A stretch of 64,000 nucleotides of DNA from Hemiscyllium ocellatum (taxonomy: Eukaryota). The notes under the pieces are model-generated. The model was not told the origin of the DNA. It made no database searches and was given only the letters and a program-made list of their open reading frames with translations. Positions 1 to 64,000 of this stretch are shown one piece after another (the stretch's first letter is position 1; each line of letters opens with the position of its first letter). The stretch spans positions 475,291 through 539,290 of the forward strand of contig NW_026867481.1 in assembly GCF_020745735.1 (NCBI RefSeq). Reading direction: 5' to 3'. The translations under genes and the position numbers were made by a program.

Positions 1-325
1 ACATTCCAACATTCAGTCTTGTGAAGCATTGTTGCTCTCCCTCTGTGACAAATTTATCTTTGACAGATATTTTAAAAAATTCTAATCGTTTAATTTGAGC
101 TATATAGAATATTCCAATCTCAACAGCACTTATACGTTTTTAGCATGTTGTCTTCTCGTGACATAAGAACAAAGATTGACAGAACTCTTCGGTCATGGAG
201 AACTTCCAAATTTAGACAATTGAAGAAATATTCTAGTATTCTGTTTTACCTACCAAAGTGGCAGCATGAAAGTTCAAAGATGTGTAGACCAGATGAATTC
301 TCCATACTATGGATCACGCCATGGG

Positions 326-417
326 TCTCGGTGGGTTACTCTTTGGAGTGTCGATGTAGACTTGTTGGGCTGAAGGGCCTGTTTCTACACTGTAGGGAAT
401 CATATCTAATCTAATCT
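326..417 (+). mobile_element. 3' fragment of HE1-type SINE / CR1-shared tail
   Basis: ttgttgggctgaagggcctgtttctacactgtagggaat...(atcta)n tail, the same tail as the full SINE copies at 16388 and 35114. Confidence 0.7.
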
Positions 418-699
418 TCCGCATTATTTTATATATTCCAGGATCCATCCCTTATTCTGTTTCATCTGATTTCAAATCGTAATGCTATTTCCTTTCTTCG
501 GACGTTATCGGACCTGTTGAGTTTCTTGGTGTCATTCTCCCAGTTCATCTATCTCCATAATACGTATCCGACGATGCCAAGTACGGCAATGGAGCCTCCA
601 TAATCTCCATATTATTTCACAATGGAAGATTCCCCAGAAAGTTGTTGACTGGTCCGAACTAACTCACGTACTTCAGTCCTCAACTCTCTCTTCTATCCC

Positions 700-1320
700 A
701 CCACAGCGATCCAGTTCCCATTTTCCTGACTTGCTCTCCCACCTGTAACCATATCAAGATGATAATTAGCTGTCATTTTTGCCAGTGACATGCCACCACC
801 AGACACAAATCTCCGTCACCTCCCATATCAGCCCTCCCCAGGGACACTTGCCTGAAGGACATGCTGACTTCACACCCAACAAATCTGCCACCAGCCGACA
901 ACTTCACGAATCTTTCCACTACAATTACGGAATGTCTAGGTTTACTTCCGCCCTCCTTCGTGTCTAACGGCACAAGCACACCTTCCAGGTGAAGCAACGC
1001 TTTATCTGAACTTCTCACAATGTAGTCCACTGCATTCCCTCTTCACAATTTTGTCTCGTCTATATTGGGACAGCGAAGCATCGCCTGAGTGAGCGATTTG
1101 CAGAAAATCCACGTTCTGTCTGCGAAAAAGACCGGGAGGTTCTCGTTGTCGACAACTTCAATATGTCACCTTGCTTCCTGGCCAACATTTCTGTCTCAGG
1201 CTTGCTGAAAAGCTCCAGCAAAGTTCAGCGTAAACTGATAGAGCAGGACCTCATTTTCCACTTGGGAACACGACAGCCTTCTGAACTCAACGTGAAGTTC
1301 AACAACTTTGGGTCTTGAGC
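700..1320 (+). mobile_element. Decayed Penelope-like element (GIY-YIG region)
   Basis: Degenerate segment resembling the ...VYCI.C..C...YIGET.R.L..R..EH region (gtagtccactgcatt...tatattgggacagcgaagcatcgcctgagtgagcgatttgcagaa). Confidence 0.5.
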
Positions 1321-1582
1321 TCTCCGATATCCTCACATCGATCCCTCACATCAGATCTTGTTATCACATAGTCTGCTATTGGGTACGGCACATTCGGAGC
1401 CACAAGCGGTATTCAATAATAGCTACCCATCCTCCAAGCAGGATCGTTATCGACTAATTTGTCTGACTACATGTTCTTCTCTCCCTATGAGGTCTATCTC
1501 CAAATATTGTTTACACCTTATCAAATCCCTCACCCAATCGTCTGCATGCAAACCAAAATTTTCATAGCTACTCTCTGTTTTA

Positions 1583-3645
1583 AGGAAGTGACGGATGCAG
1601 GTATATTTACAACACTTAAAATGCATTTCATTACGTGCAGGAACAGGAAAAAATTGAATGGATGCGTTGCTATCCAAAGCATGTGGGAGAGTTTAACTGG
1701 GGAATATCGTTGACGTGGACGAGTTGGATTTAGGGGTGCTGTATTACTTTCTGACTCTGGGATATTTAACGTTGGACAGAGGATTGATTATGTCCCTATT
1801 GATAGTGCACTTGACACTGCATTTCTAAACCATCATCCGAAATTTTCATAGCTGTGTCTGTTTTGAGGATAAATGATAATTTCTGACAAGTTAACTCTGA
1901 TTTCCCTCCACAGATTGCTGACAGTTCCGCTGAGCGTTTCGAGTAATTTCAGTCTTTTTATTTTGTTTCTGTTGACGTTCTACATCAATTTCTCTGTTCG
2001 TTTCACTTTCCAGGATCCACAGAATTTTGCTTTGAAATTAGATTTTAACTAGTTTAACAAGCTCCAACCAGATCCAGGTAGAAAAATGCAGACAATGGAA
2101 AGCATATTCAAACTATGAAGGGGCTAAAGACAATATTTCAGTCTTCTTGACATTTAATTGGAGAAAATTTCTCTTTAGTCACTGCCTCAGGACGTTTGAC
2201 ATATTGGACTGCAGTTTGGAACTGAAGGAAATTTGTTTCTATCGTCCTTCAAGATGGTAGAATTTGAAGGAGGAAGAGATTTTGTCCTTACTTGGATCAA
2301 ATTGAGATGTTCACCTCTCACTCACACCCCTCCGACAGAAGGCAGAGCCTGGTGTCATTTCAGATCAGATGACAAGTCACTGTTGGAGACGGTCTTTGTA
2401 AATCTGTTTGTTTTTTTTTGTAACAATACATCGGTTTCGATGATCACTTTCTTTTGATGTCAGCCCCAGATATGACCAGAATACTTCAGCATAATTTTGC
2501 GAGTTGCTTCTAGCTAACTATAGGTCCTCTCTCATTGGCTTTTGCTTTCTGTCTAATCAATAGAACAGATCATTAGAAGATGAGGACTTGTAGCAGAGTA
2601 AGTCAAAGCAAACAAAACATTTGGATCTGACAGACGATTTCATTAATTATTTTGCGGATTTTGAACTTGGGACACAAAAGTACGGTTCCCAACAACGATT
2701 AACCGGACATGAGAACCTTCATTCATGGATTTCTTTAAATTCATCTTAAGTTGCGGTTGCATCAAGAAACAATTATATTCTCACAGTCTGCATGTTGATT
2801 ACTGCATCTGACCAATTCATCGTTGATGTTTTAGGAAACTGACTTAATTGTTGCTGAAATGTCAAGTTTCATTTTTAATTCTATACTCGGGTACTTTAAT
2901 CCTGTCGCTGTCCCCATTCAATCATTTGTTGTGACTGAGTGCTTCAAAAGCTTTTTCGCATGCTAATTGTTGGGAACTTTGGATGTAATAGTCGGGATGG
3001 CTTGTTGATGTCATACAGAATGTTGATGCCTCTTCTGGAGAACTATGTGCAGTTTTAGTTGCCCTGTTGTCGGTAGGATATTCGTAAATTGTTGAAGGTT
3101 CTGAAAACCACGAGTTTGTCAATAATACCGGTAAAGGATGTGAGTTGAGTTAAACAAGTAAGCTGGACAGCTCGGACGCCCATAAATTTAGCGAAGGAGT
3201 TTGAGGGTTGACATTGTAGAGGTTTCCTTTTTAAAATAAAGAGGGGCATAGCAAGGCTTTTATTCCATCGGATGGGTGATTCCAAAAGTAGAGTGCATAT
3301 TTTTAGGGGGAGAGGAATACATTTCAAAAACGAAATAAGGGTCAACCTTTTAACATAAAGGGTTGTTCATATGTGAAAAGAACCGCAGGAGGAAGTGACG
3401 GATGCAGGTATATTTACAACACTTAAAATACATTTCTTTACGTGCAGGAATAGGAAACGTTTGGAGGGATGTGTTGCTAGCCAAAGCATGTGGGAGAGGT
3501 TAACTGGGGATTATCGTTGACGTGGACGATTTGATTGAGGGGTACTGTATTATTTTCTGACTCTGGGATATTTAACGCTGGACAGAGGATTGATTATGTC
3601 CCTATTGATAGTGCATTTGACACTGCATTTCTAAACCATGATCCA
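1583..3645 (+). repeat. ~260 bp direct repeat pair (1583-1840 and 3390-3645)
   Basis: Near-identical blocks aggaagtgacggatgcaggtatatttacaacac...gacactgcatttctaaaccat at both positions. Confidence 0.9.
2990..3530 (+). mobile_element. CR1-type LINE 3' fragment
   Basis: Degenerate match to the LE.CVQFWSP.YRKD...LERVQ.RFTR region seen intact in the 53792-54403 ORF. Confidence 0.6.
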
Positions 3646-4313
3646 GTTTTGACACAGCTGAAAGTCTTCCTCACGATATTGCACGGGGCCCTGAACCCAA
3701 GCATTTGGAAACACTCTCCTCCATTCTTGTTCACCAGGTCAAACGATGTGTTCGTCAGAATACAACATCACCAGAATTTGCATGTGAATGTCTTCTTCTC
3801 AGGTTCTCTCTCTTGTTACCTAACAACGGTTTCAAATTATTCAGAGTTTAATCCTCAAAAATATTACATGGATCTATAATTTAAAAACTAAACTGCTTCC
3901 CAATCAACACATACATATAAATTATTCTAACACTAAAGGTGCGTGGAACAGCTGAAGGCATTCAAGAGAAGCAAACACTGTGGTTTACATAAAATACTGA
4001 ACCCGAGTTCAGGATCTGGGCCATCACTGACTGCACTTGATCGATAATAAAAGAAAAACAGGAAACACTCATGGGGACAACACGACCGCAGAATTTGCAA
4101 GGGAAATGGGAATATCCTCTTTGCTAAATTTGTCAACACAAAGGAAGAAACCGAAAGCCCAACCTTTTCGTTGATCTAAATATAACCAAACGTGCAGTTT
4201 GTGACTTCATTGTCCCTGTGGACTCTGTCATTCGAAATAAATGAGGGAACGCATATTCGTTTCAAAGAGTAAGGCTGCACAATTGCTGCAATTCCTTTAG
4301 TGTATGAAGGACA

Positions 4314-4383
4314 ATGCACGGACCAGCGAATGGCCCTATCTTTGCCATATGTTATCCTATTCTCGCTGCAATTGGTGCCCCTG
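4314..4383 (+). CDS. Exon 1 of class A GPCR gene A (GPR139/GPR142-like family)
   Basis: ATG...MHGPANGPIFAICYPILAAIGAP+G then GTTAGT donor (phase 1); homologous to exon 1 at 49430-49361. Confidence 0.85.
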
Positions 4384-5811
4384 GTTAGTAATGGCTCCGA
4401 TGCACCCTGTTTTTTTAAAATATATATCTCCAGAAGTATTGTCTCTTTCCTTTCAGATTTGTACTGAATGTATTTAACATTCTGTGATTTCTGTGTAATC
4501 GGGGTTCAATCACGTCCTAATTTACTATTTGCATTACATGATATTTTGGGGTGTTATGTCTAGTATTGAATACATTACTTCATTGCACTTGTGTTCTGGG
4601 CATTAGCGAATGATAGTCAAATTATTGTGATGCATCCCTATATGAAGACCGCTAAGTAATTTCGGGGGAACAATTGGTAATGTCTAACTTTGAATTAGTC
4701 TGAAGTTGTTGATCATTATATCCTATCCTAATGTAGCAAAGTCAAATCTTCTGTTTTCATATCTGCGGGAATAATGGTGTATCACAGTGTAGGACATAAT
4801 TTGCTTTTTTAATTATTGGTCCAGAAAATGAATAGTTAGAATGCCATCATTACATCATATAAAACGAAAAGTTTTAAGTGATTATACGAGTGTCCAGCAC
4901 GTCATCTATTCACAGTTTAACGAAGCCACGATACGAAATCCCAGTAGTGAACGTGGTTTTAGACATTTTTAATAGCACCATTTGAAAGGTCTGAATGGTG
5001 ATCCAAGATTCGCCATTCTAAGCAATTGTCTTTTTATGATAATTTTTTGTATGCTTATATGTTTTTATGTTTAACAATTACGTGGGTATAACTGTTGGTG
5101 GTAACTGCAACAGTAATGTTTTACTTTCACTTTGGAATGTAGTTTCACTTGTCCCTTCAGAGCTTCATTTGGTTTCATGCAGACCTTTACATAAGGGGGA
5201 ATACGATTATCAGGTTGAAAAATGGGAGTTTTAAAGAATTGGCTGAAGAGCAAAAAAAATAGGCTCACACCTGGGGACAGAATTAGAAGTTTGGGCCTTG
5301 ACACGACTGAAAGGACAAATGTGCTGGAGATGCCCAAGGCCAGAAAGTAGGCATCAGGCGATCTCAGATGGCTTTGGTTGCGGAGGGGATGCGGGTGACT
5401 ATGGTATGTGTTTTTTTTTTCAGTTTGAAGAGTAGGATTATCTTACGGTGATAATGCTGGAATTCAAGCCAATGTAGTTCAGCATGAATAGACGTTGATG
5501 GATGGATTTGATGCAATAAGTACACGGTTTTGCAAATGTATCCATTCAGGTTAAACTGGAAAGCCAGCTACACGGACTGATTGAGTCACTGTTCTGCATT
5601 GTTAGTGGTAGCGACAAATTGAAATGACTTTTGTCACGTCCAGTATTTTAACGCACATTTGAATAGTGAACAAATATGATTTGCTTTACAATATTACAAG
5701 TCTGGAGGTATCTAGGGGAGAAATCTGAAAGTTTCTGCAGAAGATTGACTGGGAAAGTAGCTTGTGTTTATATTTCACTCGAAGATATTTCGCTCTTTTG
5801 ATGTCTTACAG

Positions 5812-6713
5812 CTAATTTGGCAACGATAGTGATCCTTTTCCAAACACGGTGCGGTCTGTCTCGTGGTATCACCTACTACTTACTGTCAATTGCAGTAACT
5901 GATTTCATTGTCATCATTGTCGCTGTCATAATCAATCGGATTGGGAGCATTTACTTTAGATACAGCCTTCTATCAACCACCCCTGGGTGCAGAATCAGCA
6001 CTGTTTTGGTCTATATCAGCCGGGACAGCTCCGTTTGGTTGACTGTTACATTCACCCTCGACCGTTTTGTTGCCATCTGCTGCCAGAGCCTGAAGACCAG
6101 ATACTGCAATGAGAAAATTGCGTCAGTCATCATAGGAATTGTCTGTCTACTGAGCTGTATCAAGAACGCCCCTTTCTTCTTTATCTACCAGCCCTTATAC
6201 ATTCTGGACGGGAAGCCCTGGTTCTGTGACTTAAAGTCCAGTTATTATACCTTGCCGGCCTGGAAGTGTTATCAATGGATGGACCACATGCTGACCCCCT
6301 TCCTCCCTTTCATCCTTATTCTCCTGTTCAACGCCCTGACTGTTAGACACATCATAGCAGCCAGCAGAGCACGGAAAAGACTTCGAGGTTCTGAGAATTC
6401 CAATGATGCTGAGTTGGCCAACCGCAACAAGTCCATTGTCTTGCTCTTCACAATTTCGCTCAGCTTTCTACTTCTCTGGGCCACCTACGTCGGACGATTC
6501 CTCTTCGTCCAGTTTACAGGAGAGGGTTATTTTGGCGGACTGGATTTTAATGATCCACAATTTATCCTTCAAGAAATGACCAACCTGCTTCAGTTATTCA
6601 GTTCTTGTAATAATGTATTCATCTATGCAGTGACCCAGACAAAGTTCCGACAGGATCTAATGAAGCTGCTGCTCTCTCCTTACACGTTCTTCAAACGTTT
6701 TATTAAACGATGA
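5812..6713 (+). CDS. Exon 2 of class A GPCR gene A; spliced product 323 aa, intact
   Basis: ttacag|CTAATTTG acceptor in phase with exon 1; 7-TM pattern, AVTD (TM2), DRF (DRY), WFC in ECL2, NNVFIY in TM7; no stops. Confidence 0.9.
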
Positions 6714-6777
6714 AAATAGCAACAAAAGCAATGAGAACCCATCCACGTTATTTGTGTTCTAAGTCTGTGGTTTCCCA

Positions 6778-6778
<1 letters not shown>

Positions 6779-6831
<53 letters not shown>
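6779..6831. repeat. (CT)n(CA)n compound microsatellite
   Basis: Direct reading. Confidence 0.95.
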
Positions 6832-6833
<2 letters not shown>

Positions 6834-8539
6834 ATGTCCTTGTACTCAATTGTTAGGTCAATTCCCAACCTGTGAAAGCTTATGTTAACAGAAAAAAATG
6901 AAAAAAATAGATCAAACATTGGACGTTCTGAGTGTTTCGTTAAGATGCCACACAACTATACGCTTTCATGGCCATTATTTCAGCTACCCTGTTCTCGGGA
7001 CCGATATTTGTAGCTTCAATCCCTTCCTTTCCCTCTTCCATTCCGCCGTCCAATCGTCTTACCTTTATTTCCTGTCTCTATTTGTCCGAAATTCCTAAAC
7101 TCTCCTTGTCGTTTTCCTTCAACATGACCCAGAAGAAAACCCATTAACCTGGACGAAGCTTTAGATCTGTGCCTTCAATAATAAGAAGGGCGGTTTTATT
7201 ATTTTTGTTACCCACTATACAATCGACATGATGGGGATAAAGGTTAGAATTTCAACGGAAGCATGTCAGACAAACAGATGGAACGTCTCCAGTCCAAAAT
7301 GACTGTTCTTTACGTTGCATCATTTTATCTTGTTCGAAAGGAAGCAAGGGGTGATCCATGGACAAGAAATTTCCAGACAACCAGTGGGCCAACATTAGAC
7401 CACAATAAGGAACTCAACTAATACTGTGGGTACGGATAATGTTATTCCAGAAATTCAAGTAAACATTTCACTCCAAGGTTTGTGAGCATTTTCCCCACGA
7501 CCTCCACATTTCTCCGAATATATATTGAAAAACAACTGGATATGAACAAGAACAAACAATTAAACTAAGCAGTTTCTTGTCACTCGGTGAGCGGCTCTCA
7601 GAAATCCTCTATTTGAGTTGATACTACTGTCAGTTTGGAGAGTGCTGTGCTTTACCACCTTCTCCCTGTCTAAATCCCGAATGATAGTGCAGTGACACCA
7701 AGCCATCAGCGGATGGTAACAGTTCATTACTTTGAACAGAAGAGAAACACGGGGAACGATTGCTTTTATTTAATCATTTTGATTCATTGAATCCCCAGAT
7801 TGGTAATATTTCATTGCAGACAGAAATGAATTCGCAGCCAACACCGACGCAGACACTTACACACGGATACTTGAAAGAGACATATCAATAGATAAACTTC
7901 TAGATGCACAACTAATAATAAAAACAGCGATATACACAACAGGGAGACACTTATAGACATCTACCAACGTTTTGCTTTTGGAATTTGATGCCCATTGCCA
8001 CACAGTGATGCAATGTTAGCGGTTATCAAGATACAACAAACACTGGCGTTTTGCAGCGAACTCGGCCTTTATTGCAGCTTCTGTTCTTTTTTACTTCAGT
8101 TGTAAAGCCAGAGAAGCAAAAACTGAACGACTGACTTCTGCCGCAATAGTCCTTAATATTCCCCGAAGAATCGGCATCTGCCAGTCACAGAAGGAGGCCT
8201 TTCAGTCTTCAGGAGCATTGCTTTCTCTGAACGGAATGATTCTTGTAATCGTACTCTCCGAAACTTCCAGAAGCCTTCCATATATTAACATTTCGAAAAC
8301 TCCCAAATCCTCTTTCGAAATGATATTAAATATCTTCCAGCTCCTTATCAATTAATTTGTTTCACTGCAGAATCACGCTCTTCAAAGCTGGGAAATCCGC
8401 AATCAGTTCCCAATCGTTTTGACAATTTGACACATATTTGGAAAGTGGCAATATGAAAGTTGCTCTTCCAGAGTGTGGGAGCAACGGTTTGGAACATTTG
8501 TGCCTCTAATTCTCCAACACTATCATTGTGATGCTTATC

Positions 8540-8815
8540 GACAGCGAGTTTGACTGTGTGAGAATTTGACAATGTGATTGTGAGAGAATATATGTGAACC
8601 TGAGAGCTGGTCTGAGAATTATTATTACAGTGTGAGAGTGAGTGTGAATCAAAGATAATTTGTGTTTGTGAGATAAAGAGAGTTTGTATTTCCTTGTGAG
8701 TGAGTCAGAGCTTTTCTGGGAGTACATTTGATGAAAAGAATATGAGAGAGATACAGTGCACCTTAGTATGTGTGAGAGATTGAGAATGAATTTGGCAGTG
8801 TGAGAAGGAAGGTGT
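8540..8815. repeat. Degenerate (TG/GA)-rich low-complexity tract
   Basis: Repeated gtgtgagag/tgtgaga units. Confidence 0.6.
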
Positions 8816-10379
8816 ATGCTTTCTCCACAAGTACTTCTGAATCTCTGAATTCATACTGGTAGTGACTGCTCGCCTATTCCAATCAGGCGTTTTCACGATT
8901 ATCTTGACTGTACACACACTAACTGGCCAACAAAAATATTCGGTAGTTTATGTGAACTGATTGAAACAACAGCTTTTTAAAAATAAGCTTAAACTGGTGA
9001 CAGAGCAAGAACATTTACCTGATCCCACAGTGGGAGAGAGTTTACTCAGTCGTCAGATTTAGTGAGGCATTAGCGAGCTTACCAGTGATGGTTGGGTTAT
9101 TATTGCATGCAGTTACGTTCGGAATTGAAACATTTTGAATCTGAGTGTACGGAAATTTACTTAAACCCACTGTCCTGTTCAGACAACTGGATTTCATATG
9201 TTTTCTCTCAATGGGATTCTGGTTTTTTTTTTATCCACTTCTTTTGACTGATTGATCTGTTTAAAGCAATTTCCGGCAAAGATATGAAACATGTTATGTT
9301 TCAATCAAAACATCTGCAGCCATACAGAGTCATGTCAATACAGAGTTCACATTGGATTGAGCAGAACGCGTTCAAGGTGACATCATTTTCATTCAGAAGC
9401 AGAACATGCAAAACTTCTCCGAAAGACTTTCTAGCGATTGACCGATTGATAAATGTCAACATGTGTCACAAAAACCCCTGAGAACTCCTTTCTTCTTCAA
9501 TCCATCCATCAGGTAAAATCCCCATTTATTTCCAATATAATCAATCCAGAATTTCTATCTGCTGGGAATTGAAATGTGAATGGCATTCGAGGACAAGAGA
9601 TCAGTCGTGATTTTATTGAGTGGAAGAGCAGTATGGTCTCATTCTGCTCCTACATCATTTGTTTGCATATATATTAGTGAATTACACAATGGATAAACCC
9701 AATGTTATACCTCCAGAATCATACATTAGTAAGGATAAACAAGGAGATAAACAGCTAAAAGTGTCCTACCCAAGCCCTTAGAATTAAGGAGCTGTTGCAA
9801 AAGTAGGTATATCCATTAAGTTAATGCAGGTAGCTATTCGCCCCTGAAAAGCACGATTACAGTATACCCTTGCGCTAAATATTTGCTTGAGTCACACGTA
9901 AGCTGCTCGGGGCGTTAAAGATTGTGTGTGGGAATGGATGTCTGATGGACTCCAGTAGAAATAGAATGAGAAGACATTGCATGAGTAAGTGATCATGGAA
10001 CACGTTGATCATTCTAATTAATTATCGCACTTACACATTCAAAATACACGTGATGGTAGAAGGTCATTTGTGTGATGATGCCGCTACCAATGTTCCCAAA
10101 CCAGCTTTCGGTTGTGGGTTCCTTATTGCTTGCTGCATGTACAATCTATATAAATGAGAATGTGGGGGGTGGATGAGGGAATTGGTAGCTAAGTTTGCAA
10201 TGATTGAAAACTTGGCTGGTTGGTTGACAGCAAGCATTAAAGTCATAGTTTAAAGGCGGATATAAACAGATTGATCATGTAGTAGAACAGTAGCAGATGT
10301 GAATTGTCCCAAAATAATTATGAAAGGATATATTTCGAAAGAAGCAAATAAAGACAAGGAAATGTTAAATGAATGTTAG

Positions 10380-10900
10380 GAAACTTGGAATCTCAGAGGA
10401 ACGAGGAATCTTGGTGTGTTTGTCGACAGATCGCTGAAGACAACATGGAAGTTTCTTCAGGCAGTTTAGAAGGCAAAGGGGACTCTTGCCTTTATGATTG
10501 GAAGCATATATTACAACAGCAGTGAGGTTATATTGAAGCTGTGCAGGACTTTGGTTGGGTCACAGCTGGAGTATTATGGGTATTTCACTTCTCTTTGGGA
10601 GTAATATGATCGCAGTCGAGGTAGACCAGAGTTAGTATAACTTAGTGGGAGTATGGATAGAATGGATACAAAGCAGCTATTCCCCTCAGTTGGACGATGA
10701 GTTAAAATGAGGCATCATTTTAAAATGAAAGACAGGTGGCTCAGAGGGGATTTCGGGTAAAAAGAAATCACCCAGAGAGTGGTTGCTTGAGTTGAGGTCG
10801 GGAAATTCAAAATTATCCAAACATAACTTGGAGGAGAGTTGAGTTTCGTGCTGCAAAGTATAGAATCAGCGTATTTTTTCGGGTATACTCCTGATGGGCT
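10380..10900 (+). mobile_element. Decayed CR1-type LINE 3' fragment
   Basis: aggaatcttggtgtgtttgtcgacagatcgctgaag...tgtgcaggactttggttgggtcacagctggagtatt, homologous to the CR1 ORF2 C-terminus. Confidence 0.6.
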
Positions 10901-11197
10901 GAAAACACTATTCTGAAATAGATGATTCAACGGTTTTGTTTTCTTGAAATTATGATGGTAAGAGGAAATATAAAACGTGCTGATGCATGCTGGACGGGCG
11001 GTTTAACAGTGTGATAGAATCGGTAATGTCTCTTTTAGGGTCTTGGATATTTCAGGCTCTTCTGCAAAAATATCTGTGACAGATTGATTCCAGGATACTT
11101 TGGTTTCGTGATAGCCCTGCCACTGACCGCTAAATGCTGTGCTTTACTTTGGAGTTGAAGTTTTTTTGTGATTCTGAACAAACCACACATCTCTATG

Positions 11198-11649
11198 AGG
11201 GAGAACCACAGAAAGTTTTCAGCAATTTTGTAAAGAGTTCAGATATTTTTTCTATTATTTTGAGGATGAAAGCTCGGACATATACGGCATTGTCATCAGC
11301 TGCCGCCCCAAAATGGTTAAACTGGTGAGTTTTATTCTGGTTCTGAGTTCTGCAGAGAAGCTCCTTATCTAGTTGTTGCCGTTACCAATACAGATAATAG
11401 ATGCTTTCTGTTGTACTGGAGGTGCATCTCAGAGTCATTGCTTCACGCTGTCTCCTACTCTCAGAAGGCTGAGACTGAGTTATGTAATTACCGTCATCCT
11501 GTTTTGTAACATGTTCAGAAGGAAGAAAACACTGTAATGAAAACTTCACTCGAATAATTATGCACTTATATTTTGAGCACGAAAACAATGGACTATTTCT
11601 TACCGACAATGAGAATTATGAACAGAAGTCAGGTGCGGAATATCCGCGT
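11198..11649 (-). pseudogene. TCR alpha/delta V pseudogene with leader
   Basis: Leader 11649-11604 (ACG start, internal stop, LLFIILIV-G|gtaag). V exon ~11498-11198: GNYITQSQPSESRRQREAMTLRCTSSTTESIYYLYW*RQ...AFILKI...FC. Decayed RSS CATAGAG (11197-11191) followed by an A-rich nonamer-like tract. Confidence 0.8.
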
Positions 11650-11703
11650 GGCTGCTGCCGATTGACAGTTTCCACTAGAAGAGTCTCCTATGGGTTGAAT
11701 GAC

Positions 11704-11720
11704 ACTTCCTGATGTAATAG
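11704..11720 (-). promoter_or_regulatory. Possible Ets + CRE-like promoter motif upstream of the V pseudogene
   Basis: Minus strand ttacatcaggaagtg about 55-70 bp upstream of the leader; short motif that could be chance. Confidence 0.3.
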
Positions 11721-12159
11721 TTCGCTTCCAACTGTGTAATCCCAGGTGCAGACACCAAATATTGAATTGAGTTTCAGATTAAGACCTGGTCACCTGCAGT
11801 TTTGTCCCACTGTATAGTCTCTCTGATTGTCAAGAGTTCTGACAAGGAGTCTGCTAATCATCTCTGAAAGTAAAAGCAGCAGCACAAATATAACAGGCAG
11901 ATAACAATTCAATGGAAATGGAGATTGGAAATAAATAGTGGAGCAGAAACTTCGTAAAAATTTGGAATAACTGAGGGAGTGTTTCACGTCAATGTTTCCA
12001 GTCTTGGCTCCATAAACAAAATTCAGATAACTGCCTGGAGAAAACATGGATTAGTAGGAACTCGAAGAATGCAGTTATCTTCCGTTCGACTGGAATTCCC
12101 CTTCACATGTTTCACCAGAAAGGTTTGGCGGAGGAGGGGTGGGGGAGCAAAGGGTCATG

Positions 12160-13020
12160 CCTTCGATGTAACCTACACGAAAAAAAAACAAAGCAACGTG
12201 CCTTAAAAATACGAAAATGCACAAGGAGGCAAACACATATAAAACCACACATGCGCAACATTAAAATTCAGATGCAGACAACGTTGAGTTATGCTTCATG
12301 AACATTGATACAAAAGGAATGAGACATCGATACTAAATGCTGTTCGAGTCATCAATAACCTCATCTCATGAGCGAATGAAGAAAATGTTATTGCATTACT
12401 TCAGAGGAAGAATCTTGGAGAAACGTTATGAAAACGCCTATGTGTTTAGCAGATACCTGGCATAACACTTTTTTTGAGAAAAGAAAATAATACACTTGAC
12501 CTAAGACAGGCAAAAAAAGAAATTGACCACCGTGAACAAATATTGTCACCCATTCCCACGCACATATCGAGTTGGTTATTCATCAGAAACACTAAAATTA
12601 CTATGCACAAAGACACACGAACAAAGGAACTTGAACATTTATATAAAAAGTACTTAACACAAAAGGACGCAGGCATACTATTCACACAGACACACAGGCA
12701 GAACAATATCCTCAGGAACACACATTTATCACACGCAATGATGCACATGCTACCCAATACAGCTAAACTGTGCAAAAAAAAACACAAAAATGCACACAGA
12801 CATAGCGCGAGACATTGTGTGGCATATGAGTTAAAATTAAAAAGTATTGAAAGTTAAGTACACAGATGCACATAATTGCACGAAAGCGCAGACACACACA
12901 CTATCAGTTACCTTTCTGCAGACTGATGCAATGTGAAAAAAAAGAAACACAGGCACAGGTGCAGTCTTGCAAAAAGAGAAATGTAAAACATGTGCACGAC
13001 TGCACTTATCCATGATAAGA
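12160..13020. repeat. Degenerate AC-rich low-complexity region
   Basis: Dispersed acacac/cacaca units; the ORFs here are compositional artefacts. Confidence 0.6.
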
Positions 13021-14519
13021 TCATGAGGCAATTAAAAAAAAAGGAGCAGACATCGGAAATTCGGCCAATTGAGTCTACTGCACCATTGAATGAGATCATG
13101 TCTGATCGATAGTTTTCATCTTCACATTCCTGCTCATATTCACGACTCTCAATTCCCTTCATAATTATAAATCTATCTATTTCATCCTTTGAATGTAATC
13201 TGATTGCTTGAGCATCATTTAATTTGACACAGCTTGTTGAATGCTTTGGAAGCGATAGAATTGGGGATACTTCATCACAGAAATTGCTGGTATCAAATTT
13301 CAGTTGTTTATACGGAAGACAAATGAAATGTTGATTTTTATTTCACTGGGAAGTAAGTTGTAGCATCGTCAGATTTCGCTAAAACAATGCCAAGCATCAG
13401 TAACACACAATGGGGTAGAAGTGCTTTCTTGTGAGGAGTGTTTGAGTAATTTAGAGACTTAACTCATCAGATATTAGAAGATGAGCGGCGACTTCAATGG
13501 AATATTGAAGATTGTTTGTGAAGTGGAAAAGGAACTTACCGAAGAGTTGTTTCTCCTTGTGCGAGAGTCAAGAACCAAAGGGCATGAATTTACAAATAAA
13601 GCATTACACATTTAAGACAGAGGTGAGGTGGATTTTTTTTCCTAAAATGGTAGGGAGTCTGTGGAATTCTTGAATGCAAGCGTTTCAGAGGCTTATGTAC
13701 ATTCAAAACTGTGAAGGTGGAGTTGAGGATTATGAATACAGACATGGTTTCACTTAGGGTCGGGGCAGACTCGATTGGCCTACCTCTATCCTTTTGTTCC
13801 GACTTACTGTGATATTACCAACTATTAAGTTGCCTTTGAGGCCACGACTTCCTTCGTGAATATTTATTCTCAAAAGGTGCCGAGAATAATTTGCAAACAA
13901 TAAGAATCAAAACAGTTTGACGTCTTATTTTGATAATATGTATTAGTTTAGGGATTGATGTACACAATTAGATGCTAAAAATTGACACCTTGCAAAACAG
14001 GCATAGATCTGAATAGGTAGCCTCCTGATTTCAATGACCGTTTTGCACACAAAAGATGATAGTTGCATTCTCAATGCGTGGTTATAATTTGAAATCAATT
14101 CGTAATTTGTCTGAAAACAATGAAACTCAATTTGCAATTCCTTTCCAGGAGGTTGTCATTTCTTGTGATATGGAGCATGGATGCTACGTGTCTCGAAGCC
14201 ACAAGCTCCTTCACGTTTCGAGTACGTCCAGGTACTTTCCAACATATGATTGGAAATAATGGGGGCGTAAAGTATGCAGTAAAGTATAGAAAGCTGCACA
14301 TTCAGTCGTGGATATTGTTTCCTCTGCAGTTGGCATGAATGCATGGTGAAAAAGCGTGCATGGATTCGTTTGCATAGATAATTGGCGAAAACAAAAACGA
14401 AAAGGGGGTTGGGCTCAGCAGAGATGACCAAAGTATCCATATACTGCAATAGAGCAGAGAGATTGTGAAAACTATCAGGAATATAACTACAATAGACAAG
14501 GGGACAATGCTAAGATGGT

Positions 14520-15130
14520 GCACTTAATGCAGGACTTAGGGCGCACAATATACAAAATAATCTAAGTGAGCTTGTAACACAGGGGTTGAAATTGGCGAGT
14601 AGGATGTTATGGGTATCACATACACTTGGTTACAAGGGGATCAGTGCTGAGCACGAAAGATCCAAAGATATTGGAAGGACAGACAAATGGGCAGAGTAGC
14701 AGGATTTTCTTCTTTGTAAGAAATGAACTTAAATCAAGAACTATAATTGATTGTGGGTTCGGAAGCATTGAATGAGTTTGGGTAGATATGAGAAACAACA
14801 AAAGAAAAGACCCCCTGATGGAGTTATTGGACAGGCCGTTCCTGAGCAGAATATAAATCTGGATAATGGAGAAGGCATGTAAGAAAAGCACAATTACAAC
14901 AACAATGAGTGATTTAAGTACGCAGTCGGAGCGGGAAAGATACATTGATCACGAAACCCAAGGAACTAAATCCTTGAATATCTACGAGTTATTGCTTTTA
15001 GAGTCCCTTGTGGTAGAGCCCATTTTCTACAGATAATTCTGGATTTGGCGGTACACAATAACGCCTGAATAGCAAAATTTAAGTTAAAGGCAATCTTATT
15101 GGATAGTGACTATACTATCAGATAAAATCA
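14520..15130 (+). mobile_element. Decayed CR1 endonuclease-region fragment
   Basis: tgtaacacaggggttgaaattggcgagtaggatgttatggg...ggagttattggacaggcc, resembling CR1 EN motifs (ITETW, GV.YRPP). Confidence 0.5.
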
Positions 15131-15169
15131 TCTTGCAGATTGAGGGAGAGTTGCTTGAATTAGATGTAA

Positions 15170-16110
15170 CCGATTTAGAAGGCGCTTACAACACAGACAC
15201 AACGTCCTTACCATTGTAAAGTTCCCAGTGAGAAAGATAATAATAAAAGCCTCCACTTCATCGACGTCACATTAGAACAAGAAGACAAACGAAAACTGCA
15301 GACCAGCGCTCACAGGAAAACCACACAACTTAACGTACACTCAACTCCAGCAGAAAACATTCAAAAGTGTAGCTGCATCAGGACATTAGTTAAAAGTGCC
15401 ACAACACACTGCAGCACGCAGGACCTCCAAGAAGTCGAGGAAAAACACCGACACAAAGTATTCAGGTACAAGTACCCAATAAGTGCAGCCTATCGATTTG
15501 TACACAACAGACGTAAACAGGAAGACACAACGCACCCAGAGACTCGAGCCACACTGCCATACCTTACATACATCTTGGAGATGACGACCAGATTACCCCA
15601 GCCCCTAGGCATCAGAATATTTCACAAATCTACTACCACACTGACACAGCTCCTAATGAAGTTAACAACCCCTATACCAACAAGCAGCAGAATGATTGTC
15701 ATTATCAAATACCTTGCAAGGTCTAGATAAAACATTAGATTGGATAGACGAGCAGGCAACTAGCCACCAGGATCCATGAGCACCAACATGCTGCCATGAC
15801 CAGCTATCACCAGTATTCAAACACACAGACGAAGAGCGTCACCAGCTTGACTCTGATAAGTCATCCTTCTTGGGACAGACTAAACAATGACATGCACGGG
15901 AATTCCGAGAGGCCTGGGATTCAATCTGGAAGTCCATTAGCAAACGTATCTATTTCCACCCATTTATCAACCTCACAGAAAAAGAACCGGAAGTGATATC
16001 ATTCAACACAACGCACCAAGTCTCATAAATAGCAAGCGGGACAGCACACCAGCATGCCATCGGAGGCTCACTGATGATGTGAGCTAGCGTGGTGCTAAAA
16101 CGTCTGAGAA
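15170..16110 (+). mobile_element. Decayed Penelope-like element 3' part
   Basis: GIY-YIG-like segment (tgtcattatcaaatacc...acattagattggatagacg...actagccaccaggatccatgagcacc) and terminal ctgatgatg...aaaacgtctg motif. Confidence 0.6.
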
Positions 16111-16387
16111 CAAATCTGCAACTAAAGGAACAAACAACCCAAATTAAAAAAAGAAAATTAACGGGGATTGGTGCAAGTCACTTCCATGGACAGATTGCCT
16201 GACCCGTAGAAAACAAAGATTGTAGATAAAGGGGTAGCTATCGGGATGACAGACGATGTCTCGTGGAGTTCTACAGGGTTAAATGTTTGGACCACAAACA
16301 ATCACATTATATTTTAATAATATGAATGAAGAAACTGACAGCACTTCTTGCAAAGTTTGCATACAACACAGATAGGTCGTGGATCAA

Positions 16388-16699
16388 GGGGCGGCACGGT
16401 AGCCCAGTGGTTAGCACTGCTGTCTCACAACACTTGGGACCTGGATTCAATTCCAGTATTGGGCAACTGTCTGTGTGGAGTTTTTCCTGTGTCAGCGTGG
16501 GTTTCCTCCGGATGTTTTTGTTTCCTCCCATAATCCAATGATGGGCAGGCCAGGTGAATTGGCCATGCTAAATTGCCCATAGTGTCAGTGGTGAGTAGAA
16601 GTTAGGGGAATGGGTCTGGGTGGGTTACTCTGCGAAGGATCAGTGTGGACTTGTTGGACAGAAGGACCTGTTTCCATACAGTAGGTAATCTAATCTAAT
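16388..16699 (+). mobile_element. HE1-type tRNA-derived SINE, full length
   Basis: ggggcggcacggtagcccagtggttagcactgctg head with A/B boxes, conserved core, CR1-type tail ending (aatct)n. Confidence 0.9.
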
Positions 16700-17689
16700 G
16701 CTGGCGAGCTAAGAAAGAAGCATGACGATTCCAGAAGGATCGCACAGTGAACAAAGAAATGACAGCTGGTATATAACGTTGAAAATGTGGGGTTTTGCAC
16801 TTTGATTTGAAGAATAAAGGCATGCACTGCATTCTAAAAGCTTTGGACATCTGAAGCACAAGCACGCATCGGTGCACTAGTTTAGGATTCTCCTCAAAGG
16901 AACGTGAAATTTCAGGAAGACGAATTCAACGTTTGCATTGCTTGGAAGAGGGCTGGAACACAATAACTGGGATGTAGTACAGACGCTGTATAATGCTCAG
17001 GTCAGACCGTATTGGAATATTGTGAACACTTTTGAGTTCTGTATCGCAGGAAGTATGTGATGGCCTTGCAAGAATTCCAATGTGGAGTGCAAAAATGATC
17101 TCGGGGATAAGAGCCTTGTCACACGAACAAATGTTTGAAGAATCTAGGTATTTAATCGAGGGAGATTAGAAAAATGAGATGGAACCTACCTTAAACTAAC
17201 AGAACATTGAGAGGCCAAGTTCGAATATTTTTAGAGAGGACTTTCTAATAGTAGGAAAGATTAGGAACTGAAGGCATAACATTTGAGTAAACGGGAGATG
17301 TTTCAGAAATGGGCTGTGGGGGAATGTATGGACCTCAATGTTGTAGAACGCTGTGCAGGCCAGATCACAAATCTCTTTACATCAGTGATAAATATGATGG
17401 CCGAATCACGTTGTGGTGCTTTTTTTCTGTCACACTATTAAGGGAGTACCTAAAAGGGGTGATTGAGAAGGAATTGAAGAGATTATTGCCCAACTTTCAA
17501 TCACAAATTGGCTGCGCTTTTTCCCATCTATTACAACTTTCATTTTCTGCCACAAAAGTGAAAAATAATGTTATGTAGCACTCGTTTTCCTCAACATCTG
17601 AGGATCTTGGGCCTTATATTACCAGGGTAAATATTGCAATGACAAAAAAGTACAATTCGGTAATTGATTGGATTACCCACACCTTTCCT

Positions 17690-18575
17690 ATTAACGTCAC
17701 AAATATTTTCCAAAGATTCTTTGCTGCATTCTTCAACTATATTCTGTATTTATCTGGGTCTCAGCATAAATTCATAGGTTGGTGCAACAGCGATGGAATT
17801 GAAATATGCTTCCACTTTCTTGCTGAATGGATCTTGAATCATTGAAATTGGAACATGAGGAATAAGATTTGGTCATAATTTTACAGAGAAAATCCACCAC
17901 ATATGTCATCCACAACAGGATGAAGCTTCCATAGATGGTGAAGAGTAAAACAATGGACTTTCGCCAGCTCTTCACCTCAGGATAACTGGGATTTTCTCCA
18001 CTGCTCATGCTTGCTCGTAGTCGCCTTCGGGCTCGATTGGCTGCGAGAATGTATTTGACAGTCAGTGCATTGAGCAGTAATATGAGGAGAAAAGGTTGAA
18101 CTGTGCAAAGCCATCATAGGTTGTCCATACCAATTAAGAAGAGAATTTTGATTTTATGTTACAAAACCATGACATGGTGTTAATTATAATAGAGTGGTTC
18201 TTACATAATCTACCAGAGGATACCATTTTGAACGACTCAAGAAATCGACTATTCCTATGACGACAGCCACTGTTTTCTCCGTGTCATGTTGTGTTTTCAG
18301 ATTCCAACTGGTGAGGAATCACTCAAAGGCGAAAGCAACTGTTAACCAGGCAGAACTGCAGAGATGGTCAGAATGCTGACTCTAAATACTGGAGTAATAG
18401 ACATAAAACTAACTAGGAAATAAATGCCAGTAATCCAATTGAAGATCACAGCACTGATAACTATCAAGAGATCTGTCACTGCCATAGACACCAGATATTG
18501 AGTGATGCATCCAGAGAGACCACATCTTCCTGCGGTGAAGATTATGATCACCGTAATATTTACATAAAGGGACAA
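17690..18575 (-). pseudogene. Class A GPCR pseudogene of the same family as genes A and B
   Basis: Fragments GRCGLSGCITQYLVSMAVTDLL and WRKSIVLLFTIYGSFILLW...QESG match gene B; frameshifts and stops; acceptor degenerate; exon 1 not found. Confidence 0.9.
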
Positions 18576-20014
18576 AGAAAAACGACACGACTAACCAGAC
18601 ACATAATTGTGTAAGGTTTGACATGTTGGCATCATTTCTGAAAGGAAGCAAGAGCATTATTTTTGTAACTTCGGTGACAACTCCACCTCACCAATAAAAA
18701 TGCCAACTTACATTTATGTAGCACCTTTAATATAATTCTCATAAGATAATTCAGATAATGGTTACAGGGCACATGTCGACGCTGACATACAGAAGGCAGC
18801 TTGTGTATTTGAAAAGAACAATATTTACACGTCAGGTGACATATTTTTTCAAGTAAACTACATGTAGACTTGAAAAAAAACTTAAAATAATACTGGCGGC
18901 AAATCTAATATCACCTGATGGTAATTGATATAGCTGCATGAGTGCTTAGACTTAGACAGACATAAAGATTTCACTCAGGGGTGGGGGGGCGGTGTGTGGA
19001 CTGAAACAGAGGGATAGGTGAAGTCATCACAATCCCAGAGGATCGTCGGGCTGATTACTTGGAGAGATGACTGTTGATGGTACTGTTGACGAGGCCTTCC
19101 ATCACTTTCAGAAATCACAGAAGAGGCAGTTGATTTGATTGCATTTATATCGAGTTTTAAGAACAGACTAATTCTAACAATCTTTGCATATTCGTACTTT
19201 GTATTCAGCTCTTTTGAATGGCAAGTAACATTCGTGTCACACACATGCACGACAGTGCAAATCTGCAACAATTGATATACCATCCATCATCCTTTTCTTA
19301 TCGTGAGCATTGCTGAACTCCCCAGTTATCAAAATGCTGGTAGTATCAAATGACAGAATCTGAATTTGACGAGCAATATTAACAATGTAGATAAAAGAGA
19401 TAGTTTACAAGACAGGAAGTTAAATCTGCAATAGAGAGAGCGGCGAATAACAGAATTAACGACTGTCCAAAACCTCAAAGCCTGCCCATGAGCTTCAATA
19501 AACAATTCATGTTTATGATGCAACACCTCCGACTTGCCTGCTGAATGCAAACTCCAAATCGTCTGGGGAAGACCATCTCGAATGATGTGCATCATTTACA
19601 TAAGGTATCACTCCTTCCAATTCAAATACACGACAGAATTTGCTACTGGATGGAAGCACAATATTATGTAGGGAAGTATAATTTTGTTTTATTTTGGAAC
19701 AAAATCTGGTCAGCTGCCACAGGTAAAAAGTGAAAAGAAACCCCACCATTGTGCAGATTTTCAAGTTAATGTCCATTATCTCTTTCTATTATCGTCAGTA
19801 CCACCGCAAGCTTATCGAACGTTGCATTGAATAGTTTTAATAATAAGATCTTAGATTGCAGTTTTCTATTTGGACAGAGGCCGAGCAGGCCTGGATTTCT
19901 GAAAAGATGTTATCAAAATCAAACCCCGAGAGTAGGCTGCTATCAGGGAATTGGGCACGTTTAAATTTTTCATTTCGTTAATACATTATTACTTTTCTGA
20001 AAGAATTCCATGAT

Positions 20015-20268
20015 NNNNNNNNNNNNNNNNNNNNNNNNNNNNNNNNNNNNNNNNNNNNNNNNNNNNNNNNNNNNNNNNNNNNNNNNNNNNNNNNNNNNNN
20101 NNNNNNNNNNNNNNNNNNNNNNNNNNNNNNNNNNNNNNNNNNNNNNNNNNNNNNNNNNNNNNNNNNNNNNNNNNNNNNNNNNNNNNNNNNNNNNNNNNNN
20201 NNNNNNNNNNNNNNNNNNNNNNNNNNNNNNNNNNNNNNNNNNNNNNNNNNNNNNNNNNNNNNNNNNNN
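20015..20268. other. Assembly gap
   Basis: Run of N. Confidence 1.
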
Positions 20269-22970
20269 ACACTTGCTTCCCTACCTCAGCAAAATTGGGC
20301 TCCACTCATACCTTTATTGAACAGGTAGATGATAAAATATCTGACTTCAACAAAGCATAAGTTTGGTATGAACAGAACATGACACAATGCGATTCAAGTA
20401 GGAAACATGCTGTTACAGGCAATCAGTGACCAACCTTGACATAATGTTCCTGACACTACTTCCAATTACGGATGTTTGTACAATTGTTTTCCAGTGAATT
20501 CACCCTTGCACCGAAAAATGAAAACTTCTAGGTGCAGGCAATGTACAGACTGCTAATCTTTGAGAAAACGGACTGCCATAACTTATAGGCTTTTCCTGTC
20601 TTGTACAAGTATGACAAATTGAGAGGTGATTTAATTGAATCAGATTCAATTGTGAAGTGGTACTTCAGGGTAGAGGCCACGGATGCTTGGTAGATTGACA
20701 ATCTGTTTTTTCACAATAACTGAATCATTTTTTTCGGCGCATATTGGGATGGTTGCATGACGGTGGGTGATCATCTATGATCCTACTCAATATTTCAAAA
20801 CGCTCGAAGCTTTGATCTCGAATGTTCGTGGTTCTTATGTTCATATAAAATTAATTGAATTTTTAACTGCCTGAGGGAAAGGTCATCAGCTGTGAATTGC
20901 ACCAAACTGAAATGCTTCAGCTGGCTGTGCTTTTTTTTATGGAAACTTGGACCCAAGAAATAATGTAAATTATGAGCTGGTGGATGTGCTTTAGAGATTG
21001 GGTCCAGAACATCTCAGAACCACTCGCTGAACAGAGCTTACAATGAAAAACATTTCTACACAGTGTTACGATGCGGCAGTGAATACTTCCGTTTATTAAA
21101 GCAAACACCCAAGCAAAGTTCAGCTCGTCTCATAACCTGTTAAAATGTGAGTGACAGATAACCACCAAATTCCACTAATTAAAGAAAATAAAGTGAATGT
21201 ATTCTTTAACTCTAAAAGTAAATATTTAACGATAAATTTTCACAACTCTAAGCACCCCTTTCACTTAACTGGTAATTACCAGCCTCCAAGTCCATGACAG
21301 TTTGCTGTTCCAATTAGAAACTCATGAAAATTACTTAAACTTGATTTCAAAATCACGCAGCGGCTGTCGTCTTCTTTGTCTATCTTCTTCTGGCTCAGGT
21401 CGTCTTCTTGCTCTTTTTACTGCGAAAATGTTTCACATGAAAAGGTACTTTTCGCAGTGAGTGTATCCAAATTTCTTGTATCTGTGTTGTTGGCAGTTGC
21501 TGTAACTGATTTTCAAATATCTGCCTTTTTACATCTTCTACAATGGACCATGTTATTGTTTAGATATTGGAAAAATAGCAAATTCAAACGCGGTTCGGAT
21601 TTAATGTTCTGGGGAACAATTTAAACAGGTTGGATAAATTGGAATTGTTGTCAAACCAGCAATCAACTCAGGTGTCTATTTCTCAGTAAAATGTTCCATA
21701 TTATCCATTTTCCAGGACACGTTCAGTCAGCTGGTTGGCATACACACAATTGTAAGTTCTCAAGTCAGTGCAACAATCACTCGTTCTTAAAGGTACAATT
21801 CATGCTTTCAAATTCATAAAAACGGAAATGCATGAACACGTGAATCTCGTTGAAATTTGGCATGACTGGAGAACACAAAATGAAAGACAAAGAAAAGAGT
21901 AGGAGGCACAGGGCCCCAAAGGCAATAATTTACTGTATATATATATCGTGATAAGTTCGAGTGGAGACGAAATATCTGTATCCTAGTTATGGATCAAATA
22001 AACTGTCCCAATGTGACAGATTGATTTTATGCAAAATTCGGACATTAGTACGTTCAGTGAACAAGGGAGAAAATCAGCCAATGGGTTATTGGCAATTGAA
22101 ATTATCAGAGATGCAGAAGAGGCACTTCTCAGTGAAGTGAGCAACGGTAATACCACAGTGGAATCTGCACAAACGGAAAACTACTAACAGTTCAGAACCT
22201 TAAAGAAATGTTCTCACACTGCTCAAACCACAAGTTCTATGACGTACGTGTAGGCAGAATACGAAACTTCATATGAAACTTGGAGCAAATGTAAAACCAA
22301 AATAAAAAATTCGTTCCTCTTGCTGCACGTAAGTTGTGAAATTGAATGTAAAACAAGCAGAAGCTCTTGTGATGTGTTCATTTCACAGAGAAGCTTTATG
22401 TTTCAGGAGTCAGGAGCACTAAACCTGTGCTTTCTACGGCATTTTCCTATTGCAGTGATGGAACACAAATAGGTTACTTGCACAATTTTTCGTTTGGGAA
22501 GTTGTTATCTTATTGGTCATCGAGTATTTCTTGACGTTTTTCTTTTTTACAAGGAAAATAGAAAAATAAGTTTCTTATCTTAGAATGAAAAGCATGGAGG
22601 AATTTTATTCATGCATGTTCCCACTCCAGCAACGTACAATCTCATTACTTCTGGTGCTTTGCTGCTCCGTCATATATTCACGTTCTTAGCCATCTTCATC
22701 ATTCGTTAAATTGCAGGTTGGAAGATATTGTTGAATCTACAAACACCCAAGTAAAAATTAAAAGTCAATTTTTCAGTCTGAATCATGTCACACGATTATC
22801 TGGTATTTGGAAGCCTGATAATCACGAATACAGAATGAATCCAGAAATAAAGAGGATTCTTCTATAAAATAGGAAGAAGCAAATTCACAATATAAAAATA
22901 ACCTGTAGATTCAGTTTGTTCAGCTTTATCCGTGCTTTTTATCAATGCCTACGTAACCACAACATGTTCG

Positions 22971-23189
22971 GGTTTTTGTACAGCTCTTTCCTTCCTCTGC
23001 ATCACTGTGTCTGTAATCTTCTCCCTATTCAGCTTTTGATACAGTTCTCTCACTACTATGCATTTTTGTGTCTGTGATCCTCATCCTGTTCAGGTTTTTG
23101 CACAACTCTTTCTGTCTCTGTATCACTGTGTCTGTAATCCTACCGTGATAAGATTTTGTACAGCTCGCTCCGTCCTTTGTTTCACTGTG
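22971..23189 (-). other. Tandem array of four 23-type recombination signal sequences (~60 bp period)
   Basis: Minus strand: RSS1 CACAGTG-23-ACAAAATCT (23189-23151); RSS2 CACAGTG-22-GCAAAAACC (23130-23093); RSS3 CACAAAA-23-ATCAAAAGC (23070-23032); RSS4 CACAGTG-23-ACAAAAACC (23009-22971). Confidence 0.9.
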
Positions 23190-23499
23190 CTTGCTGAGCG
23201 CCGACTCAGTGCACAGTAATACACGGCGGAGTCCCCCAGTTGCATTTTCGAGATCTTTAGCTGAATGACTTTTGTTGCAGAATTGATGGAAGCGGACAGT
23301 TTTCCCCCTGCAACATCATTTTGATTCTCCTCTTCTGAAGTGTGTCTCTGAAGTAGGTGTTTCAGAGCTTGACCAGTTGCCTGACTGTACCAATATACTG
23401 TGTAATGACAGAAGCCTGAATATTTCCAGCTTAAAGTAACAGTTTCGCCAGCAGTGGAGGTTTGTAAAGGTGGACTGTTAGACACCAGAGAACTGGAAT
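23190..23499 (-). CDS. Leaderless supporting TCR-delta V exon of NAR-TCR (first canonical Cys replaced by Trp)
   Basis: ttccatag| acceptor in phase 1 with the J donor; DSSSLVSNSPPLQTSTAGETVTLSWKYSGFCHYTVYWYSQ...DSAVYYCALSRRSA; extra CDR1 Cys; no leader exon seen; 23-RSS follows. Confidence 0.85.
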
Positions 23500-24979
23500 C
23501 TATGGAATTAAATGAGAAGTTTGTTTCATTACCATTATCAAGAAAACGTCTCATTGGTGAGCATAGCTCTGCTTTTAAAGCATTTCTTTTCTTTTGCAGC
23601 AAGTTCGATACTATAATTATCATCAAACTGAAACAGCGGGGAGATATCGACTTTTTTGGAAAATAGAACGCAAGTTGTTCCGCTCGGGAGTACATGACAA
23701 AATGACTCAAGAGTAACACTCAGACGGGAGTTAGGAGGTAAATATTGAAGGATTGAATAATTCCAAGAACAGGGGGAAATGACCTAGGAATGTTCACAAT
23801 TTGAAAGTAACTTGTAAGAATCTGCAGGAAGAAGATGGAAAGTATAATGAGATTCTGCTCTTTTTAATTCCTTGAGTTCAATTCAAAACTGAGCATAACA
23901 CACATATCAAAAATATTTTAAGAGTTAATTCGCCTTTTCACTGAAACAATTACTTTCAAAAGTAGTTGACTGAGAGAAAACCCGCAGTATGTGTTTGTGT
24001 TTGAGATCTGGAACTCTGCTGTCCAAATAAGAGCTCATTGCCCGTTCCTAATAACGCATTAATAGGTGGTCGTGAGGTGCCTCTCGAACTGCTGCATCTA
24101 CTGATTGCAAGTACAATCAAAATGCAGTTAAGGAGTAATTTTCAGGATATGACTGATCGACAATAAAAGAAGGAATCATATTTGTAAGTCAGGCTGGTGT
24201 TGGAACCTGCAGTTAGTAGTTCTCCCATGCATCCACTATCCACAGTCCACAGAAAGATTCAATTGAGTGTGGCTTGTTCCAATCTGACAGAGGTCGAATA
24301 GAATAACAAATAGACCGATCACAGTACAGAAGAATGTCATTTGACACGACATGCAGGTGTTACGTCTCTGCAAGAGAACGTCGTATTTGTGAATGAAACA
24401 AATGCTTTCACAGCTCCAATATAACTTCTCTGCTTTTATTAACTACGCCACAACGAATAAAAACAATTGCCACTTGTTCTTTATGAACCACCATTTTAAC
24501 TAATCTTTGCCTTAGGGACCTCTGGACAAGTATCCCCAGATACTTCCCTCACGTCACTCGTGCCAGTAGTCCATAAAGAATGCCTTATCTTGTTCCTTCT
24601 TCCATAGTACATCAAGTTCCATACCCTCTCTCTCGGTTTCTCTCTCTCTCTCTCTCATTCATGTGTGTATATTATTTATATATATATATGGAATAGGCGT
24701 TGCTGGCTTCGTTTATATTTGCTGACCATCTATCATTCCTCAGGAAGCAGTTCAGTCTCCTTGCTGTGAGTCTGGAGTTACATGTTGTGTAGACCAGGTA
24801 AGGGCAGCAGATATTTTTACCTAAAGTATATTTTCAGGTTTAGTTTCGATTTGCCACTGACTTGCCAATATGACCAAATCGTTTATAACTTCCTGAAACT
24901 TAAGTCCTTCTCCTTCACTGTTCGGCACTCAGAACTGATCCAAAAGACCATAATACCATAAGACAATGGAGCAGAATTT

Positions 24980-25800
24980 AGGGTATTCATCAGATGAATC
25001 TGCCCCACCAATCATTCATTCCAGGTAAGTTTCTGAATCCTATTCTCCCGCTCTCTTCCCATAATTATTGATCTTCTTTATACACAGCAAACTCTTTCAC
25101 TCACTCTTAGGTATTCCCAATAACCTGCCCTCCATGGCATTCCGTGGCAATTCATTGCATAGATTCAACTCTTTCTGGCTAAAGAACTTTTTCGTTATCT
25201 CATTTCCAAAAGCAATTCCCTTTACTCTAAGGCTATGCACTTGTGCCCTCGTCTCTCCAAACAATGGAAACATCTTCCCAACATCAAGCCTGTTCAGGCC
25301 ATTCAGTGCTTTGTATGATTCAATTAGGTTTTTCTCATCATTCTAAACTCAATCGAGTATCAACCCAGAGTCTTCAAATGTTCCTCAAATGTTAAACGTT
25401 TCTTTCCTAGGAATAGTATCGTAAACCTACTCTGAGCACGCTCGAGGCCCAGTACATCAGTCCTGAGATATGGGGTCCACAACTGGACACAATTGTCCAA
25501 ATGTGGTCAGACCAGTGCCTCTTGAGTACATCCCTGCATTTTTATTATTCAAGTGCTCTTAAAATAAATACCATTATTGCATTTGCCATCCTAACTGCAG
25601 CCTCAAACTGCGAGTTTGCATCTAGTGAATTCTGGACTAGGAATCACAAGTCATTTTGCATTTCTCATGATATGCCATTGGCCACCCAGCCTCCAGTCAC
25701 ATAAGCAATTTCCCAGGACTCAGCCAATATGGATACAAAATGTGAAGCTATTCCAGATGCCATGTCAATTTCGCATTGTTTGTCAGTGTCCCGAATGGGA
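24980..25800 (-). mobile_element. Decayed CR1-type LINE 3' fragment inside the J-V intron
   Basis: Reverse complement resembles the CR1 C-terminus (gatatggggtccacaactggacacaattgtccaaatgtggtcagacc). Confidence 0.6.
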
Positions 25801-26300
25801 TTGTTTCAACGATTTTCTGAAATCCATATCAACTCCATTAAGTCCAATTTACAATTCTACGTTCCCTGTCACCTCTTCAAAACAGTCAACCTATTTGATA
25901 TGACGGGCCTCAGTCAAAACCATATTAGCTATTCCAGATAAAAAAAAACTTGCCTCTCTGAGTAGAATGTATTTCTGTCATTCAGAATACTTTTCATTGT
26001 GGCACTCGATACTCTGCTGCTTCCTGGTATAGCCAAGCCATATCTCTTGAAAATTTGGCATGACACGAGCTGTCCTCTAGTCCTCTAGTACCTGTTCTGT
26101 TACCAGAGTGGAAGTACAAGTTATGGTCATTACTCTTTGATTTTCTTTCTCATTTCCCACTGCAGACTGGGATATAATTCATCCGGACCTTGGATTTCCT
26201 CTCTGACTTCACACATTGAAATGTCACTTATCTCAAAAATAAACTGAGTATGAGCATTAATTCAGACAGTCTGTAACAGAAGTCAGTTCGAGTCACTTAC

Positions 26301-26353
26301 CTGCTGTGACAGTCACCACGGTCCCGGATCCATCCACAGTACCGTATTTGCCA
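26301..26353 (-). CDS. NAR-TCR J segment
   Basis: GKYGTVDGSGTVVTVTA+G|gtaagt; IgNAR-type J end (xGxGTVVTV); upstream RSS. Confidence 0.9.
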
Positions 26354-26392
26354 CACAGTGACCACTCTCTTACTCAGCCCAGAACAATAACT
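26354..26392 (-). other. 23-RSS of the NAR-TCR J
   Basis: Plus strand CACAGTG (26354-60), 23-nt spacer, ACAATAACT (26384-92). Confidence 0.9.
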
Positions 26393-26694
26393 ACTGGAAG
26401 CTTATTCTGACAGCCACATGTTGCAAAACATTCCTCTCTGCCTCGAATTATTCAAAGGATTTCGATTACTTAATAATACTTCATATTTGTTGCATTCTAT
26501 TGATTCGAACAGTAATTTATGTTACTCTGGGATCTTAGCAAGGTGACCCAGGAACACTTCATGAAAATGGAGAAAATTGGCGCACAAAGATAATAGAAGA
26601 AGGAAATTTTGAGGATTTTTTTTTCCAAGGTCAACAAGTCTAATGCAGTCAATATACAATTGGGAGAGCAAACAATATGCTTTAATTGCACTGT

Positions 26695-26767
26695 GGTATT
26701 TGTTCAATTCTCATCCACTGTGGGTTCCAAATACTTGTACACAGTGTTTCAAGTCAACATTAAAACC
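26695..26767 (-). other. NAR-TCR D segment (17 nt, 26739-26723) flanked by two 12-RSS
   Basis: Minus strand GGTTTTAAT-12-CACTGTG | TACAAGTATTTGGAACC | CACAGTG-12-ACAAATACC; all three frames open (YKYLE, TSIWN, QVFGT). Confidence 0.9.
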
Positions 26768-27093
26768 TCAGGTACTTTCGATTTATGGAGAAAATAATTA
26801 AAAAGTGGAGACTGATTTTCAATTTTGCAGTTCGTAGCATTCAATCCTAATTTGTGCTTTGGACTCCAAACTGTGTTCACCTTTCCCAACATTCACACAT
26901 TGAGTCCAATCACAATAAAACAAATCAACATCTGTCAAAACTCAGCTGTTCCAAATTGCAGATGTTATTACCAATAAAACAGTAGCATTAGAAATAAGAA
27001 CATGGCGCAAATGGTGCAGGGGAGAAGAAAGTGTGTTGTTATCAACAGAACAACTGTACTTTTTCATTTGTTTTTGCGAAAATCTCGGTGGGT

Positions 27094-27132
27094 TGTTTTT
27101 GTATTGCACTTTTATTCGGCCGTCACTCTGTG
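27094..27132 (-). other. 23-RSS of the NAR-TCR V
   Basis: CACAGAG-23-ACAAAAACA. Confidence 0.9.
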
Positions 27133-27420
27133 TGTTGTCGTAGTAATGTGCTTTACAGTAATATGTGCCAGTGTCTTCAATTCTTACGTCCTGAATCTCC
27201 AGTGAAAAAGTCTTTTCTTCTTTAACCATCCGTACAACAAATCTCCCTCCGTTAAAGATCCGCATCCGCTCTGATCTGCCCTGGGTTTGCTTGAGAAAAT
27301 ATCCATCTTGGAAACGATAACCCCAGTTGTGACCGTAATAAACACAGGTGATGCTGAGAGACTGACATTCCTTCATGGTCACCACTGCCGGGGTTTGTGT
27401 CACCGACTGACTGAAAGCAC
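27133..27420 (-). CDS. NAR-TCR (IgNAR-like) V exon, open
   Basis: ttccag| acceptor; AFSQSVTQTPAVVTMKECQSLSITCVYYG...GYFLKQTQGRSERMRIFNGGRFVVRMVKEEKTFSLEIQDVRIEDTGTYYCKAHYYDN; short NAR-type domain, extra FR1 Cys. Confidence 0.9.
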
Positions 27421-27574
27421 CTGGAAATTAATCAAGGGGAAATTAGAAAATAATTCGACAAAGAAAAGCAAAAAAATAACGTTGCTAATCTGGCGTCTAT
27501 GTCAGCGAAAGGCATGTTCATGCGCAACATTATATTGATTGAAAGTAATGTCAGTTAATTTCATCAGTACTCAC

Positions 27575-27617
27575 AGGGTAGCCAGATATAGAGGATGAAA
27601 ATAATAAAGATTTCCAT
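27575..27617 (-). CDS. Leader exon of the NAR-TCR V
   Basis: MEIFIIFILYIWLP+T|gtgagt, 154-nt intron, phase 1 joins to give Cys. Confidence 0.9.
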
Positions 27618-28789
27618 GTTTCAGCCGCCTCGAGCTGCTGGTTTGTATGACGGGTCGGTGAACTCTGCAGCCCAGAACTATACAAGGAGACTAAATCTCG
27701 GATTTGGGCTGAAACGCACAGAAGATTCGAATAGCTCTCCACAGGAAACTTTGGTGAAATTATTGATGAGGTGCGTGGTTATCAGTGTCAAATGATGTAT
27801 TGTGTAAATACTGAAAGGTTTAAAAAGGAATTATGCAGCATTCTGTGAAACGGATAAAAATATCTCTCCCAAGTTAGGCACTGGGGAGGGGCTTGCTGAA
27901 TGGGTGAATGCAGCCACCTTAATTTCCACTACACGATCGAGGCGAGAGAACGATTCTGACCCGTTTATTGGGTGGGGTGTGATCCGAAAGTCGACCCATC
28001 AGCTCAGTGATTGGTCAATCTACTGGCAAATGGAAACAAAATGCATAGAAAATAAACTCTCTCTGTCGTGTTAACCTATCCTGTATCCTTCTCTAATGTA
28101 GATGGCATTTGGCACGCAGTTTCCACTGAGTATTGACTGATTTCGACTTCCTCATTATACACACTTTTCAGCTGCAGTGACAGAACATAAAGTGGAAACT
28201 GGAAGGACACAAATGTTTTGGGTAGCTGTTTTACATTATCTTTGTTGGACTAAGCTTTGCCTCAGCTTTATAGCATTGGACTCTATATCATACTTTTGTT
28301 CTCCCTCCATTAAAGCAGACGTTGGCATCGTTCTGATTGCAGTTGGTTCTGCCTCATAAATTGTTGTAATAGAGCATGTGTCACTTTACATTCCATCAAC
28401 AATGGTCTGGGCTGGACATGTGGTCATAATCAAACACAGACAAATAATTTAAGAGTACTGTGATCTTATAAATGAGAATAAGATGGATCATTTTTGAGGA
28501 GCTAGCTTGCATTTTATTGCACCTTCAATGTTTTGCAAAATTAAGTGAGTTATATCACATTTTGTAACTGTTATGAATGAACTATATCTTTCGAATTGAA
28601 GCATTATTACATAAAGACATCCACATTTTGAAAAAATTAGCTTCTCATAATAAAATTTGTAGTGAAGAAGCCAATGGAAATAGTCGAAGATGGGACATGA
28701 ATATCACTTGCAAACACGACATGTATCCTGGGAGATGTTTTCTGAAGCGACTTTCTGTACTGACTGTGGTGCACATAGAAAGTGAGAGG

Positions 28790-31080
28790 TAATGCAAGTC
28801 AAAACCACTTGCATTGTTTCAACCCGCATAGTTTTGTAATCCGTCTGAAAGTTGAAAACCTGTCCTTCACGCTCAGCTGAGCAACAACGCTAGACTGATT
28901 TGCGGGAATGATTTCAGTCAAGTGATTGAACTGTCGGTTTGTGATAGTTTTGGGAATTGTGCCCACAACGTTGCAAAGTTTATAGTCGTCATGGAAAAGG
29001 ATAAGAATGGTGCAGATGTTGCAGATCGAAACTGGAGGAGAGCTAAGCTCAACATCATGAGACTGGAAATGGCAAACAAGACTGGGAGCAACCACTTGCT
29101 GGTAGGGCTGAATTTGGAATTTTGGAGATCTTTCAAAAGTAGTTTGATGAGAATTTTGGCACACTGTGCTCCTCTAAGAGTGGAGGGTAAGGGTAACATG
29201 TTCAGGGACCCCTGGATGCTAAGGGAAATCACTAGAGACAAAAAAAACCCTGCAGGTGCTGTAATCCAAAAGTAGAAAAGCAGGAGGCTGGAAAACACAG
29301 CAAGACAAGAGGAGGAGAAGAAAACCTTTCTGGGTATAACCCTTCTTTAGAACTCGGAGCGGGGTTGAATTCCGAAGAAAAGTTATACCCGAAGCATTGA
29401 CTTCCTCCAACTCTTGACGCTGCAAGAGATATAATTGCTTGTACAGCAGAAGAAGGAAGTATACATCAGTTCATTTTCATTTAAAAAAAAACTGATGAAA
29501 ATCCCTTCAGATACATATTTGTGTGCATGTCTGGTCACAGGTATCTTGCTAAAAAAAAGAAGTTGCGAGGACAAACAGGGTCGACAAAATATCTTTCGTA
29601 ATTCAGATCATGGAAGATCCCAAGGCATTTTGCACATCCATTAAGAGTAAGAGGAATTCCAATGAATGAGCGGTGCCTACTACAAATAATGGGACAATCT
29701 CTCCGTGGAACCAGTGGACGGGGTTAGGACTTAAACGACTACTTCTCAACCCTCTTGACGGGAAGGAAGACATTGTTGCTGGGAATTTCAGAAGTGATGC
29801 TGACTTTCTAGTAAACGTTGTGGTTTATGAATAAGAAGGGTACGAATTTATAAGCGACCATAAAGGTGCACAGGTTCCCAGGGCCTGACCATTTTCACCT
29901 CAGGCTGCCACGTGACTCAAGGAAAGAGTTTGCTGGGGAGTCTGGCGGATGGACTGAATATTTCCCTGGCCACAGGTGAAGTAACAGAAAATTGAATACT
30001 AGATAATGTGGTTCCTTTGATAAATAAAAGGAGGCGTAGTTAAGCAGAAAATTACAGGCCAGTTCGTCCGACGACAGTGGTGAAAAGATATTGAATAACC
30101 TCTGAGGGTGAATATTAATCCCATTTGGAAATGCAGGATTTGATCAGGGTAATTTGCACTGATTTGTTAGCAGAGACTATGTCCGATCAATTTAGTTGAG
30201 ATTTGTTTTTTGAAAAGCTGTCGAAATGTATTGAGGAAGCTACTGCAGTCGATGTGGTTTCCATGGACTTCAGTAAGGCATTTGACAAGATACTCACACG
30301 AAACGTTCGTATAAAAGACAAGAATCCATGATATGCAAGGCGAGGTGTCAAAGTAGATCTACCATTGAGTTGCAAAATAAGTTTAAAGGTAAAGGTGAAT
30401 CATTGTTTTATGACTGAAAGCTTGTGACCAAGGGCGTACCACGGGGATCGGTGCTGGTACCATTCCTCTTTGTTTGTACATTAACGACCTGTATTTGAAT
30501 GTAGAAGGCATAATAAGTGGATTAGCCGATGAAACGAAAATTGGTGATACTATTGATAGTTTTTTCATTGATATCGTACTCTTAAATTACAGTTTGATAT
30601 TGATACACTGATAAATTGGGCAGAACAACGCTATATCAAATTTAATCATGGTAAGTTCGAGATGATTGGTTTCGGAAGGTCGAATAAGGGAAGGATCGAC
30701 ACAATGGATGATAGGTTCAGAGGGAGTATTTAGGAACAAAGAGACGTTGGTCCACAAGTCCATAGATTACTGAAGAATTCAACACGGGGAGGCAGCATAG
30801 TGAAGAAAGAAAACAATATGCAAGTTTTATTTCACTGAGCGTGTAGAAACAACAGCCAGGAAGTCTTCTCAGAATTTTATACAAGAATGCTTAGCCCACA
30901 GATGTAGTAATATTGTCGTTCTGTTTGCCACACTATGGCAACGACTCAAAACACATTGGAAACGATATAAAGGAGATTCACCAGGAATTTGCCTGGGATG
31001 AAAAGCCTGATTTAGTGTGTTGTTTTCCTTTGAGCAAACAAACTGAAGGTCAAACACAATCACATTATAATTTCTATGAC
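28790..31080 (+). mobile_element. Decayed CR1-type LINE (EN end to RT/C-terminus)
   Basis: DSFGNCAHNVAKFIVVMEKDK; DVVSMDFSKAFDK; GVP.GSVL.P..F; many stops. Confidence 0.8.
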
Positions 31081-34000
31081 ACCTCGATTATGGAGTTAGC
31101 AATTTATCCAACCGAGATGTAGCTTCATAATTCAGTCCAGACACTATCCTGGAAACATTCTCTGAACCCGTTCACAAATTTCTTTATGCTTGTTTGATTT
31201 TGCGAGTCTCCGCAAAAAATGCCATCAGTTTTGAGGCAATGTGTAGACACTGGTGAAGATGGGAAGAATGCAAAATAAAGAAAGCTTTTTGGAGTGAGAT
31301 ATAATTCTACGTCACTGTACATAACTTAATAACTTTGAATGTGTAAGGGCAGACCTGTTCTCAAAAAAAAATGCTGGAAACAGAAAGCCTGCTGTGAGAC
31401 AGGAACCAACAATAAACAACCGACAGAGAAACAGCATTCGGGGAAAAAATATATTACATTTGTATTTGTAAACAGGTCGCTGAATAGTAATGTCCTTTCT
31501 TTTAAACTCAGTCACTGGGTCAATTTTCCCAACTTCTGGGATTTAGTTCGTCAGTGTTTGATTCACAAAATGGTAACAAAACGGCGATTGACACACATAC
31601 CAGTTATAATTGTACAAAGGGTAAGAGTGGTTCATTGGTTGGAACAATTTCTCGTCACTATAAAAACCAAAGTGTTCTTCAGAGATCAGTGATGTGCCTT
31701 TTTCATCCAAAGACGCCATTTCATTTAGGTTCTCCAACAATGACTTAAATGAGAGTACAACCATCCTGGAACACGTACTAATGACATTGCGTGTCAATTT
31801 AGTACAAATGAGAGCAGCAGTTCAAGAATTCAGCTCAGCACTGCGATCGTAGGAGCAAATAGAAAAGAATAATAAATATTGGCCCAGCCAACGCCATCCT
31901 CATTCTATGTATGCATGATTTAAAAGGCTCCCTCTCTCAATCAATGAAGCATTTTGAAAATTACTCTGTTAGTGTTATAACATAATTGAAACAACAGGTC
32001 TCCATTTGAACATTAATTGCAAGGTCTCAATATAACTAGTTATATTTTACCATCGGTTGCATGCCATTAAGACATTGCGGGTCCATTTACACTTTGATAG
32101 TGTTACAAATTATACAACACCAGATTACAATCAAAACTGGTGTTGTGCGATTTTTAACATAGTATACCCAGTCTAACACTCTAAATCATCACTTTGATAA
32201 CATTCGAGTCATTTACCCACAGTAAACGTGGCAGTGCCAAAGAACAGTTTAGTTTCCACCATTGTAATTTAGAAGAAATTGGCCCTAGAAAGCTTTGGAA
32301 AGTACAATATCAAAACATTCAATTCAAATAATAGAATCATAAACCGCCGACAAAGACTGCAAAAGGATCCGTACATCCATATTTGTATCTTAGGATGTTA
32401 GTGTTAAGCGGAGAAAAGTGCTATTGAAAATGTTGAAATTGCACCGGCCACACTGAGACATGCAAGCATTAAAGTGGAAGACCAGGGATGTTGTTTGAAG
32501 AAACTAAACAGATAAACTGTTGTATTGACACATTTAGTGAGAGGGGTTGAAGATCCAACGAAAAAACTAATTTCAGTTAATGAGATAACTGGGGAGATAA
32601 AAAGACGAAAGTAGAAGAACGACTGTGTTGAAAAAATTCTCAGTTTTATCAGATAAGGGGAAAATGTATACTGGTGACGTGCAATTCGCAGTAGATAAAA
32701 GGGAGCAAGGTTTGATATCATGGAGATGTGTTACCAACACAATGGAGATTTGATGCAGTTGACGTATGAGCCATGCAGCTGCTCCTAAACTTCTATACTC
32801 ACCGGACACGCTGATTGCTGCAAGGTTCAGATAGTAAATGGCAAAAATCAGACCCTTTATATTTCATGTATTTATATCCAGAAGCTCCTGATGCTCACTG
32901 CAAAATGATCACGTTCATACATGCTAGTACGTCTTCCAGAATAAAATAATTCGATGTTTGATCTTTTATATAAAATAAATTCATTGAAAGAAAGCAATAA
33001 GTGCAGCTGCTTCTGAGCGAATGTTGCTGCCAAAATGGATAAATTATGCTGTTAATAAACATGGCCAAAAGGTTAAAGAGGTTTAGACTCTAAGCACTGG
33101 AGTTCAGAAGAATAAGAGTGATCTTATTAAAACATATACAGGTCTTAAGGGTAAATGCTGACAGAAAGTGTCCATACATGGGAGACTCTCGGACAAGAGT
33201 GAATAGCCGCAGAATAAAGGGTTGCCAATTTAACAGAGAGATGATTGAGAATTTCTTTTCTCAGAGATCTGCCAGACTTTCGAAATTTGTCATATAGAGC
33301 TGTGTGGGCACAGTTCCATTAATAGTTGCAGTTGATTTATTTCGAAATGTTTACTTGATTGCTGATCGTCATAAGAATATGTATTACTTCATTATGTGAC
33401 GGTTTTTAAAATTCTATTGCTTCATGAGAGATGAGTTTTGCTGTGCAAAACACGTTCTTGCTCTGTCATAATAATCCTTGAACTGTCTGCCGAGCAAAAT
33501 TATTAAATGAATTTAAGTTCAACCAGGCGATCTGTCCACAGAAAGTTCTTCTGTGATTCTGAATTGGTAGTGAAGCATTATTACCATTACACCGCCATCT
33601 ACGATTGCAGTCTAAATTGTAAATAGTGATGTTGTCTGTCTGTGCATCAGCAGTTCCATTGAATATTATACTACTTGCTGCTCCGACTTGGATGCACCGT
33701 GAAACATTGTTCAAACCTGTTCAGTAGAAATTGAACTGATATTCAGAAATGCTATTTTCCCTGCTTAAACTTCGAGCTGGGTAAGATTGAACAATTCTGG
33801 AGCTATTGCTAAAGTTGTAGAGTTTCAAATTTTTGCAAGTAATATCTTCCATGTTTGGAGAGCATTTCACAAGCATTTCAGGAAAACAAACTTTTCTAGA
33901 AAAGCTCAGTAGGTCTACCTATCTATCTACTTTCCTATCTATCGATCATCTTTCCATTATAAAGTAGATGTCGCTTTTGTTCATTATGTACTTTACTGTG

Positions 34001-34219
34001 GAACAGGCAGAGAGACTGACTTAATGTGATTCTCTACAATTGATTATGGTCATCCGAATTTAGAAATGTATCCATCTGGAAGTATAAGTTTTGGAAAGTA
34101 AGATTGCTGAAAACACTGGCATTTATAACATTCTTCTTTTGGCGATAGTTTAATGGGAGCCAGGGAGACATCACAATACAAGATAGTATATGGCCAGATC
34201 CACTGCTTGTTTCATCGTT

Positions 34220-34628
34220 CCTGTATCGTACAATACGATGGTGTTCCTCAACCACGTTGCCGTGTATTGAAAATGTTTTGGACTTCTTTCCCGTCTCAAA
34301 TGAGATTAGGCAGTGTCCAGAAATCATGTTCGACTGGTGTATGTAGCCTGTAAATGTCGGAGGCCCATCAGTGTTTCCCGATACCAGACTCCTTTTTATA
34401 CCAGCACCAAAGCCGAGTCAACATTCCAATATAACCGGTTCCCCTTCCACAGATTGCAGCTGTTTAGCCTTTGAGCTCTGCACCTCACAGTGACCCGCTG
34501 TAACAAAAGAAACACATCTCAAACATTACGTGGTATGGGGGGATGGGCAAAACAAGGTGTCTTATCAGTAAACTAAACTTGCACAGTGTCAAGAACATCA
34601 AAACTCCAAATGAAAAAGAAGTGTTCAT
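34220..34628 (-). pseudogene. Divergent antigen-receptor V pseudogene (family uncertain; Ig-like/TAILV candidate)
   Basis: Leader MNTSFSFGVLMFLTLCKF (34628-34574), 76-nt intron; exon GHCEVQSSKAKQLQSVEGEPVILEC*...VWYRE...GPPTFTGYI...ISFETGKKSKTFSI...E(D)T; decayed RSS AACGATG-23-ATACTATCT whose spacer resembles that of RSS1. Confidence 0.7.
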
Positions 34629-34879
34629 AGGGCATTGCAAGTCTTCCTGCTCATGACGATGAAGATTGACAATGGTGTATCAATCAGGCTCAGCTTTTCA
34701 GGAGAGCACATCCTGTCAACAACAAAAAAAAACCTCAGTGATGGCAATGGGGAGAAGTTTAAGTTCAGTGAGACAAACATTCCCAACAAACCCGATTATT
34801 ATGCTGTGTTGACACCAGACATGACACGAAATCACACACAGGGATTTGTTATCTCCAACGACAGGATTTTTCAAACCCC

Positions 34880-35009
34880 NNNNNNNNNNNNNNNNNNNNN
34901 NNNNNNNNNNNNNNNNNNNNNNNNNNNNNNNNNNNNNNNNNNNNNNNNNNNNNNNNNNNNNNNNNNNNNNNNNNNNNNNNNNNNNNNNNNNNNNNNNNNN
35001 NNNNNNNNN
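34880..35009. other. Assembly gap
   Basis: Run of N. Confidence 1.
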
Positions 35010-35113
35010 AAGCACGCTATGTTTTAGCGGTTTGATTTTTACATGGAGACATGATCTTGGTCATGTTTTGAACTATAACTTCTCATTTAGATTTACAGAA
35101 TCCAACTAAATGT

Positions 35114-35419
35114 TTAGATTAGATTAGATTACTTACAGTGTGGAAACAGGCCCTTCGGCCCAACAAGTCCACACCGACCCGCCAAAGCGCAACCCACCCA
35201 TACATTTACCCCTTACCCAACACTAAGGGCAATTTAGCATGGCCAATCCATCTGACCCGCTCATCTTTGGACTGGGGGAGGAAACAGGAGCACCCGGAGG
35301 AAACCCATACAGACACGGGGAGAACGTGCAAACTCCACACAGTCTGTCGCTTGAGTCGGGAATTGAACCCGGGTCTCAGGCGCTGTGAGGCAGCAGTACT
35401 AACCACTGTGCCACCGTGC
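35114..35419 (-). mobile_element. HE1-type SINE, full length
   Basis: Reverse complement has head gcacggtggcacagtggttagtactgctgcctcacagcgcc and (aatct)n tail. Confidence 0.9.
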
Positions 35420-35942
35420 AGCCAGTTTAATTGAATATGAATAAAGGAAACAAAATTTGTGATTCTCTGTTCAGTCCAGTCATAGTGAAAATTCTCCTAC
35501 GGCCTTCACGTCACCGGCTGGCCAAACAGATTTGCGATTTACTTGTCCACTCCATTAAAATCGGCATGCATTCCCAAGACTGATGTATGTTTATTAAAAG
35601 GATTTGGGCGTTGAAAATATTTGTTGTCTCTCCCTGAGGCCAGGAGCGCAGATAACAGTCAACCACATTGTTGTGGGTTGGGAGTGATGTATGGACCTGC
35701 AAATATGAGTTCACTAGTTTCCTTCCCTCAAGGACATTAGATGATTTCATTATTTGGATGGTATTCACTGAAATGCTTTTTAGGCAGAGAGGATGTCTGC
35801 TTCAATGACAGGTAATCTCAGCGGGGAGAGCTGGAGATCAATACAAAAAGACAGAAACAAAGAGACACTGATAAACTCAGATAAGAACCAGAAGAAGTTA
35901 CTGTCTGTGGTGTCACTTCTTCGCACGTAGCTGTCATCTATT

Positions 35943-36522
35943 ATGGCAAAACATTCAGTTCTGAATTTAGATGACGCCTTCAGCACCTTAGTAAGCGAAG
36001 ACTGACTCTGGTTACACTTTCATATCAGAATAAGAGTGTCAACACGTTTCGTATTTTCTTTCAAAACATAAAGCGGATGTCTTTTTTATATTCCTCGCCA
36101 ATGATAGTGAGCTTTCAGATGAATTCGTTGTTTCTTTTTAAAATTGCGTGTGCTTCTCAGAGAATGCTTTTATTCCCTGACGAGTGCAACATTTTGCACT
36201 TGTCTCAGAGGAAGGAGTGGCAATATTTCAGTGTCACACAATTCACCTGAATTATTGTCACAGTTACTTGAAAACCTATGCCAGTGGAACTCTAATTTGG
36301 TACATTCAGTATCTCCCAGAAATCCTGTGATATTTGCTGAAGATACATGGAAGGTAATTATAATCCTCCAGAAACACAAAACAGATTGTCTTTTTAATTT
36401 CACACTGGGAATAAAATGTTTATTTTAAGAATCGTCGTGCTCTTAAACAAAAATAGCCATATATGTTTGTGCCGTGAAGCTCACACGCTGATGCAAAAAG
36501 AGAGAAGATCATGACCAAACAA
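35943..36522 (+). pseudogene. TCR alpha/delta V pseudogene in inverted orientation
   Basis: Leader remnant with gtaagc donor at 35991; ctcag| acceptor at 36160; VSEEGVAIFQC...LIWYIQYLPEIL*YLLK...NRLSF*FHTGNKMFILRI...AIYVCAVK; RSS CACGCTG-23-ACCAAACAA (36484-36522). Confidence 0.8.
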
Positions 36523-37454
36523 TTAGCTTATGAATTCTCGGAGTGTACGCTAGATGGGGTTCTCATACTACTGCAACGTCACAAAACCTCAGTGTCCACA
36601 ATACAAGTCAGTTCTGTCAAAAATGACAGAATGACTTCATCCTTATTTATGCATGAAACATTTATTCCTTCGCAGTAAACCTCGAGTTCATTCTCGAATG
36701 TTTCAGCATAATATCTGCCAATGTAATCTGGCAACACAAACGAAAGGGTTTACAGATCCTACTTGACGCAGATTTGATGTACAACCATAGCAGTCGTGTA
36801 CTTATTGAATGGTGGAATTGACATATGTGCAAACCCCACAATTGCACAACCGTACAAGTCATAAAATCTACTTATATCAGTATCCAATTCAAATGCATTG
36901 CTTTTCTTCCAGATAATGGCTGCAAGTACAGATCAGCTGATGGTTGTTCTTTATTAGAGTTTAATTGATCATCAGAAATAGTGAGCTTCAGCCAATATGA
37001 TCGACTCCACATCACATATGTTATGTATGAATGCACTGCACAAGCATTTTGGATCCTGACAACATTCCAGCAACATTCGAAGACGAAAGAATTGTGCTCG
37101 TAAATATGCAGATATTATGCTAAAAAGCTCGACAATAAAATCCAAGCTTCTAACAAAGTAGCAACGGAGGCCTCATTGTTCATTTTACGAACGTAAAGCA
37201 TCGGTTCTACTGCAGGTCATTCAATTTAAAAAGCTAATAGATGGGATGTAGGAGGGTACACTTAGCTACGAGCTCCATTGACTGATCTGCCCATCAGCTT
37301 TCAGTCAGTTCTGTTAATGTGCGTATTATATGCTAAGATTATAAAAGCAAATCGATGAACTTGTTTTCTGAACATAACATAACTATTCCCCTAGTTAAGC
37401 TGACGACGGGGCAGTTCTCAATAATGTGCAGCATTGTTAATGTCTCTCTTTCAG

Positions 37455-37745
37455 TGTCCCATGGAATTGTCGTTTCACAACGACGACTCCAGCCATGAAA
37501 GACCAAGGCCTGCAATGTGTTGGATGGATCTTATCACAAGTAAAGTAATATTGACAGATTTTTTTCTCATATCTGAATCCGACGGAGACTGTTCGTGGAG
37601 CTTCCCAGGAAGATTGCTGCAGAAGGAGGGCCAGGATAAATGATAAATAGTACAGAGACTGAAAATGTCTTTCTGGGAAGGATAAGTGAGGTGCATCATA
37701 GACATTATCAACCAGCTCATGGTTCTCACCTGTCCGTAATTGTAT
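37455..37745 (+). pseudogene. Possible heavily decayed V relic (NAR-like FR1)
   Basis: Strong acceptor tctctttcag|; across frameshifts VSHGIVVSQ..TPAMKDQGLQCV and ENVFLGRISEV resemble the NAR V FR1/FR3; no YYC or RSS. Confidence 0.3.
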
Positions 37746-39994
37746 GCAATGTCAGGTATGCTGTCAAATGGAATGTTGTTATTATGACGTGCCATGCTGC
37801 AGTCAATTCTGAGTCAGCATGATGTCTTTGTGATGATCCACGACAGGGAAGTGCACAGTCTTCTGCTATTGAGTGCGATCGGCCGAGGTGAGCTGTCCAG
37901 AACGTTGAGACAATAACGCACAACTTTGATCGAGTAAGATTGTTCAATAGGTTAATCCTCGTTTTGACCTTTACAAATGTTATCTTCAGATTTTCTAGTT
38001 ACAACAAGGGTTTAAATCAATTCCTGATCAGCATGATAATCTATTTTAATTCTCTCACGGGTTGGAGTTCTTGACCAACACTTGGCCCGACATAAAAAAA
38101 ATGGACCACTTTGGATGTGACCACTTTGGATTTAGGCCCAGCTGAAGTCAACGTGCAGCAGACAATGTGAACTCTTGCTGCAATTGATCTTGTATATGTT
38201 GGGCAAATGTAGACTCAATTACATTGTGCATATTCGTTGTACCAGATTTCATGAATGTCATCATGTGGGATTGTGCTGAACTAAACATGGTCATTATGAA
38301 TGCAATAGCATTGGGAAGTTGCTTTGGATAAAACAGGCCTAATTTGGGAAAATATGGCAATGTATCAATAAATACTAGGCTCGTGCGAAACTAATTACTT
38401 TGATGAACCTGTCAATAATTTTGGCGTAATCAATTACCTTGCTAGTTGTACTGACTCGAAGTCCCATTGTATGATCAAACAAACACAACAATTGCCAAGA
38501 GTGCGGACACTTTTTTTCTTCCAAGAATTTTATATCTTAATACTTCTTAAATATTATGAGGGTGTTGTAATCTTCCACATTTAAAACAGTGAGTTCAAGA
38601 TTCACATCACCTTCTGAGATATACTTTCCGTTCAAATCCTCCTAAAGCTTCTCACCCTTACCATATTGTAATATAATTTGGTTAATCATATGACCATCAA
38701 GGAGGAATGTTCAATCCTATCTACCCACATCAGTATTTGAGATCTTATGCCTTACTTAAACCACTTGACCACGTCTACAAGCCCCAACTCGAAGCAGTTG
38801 TACCGATATATTTCGACGTTTCTGATATTCATTTTTTTTCTGTGTTTTAAACTACTTTCTTTTTCATTGTTTCCCCCAGGATCTAGGAAATATTCATGTA
38901 TGCAGATATTAAAGCGATCTTGCTTCGAATAAAGCATGACAATATTTAAAGTCCAAGACCTCCAAGGATTTTCAGCAACGAATCGGTTGGAAATAACATG
39001 CAGAGGAATAATGTTACACTGACGCTGGATACTGTGATGGTGCCAGAAACAAATTTAATATGCTCCACAGGAAAACTGCAGATTGTGGGAATTCCGAATT
39101 AAAGTCAATCCCAAAATTAAGACTCCCTTAATTTCTTTTAGAGATGATCAATCAAAACTGAATGCAAATAAGCAGAGGAAAGGTGTTCCCTCGATGCACA
39201 AAAAACACCAACATTCAAGTGGACGGCTGAATGTGCCACGGACACTGATATTTCAAAAGCTAATGACAAGCCTTTGGACTCAAAAGTTAAATTTGCTTTC
39301 TCACCGCAGATGCATTCAGACCTGATCAGTTTGTATCGCAATATCTGGTTGTGCTTCAGATGAGTACATATTGCATGACACCCAAAAGCAATCAGTGAAT
39401 TAAAATTTCAGATTGCCCCTCCTGGAAGAGCAACTGTTTTCTGTCTGTTTTTCTGTTTTAAAAATAAAAGATGGACCCTTCGTTGTGGAGACAATGGATT
39501 GATTCCACCTATGCAGACGCATTCACGTCACCGGGAACCACCACTCCAATAATTGGGACCGTTCCTCTTCAAACCTTTCAATGTCAAGGCTCCAGCCAAG
39601 TTTTTGCACTGTCCCGAAGCTGAAATAAGATCTGAAATCCTGATGAATAGGAACGCGGATCATTTTAATGTATCTGATCAGTTCATGTCGCTGAAGCCAT
39701 CAGAGTCAATGACCAAGCCTCTTACAGAAAGGGAAGGTGCTATGACTGCCTCTGCTCCTTCAAAACCTGCATGTGTCCTGGGATGAGGAAATTTAGATCT
39801 GTGCAGAGATCCTCGATGCTACCATTGTTCTCTTTGGAGCAAGGTGAAACAAAGTTTTCTTGGAGTTGTTTGCAATGAGGGGTTTGGGAGCGGTGGGGCG
39901 GATGGCTTAGTGCAACAGTGGATTCAAAACTGTTTCCATTGACGAGTGTCAGATCGGCCAGTTGCCAGCGGAATGTTTTTGAAAGCATTTAACG

Positions 39995-40550
39995 ACAAAT
40001 AGGCTTGCATTTGTACAACATGAACATACAAAGTTTGTGAAGGTTTGTAGCATAGGTTGAGGTTTAGGGTGTAGGTTTGCTCGCTGAGCTGTTGGTTTGA
40101 TATCCAGACGTTTCATTACCTGGCTAGGTAGCATCGTCAGTGGCGACCTCCAAGTGAAGCGAAGCTGTTGTCTCCTGCTTTCTATTTATATGGTTGTCCT
40201 GGATGGGGTTCCTGGGGGTTTTGGTGATGTCATTTCTTGTTCGTTTTCTGAGAAAACGTGGGTGCGTTCAAAGGGATTTTCGGTTTTGTTTTCAGTGGTC
40301 ATTTTACCAGCACTAATCCATGTAAAAACCATAACTCTTGGAAACGGAGTCAGAAGCGTTCAAACCTGAGCAGGAAGCCGTGTTTTCTTTTAACATTGCC
40401 ATTACCCGCAACTATTGGCCATGACAACAACATTGCTGCGAATTCGGCAATGTTTATGCAGGCAAGGATTCTTTTCGGCTCGTCCTGTCCATACCATCGC
40501 CCGAACGTTGCCTGTCATCCTGCAATTGACCAGAAAAGAAGAAACTGAGG
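39995..40550 (-). mobile_element. Penelope-like fragment
   Basis: Terminal motif cactgacgatgctacctagccaggtaatgaaacgtctg on the minus strand; same family as 49730-49975. Confidence 0.6.
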
Positions 40551-41138
40551 GGATCTGTAATTAAGTAGTGTGAGAGAGAAAAAAGTAGATGGGAAGAATC
40601 CATTTCTGTGTACAGAGAAGTACGTAATCAAGGTGCAGGCTCGAGAAAGGAAAATGCCTTTGTATTTATCTAATGCCTTTCACCACAATCTGAATTCAAA
40701 ATGCTTCACCGCCAGTTCCTGCCGTTTGAAGTGAAATCGGATGCAAACTCTTCCAAATGACTATATTTCTCTCCCTGCAGACATGCGCAGACCATATGTG
40801 CATTTCCAGCATTTTATTTGCATAGATTTGAATTTAGACTTTCAGATATCTGGTCGGCTTTTCTCTGTTTGTCGGGTTGACATTGATTTCCAGAATGTTG
40901 TCGTCCAAACGTTCGCTTTAAATGTGACGTTTCTCAAATTTCTCCTATGTGGAGCTCAATGTTTGACTTGTTCCATTGAAATGAAAACGTCCTGGTATAT
41001 TCGCTGACCTCCTCCAGAAGTCACAATTACAACTATGGGATCTGTGGTTCAAACATTAAAACAAAAGCAAAAAAAGAGAATGCTGGTGAAACTCACTAGA
41101 TATATCCCCTTCTCCTGGTTGGGTAATGTAAGAAACTA

Positions 41139-41228
41139 GGGCTTGTCCGCGATTTGAACCCGGGATCTCTCACACGCCCACGCATCAGGAGGCCCGAAGC
41201 GAAAATCATACCGCTATACCAACGAGCC
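41139..41228 (-). tRNA. Intron-containing tRNA-Pro(CGG)-like gene, probably a pseudogene
   Basis: GGCTCGTTGGTATAGCGGTATGATTTTCGCTTCGGG|CCTCCTGATGCGTGGGCG|TGTGAGAGATCCCGGGTTCAAATCGCGGACAAGCCC; 72+18 nt; mismatches in acceptor and T stems; no T4 terminator. Confidence 0.8.
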
Positions 41229-41247
41229 ACATTAATGTAAGAAGCTA

Positions 41248-41337
41248 GGGCTTGTCCGTGATTTGAACCCGGGATCTCTCACACGCCCACGTATCAGGAG
41301 GCCCGAAGCGAGAATCATACCGCTAGACCAACGAGCT
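41248..41337 (-). tRNA. Second intron-containing tRNA-Pro(CGG)-like copy, probably a pseudogene
   Basis: Same structure, 109 bp period; intron CCTCCTGATACGTGGGCG at position 37/38. Confidence 0.8.
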
Positions 41338-42609
41338 CCGGAGAGTTAAACAGAATTGACGTTTCCAATAGAATTCAGAAATTCGAAAATCTTGATTTCA
41401 CGAATGTAGAATCACAATTTCTGGATCAGTAGGAAACAAGGAATCTCTCATTGTTTACAGAACTTTTCGGAATGCATGCAACTTGTGTTCACTCGAGTAA
41501 CTTAATCGTTTAAATAAAAACAAAACTGACGAGAAAATCTGGGAAATTATTTGATTTGAGGTTGAAAATGAAACATTTCATTTGGAAAAGGCAAATCAGT
41601 GCAGGATGTATACACTTAATGATTAGATCTTAGAGAGTGTTGCTGAATTTAGGGATCTTGGAGTGCAGATTCATAGTTCCGTGAATGTGGAGTCTTAGGT
41701 AGATAGGTCCGTAAAAAAAAGTGTTTAGTATATTTTCTTTTGCTGGTCAGAACATTGAATATAGGAGTTGAGAGGTCATGTTGCGGGGGTACAGGACATT
41801 ATTTCGATCACTTCTGATATATTTTGTGCAATTGTTATCTCCTCCCATTGGTGGAATGTTATGAAATTTGTGAGGGTGTCAGAAAAACGTATGCTTTAAA
41901 CGTGACGTTTCCCACATTTCTCCTATGCGGAGCTCGATGTTTGAATTGTTCTTTTGAAATGACAACCTCCTGGTATATTCGCTGACCTCATCTAGAAGTC
42001 GCCATTACAACGATGCAATGTGTGGTTTAAACGTTAAAACAAAAGCAAGGAAAGAGAATGCTGGTGAAACTCACTAGATATACACCCCTCTCCGGAGAGT
42101 TAAACAGAATTGATGTTTCCAGTCCGCTATTGAAAATCTTGAATTCACGAATGTAGAATCACAATTTCTGGTGCAGTAGGAAACAAGGAATCTCTCATTG
42201 TTTACAGAACTTTTCGGAGTGTATGCAACTTGTGTTCACTCGAGTAATTTAATCATTTAAAATCTGGGAAATTATTTGATTTGAGGTTGAAAATGAAACA
42301 TTTCATTTTGAAAAGGCAAATCAATGCAGGATGTATACACTTAATGGTAAGATCTTGGAGAGTGTTTCTGAATTAAGAGATCTTATAGTGCAAATTCATA
42401 GTTCCATGAATGTGGAGTCGTAGGTAGATAGGTCAGTAAAAAAGGTGTTTAGTGTATTTTCTTTTGATGGTCAGAAAATTGAATATAGGAGTTCAGAGGT
42501 CATGTTGCGGGGGTACAGAACATTAGTTCGACAGCTTGTGAAATATTTTGTGCAATTGTGATCTCCTCCCATTGGTGGAATGTTATGAAACTTGTGAGGG
42601 GTCAGAAAC

Positions 42610-43080
42610 CTTTTACGAAGATTTTTCCAGGAATGGAACATTTGAGCGAAAGACGAAGGCTGAACAGGCTGGGATTGTTTCCTGTGGAGAGTCGAAGTCT
42701 GAGGGGTATACTGACATAAGTTTATAAAATTATGAAAGACATGAATAGGGAAATAGACAAGGACATTTCCCTGTAGTGGGTGAGTCCAGAAAGTGACGGC
42801 ATGTGTTTCGATTGAAAAGGGAAGATTTAAAAGGGACCGAACAGGCAACGTTTTCACGCAGAAGGTGGTGCATGTATCGAATAAGGTGCCAGAGGAAGTG
42901 GTGTAGGATGGTACGATTACTGCTTTTAAAAGGCATCTGGATGGGTGTATGAATAGACAGAGTTGAGAAAGATGTGGGACAAGCGCTGAAAAATGGGGCG
43001 AGGTGGCTTCAGGATATCTGGTTGGTGTGGAAAATTGGTCTTAAGGGTCTGTTTCTGCGCTGTGCATCTCCATAATTCTA
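42610..43080 (+). mobile_element. CR1-type LINE 3' end
   Basis: ...gaagtctgaggggtatactgacataagtttataaaattatg...ggtctgtttctgcgctgtgcatctc. Confidence 0.75.
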
Positions 43081-44682
43081 CGAGCAACTGAGAAATCCGG
43101 CATTTTCTGTTATTATTTCTGGCACACAGTACCTGTAGCAGTTTAGTGATTTTTTTCTGACGAGAGAGAGCAGAGAGTTTGAAACTCCTCATGGCCTTAA
43201 GTCAACATTCGCAAATTGGGAAATGTTAGAGACCATTATTGAGCGAAAAACCAGCAAGACTTTAGAACATTTAATGCAGGCAAACTGAACTAACAAAAGG
43301 AGAAACGTCTTCACACAAGAAATTGAATTTGTTATCACAGAAAGTAGTCAAGTACAAAAAGGTGCATGATTTCAAGAAGGAGTTGGAAACCACATTTAAG
43401 GTGAAAATATCCAAAGAACATGAGAATAAAACAGGGATAGGCTGATGAATTGAATGATAAGACGTGATCAAAATAAATGGCAGACGAGACTGCATGGGCC
43501 GATTAGCCGACTCCTGCTCCTATTTCCCTTAGACTTTTGAGGATATTATATTCACAGCATGCCATTACGATGTCTCGTTGAATTTCAGCCTCGAGTGCAA
43601 GATAATTTGAGTGCAGAAATAACGAACTCTAGCTTCAATTGTCCACGAGTTTGATTGAACTGCATTAGGAATACCATACGTAATTTTGGTCTCCTGATCT
43701 TAAGAAAGATATTATTGCGATAGAGGACTTAAAAGGAACATTCAGCAAATTTGCTGCTGGAAATGTCTAACTGTACTTTGAAGGGTGAGTGTGAAATCTG
43801 GGCACGTATTCTTTACAGTTTCGAAAAGTGAAAAGTCATCAAGATCTCATTTAAAGGAATGGACAAAGTTGATGTATTTATGTTGTGGTTTTGGAATCTA
43901 TAACCAGGTGGCAGAATTTGAATCGAAGGGGAATTAAAATTTACTCAGAAGATTCTGAAAGTTTGCAATATTGCACCAGAGATGAACGACGCATCTTCCT
44001 GTTTGAATATGTTCAATGTTGATGCTGATCGATTTCTGATTACCAGTGATGTATGGCATTGAGGAATTGGCTCATTAAAGGCATTGCTTTAGTATGATAA
44101 TCATGAATGACAGGCAGGCTCAATGGTGGAATTGTCTGCTCTTCTTCCTATTGTGTTACCTTCCAACCAGGACACACATTCACAATATTCACTTAATTCA
44201 CTGGGTGCACACACAGTAGTATCATTGCACATATCCTGAAGATGCACTGCAACCAATAATTAAAACTGCAAAGAGTGCAACGTTCGATCTTACAAAATGG
44301 AAGAGCAAAACCTGCATGTACTTAGCAGTAGTCCCACATGTAATTTGATTTCCAAAGTATACATTATCTGAACTTAGAAGTAGGTCAGTGTTCCTTCATT
44401 GTCGCTGAGTCAAAACCGCTCTCTAAAAAAAGCGCGTGCAGCTACTGTGCAAAGAGTGCAAAGATTCAGAAAGATAGTTCTCTATAACATTTTCAATGCC
44501 AGCACGAGTAACAAAAGCAGACCAAACCACAAACGCCCCATCACAGAATCATTAAAATGAGAATTTCATTCACGTGCTAAAATTTGAATCCGAGAACACC
44601 TGGTCAACAGTATTTTCTTCTGACACAGACAAGAAAAGGGAATGTTGGAACAAAATTTATTGCATATTGTATTTTCGCCCTT

Positions 44683-45593
44683 TCACTGCTGAAATTTTTT
44701 AACAAATGGATAGATTGTATATTTCAGACCATCCTTTAACTCAGCTCTGAATTTAGCCTGCGTTCCTGTATAAATGAACGGATTGATGCATGAACTGAAT
44801 AACTGAAGCATCATTCCAGTTTCTTGAAGAATAAACGTGGAATTAATAAAATCAGAACCAGAGGAGTACGTTACATGTGAAATTCGGACATAGAGGATGG
44901 TTGAAAAATACAACGAGTATAAAAGGATAAAACTGCCTGAAATGGCAAAGAGTAATACCATGGACTTTCTTCGCTTTTTCATCTCTGGGTCACATTGACT
45001 TTGTTCATTGCCTTGAACTCGGAGTCTTTTGCGAGCTCTGTTTGCTATTATGATGTGCCTGACAGTAAGGGCGTTGAGGAGCAAAATGAACATGAATGGA
45101 AGGAAAGGCGTTAAAATAGAACGAATCCAATCATATGCAGTCCATGCAGGTGATGTATAATATATTTCTTTTATGGCACAAAACCAGGGAATATTGTCAA
45201 TTATGTACTTAGGTTCGAACATAAAATACATAAAGATATTTTTTACACAGGTCAGTGTAGAGATGATTATTATGACTCTTGCTGCCACCTTTTCGGTGCA
45301 ATAAATTGCTTTCAACTTCTGGCAAGAAATGGCTATAAACCGATCAAATGTGAAGGCAACAGTAAACCAGGCAGAACTGTCAATGGCAGCAAAATTTAAG
45401 GCAGAGCGAAAACTGCACACTGGTGTGATAGACAGGACACTAAGTGGGAAATAAAGTCCAGCAATCCGGTTTAATATTACTGCAGTGATCATGACGAGGA
45501 GATCGGTTACTGCCATGGACACCAGGTAATATATTATGCAACGGGACAGACCACATCCTTTTCGAGACAGGATCACAATCACTGCCAAGTTAG
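44683..45593 (-). CDS. Exon 2 of class A GPCR gene B; spliced product 326 aa, intact
   Basis: tattacag|CTAACTTG acceptor; MAVTDLL, DRF, PWFC, INPFIY motifs; 7 TM; no stops. Confidence 0.9.
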
Positions 45594-45979
45594 CTGTAAT
45601 AGACAGAGAACATCACAAGATTAAAATGATACTGGTGTGATTCTGAACAGAGTCGTTTAATTTTGCTGGATTTTGTTTCATATTTATACACATCAAACTA
45701 AAATCAAGCACCCCTACAGCTTGCAAACAGACATCAGGCCCAATGGGTCCAGAATGAAACACCAAAGAACACCTGACCCAGTACCATTCTTGTATCCTCT
45801 CCTTGTAATCATGTATTACCCAAAGCTAATGCACCTAACCAACACTGTGAGTAATTGAGAGTGGTCAACCCACCTGACTTGCATATCGTTGAACATAACA
45901 CCTTTAGATTTAAAGATATAATGCACCATTGTTCGATGTAAATTGTGACTTCGTAAAAGAAAGGTTGTTGAATGATTAT

Positions 45980-46202
45980 CGAGAAGAAAGTGAGGTCTGC
46001 AGATGCTGGAGATCAGAGCTGAAAATATGTTGCTGGAAAAGCCCAGCAGGTCAGGCAGCATCCAAGGAACAGGAGAATCGACGTTTCGGACGTTTCGGGC
46101 ATTAGCCCTTTCCTGAAGAAGGGCTTATGCCCCTGACGTCGATTCTACTGTTCCTTGGATGCTGCCTGACCTGCTGCGCTTTTCCAGCAACACATTTTCA
46201 AC
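45980..46202. mobile_element. Palindromic short element with 14-bp target-site duplication
   Basis: Long inverted repeat gaaaatatgttgctggaaaagc...gcttttccagcaacacattttc; TSD tgttgaatgattat at 45966-79 and 46203-16. Confidence 0.85.
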
Positions 46203-49200
46203 TGTTGAATGATTATGCAAAGTAGTCTTCATCATAATTACCTGCATTAAGAAGATAACTTTGCTAGAGAACTGGATTGCTCAAACAATTACTAAAGAAA
46301 ATTGGATACACATTCCGAACAACAAAAGAACATTTAATAATTTAGAAATCATTAAGGTGGGGGAGTTTTCTTAAATTGAGAAGAAAGGCTTACAAAGGGC
46401 AAGAAGAACAACTTCCTTTAATTCAATTTCCAGAAGGTTATTGTGTGATTTTAGAAAACTCAGTCGGAGCAGATTATGGTCTTCCACTCAGTATCCCTGA
46501 CTGAAGATGGAAATGCTTCAAATTGCATTTTTCTGAAAAACAAAATCCCCAAAGAGAGACGTAGAAGAGAGAAATATCGTCTTTCTCCAACTTCATGGAA
46601 GGAACTCAGTGGCAAATGCGACATCAGCAACTAGTAATCAACGAGACTGTTTGGTGCTTTGCAACACTATTGGAATTAACGTATGGAGTTGTTACATTTG
46701 GAGGATGCATTTCTCCAATGCAATAACTCCTTCATGGTTCAGTGCGACATTGGGCAAATGATCTGTCTTACCCTAAATTATATATTTAGAAGAAAAAGGT
46801 GCTGAACAGATCGAACTTTATTACTCATGGCATAGATTATAAGGGCATTGTCCTGAATTTTGGTTGGGTCATAGCTGGAGTACTGTGTGCTGTTCTGGTA
46901 ACAACAGCAAGATACAGGATATAGTAGGTATGGGAGGAGTTGTAGATATGGGATAAACAAGTTTTTGAAACAGCATATCTGGTGATAATCAGACATATTT
47001 TTGAAGAATCAGTAACAGTCGATGTGGAAATGGAGATAGAGTGATTGAAAAGAGGGGAAAAATACACTGTGCCTTATCAACTTGGAAATACTGCAAGCAT
47101 CCATTCTTTGTCAGCTGAGAAATGCTGATGCACTTTCGAAAACTCAGTGTTTAATATTACCTGAGGTTAACAGTAAACTCAGAGTTTAATAAATGAATCA
47201 AATATAATCAGTCATGTTTGATCAGTGACTGAAGTTTTTCAATACCTGAATATGTTTTGAGTGTTATTCCACTGCCGACTCTCACAATAATTCTACATAT
47301 ACACAGCGATCAAAATTTGAAAATACAAGCCGGTTATCAGAGTGAGTGACTTATTAGAAAGTCATTAACAAAATGATGGGTGCTTGGCAATTTAACATAT
47401 GTGCATTATTGATGCACAATAAGAGTACAATTTTGCCATTATATTTTTTGTTAATTTGCGCGCAGTCCACTTGAGAGAAACATCATTGAACTATTCTCTG
47501 GCTGTATTATCACAATATAATGCTAGTCTAACAATTAAACGAGTTTTAGCAATGTCAATAAGACATTGTGCTACAATGATGCAATGCGATGGTGACATAA
47601 CTTGGCAGAAATACATAACTAATTCAAATCAAATGTTTCGTGCTTTAGCAAAACATTACAGGCGTGAAGGGTTAACATGAGTGAAAAATGTAATGGAACA
47701 ATGATGGTATATGAACAAAATTGCATTGACAAATCTAAGACATTTCATTATAAATATAGAGAACTGCAAAATTAATAAAGATATGTAATGTTGAACATCA
47801 AAATGCCAGTAACTTGGTAAAACAAACAAGTGGTAACAGTCGAAGAGGACATTTTGCTGTTTTGCACACCATAGGGCAGTCCTTGTGGAGTTGAAAATCA
47901 AATAAGGAACTACGTACGTGCCAAACAGGCAGGAAGTGACAGATAGAGATAATTGATCCCGCAACCAATAGATCAGATTTAAGCAGGACGAGTTAGAACG
48001 TTCCCAGAATTCTATTTGGTCAATGAGATTTCAGAAACCACAGAAGATACCAGAGACTGCCAAAATTCCAATACCCGTGAACATTTGTATTCCAGAAAAT
48101 GCCACCACAAGATAAGATATTCCAACAGAAATACAGCACTGGCATGCAACCCGGAATGAGGAAAGCTGCCCAGGTCTGTTCTGTACGCAACAAGCAGTAC
48201 AAATCCAAACTGAACAACTTCTCCATCTCGTCTCAATCACTCAATAAGTTATAGAAAATGTGACCAACAGCACAATTAAAATGAATCTGTTAGTTCCAAC
48301 CATCCTTCTGATGCCCAGTTTGATTTACATCAGGCCCAAGCCAGCTCCTGGCCTTATTTAGCACTTGGTTAAAAAATAAGATCTAGTGTTGAGGTGCGAA
48401 TGACGGCCCTTGTCATTAAATTTTTAATGGTCGAAATGTTTCCGCGTGGAACTGTGCCACATTTGCATCAATATGCATTGAGAAAAAACTCAACCCTGGT
48501 TGGAATCATATTCGCACAAAGGAAGATAAAAGATATTCACATGATCTCTGGAATTATCTACAGATGTTTGTCTGCGTATTATCCTGAGTTCAAACATGTT
48601 TAGCGGCTTTAGAAATGGCATTCCCTTCATCGAAATGTGTGAATTGTTACAATTGCTTATAATTACTCATTACCTTTCAACATTGGCAATTTACCACGTG
48701 CTCAAGCAGACCAAATAAGCATATTTTGGTTTCAATCTAACACAAACAGCATTCGCACCTCACAAGCCTGGTAGACAATGACTAACTCGATCAACAGAAG
48801 CTTTAACTCTTGCTGATGAATGTTGCGTGGCATTAAAATTCAGCAATATCAATTTTATAGCGAATACCATCCTTCAGAAAATTAATTGAATTCACCATAT
48901 AAAGACTATGGCTACAAATGCTAATCAGCAACTGAGAATACTGCAGCGAGTAATTCACCGCCGGATCCCCAAAAGTTGTCCACTTTCTCGTATACTTAAT
49001 TCGTGCATGTGATAAGATACTCACCACAAGAATGGATGAGTACAAATCTGACAAAAACATCTAACGTCAAAACCACCCAGAAAGAACCATATTGCTTTCT
49101 TAATATCATATCCTCGAGAAAACAGTCCGTCGAAATTCATGGACAAAAGTTCGCACCATCGAAACATGGCATTGCAGAAATTCACCAGCAGTCCTTGGAT

Positions 49201-49360
49201 AACACCTTCCAAACCCACAAATACAGCCATCAGGAGACAAAGGGGAAAGAGATGCATGGACATTCCAGCACCTGATGTTAACCTCAAAGCTATGCACTGT
49301 CCTCACTTAGAAAGATAGCATCATCCTTTCACTGTCACTGACGAGAAATCAAAACTTTAC

Positions 49361-49430
49361 CTGGAACCCCAATTATTGCAATGGCAGGATAGTAAATTGC
49401 AAAGATCACACCTCTCGGTATTCCGTGCAT
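49361..49430 (-). CDS. Exon 1 of GPCR gene B
   Basis: MHGIPRGVIFAIYYPAIAIIGVP+G|gtaaag, phase 1; 3.77-kb intron. Confidence 0.85.
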
Positions 49431-49729
49431 CTTTCTCAGAGTTCCTGAGTGCACGCCACAATTCATTGAAGATGTAAGCGTATTTATTGCTGCTATCTTG
49501 CTCTTGGGACTTAATTAGTTGTTTCAATCATTTACATGCATGAAATGTTATTTGTGCAGATGATTATTCAGCTGCCTCAGATGGAGATAATGTTGTGATG
49601 CCATGTCCTGAGGTGAAGTCACTTCCTGTTCTTTTTCTCAGGGAATGGTAGGTGAGTTCCATCTCGATGTATTATGGGATCTATCACCAAACACATCGAG
49701 TTAGATGCCCATCTAACACCCCCTTAGAA

Positions 49730-49975
49730 AAAAGAACAGGACGTGACATCAGCACTGGAAATGACAACACCGCAGGAAATGACATCACCAACCAAAGAAA
49801 CCCAAATATAATAACTAAATGCAGGACTTATCAGCAGTGCTTCGTCTGAGACCCACTGTAGATTTTACCTAGTAGGGTGACGAAACGTCTGGAAATGAAC
49901 GTTCCAACTTAGGAGCAATCCTACATCCAAACCTCAACCTGAGCTAGAAATATGCTCAAAACTCGCTAACCTATA
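49730..49975 (+). mobile_element. Penelope-like terminal fragment
   Basis: gacatcacc...ctagtagggtgacgaaacgtctggaaatgaac...caacctgagct motif shared with 39995-40550. Confidence 0.55.
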
Positions 49976-50019
49976 AGTTATATACCCAGACCTTGAATAA
50001 GTTCTTGAAGGTTGTTTCA

Positions 50020-52300
50020 AGGATATTTCATAGAACATAGAATAGAGATCGTTGCAGCACAGTACAGTCCCTTCGGCCCTCGATGTTGAGCCAAGCTGTG
50101 GAAACTATCTGAAACCCACCTAACATATGCTATTCCATTTTCATCCATAGGTTTATCCATGGCTATTTGAATGCCCCTAAATTTGGCGAGTCTATCACCG
50201 TTGCAGGTAGAGTTTTCTACACCAATACTACTCACTGGATAAAGAAATTACCTCCGACATCTCCCTATACCTACCAACACTCAACTTAAAGCTGTTCCCC
50301 GTCGTAGCCATCATCATCTGAGGAAAGAGGCTCTCATCGTGCACGGTATTGCACCCGCAGATTTGGACTCGATTATATAACCGCTCAAACTTTTTCACTT
50401 TAAGGAGAAGAACCTCAAGTCCCTCAGCCTTTTATAATCAGCCTTTTTCTCCATATCAGGCAACATCTCAGCTAATCTCCTCTGAACCCCTTCTAAAGCA
50501 TCCACATCCTTCCGAAACTGTGGTGACCAGAATCATCCGCAATGCTCCAAGTGCAGCCGCATCAGGGTTTTGCACAGCTGCTGCAAGACCTCATGACTCG
50601 AACGCTCAATCCCTCTGCCAATGAAAGCACCACACCATATATTGTAACAACCCTATCAACTTTGGTGGTAACTTTCAGGGTTCTATGCACATAGACACCG
50701 AGATCTCTCTGCTCATCTACACTACCAATTATCTTTCTGTGAGCACAGTTCTCATTATGACTGTTGATCCTTCTAAAATGAATCAATTCTCACTTTTCCA
50801 CATTAAACACAATTAGCCACCTCTCAGTCCAGCTCTGCCGCTTATCTATGTCTCTTTGTACCCTTCAACATCCTTCAACACTATCCACAACCCCATCGAC
50901 GTTCGTGTCATCTGCAAATTTACTAACACATATTTCTATGCACTCATCCAGGTCATTTTTAAAACTGACAAACAGCAGTTGGCCAGGACAAATAGTTCCA
51001 GTGCATGACTGTTAACCGTACTCCAGATGACCATTTCCCATCGATCAACTCCCTCTGTCTTCTTTCAGCTAGCCAATTTCTGACCAAACGGCTAAATGAA
51101 CCTGAATCCCATTCCTCCGGATTTTGTGCAAGAGCCAACCGTGTGGAACCTTATCAAACGCCTTACTGAAATTGACATACCACACATCAAGCACTTTATT
51201 CTCATCCACCTATTCGGTCACCTTCTCAAAGAACTCAATAAGCTTTGTGAGTCAAGTTCTATCCTTCTCAAGACGGGGTTGATTATCTCTTAGCAACTTC
51301 TTCCTTTCAAGATGACTGTAAATATATATTTTATAATCCATTCCAATAATTTACCAACAATATAAAGAGGGGTCATTGGTCTATAATTATCTCTTCTCTC
51401 ATTCTTTAACAAGGGGACAACACTTGCTATCCTGCAGTCTTCTGCCACGACTCCTGCAAATAATAAGAACCTAAAGGCCAAAGCCAAAGGCTCTGAAATA
51501 TCCATCCAGGGAATCCTGGGATAAATCCCATCTGGCCCAGGGAATTTATTTATTTTTGACCTCTCCAGAATTGCTAACACCTCCTCTTTCTGATCTTCAA
51601 TCCCATTTAGTCTAGTAGTCTGTATTTCAGTATTCGACTCGACAACGTTGTCGTTTTCCAACGTGAATACTGACGAAAAATATCCATTTAGCGCTTCCCC
51701 TACCTCTTTGGACCCCATGCAAAACGTCCCTCTCCCAGCCTTGATTGGCCCTAATATTACTCTTGTCCTCCTTCCATTCCTGATAAACCATTCGATGTTT
51801 TACGGTTTTCATTGATCATATCTGCCAACGAATTCAGATGTCACCACCAAGCGCATCTTCGTTCTCTCTTTGGGTTATTCCTGACTAACCTGTAACACTC
51901 GGGCGCTCTAACTGAGCCTTCACGTCCAATCCTAACAAAAGCTTGCTTTGTCTTGACAAGAGATTCAGCGTCTTTAGTAAATCATGGCGACCTTGATGGA
52001 CCACTTCCTCCCTGCCTGATAGATACATGCTTATCGAGGACATGAAGTACCAGTTCCTTGAACGACTCCAAATTTCAACTGTGTCCATTCACTGTAGTTT
52101 CCTTCCCGATCCTATTCCTACTGAACCTTGCCTAATCGCATCTTAATTACCTTTCCCCAGCTCAACTCTTGCTCTGCAGTATACGTCTATCCCTTTCCAT
52201 CACAAGAGTAAACATAATGAAATTGTGGTTACTATCACCAAAGTACGCACCTAACTCCAAATCTATTACATGGCCGAGCTCATTATCTGGTACCATTCAT
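50020..52300 (-). mobile_element. Decayed CR1-type LINE, 5'-truncated
   Basis: (catagaa)n tail at 50025; [27 protein letters not shown] motifs. Confidence 0.85.
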
Positions 52301-53710
52301 AATTCTGAACGACGGTAAGTTCTACTGAGAAAAGAAGACTTTACAAGAAAGAAGCAATACCGTTGGCCAGAAGTTCAAAATGAAGGGAAAGCCAAACAAT
52401 CCTGTATTGTCAGCAGTAAGGAAGAGGGATGGGAGTAAAAGAAAACAAGAAAAAATATGCCCAAGAAAATAATGCCATTGGAATATATGGAAAATAATTC
52501 ACAGAAAGCTGAATCAGAGAGCAAAACGTGTTTCTAAATATCGAAAATTTACAGGTATCAAAAGTCATGATTTATCCTTTCGTAGACGAAATTGTGAAAA
52601 TAATATTAGAAGTAAAGAAATAACTGTTTCTTGGAAGAAGTGTTGGATCGTCAAAGTGGTCAAGAAGGCAGATAGGATACTTCCATTTCTACGCTGAAGC
52701 ATAAAGCTTAAAAGCAGAGAGGTGACACTGGAACTTCATGAAAAGTAATTACAGAATTATGCGTGGTTCTGACACCCACATGTACAACGGATTTGTTTGC
52801 CCAGACGAGGGAGCGAGCGAGGTTTCCTGTGATGTTTCGTGAGGTGGAGATGTTTAATTATAAAGAGAAAATGGACAGACTGGGGTTGTTATTATTAAAT
52901 AGAGAGACTGAGAAGGAGAAACAATTGAAATGTTTAAAACTATGAGGTTCACAGACGAGCTCGACAGGTCAGAATTTATCCACTCACAGGAGTGATCAAT
53001 GATTGGGCAGAAATTTGAGGTAAAGTTTTGGAGGATTAGAATAGATATGAGGTAATTGTATTCACTTAGATGTTGGTGGAATCTGGTACTCACTGACTAT
53101 AAAGGGCGGCAGATTCAGAAACCCTGACAACATCTGAAAAATTTTAAGTGTGCAGTTGTGACGCCAAGGCACAAAAGAACACATGTTAATTGCTAGAAAA
53201 TGGGAAAGAATACGCTTTTTTTTTAATCAGCATAGACTCAATCGACCGAAGGGTCATTTCGTTCGGTACTGCATACTGGTATATCTCTCTTGCTATTATG
53301 GTAAAACAAAGCTGTAAACTGATGAATGGAACTTTAAACAATCATTAAACCCATGAGACGGAAAGAAAACGTAGAAGCATAATGGGATAGGGAGGTAAAA
53401 GTCTCCAGGACCTCTAGTGTTTGACACATTATAAAAGCTAGATTAGAAACATCAACGTGAAAGGAAAATGGGATTTTACTTGAAAGGAAACACTTTTCTT
53501 TCGAAATGTCTTTACTATAACATCGCAAAACTACAACAATAGGAAGTGAGAAATAGACTGCAGTCAGTGCTGCACCTTTTCTAAGATTTGTCTTCGAGGT
53601 GAAGGCATGACATATAAATATTTCACGTCGTTTCATTGACATTGCCAGAGATTGTAGATAATATATATTCAGTGATCAGGATAGTCACAGGGGATAATTA
53701 GATAACATAT

Positions 53711-56310
53711 CTAGAACATAGAACATAGAAAAATACAGCGCAGTACAGGCCCTTCGGCCCTCGATGTTGCGCCGACCGAAGCCTACCTAACCTACACTAG
53801 ACCAATAACCTCCATATGCTTATCCAATGACCGCTTAAATGACCATAAAGAGGGAGAGTCCACCACTGCTACTGGCAGGGCATTCCAAGAACTCACAACC
53901 CGCTGAGTAAAGAATCTACAGCTAACATCTGTCCTATACCTAACACCCCTTAATTTAAAGCTGTGTTCCCTAGTAACAGCTGACTCCATTAGCGGAAAAA
54001 GGTTCTCACTGTCAACCCTATCTAAACCCCTAATCATCTTGTACACCTCTATCAAATCTCCCCTAACCCTTCTTTTCTCCAATGAGAACAGCCCCAAATG
54101 CCTCAGCTTTTCCTCATACGATCTTCCTACCATGCCAGGCAACAACCTGGTAAACCTCCCCTGCACCCGTTCCAGTGCCTCCACATCCTTCCTATAGTAT
54201 GGCGACCAAAACTGCACACAATACTCCAGATGAGGCCGCACCAGTGTCTTATATAACTGCAACATGACCTCAGGACTGCGGAACTCAATTCCTCTACCAA
54301 TAAAGCCCAGTACAGCATATGCCTTCTTCACAGCACTATTTACCTGGGTGGCAACGTTCAGAGATCTGTGTACATGGACACCAAGATCCCTCTGCTCATC
54401 CACACTACCAAGTAGCCTACCATTAGCCAGTAATCCATCTTCTTGTTTCTCCTACCAAAGTGAATGACTTCACTCTAACCTACATTGAACTCCGTTTGCC
54501 ACCTTTCTGCCCAGCTCTGCAACTTATCTACCCCGCTGTAACCTGCCACAGCCTTCTTCACTGTCCACAACTCCACCGACTTTCGTGTCATCCGCAAACT
54601 TGCTCACCCAGTCTTCAAGCCCCTCCTCCACGTCATTTATAAAAATGACAAACAGCAATGGTCCCAAAACAGATCCTTGTGGAACACCGCTAGTAACTGC
54701 ACTCCCAGATGAACCTATACCATCAACTACTACCCTCTGTCTCCTTCCAGCCAGCCAATTCCTAATCCAAACCTCTAATGCACCTTCAATGGCATACCTC
54801 CGTTGTTTTTGCATTAGACTGCCATGGGATACCTTATCGAACGCCTTGATAAAATCCATATACACCACATCAACTGTTTTACCTTGGTCCACTTCCTTGG
54901 TCACCTTCTCAAAGAACTCAATAAGGTTTGTGATGCACGACCTGCCCTTCACAAAACCATGCTGACTATCCTTGATCACAGTATTCCTATCCAGATGTTC
55001 ATAAATCCTATCCCTTACAATTCTGTCTAAGACTTTGCCCACAACAGAAGTGAGACTCACTGGCCTAGGGTTACTAAGGCTATCCCTCCTCCCCTTCTTG
55101 AACAAGGGGACCACATTCGCTATCCTCCAGTCTTCTGGCACTATTCCCGTAGACAACGACGACATAAAAATCAAGGCCAATGGCTCCGCTATCTCCTCCC
55201 TAGCTTCCCAGAGGATCCTAGGATAAATGCCATCAGGTCCAGGGGACTTATCTATTTTCATCCTTTCCAGTATTCCCCAGACCTCTTCCCTACATACCTC
55301 AAGGCCATCCATTCTAATCAAGGCCATCCATTCTAATTTCACTTGTGACTCAATATTCACATCAGCAACAGTGTCCTGTTCCTGAGTGAATACTGATGAA
55401 AAGTATTGATTTAGTGTCTCTCCAATCTCCTCCACCTCCACGTACAACTTCCCACTACTATCCTTGACTGGACCGATACCTACCCTAATCATCCTTTTAT
55501 TCCTGACACACCTATAGAAAGCCTTTGGGTTTTCCTAATCCTACCAACTAATGACTTTTCATGTCCCCTTCTCGCTGCTCTTAGCTCTCTGTTTAGATCC
55601 TTCCTGGCTACCTTATAACTCTCAATCGCCCCAACTGAACCTTCACACCTCATCTTTACATAGGCCGCCCTCTTCCCTTTCACAAAGGATTCCAATTCCT
55701 ATTAAACCACGGCTCCCCTCACAAGACCCTTTACTCACTGCCTGAATGGTACATACTTATCAAGGACACCTATTAGCTGTTCCTTGAACAATCTCCACGT
55801 ATCATTTGTGTTCTTCCCTTGAAGCCTATTTTTCCAATCCACGCATCCTAAGCCATGCCTCACCGCATCATAATTTCCCTGCCCCCAGCTATAACTCTTG
55901 CCCTGCAGTGCACACTTATCCCTCTCCATCACTAGAGTAAAAGTCAACGAGTTGTGGTCACTGTCCACGAAGTGCTCACCTACCTCCAAGTCTATCACCT
56001 GACCTGGTTTATTACCTAGAACCAAATCCAGTATAGCCTCACCTCTTGTTGGCCTGTCTACATATTGTGTCAGGAAACCCTCCTGCACACATTTGACAAA
56101 CACCGACCCATCTAACGAACTCGAGCTATAGCTTTCCCAGTCAATATCTGGGAAGTTAAAGTCCCCCATAACAACCACCCTGCTGCTTTCACTCTTCCCC
56201 TGAATCATCCTCGCAATAATTTCCTCTACTTCTCTCGGACTATGAGGAGGCCTGTAGAAAACTCCTAACAGGGTGACCTCACCTTTCCTATTTCTAACCT
56301 CAGCCTGCGC
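53711..56310 (-). mobile_element. Young CR1-type LINE (HER1-like), ORF2 EN-RT broken by a few frameshifts
   Basis: VVVMGDFNFPDIDW (EN); [29 protein letters not shown] (RT); C-terminal LRPHLEYCVQFWSP; (gaacata)n tail. Confidence 0.95.
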
Positions 56311-56570
56311 GCTTTTATAAGAAAATAAAAACCTTCCCAGGTAAGCTAGTGTGACACCAGCTTCCGGGTCCGCTCGGCAGTTAAAAAAAACTATAAATTT
56401 TAGCCGTTAAAAAAACAATAACTGGACTATACCACGACTTTAAAAAAACACCACCAGACAGCCATTACCTTCTCCGCCGAGAGAGTGAGGCCGACGGCTT
56501 GGAGCTGCACGCTTTTATTAAAAAAAACCTTCCCAGGTAAGCTAGCGCGACACCAGCTTCTGGGTCCGAA
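56311..56570. repeat. Duplicated ~60 bp motif abutting the 5' end of the LINE
   Basis: gcttttat..aaaaccttcccaggtaagctag.g.gacaccagcttc.gggtccg at ~56311 and ~56511. Confidence 0.8.
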
Positions 56571-56737
56571 TGAAATGACCGAGCAAACACAGTAAGCAAG
56601 AACGTCATTCAGCTAAAATAATAAGAGACTCCGCTCTTTGTCAATTTACCATCCAGGTCTTGATCTTTTTCGGTGATAGAAGGTGAGAATGCCTTAGAAT
56701 GTTTTGTAAGGATTAACTGCATTCTTGTATTAATGTT

Positions 56738-57349
56738 CATCTCAGCGCGCAGTAATGCATTGCAAAGTCAGAGATCTAAGCTTTGTTGAATTCTGAAGGA
56801 ACTGTTTTCTTGGTTTCATTCAAATTAGCAGAGCAGTGAACTGAGATATCTGTAGGCTTATCCCCATGAATGGTGCCATATTTCCTCAGCGAATACCTCG
56901 GAACTCATCTTGGTTTAGACCATTTGAAAAAGGAGGTAAAGTAGCACTGACCGAAACGTATTATTTTTGCTTGAGCAGATGTAGAGTGGATATTCTAGGA
57001 GTGATGCAGCTGGTCCTTACGTAGGACCTTACAGGTTTCAGATGTAAAGGTCAGGAAAGACACCTCTGTGGTAGCATAGAACCTCTTTTCACTGTAGCTC
57101 CTTCTCTGCTAACAGCAGTTTTCTAACTGCTTGCAGAAAGAAACGAAATAGAAAAAAATAACTGAATAGGGAGATCTGGCTTTTCTTCTGCCATTGTTCA
57201 AAATAAGTGTTTTCAGACAAATTAGCACCACTGCCTCTCTGATCCCTCTTGAAAAAGGAGAACATAACCTCGTTAAAGGCGATGCATCATCACAGCTATC
57301 CGTATGTTATTGTGAGGATAAAGGCAAGAATCCCGAACGCAGCAGGCAC
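56738..57349 (-). pseudogene. TCR alpha/delta V pseudogene with leader
   Basis: Leader (GTG)PAAFGILAFILTITY+G with GT->GA donor (57349-57301); FR1 REGATVK; KWSKPR*VPRYSLRK...SANLNETKKTV...A*ISDFAMHYCALR; RSS AACATTA-23-ACAAAACAT (56737-56699). Confidence 0.85.
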
Positions 57350-59469
57350 TTCAAGAAAAGCAAAACGTGGAGAAGCAAAAAGTGCAGTACCATCTCAGTT
57401 GATCTGGCAGAATCTGTGGAGAGAGAACCAGTTACGTTTATCAATCAAATATGACTCTTCTTCAGAACTGTGGAGATGTTTCATGTGATGAAATGGAACG
57501 AATGGGTGGTTACCTGGGCATCATGTAAACGCCCACGCAGGCATTCAGCATCAGACATGGGGACATTTCCTGGTAATCAATGGGTAATATTTGGTCTGAC
57601 ACCAACAACGAGCCAACGACAATGCTTCAGGCTTTCGAGCAACCATTACTGCACAGGAACTCTGAACGGCTCAATTTCACAATTTTCCCTGAATCTTACA
57701 CGTACATTGAAACCCAACTGGGACAGACATACTAACAAATTTTGAAGTTCTTGTCACCAGAAGATATCTCCAAACTGAACGTCTATGGGAAATTTTGCGG
57801 CTGTCAGTTTGCATGATATTGTGTATTTTTGTCTCTCTTCAGTCTCAGTCCACTTTTGCTCCGGTGTCGAGTCATCTGGAGTGGGGTGGCATTATATCTC
57901 TTTACAAACATGCTGTAGAATAAAGAAGGTTTGACACCTTTTAACTCATGGAACCTATTGACAAAATGTCTTTCTTTGAAGTTACACAGAAGCACAGAGA
58001 CACACATAGAGAGAAACACAGACGCATGCACACATGCGCACAGATAGATACAAAAAGAAATAGATCGTGAGGGTTAAACACAGATGGAAAAATGGAGGGC
58101 TATGCACAGATTGACAACTATTTGCAAATACTCAAAGATGCAGATAGTCACACACAGACGTCAATTTTCTTAATTTAATCATTGGTATCATGTTTCTTTC
58201 TATGAAATGCAGTTTTCCGGGATCTCAAGTCGCATAAGTATCTTCTGGTAACAGGAAAAAGAAATTCTGGATTCAGAAATGCACCGCTTGAGAAGGAAAT
58301 CATGCAGTTAATCCCACTCCCTGCTTGGCTCACAATGTCTTGCAAATGTTCACATTCCAAGCCTGACCAAGACTCCGTTAAAATAAGAGTACAACTGCCT
58401 CAGCTCTCTATCAAACAGCACATTGCAAATCACAATGAATTTCTTTAAAATAAGTGCTGTCTTTATGCCACGCCCACTCCGAAGAATCTTCATGCAAAAT
58501 TTCATGCTATTCTGGAAAGTGGGACATGACGATTATTCTTCAACACAGTCGCACGTATGATCATAACAATAAGCAAGTTTATGTCTGAGGGTCAGACGAA
58601 GAATGTGCATGCATGATTGACAGTGTGCATTAGCAAATGAGAGAGGGTGCAAAACAATAGCACATGCATGCGTATGTGTATGTGCATGAGACTGTGCTAG
58701 TGTGTGGGTGTGACTGGCAGAACGTGTGAGTGTAACAGTGGTGAGTAAGTGTGAATGGTGTGTAGATCTCTGAGTGAAGGAACATGTCACCCCTTGCCGT
58801 CCGCAACCTCTAACTTTTCCCAAAGAATAATTATCTTTTCGCCACTCAGTTTGGATTATTATTTGTCAATATCGAGCTCACTATCATATGTGTGTGTGGG
58901 AGAATTTGTCATTAAGTTTGAAAATAGTGATTGATAATGTGGGAAAGCGCGTGATTGCAAATGATAGAATATGTATAAGTGAGAGTTTGTCTCAGACTGA
59001 GTTTGACTAGGTGTTTGAATATGAGTGAGAGAGTGTGTGCAAGTGAGTTTAGAACATAGAACATTGGACAATACAGCGCAGAACAGACCTTAAACCCTCG
59101 ATGTTGCGCCGATCTGTGAACTATTCTCAGCCCGCACCCCTACACTATCGCATCATCATCCATGTGCTTATGGTAACAGAGAGAATGTGTGCCTGAGAGA
59201 TAGTGAGAGAGTTTGAGAATGAATTTTGTGAATTTGACAGAGTGAACATCTCACTAATACCGTCCCAGTATCCTTCTACAAATTCCTCCATACCTGTGCT
59301 CGTCTAATTGTGCTCTCTTCTACATTACTTCAATCCAAAGTCTATCAATGTTTTTTGTGCATTTAACTGCGGAAGACTTATTCTTTTGAGATTATATCCA
59401 TCAATGACTTTCTGCCTTGTTCAGTACGTGGCATTTAATCGTAATTCTTCAAAAGAATTTTTTCAGAAT

Positions 59470-60290
59470 CATAGGGTCATCAAGTCCTACAGCATGGAGG
59501 CATGTCCTTTAGCCCAAATTGTCCCAAGCTTATCAAAATAACCGTCGACGCCAACCCCATTTCCCTGCATTTGGCCCATATCCTTCTAATTATTTCCTAC
59601 CGAAATATTTGACAAATGCCTTTTAAATGTTGTTAACGTACCTGCCTCAAACACTCCTGCTGGTAGCACTTTCCATCTGCGTAATAGCCTCTGTAAAAAA
59701 ATAAATTGCCTTCAGATTCCCTTTTCTTTTTCCCCTCTGCAGATACGTCCTAGTCCTCTATTCCCCAAGCCAGCAAAAAATACTGAGTGCATTAACACTG
59801 TCCATGCTTCTTCTGACTTCATGCACATCTAAAAGGTTCCCCCAGTCTCCTATTCTCTAAGGAAAGCTCTCATAGCCTGTCAAATCCCTCCCTATAACAG
59901 AAACGATTGAGTCCGTGGAAAATTCTTGTAAATTTCTTCTTCACTCTTTCCAGTTTAATAACATCCTTCAGATATCAAGGTGACCAAAACTGAACACAAT
60001 ACTCCGCCTGCGGCCTCACCAACATCCTGTATAATTGAAAAGTAACTTCCCAACTTCTATACTCAATATCCTGGCTGATGCAGTCCAGTGTGCCAAAAGT
60101 CTTCGTCACTGCTCTTTCTACCTGTGACGCCACTTTCACAGCAATGTGATCCTAAACTCGAAGATCCCTCTGTTCCACTACTCTCCTAAAGGCCCTAATA
60201 TTCTCCATGCAAGTCCGACCATGATTTGACTTTCCAAAATGCAATACCTCATACTTATCTATATTGAACTTCATTTGCCATTTCTCGCTT
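59470..60290 (-). mobile_element. CR1-type LINE 3' fragment
   Basis: caaggtgaccaaaactgaacacaatactccgcctgcggcctcacc, matching the reverse complement of VRPHLEYCVQFWSP. Confidence 0.75.
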
Positions 60291-61091
60291 ACATCCGTAA
60301 TTCTGCAGGTTAAATGAATAGTGAGGAAAACCTAGTTCAAACTCTTTTTGCAACAACTCAGACTTCATTTCAAACATCTTGCTATGGATTATTGCATAGG
60401 AACGAAATGTTTCAATGAAGATCGTACCGTGATTGAGTTCTCATAGTTCATTTCTTATGCTGTAATAAGATCACAGTACAAACTGCATGCTACTGCATTA
60501 TGCCATAAAAGTACTTCCTTAAGCAGAAAAAAAACGGAGTTTGCTACATTCGAGTAAGACCTAATGTCCAAAAATTCAGTTGATTAATGTTACAAGGCCA
60601 TATGCAAAGATCAAGATTTAAGCCATATTATAAATGGTATGTCCATTAACACATTCGTAATAAATTGAATTACATTTTATAATAGTCCATAAAGCAAGCT
60701 CTGACAATGCATTATAGTTTACCACAGCAAAGTATAATGTCACACACAAAGTGCATGCATATAACGAAAATTGGCTACAGTCCCTTTCATTTAGATAGTG
60801 CCAGATGTTGGAAAAAACATCATCTCAATTCTGAAAGGAGAGGTGCCTCATATCCAGAGGTTCAAGTAAATTTAAATAACTCATTTGTGATCTATTCCTC
60901 CCCAGGAATACCAATTACTAGGAGAATCAGGTACAAGATGACAGAGAAAGGGTCATCGGTATGTCCATAGATCGTCTTTCAGAAACGAAAATATTTCACA
61001 ACGTGGTGTAACTCAGCTTTATCATAACATATCCCTTTGAACCCTCGTTTATTTCTTCTGAGAGTCTGTAGGACAACAGTAACACTTCAAC

Positions 61092-61104
61092 NNNNNNNNN
61101 NNNN
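61092..61104. other. Assembly gap
   Basis: Run of N. Confidence 1.
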
Positions 61105-61498
61105 GAAGTCAGAACGATCACAGTGTGAGGAACGTAACTGTTAAGACATTTGCAGAAGTCGAAGTGAATAAATTGTAACAGCTGATGCTGGGTTTCACGG
61201 TTGGTAGTGAGTTTGAACAAATGCAGGTGAAGTTGAATTGTTTCAGCATTCAGTTGGTGGCCCGTTTGAATGTATGGAGCTGAAGCTGACTTCGTTTAGT
61301 GCAGGGCTGACGGTGCGTTTAAAAGAGAATCTGAAGATGGAATGTTTTCTCTCAAAGCATAGATGTGGAGTCATAACGGGTCGAGGGTCAACGATAGCAG
61401 CGTCAATTGGGACACCCAATGAATGTCCAGTTTTTTGACCCCCAATCTATGATCCCTGAGCAATGAACGGGGAGTGAGCTGAAATTATTCTCACTGTC

Positions 61499-61888
61499 GT
61501 GAACTGCACAGAATAACTGCAATGCAGTGTGATAGAAACAGACAAATGTTGCTGATTTGGAAATTGACACAATTTTGTCAGTCGTGACACAACAGTAAAT
61601 AGGATCGTGTACATTTATTAATTGTGCGCTCACTCTGTTTATCAAGAAGGCGTGAATTTGTCTATCAACAATCATGACCTGGTGAAACTGTAACAGGAAC
61701 AGTGTGCACTTGAATGCATAGTGATTTACATAAAGTACAACAATAATCTGGGCCCATTCAACATTCTAAAACTGGAATTAAATTTAACCTCAAAAAGGAA
61801 ACGTAACAGAAGGCACTTGAGCGAGCAAAATAATCTTTCGTACCTGGAAAGATTCAGCACAACTGTAACAGTATTCCAAAGTGACCAT
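61499..61888 (-). pseudogene. Probable internally deleted V pseudogene
   Basis: Leader-like MVT(fs)GILLQLC*IFP+G|gtacg (61888-61844), ~164-nt intron, ttcaccag| acceptor; TINKCT and FQISN...AVILC; GACAGTG heptamer-like; no nonamer. Confidence 0.45.
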
Positions 61889-62619
61889 GATGAGAAAAAT
61901 AAGAATATACTGATAATTAAGACAGAGCAACATCTATCATTCAAATAATTTGCGTTTGATCCTGGGAAAATCGAATTCGATTCGGACATTAGGAGACTCA
62001 CCCTCGTGTTCGAATGCTGTCCGTGTTTGCAGTGCTTTTTGTGGTGGTACATATTTCTCCAGTTGAGTGTCAGTGATGCAGGTAGTGAACGCTTCTGCAT
62101 ACAGTACACATCAAACTGACTGTATTTTACGAGATGATATCGTTTTTCTTGAGTCCTATTGGAGCTTTACACATCCACGATATTTCATTAGCCATGACCG
62201 GAACAAAATGATCATATGAAATGGCAGAGCAGGCTCGAGGTTAAAGTGTCGTTCTATGTTGCTAAATTTAACGTTCATTTTTGATTTGATGTTTGAACCC
62301 GAAGGCACATTCTCCAGCTGAAAAAGATGCCATCAAAAATTAATATAATAACAGAGACTTGAAAAGATGGGATCTCGCTCTCCAGAAAACGTGGAACCAG
62401 GACAATACTGAAAAGAAATAGTTTTAACTATTACACGGTTTAAGTGAAATAAATTCGGAAATTCGAATTGGTGCATGACTCCACGACAAAGGCCTATCCA
62501 TATCGAAGCACACTAAAATAACAACTAGAGATATCAAGAAAGATGCACTCATACAAAAACACACTGGAACCGAATAGAACCATTGACATCTGAAATGGGT
62601 AAAACTTGGAAAACACAGA

Positions 62620-63075
62620 ACGGAGAAAGTCATAAGTGGGTTTATGACTCCAACTGTTAACATATGCTAATGTTAGCAGAGCGAAGGCCATGTGAGGAAA
62701 CGTCAGGCCCTATTAAGTTAGTCACATATGCAGTAACTTCTTCGAAGCTCGTGTACAACATGAAATTCAGAGAATGAGGTCCAGAAAATATTGGACAGAA
62801 TCAAACAATAGTTTCGAGGAAATTTAAGTTGTCAGAGACGCTGAAGAGACAATTCCTCAGAGTAACAGGAAAGCCACAGTGAACCTGCATAAAGTGAAAC
62901 CAACTGACAACTGAGAGACTTTGGGACAACCTCTCTGTACAAACAACAGAAATGTATTTGTGGAAAGAAAATGAAATCGATTGTGATAATTGTAATTAAT
63001 TTGAAAACGATAAAGTCGAGCTCTGCAATGGCCAAAAATAAACAAAAAGTGGAAAACGACAGAACATTTTTGCTT
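62620..63075 (-). pseudogene. Possible decayed V relic
   Basis: gtttgtacag| acceptor; GFPVTLRNCLFSVSD...*FCPIFSGPHSLNFMLY...QLES; hydrophobic leader-like ATG segment upstream; no RSS. Confidence 0.35.
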
Positions 63076-63760
63076 TTTCGGTATTATTGATCTCTGACAG
63101 TCAATGTTCAGGTTTTAGTGACTTTTAGCTCGATTTTCCTGGGAGCAGTGATAGAAGGTATTTGGGTCATTCTTGGAATTATGGTTTCAGAGATTAAATT
63201 CTCACTGATGCCGGAAAGCTTATTTGGATTTTCCTTCTTTAAAAAAAGGAAAGTTAACGTCATGAAAATACAAAACACACAGAATATTATTCGATGATGC
63301 TTTCACCCCTCGCAACCCCTATATGATGAAAGTGGAAATCAATTCGTCCCGGAGTGTTTGCTGCCTCCCAAGAGTCCAACACACGTGTGATCCTCCACTG
63401 CTTATCCACCTAGAATATGCAATGTATTGATGAATCTGCTAATATTATTCACCTCTTATGTTAAATATATGATGCCGCTTTACTGATTGATTTTCCAATA
63501 TCAAAGTGTAAAATTTTTGCAACTTACAAGTGCTGGTTGACATGAATGCCAGAACCTTTCCTATAAGTATGACGTTTTCTCTATAAATAGTTCATTGCCA
63601 AACAATAGGTGCCATTTAACCAAGGCAGTTTTGTCGACAAACTTTTCATCACACCCCATCCTAACACTGTTCTCCGAGTCCAGCTTTACAAACCACTGCA
63701 AACAAAATTTTGAACAGATCTTTCTGTGTCACTATTTCTATCATTCCTACCATGAACAAG

Positions 63761-63952
63761 TTCTTTTGTACGGCTCTTTTCGTGTTCTGTATCACTTTGT
63801 CAGTAATCGAACAATGTTCTGGTTTTTATACGGTTCCTTCCATGCCCTGTATGACTGCATTTGTTTTCCCTCCATGTTCACGTTTTCATACCACCCTACC
63901 AACCAAATGTTCAGGATATTGTACAGCTGTATCCATGATCTGTATCACTTTA
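63761..63952 (-). other. Decayed tandem 23-RSS array (second ladder)
   Basis: Plus strand ttcttttgt-23-cactttg (63761-99), ggtttttat-23-gactgca (63821-59), ggatattgt-23-cacttta (63914-52); spacers resemble those at 22971-23189; CAC destroyed in all three. Confidence 0.75.
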
Positions 63953-64000
63953 AGAACTGTACACCGACTTCTTGCAGAATCTCTCAGTTATATTTCGGAG
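63953..64000 (-). pseudogene. 3' end of a V pseudogene running off the window
   Basis: SEI*LRDSARSRCTV aligns with SKMQLGDSAVYYCAL and abuts an RSS. Confidence 0.6.

Follow-up and report, generated by a model that had tools for sequence, protein, structure and literature searches.

The recombination signal that follows a V segment is canonically a 23-RSS, composed of the heptamer CACAGTG, a 23-nt spacer and the nonamer ACAAAAACC, and the CAC at the start of the heptamer is needed by RAG. One such signal per V segment is the normal arrangement, and V pseudogenes with degenerate signals are common in all antigen-receptor loci. The NAR-TCR of sharks is a doubly rearranging TCR-delta, and full-text searches gave no description of tandem signals behind its supporting V-delta, in a coverage of the literature that was partial and does not establish their absence. 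The window analyzed here, a 64,000-nucleotide stretch of Hemiscyllium ocellatum DNA (scaffold JAJGRY010000100.1 of GCA_020745735.1, with runs of N at 20015–20268, 34880–35009 and 61092–61104), carries such tandem signals twice, once intact and once decayed. We put the probability at about 85% that the decayed copy is the 3′ end of a dead NAR-TCR cassette, consisting of the tail of a supporting-V pseudogene and an inherited five-unit array of 23-type signals that drifts neutrally, selection in live cassettes being limited to the V tail and to signal 1 or signals 1 and 2. The units resemble a canonical 23-RSS behind a V in heptamer, 23-nt spacer, A-rich nonamer (which in the dead copy matches ACAAAAACC to varying degrees) and orientation, but where a V normally has a single signal, five of them follow one another at a spacing of about 60 nt, and the heptamers of the dead copy all lack the CAC start. 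V pseudogenes with degenerate signals likewise combine a disabled V with a mutated signal drifting alongside it; the three other such pseudogenes of the window have at most one degenerate signal, whereas the dead copy has a whole array.

The intact copy belongs to a complete live cassette (23190–27600) in which a NAR-type V (27418–27137, minus strand) that has one 23-RSS of its own, a D between 12-RSSs near 26722–26740 and a J are followed by a live supporting V-delta (23500–23190, minus strand) with a V-set domain (Pfam E 1.4e-11). The intact ladder lies directly behind this V at 23189–22950 (minus strand), with units starting at 23189, 23130, 23070 and 23009; the heptamer is CACAGTG in units 1, 2 and 4 and CACAAAA in unit 3, and below 22950 comes a fifth, decayed unit. 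In a protein word search the 198-aa read-through ORF of the live V gave a match, being 100% identical to XP_060677554.1 of Hemiscyllium ocellatum, while the bare 104-aa supporting V gave none because the annotated products are longer. NCBI gene models (P0001–P0007 and P0009; window 23123–23189) run the V exon through signal 1 into the ladder, one product ending in ...SRRSASTVKQRTERAVQNLITVGLQTQ, and since the exon is read on through the signal, such annotated C-termini are translated recombination signals, an annotation artefact. In the rearranged products P0008 and P0011 the join comes directly after the CAL(S/G)RR tail, which fits use of the V-adjacent signal 1. Another model, P0062 (gene LOC132807343), lies beyond the window end on the same scaffold and is a near-identical duplicate of the window's live cassette (96–99% at the protein level); the model covers 50 kb and begins with a conventional V whose signal is read through. 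By sequence P0062 belongs to this duplicate live cassette further on and not to the dead one, and the dead cassette would sit between two recent duplicates of the live cassette.

Seven further cassettes were compared, namely L001, L002, L005, L007 and L008 from H. ocellatum, L004 from Chiloscyllium plagiosum and L006 from Mustelus asterias, which together with the window's own provide eight live supporting V-deltas, L007 being a near-duplicate among them. Aligned to L005, L007 and L008, the last 48 nt of the window (64000–63953, minus strand), the only visible portion of a V that continues beyond base 64000, where its splice acceptor and the NAR J, D and V would also lie, correspond to the end of FR3 and the germline CDR3 of a supporting V-delta. 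The translation reads SEI*LRDSARSRCTV. The in-frame stop is a TAA at 63990–63988 where the relatives have CAA, and a 15-nt in-frame deletion at about 63977/63976, with TGC microhomology at its edges, has removed the VYYC(A) codons, so that in the multiple alignment DSA-----RSRCTV of the dead copy stands opposite DSAVYYCARSRQSA of L005. The initial annotation of this DNA had rightly recognized a V-like 3′ end with a stop, which proves homologous to supporting-V tails, but the C that it lists, that of SRC, is not the conserved V cysteine: the framework cysteine codon lies within the 15-nt deletion relative to the live relatives. Given the alignment to the L005 supporting V, the deletion and the TAA for CAA, the dead V is a supporting-type pseudogene whose reading frame carries a stop and has lost the codon of the conserved cysteine. 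The tail is homologous to that of the supporting V in annotated Hemiscyllium cassettes (DSA...SR..).

Directly behind this tail, remnants of five units of a heptamer-23-nonamer repeat of about 60 nt can be read on the minus strand. D1 (63952–63914), the ortholog of unit 1 and thus of the V-adjacent signal, has the heptamer TAAAGTG (63952–63946), a 23-nt spacer and the nonamer ACAATATCC (63922–63914). Unit 2 survives as a truncated remnant (63913–63860) from which a 26-nt deletion has taken the whole heptamer together with portions of linker 1 and of the spacer, leaving the nonamer remnant ATGAAAACG at 63889–63881. D2 (63859–63821), the ortholog of unit 3, and D3 (63799–63761), the ortholog of unit 4, both retain the 23-nt spacer, with the heptamer TGCAGTC (63859–63853) and ATAAAAACC in the former and the heptamer CAAAGTG (63799–63793) and ACAAAAGAA in the latter. 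In D4 (63736–63705), the ortholog of unit 5, the heptamer AATAGTG (63736–63730) is separated from TCAAAATTT by a spacer of 16 nt. The initial annotation covered 63761–64000, a range that D4 partly leaves, and had counted three nonamer-23-heptamer units after the V; these are real (D1–D3), but the remnants number five in all. Heptamers start at 63952, 63859, 63799 and 63736, in steps of 93 (two units minus the 26-nt deletion), 60 and 63, and the dead copy thus displays the architecture of a ladder, with head-to-tail units of about 60 nt joined by linkers of about 21 nt and beginning at the V border. From the first unit to the fifth, the nonamers match ACAAAAACC at 7/9, 6/9, 8/9, 6/9 and 5/9 positions. 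Not one of the remnants retains the CAC that RAG needs, in agreement with the earlier statement that every heptamer had lost it, and judged by its sequence the dead array is therefore predicted to be inert, with RAG unable to cut at D1–D4.

A loose scan gives 76 RSS-like matches in the window, isolated matches of this kind being common, and the likeness could be held to be a chance product of A-rich sequence. An nhmmer profile built from four good units of the intact ladder nevertheless matched the window at 63857–63801 (E 1.2e-5), 63949–63904 (E 1.9e-5) and 63796–63757 (E 0.009), and found nothing else credible in the 64 kb, where the next best match had E 0.23. Matches at the 1e-5 level fall on units that immediately follow a V tail and are correct in strand, order and spacing, the sequence is collinear with live cassettes over 900 nt, and an alignment of ten units displays the pattern common to intact and dead ones. 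Chance likeness is refuted by the profile E-values and by the collinearity, and its probability is close to nil.

A ladder of three to five units is present behind all eight live supporting V-deltas examined, as well as in the dead copy, and in about 280 kb of sequence (the window and the compared loci) the unit profile matched solely behind supporting Vs, the dead one included. Within this sequence ladders are confined to one V class and are not placed at random with respect to it. Neither the NAR V nor the three conventional V pseudogenes of the window (at about 11.1, 34.0 and 56.7 kb) is followed by a ladder in the window search or with the profile. Both earlier statements on this point, that the leader-bearing V pseudogenes lack a ladder and that the ladder is an inherited part of one V lineage, are borne out. 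The dead array agrees with the ladders of the live supporting V-deltas in unit, period and place, and in number of units with those of L005 and L007; it differs from the live ladders by its decay: unit 2 has lost its heptamer to a deletion, and cleavage is predicted for none of the units. The heptamer of unit 2 is intact in seven of the eight live ladders. Other live units deviate as well: unit 4 reads TGCCGTG in L001, units 2 and 4 read CAGAGTG and AATAGTA in L008, unit 3 is CACAAAA in three live cassettes, and unit 5 is dead in all live ladders. A NAR-type V pseudogene with stop codons was observed at 16950–17216 of L001, 8 kb upstream of the live cassette, and no recognizable supporting V or ladder follows it.

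The closest relatives of the dead copy are not in the window. L005 and L007 are the genes LOC132808244 and LOC132814080, both live and both on other scaffolds. The dead stretch gives a local alignment of 508 nt with L005 and blastn matches of about 800 nt with L005 and L007, and overall its V 3′ end and downstream DNA are collinear with these known supporting-V cassettes over about 900 nt. The multiple alignment with L005 and L007 is in register throughout, with D1 at unit 1, the truncated remnant at unit 2, and D2, D3 and D4 at units 3, 4 and 5. Beyond the array the downstream flank (63704–63080, about 600 nt, minus strand) continues collinear with L005 and L007 and in part with L008, and at 31% divergence it served as a neutral yardstick. 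This shared flank and the shared register indicate that the dead ladder was inherited by cassette duplication. The AATAGTG and the 16-nt spacer of D4 recur in live L005 and L007, so that the loss of D4 predates both the split from these lineages and the death of the cassette.

It could also be supposed that the stretch is a decayed local duplicate of the neighboring intact ladder, which lies 41 kb away on the same strand, has units of the same style and shares one short collinear downstream block (62793–62909 versus 22066–22189, 69.6% identity). The best local alignment between the dead stretch and the neighbor's ladder, however, extends over only about 84 nt, against the 500–900 nt obtained with L005 and L007, with which all five units are in register and the flank is shared. 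On alignment length, register and flank the neighbor's ladder is rejected as the ancestor of the dead one, and a local duplication is most improbable. The proposal that the dead copy is a natural control for the intact ladder 41 kb away has to be given up as well: the two belong to different subfamilies that split anciently, and the dead copy is a poor control for its neighbor. It is instead a control for the ladder of L005 and L007.

A second sample of H. ocellatum yielded a single contig over 62001–64000 with 17 differences, and a related species yielded an orthologous contig of about 93% identity (141 differences and 19 gaps); two read sets have contigs that go on beyond the end of the window, for 1.5 kb and 3.2 kb. 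An assembly artefact is thereby excluded, and the dead ladder is older than the species split. This comparison covers genome contigs, which show no joint at the units and have no bearing on expression or rearrangement. Homology, register of the units, the disabling lesions and the equality of rates are observed, whereas the timing of the cassette's death is inferred, as is the failure of RAG to cut these units. Under the favored reading, duplication of a whole cassette would have carried the array along, which would have been neither built anew nor copied from the neighbor 41 kb away; the V would then have been disabled by the stop codon and the loss of the conserved cysteine, after which V tail, signals, spacers and flank would have drifted at one neutral rate.

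Rates were compared by counting lineage-specific changes in a three-lineage alignment of the dead copy, L005 and L008. Flank distances are 0.31 between the dead copy and L005, 0.35 between the dead copy and L008 and 0.33 between L005 and L008, and as the tree in the flank is nearly a star, a change unique to one lineage can be assigned to its branch. Counts are given in the order dead copy, L005, L008; they are small and derive from one dead copy in one alignment, in which the region of unit 2 is ambiguous owing to the deletion. Unique changes number 46, 39 and 52 in the flank, 12, 16 and 18 in the spacers, 9, 1 and 5 in the V tail, and 14, 4 and 16 over all heptamer and nonamer sites, the last divided into 7, 2 and 3 in the signals of units 1–2 and 7, 2 and 13 in those of units 3–5. 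On the dead branch the rate of change is 0.18 in the signals, 0.19 in the V tail and 0.14 in spacers and flank together, which do not differ detectably (p ~0.4): the dead branch drifts at the neutral rate in all four. The V tail of live L005 is constrained, with 1 change in 48 sites (p 0.02), and its signals are marginally so, with 4 changes in 78 sites (0.05) against a neutral 0.13 (p 0.055). Among five deep live lineages, identity in signals and in spacers/linkers is 81% and 67% in unit 1, 82% and 66% in unit 2, 59% and 58% in unit 3, and 67% and 61% in unit 4, figures that are descriptive only, as the lineage pairs are not independent.

These numbers bear on the proposal of the initial annotation that the whole ladder is under selection in working cassettes and lost when they die, which would make the dead copy a clean negative control. 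Signals changed 14 times on the dead branch and 4 times in L005 while spacers and flank together changed 58 and 55 times (Fisher p 0.043), the signals of units 1–2 are better kept than spacers among live lineages, and the unit 2 heptamer, so widely intact in live ladders, is deleted in the dead copy. The asymmetry weakens to p 0.086 when unit 1 is left out and only distal units are counted, and live L008 has accumulated more signal changes than the dead copy (16, of which 13 are in units 3–5). There is no excess conservation in units 3–4; the CAC of unit 4 is lost in live L001, and CACAAAA occupies unit 3 in three live cassettes. The loss of D4 is ancestral and common to live copies, and the dead ladder and the neighbor's intact ladder represent different subfamilies. 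Selection on the entire ladder is accordingly unlikely. Of the dictum that a working cassette keeps its ladder and a dead one loses it, what holds concerns at most the first two units (81–82% identity versus 66–67% in spacers/linkers); it fails for the distal units, which are dead in live ladders too. The comparison indicates that in live cassettes selection preserves the V tail and signal 1 or signals 1 and 2, and that the distal units drift alike in live and dead copies. Gene conversion, and not selection, could be what keeps unit 2 more conserved than expected in live cassettes.

The CAC positions themselves depart from this neutral picture. In units 1, 3 and 4, five of nine CAC sites changed on the dead branch against an expected rate of 0.14 (binomial p 0.004, post hoc), compared with one of twelve sites among the last four bases of the same heptamers (Fisher p 0.046); with the caution due to small counts and a post hoc test, the excess is more than simple neutral drift predicts. 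It might mean that the signals of dead cassettes are disabled faster than neutrally, whether because RAG cutting at a V without use is selected against or because germline RAG activity damages the heptamer border, and such a process would fit the recurrence of a CA-to-TG change, which opens the heptamer both in L001 unit 4 and in D2. The test was, however, applied to the very feature that had drawn attention, and its counts are tiny. One of the five changes is recent, as the first heptamer base of D1 is C in contigs of two related species, which still read CAAAGTG. Units 2 and 4 of live L008 have lost CAC as well, and taken over all signal sites the dead branch changes at the neutral rate. RAG damage would be expected in the coding flank, since the rejoining of signal ends is as a rule precise. 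Directed inactivation of the dead signals is unlikely, and disabling at more than the neutral rate has in our estimate a small probability. The CA-to-TG change at the first two heptamer bases was observed in two independent units, at 28991–28997 of L001 (unit 4, TGCCGTG) and at 63859–63853 (D2, TGCAGTC); the L001 instance belongs to a cluster, with three changes in a span of five bases.

We return to the reading of an inherited array that drifts neutrally behind a dead supporting V. Viewed alone, the stretch is a pseudogene relic of an ordinary kind. As a member of the same sequence family it offers a neutral baseline for asking whether the extra signals act, valid against its true relatives L005, L007 and L008 and not against the neighbor. 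Measured in this way, a five-step ladder in use is argued against, and functional hypotheses are narrowed to signal 2. A tentative and on balance unlikely suggestion is that signal 2 (and in certain subfamilies possibly signal 3) is a functional spare that selection maintains in live cassettes, a second way to cut the supporting V that might rescue a failed first join or provide an alternative, longer V end. If so, the dead copy, with the unit 2 heptamer deleted and unit 1 mutated, would show the consequence of an end to that selection, and the supporting V would be the first V segment of any antigen receptor to carry more than one signal under selection.

A 12-RSS-like element, with a nonamer-like sequence, a spacer of 11–12 nt and CACTGTG, was observed about 0.75–0.8 kb downstream of both ladders within the 69.6%-identity collinear block (62875–62901 and 22154–22181, minus-strand reading). 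It faces the V, as the signal of a D or J would; it is present in L001 and L003, weakened in L004, and absent from L005, L007, L006 and L008, and several further contigs from the read sets contain the block 62879–62933. The element was rejected as a D or J segment, given that it has no FGXG motif and no convincing 3′ signal and is absent from those four cassettes. In the same region, an exact look-up of the ORF at 62427–62663 matched no record, and 62208–62240 is a very high-copy repeat, where summed contig depth reaches thousands in three species, with numerous loose ends to either side. Two copies of a 109-nt unit with 95% identity at 41124–41336 look tRNA-derived, and ARAGORN (bacterial settings) found no tRNA anywhere in the window. 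A LINE remnant at 53792–56208 (minus strand), whose ORFs carry RVT_1 (E 3e-26) and Exo_endo_phos_2, adjoins the V pseudogene at about 56.7–56.95 kb. Two intronless ORFs of about 300 aa at 5817–6713 (plus strand) and 44683–45588 (minus strand) match Pfam 7tm_1 (E 2e-21 and 7e-19, respectively), and these rhodopsin-family 7TM frames among the TCR V segments may be chemoreceptor-type genes.
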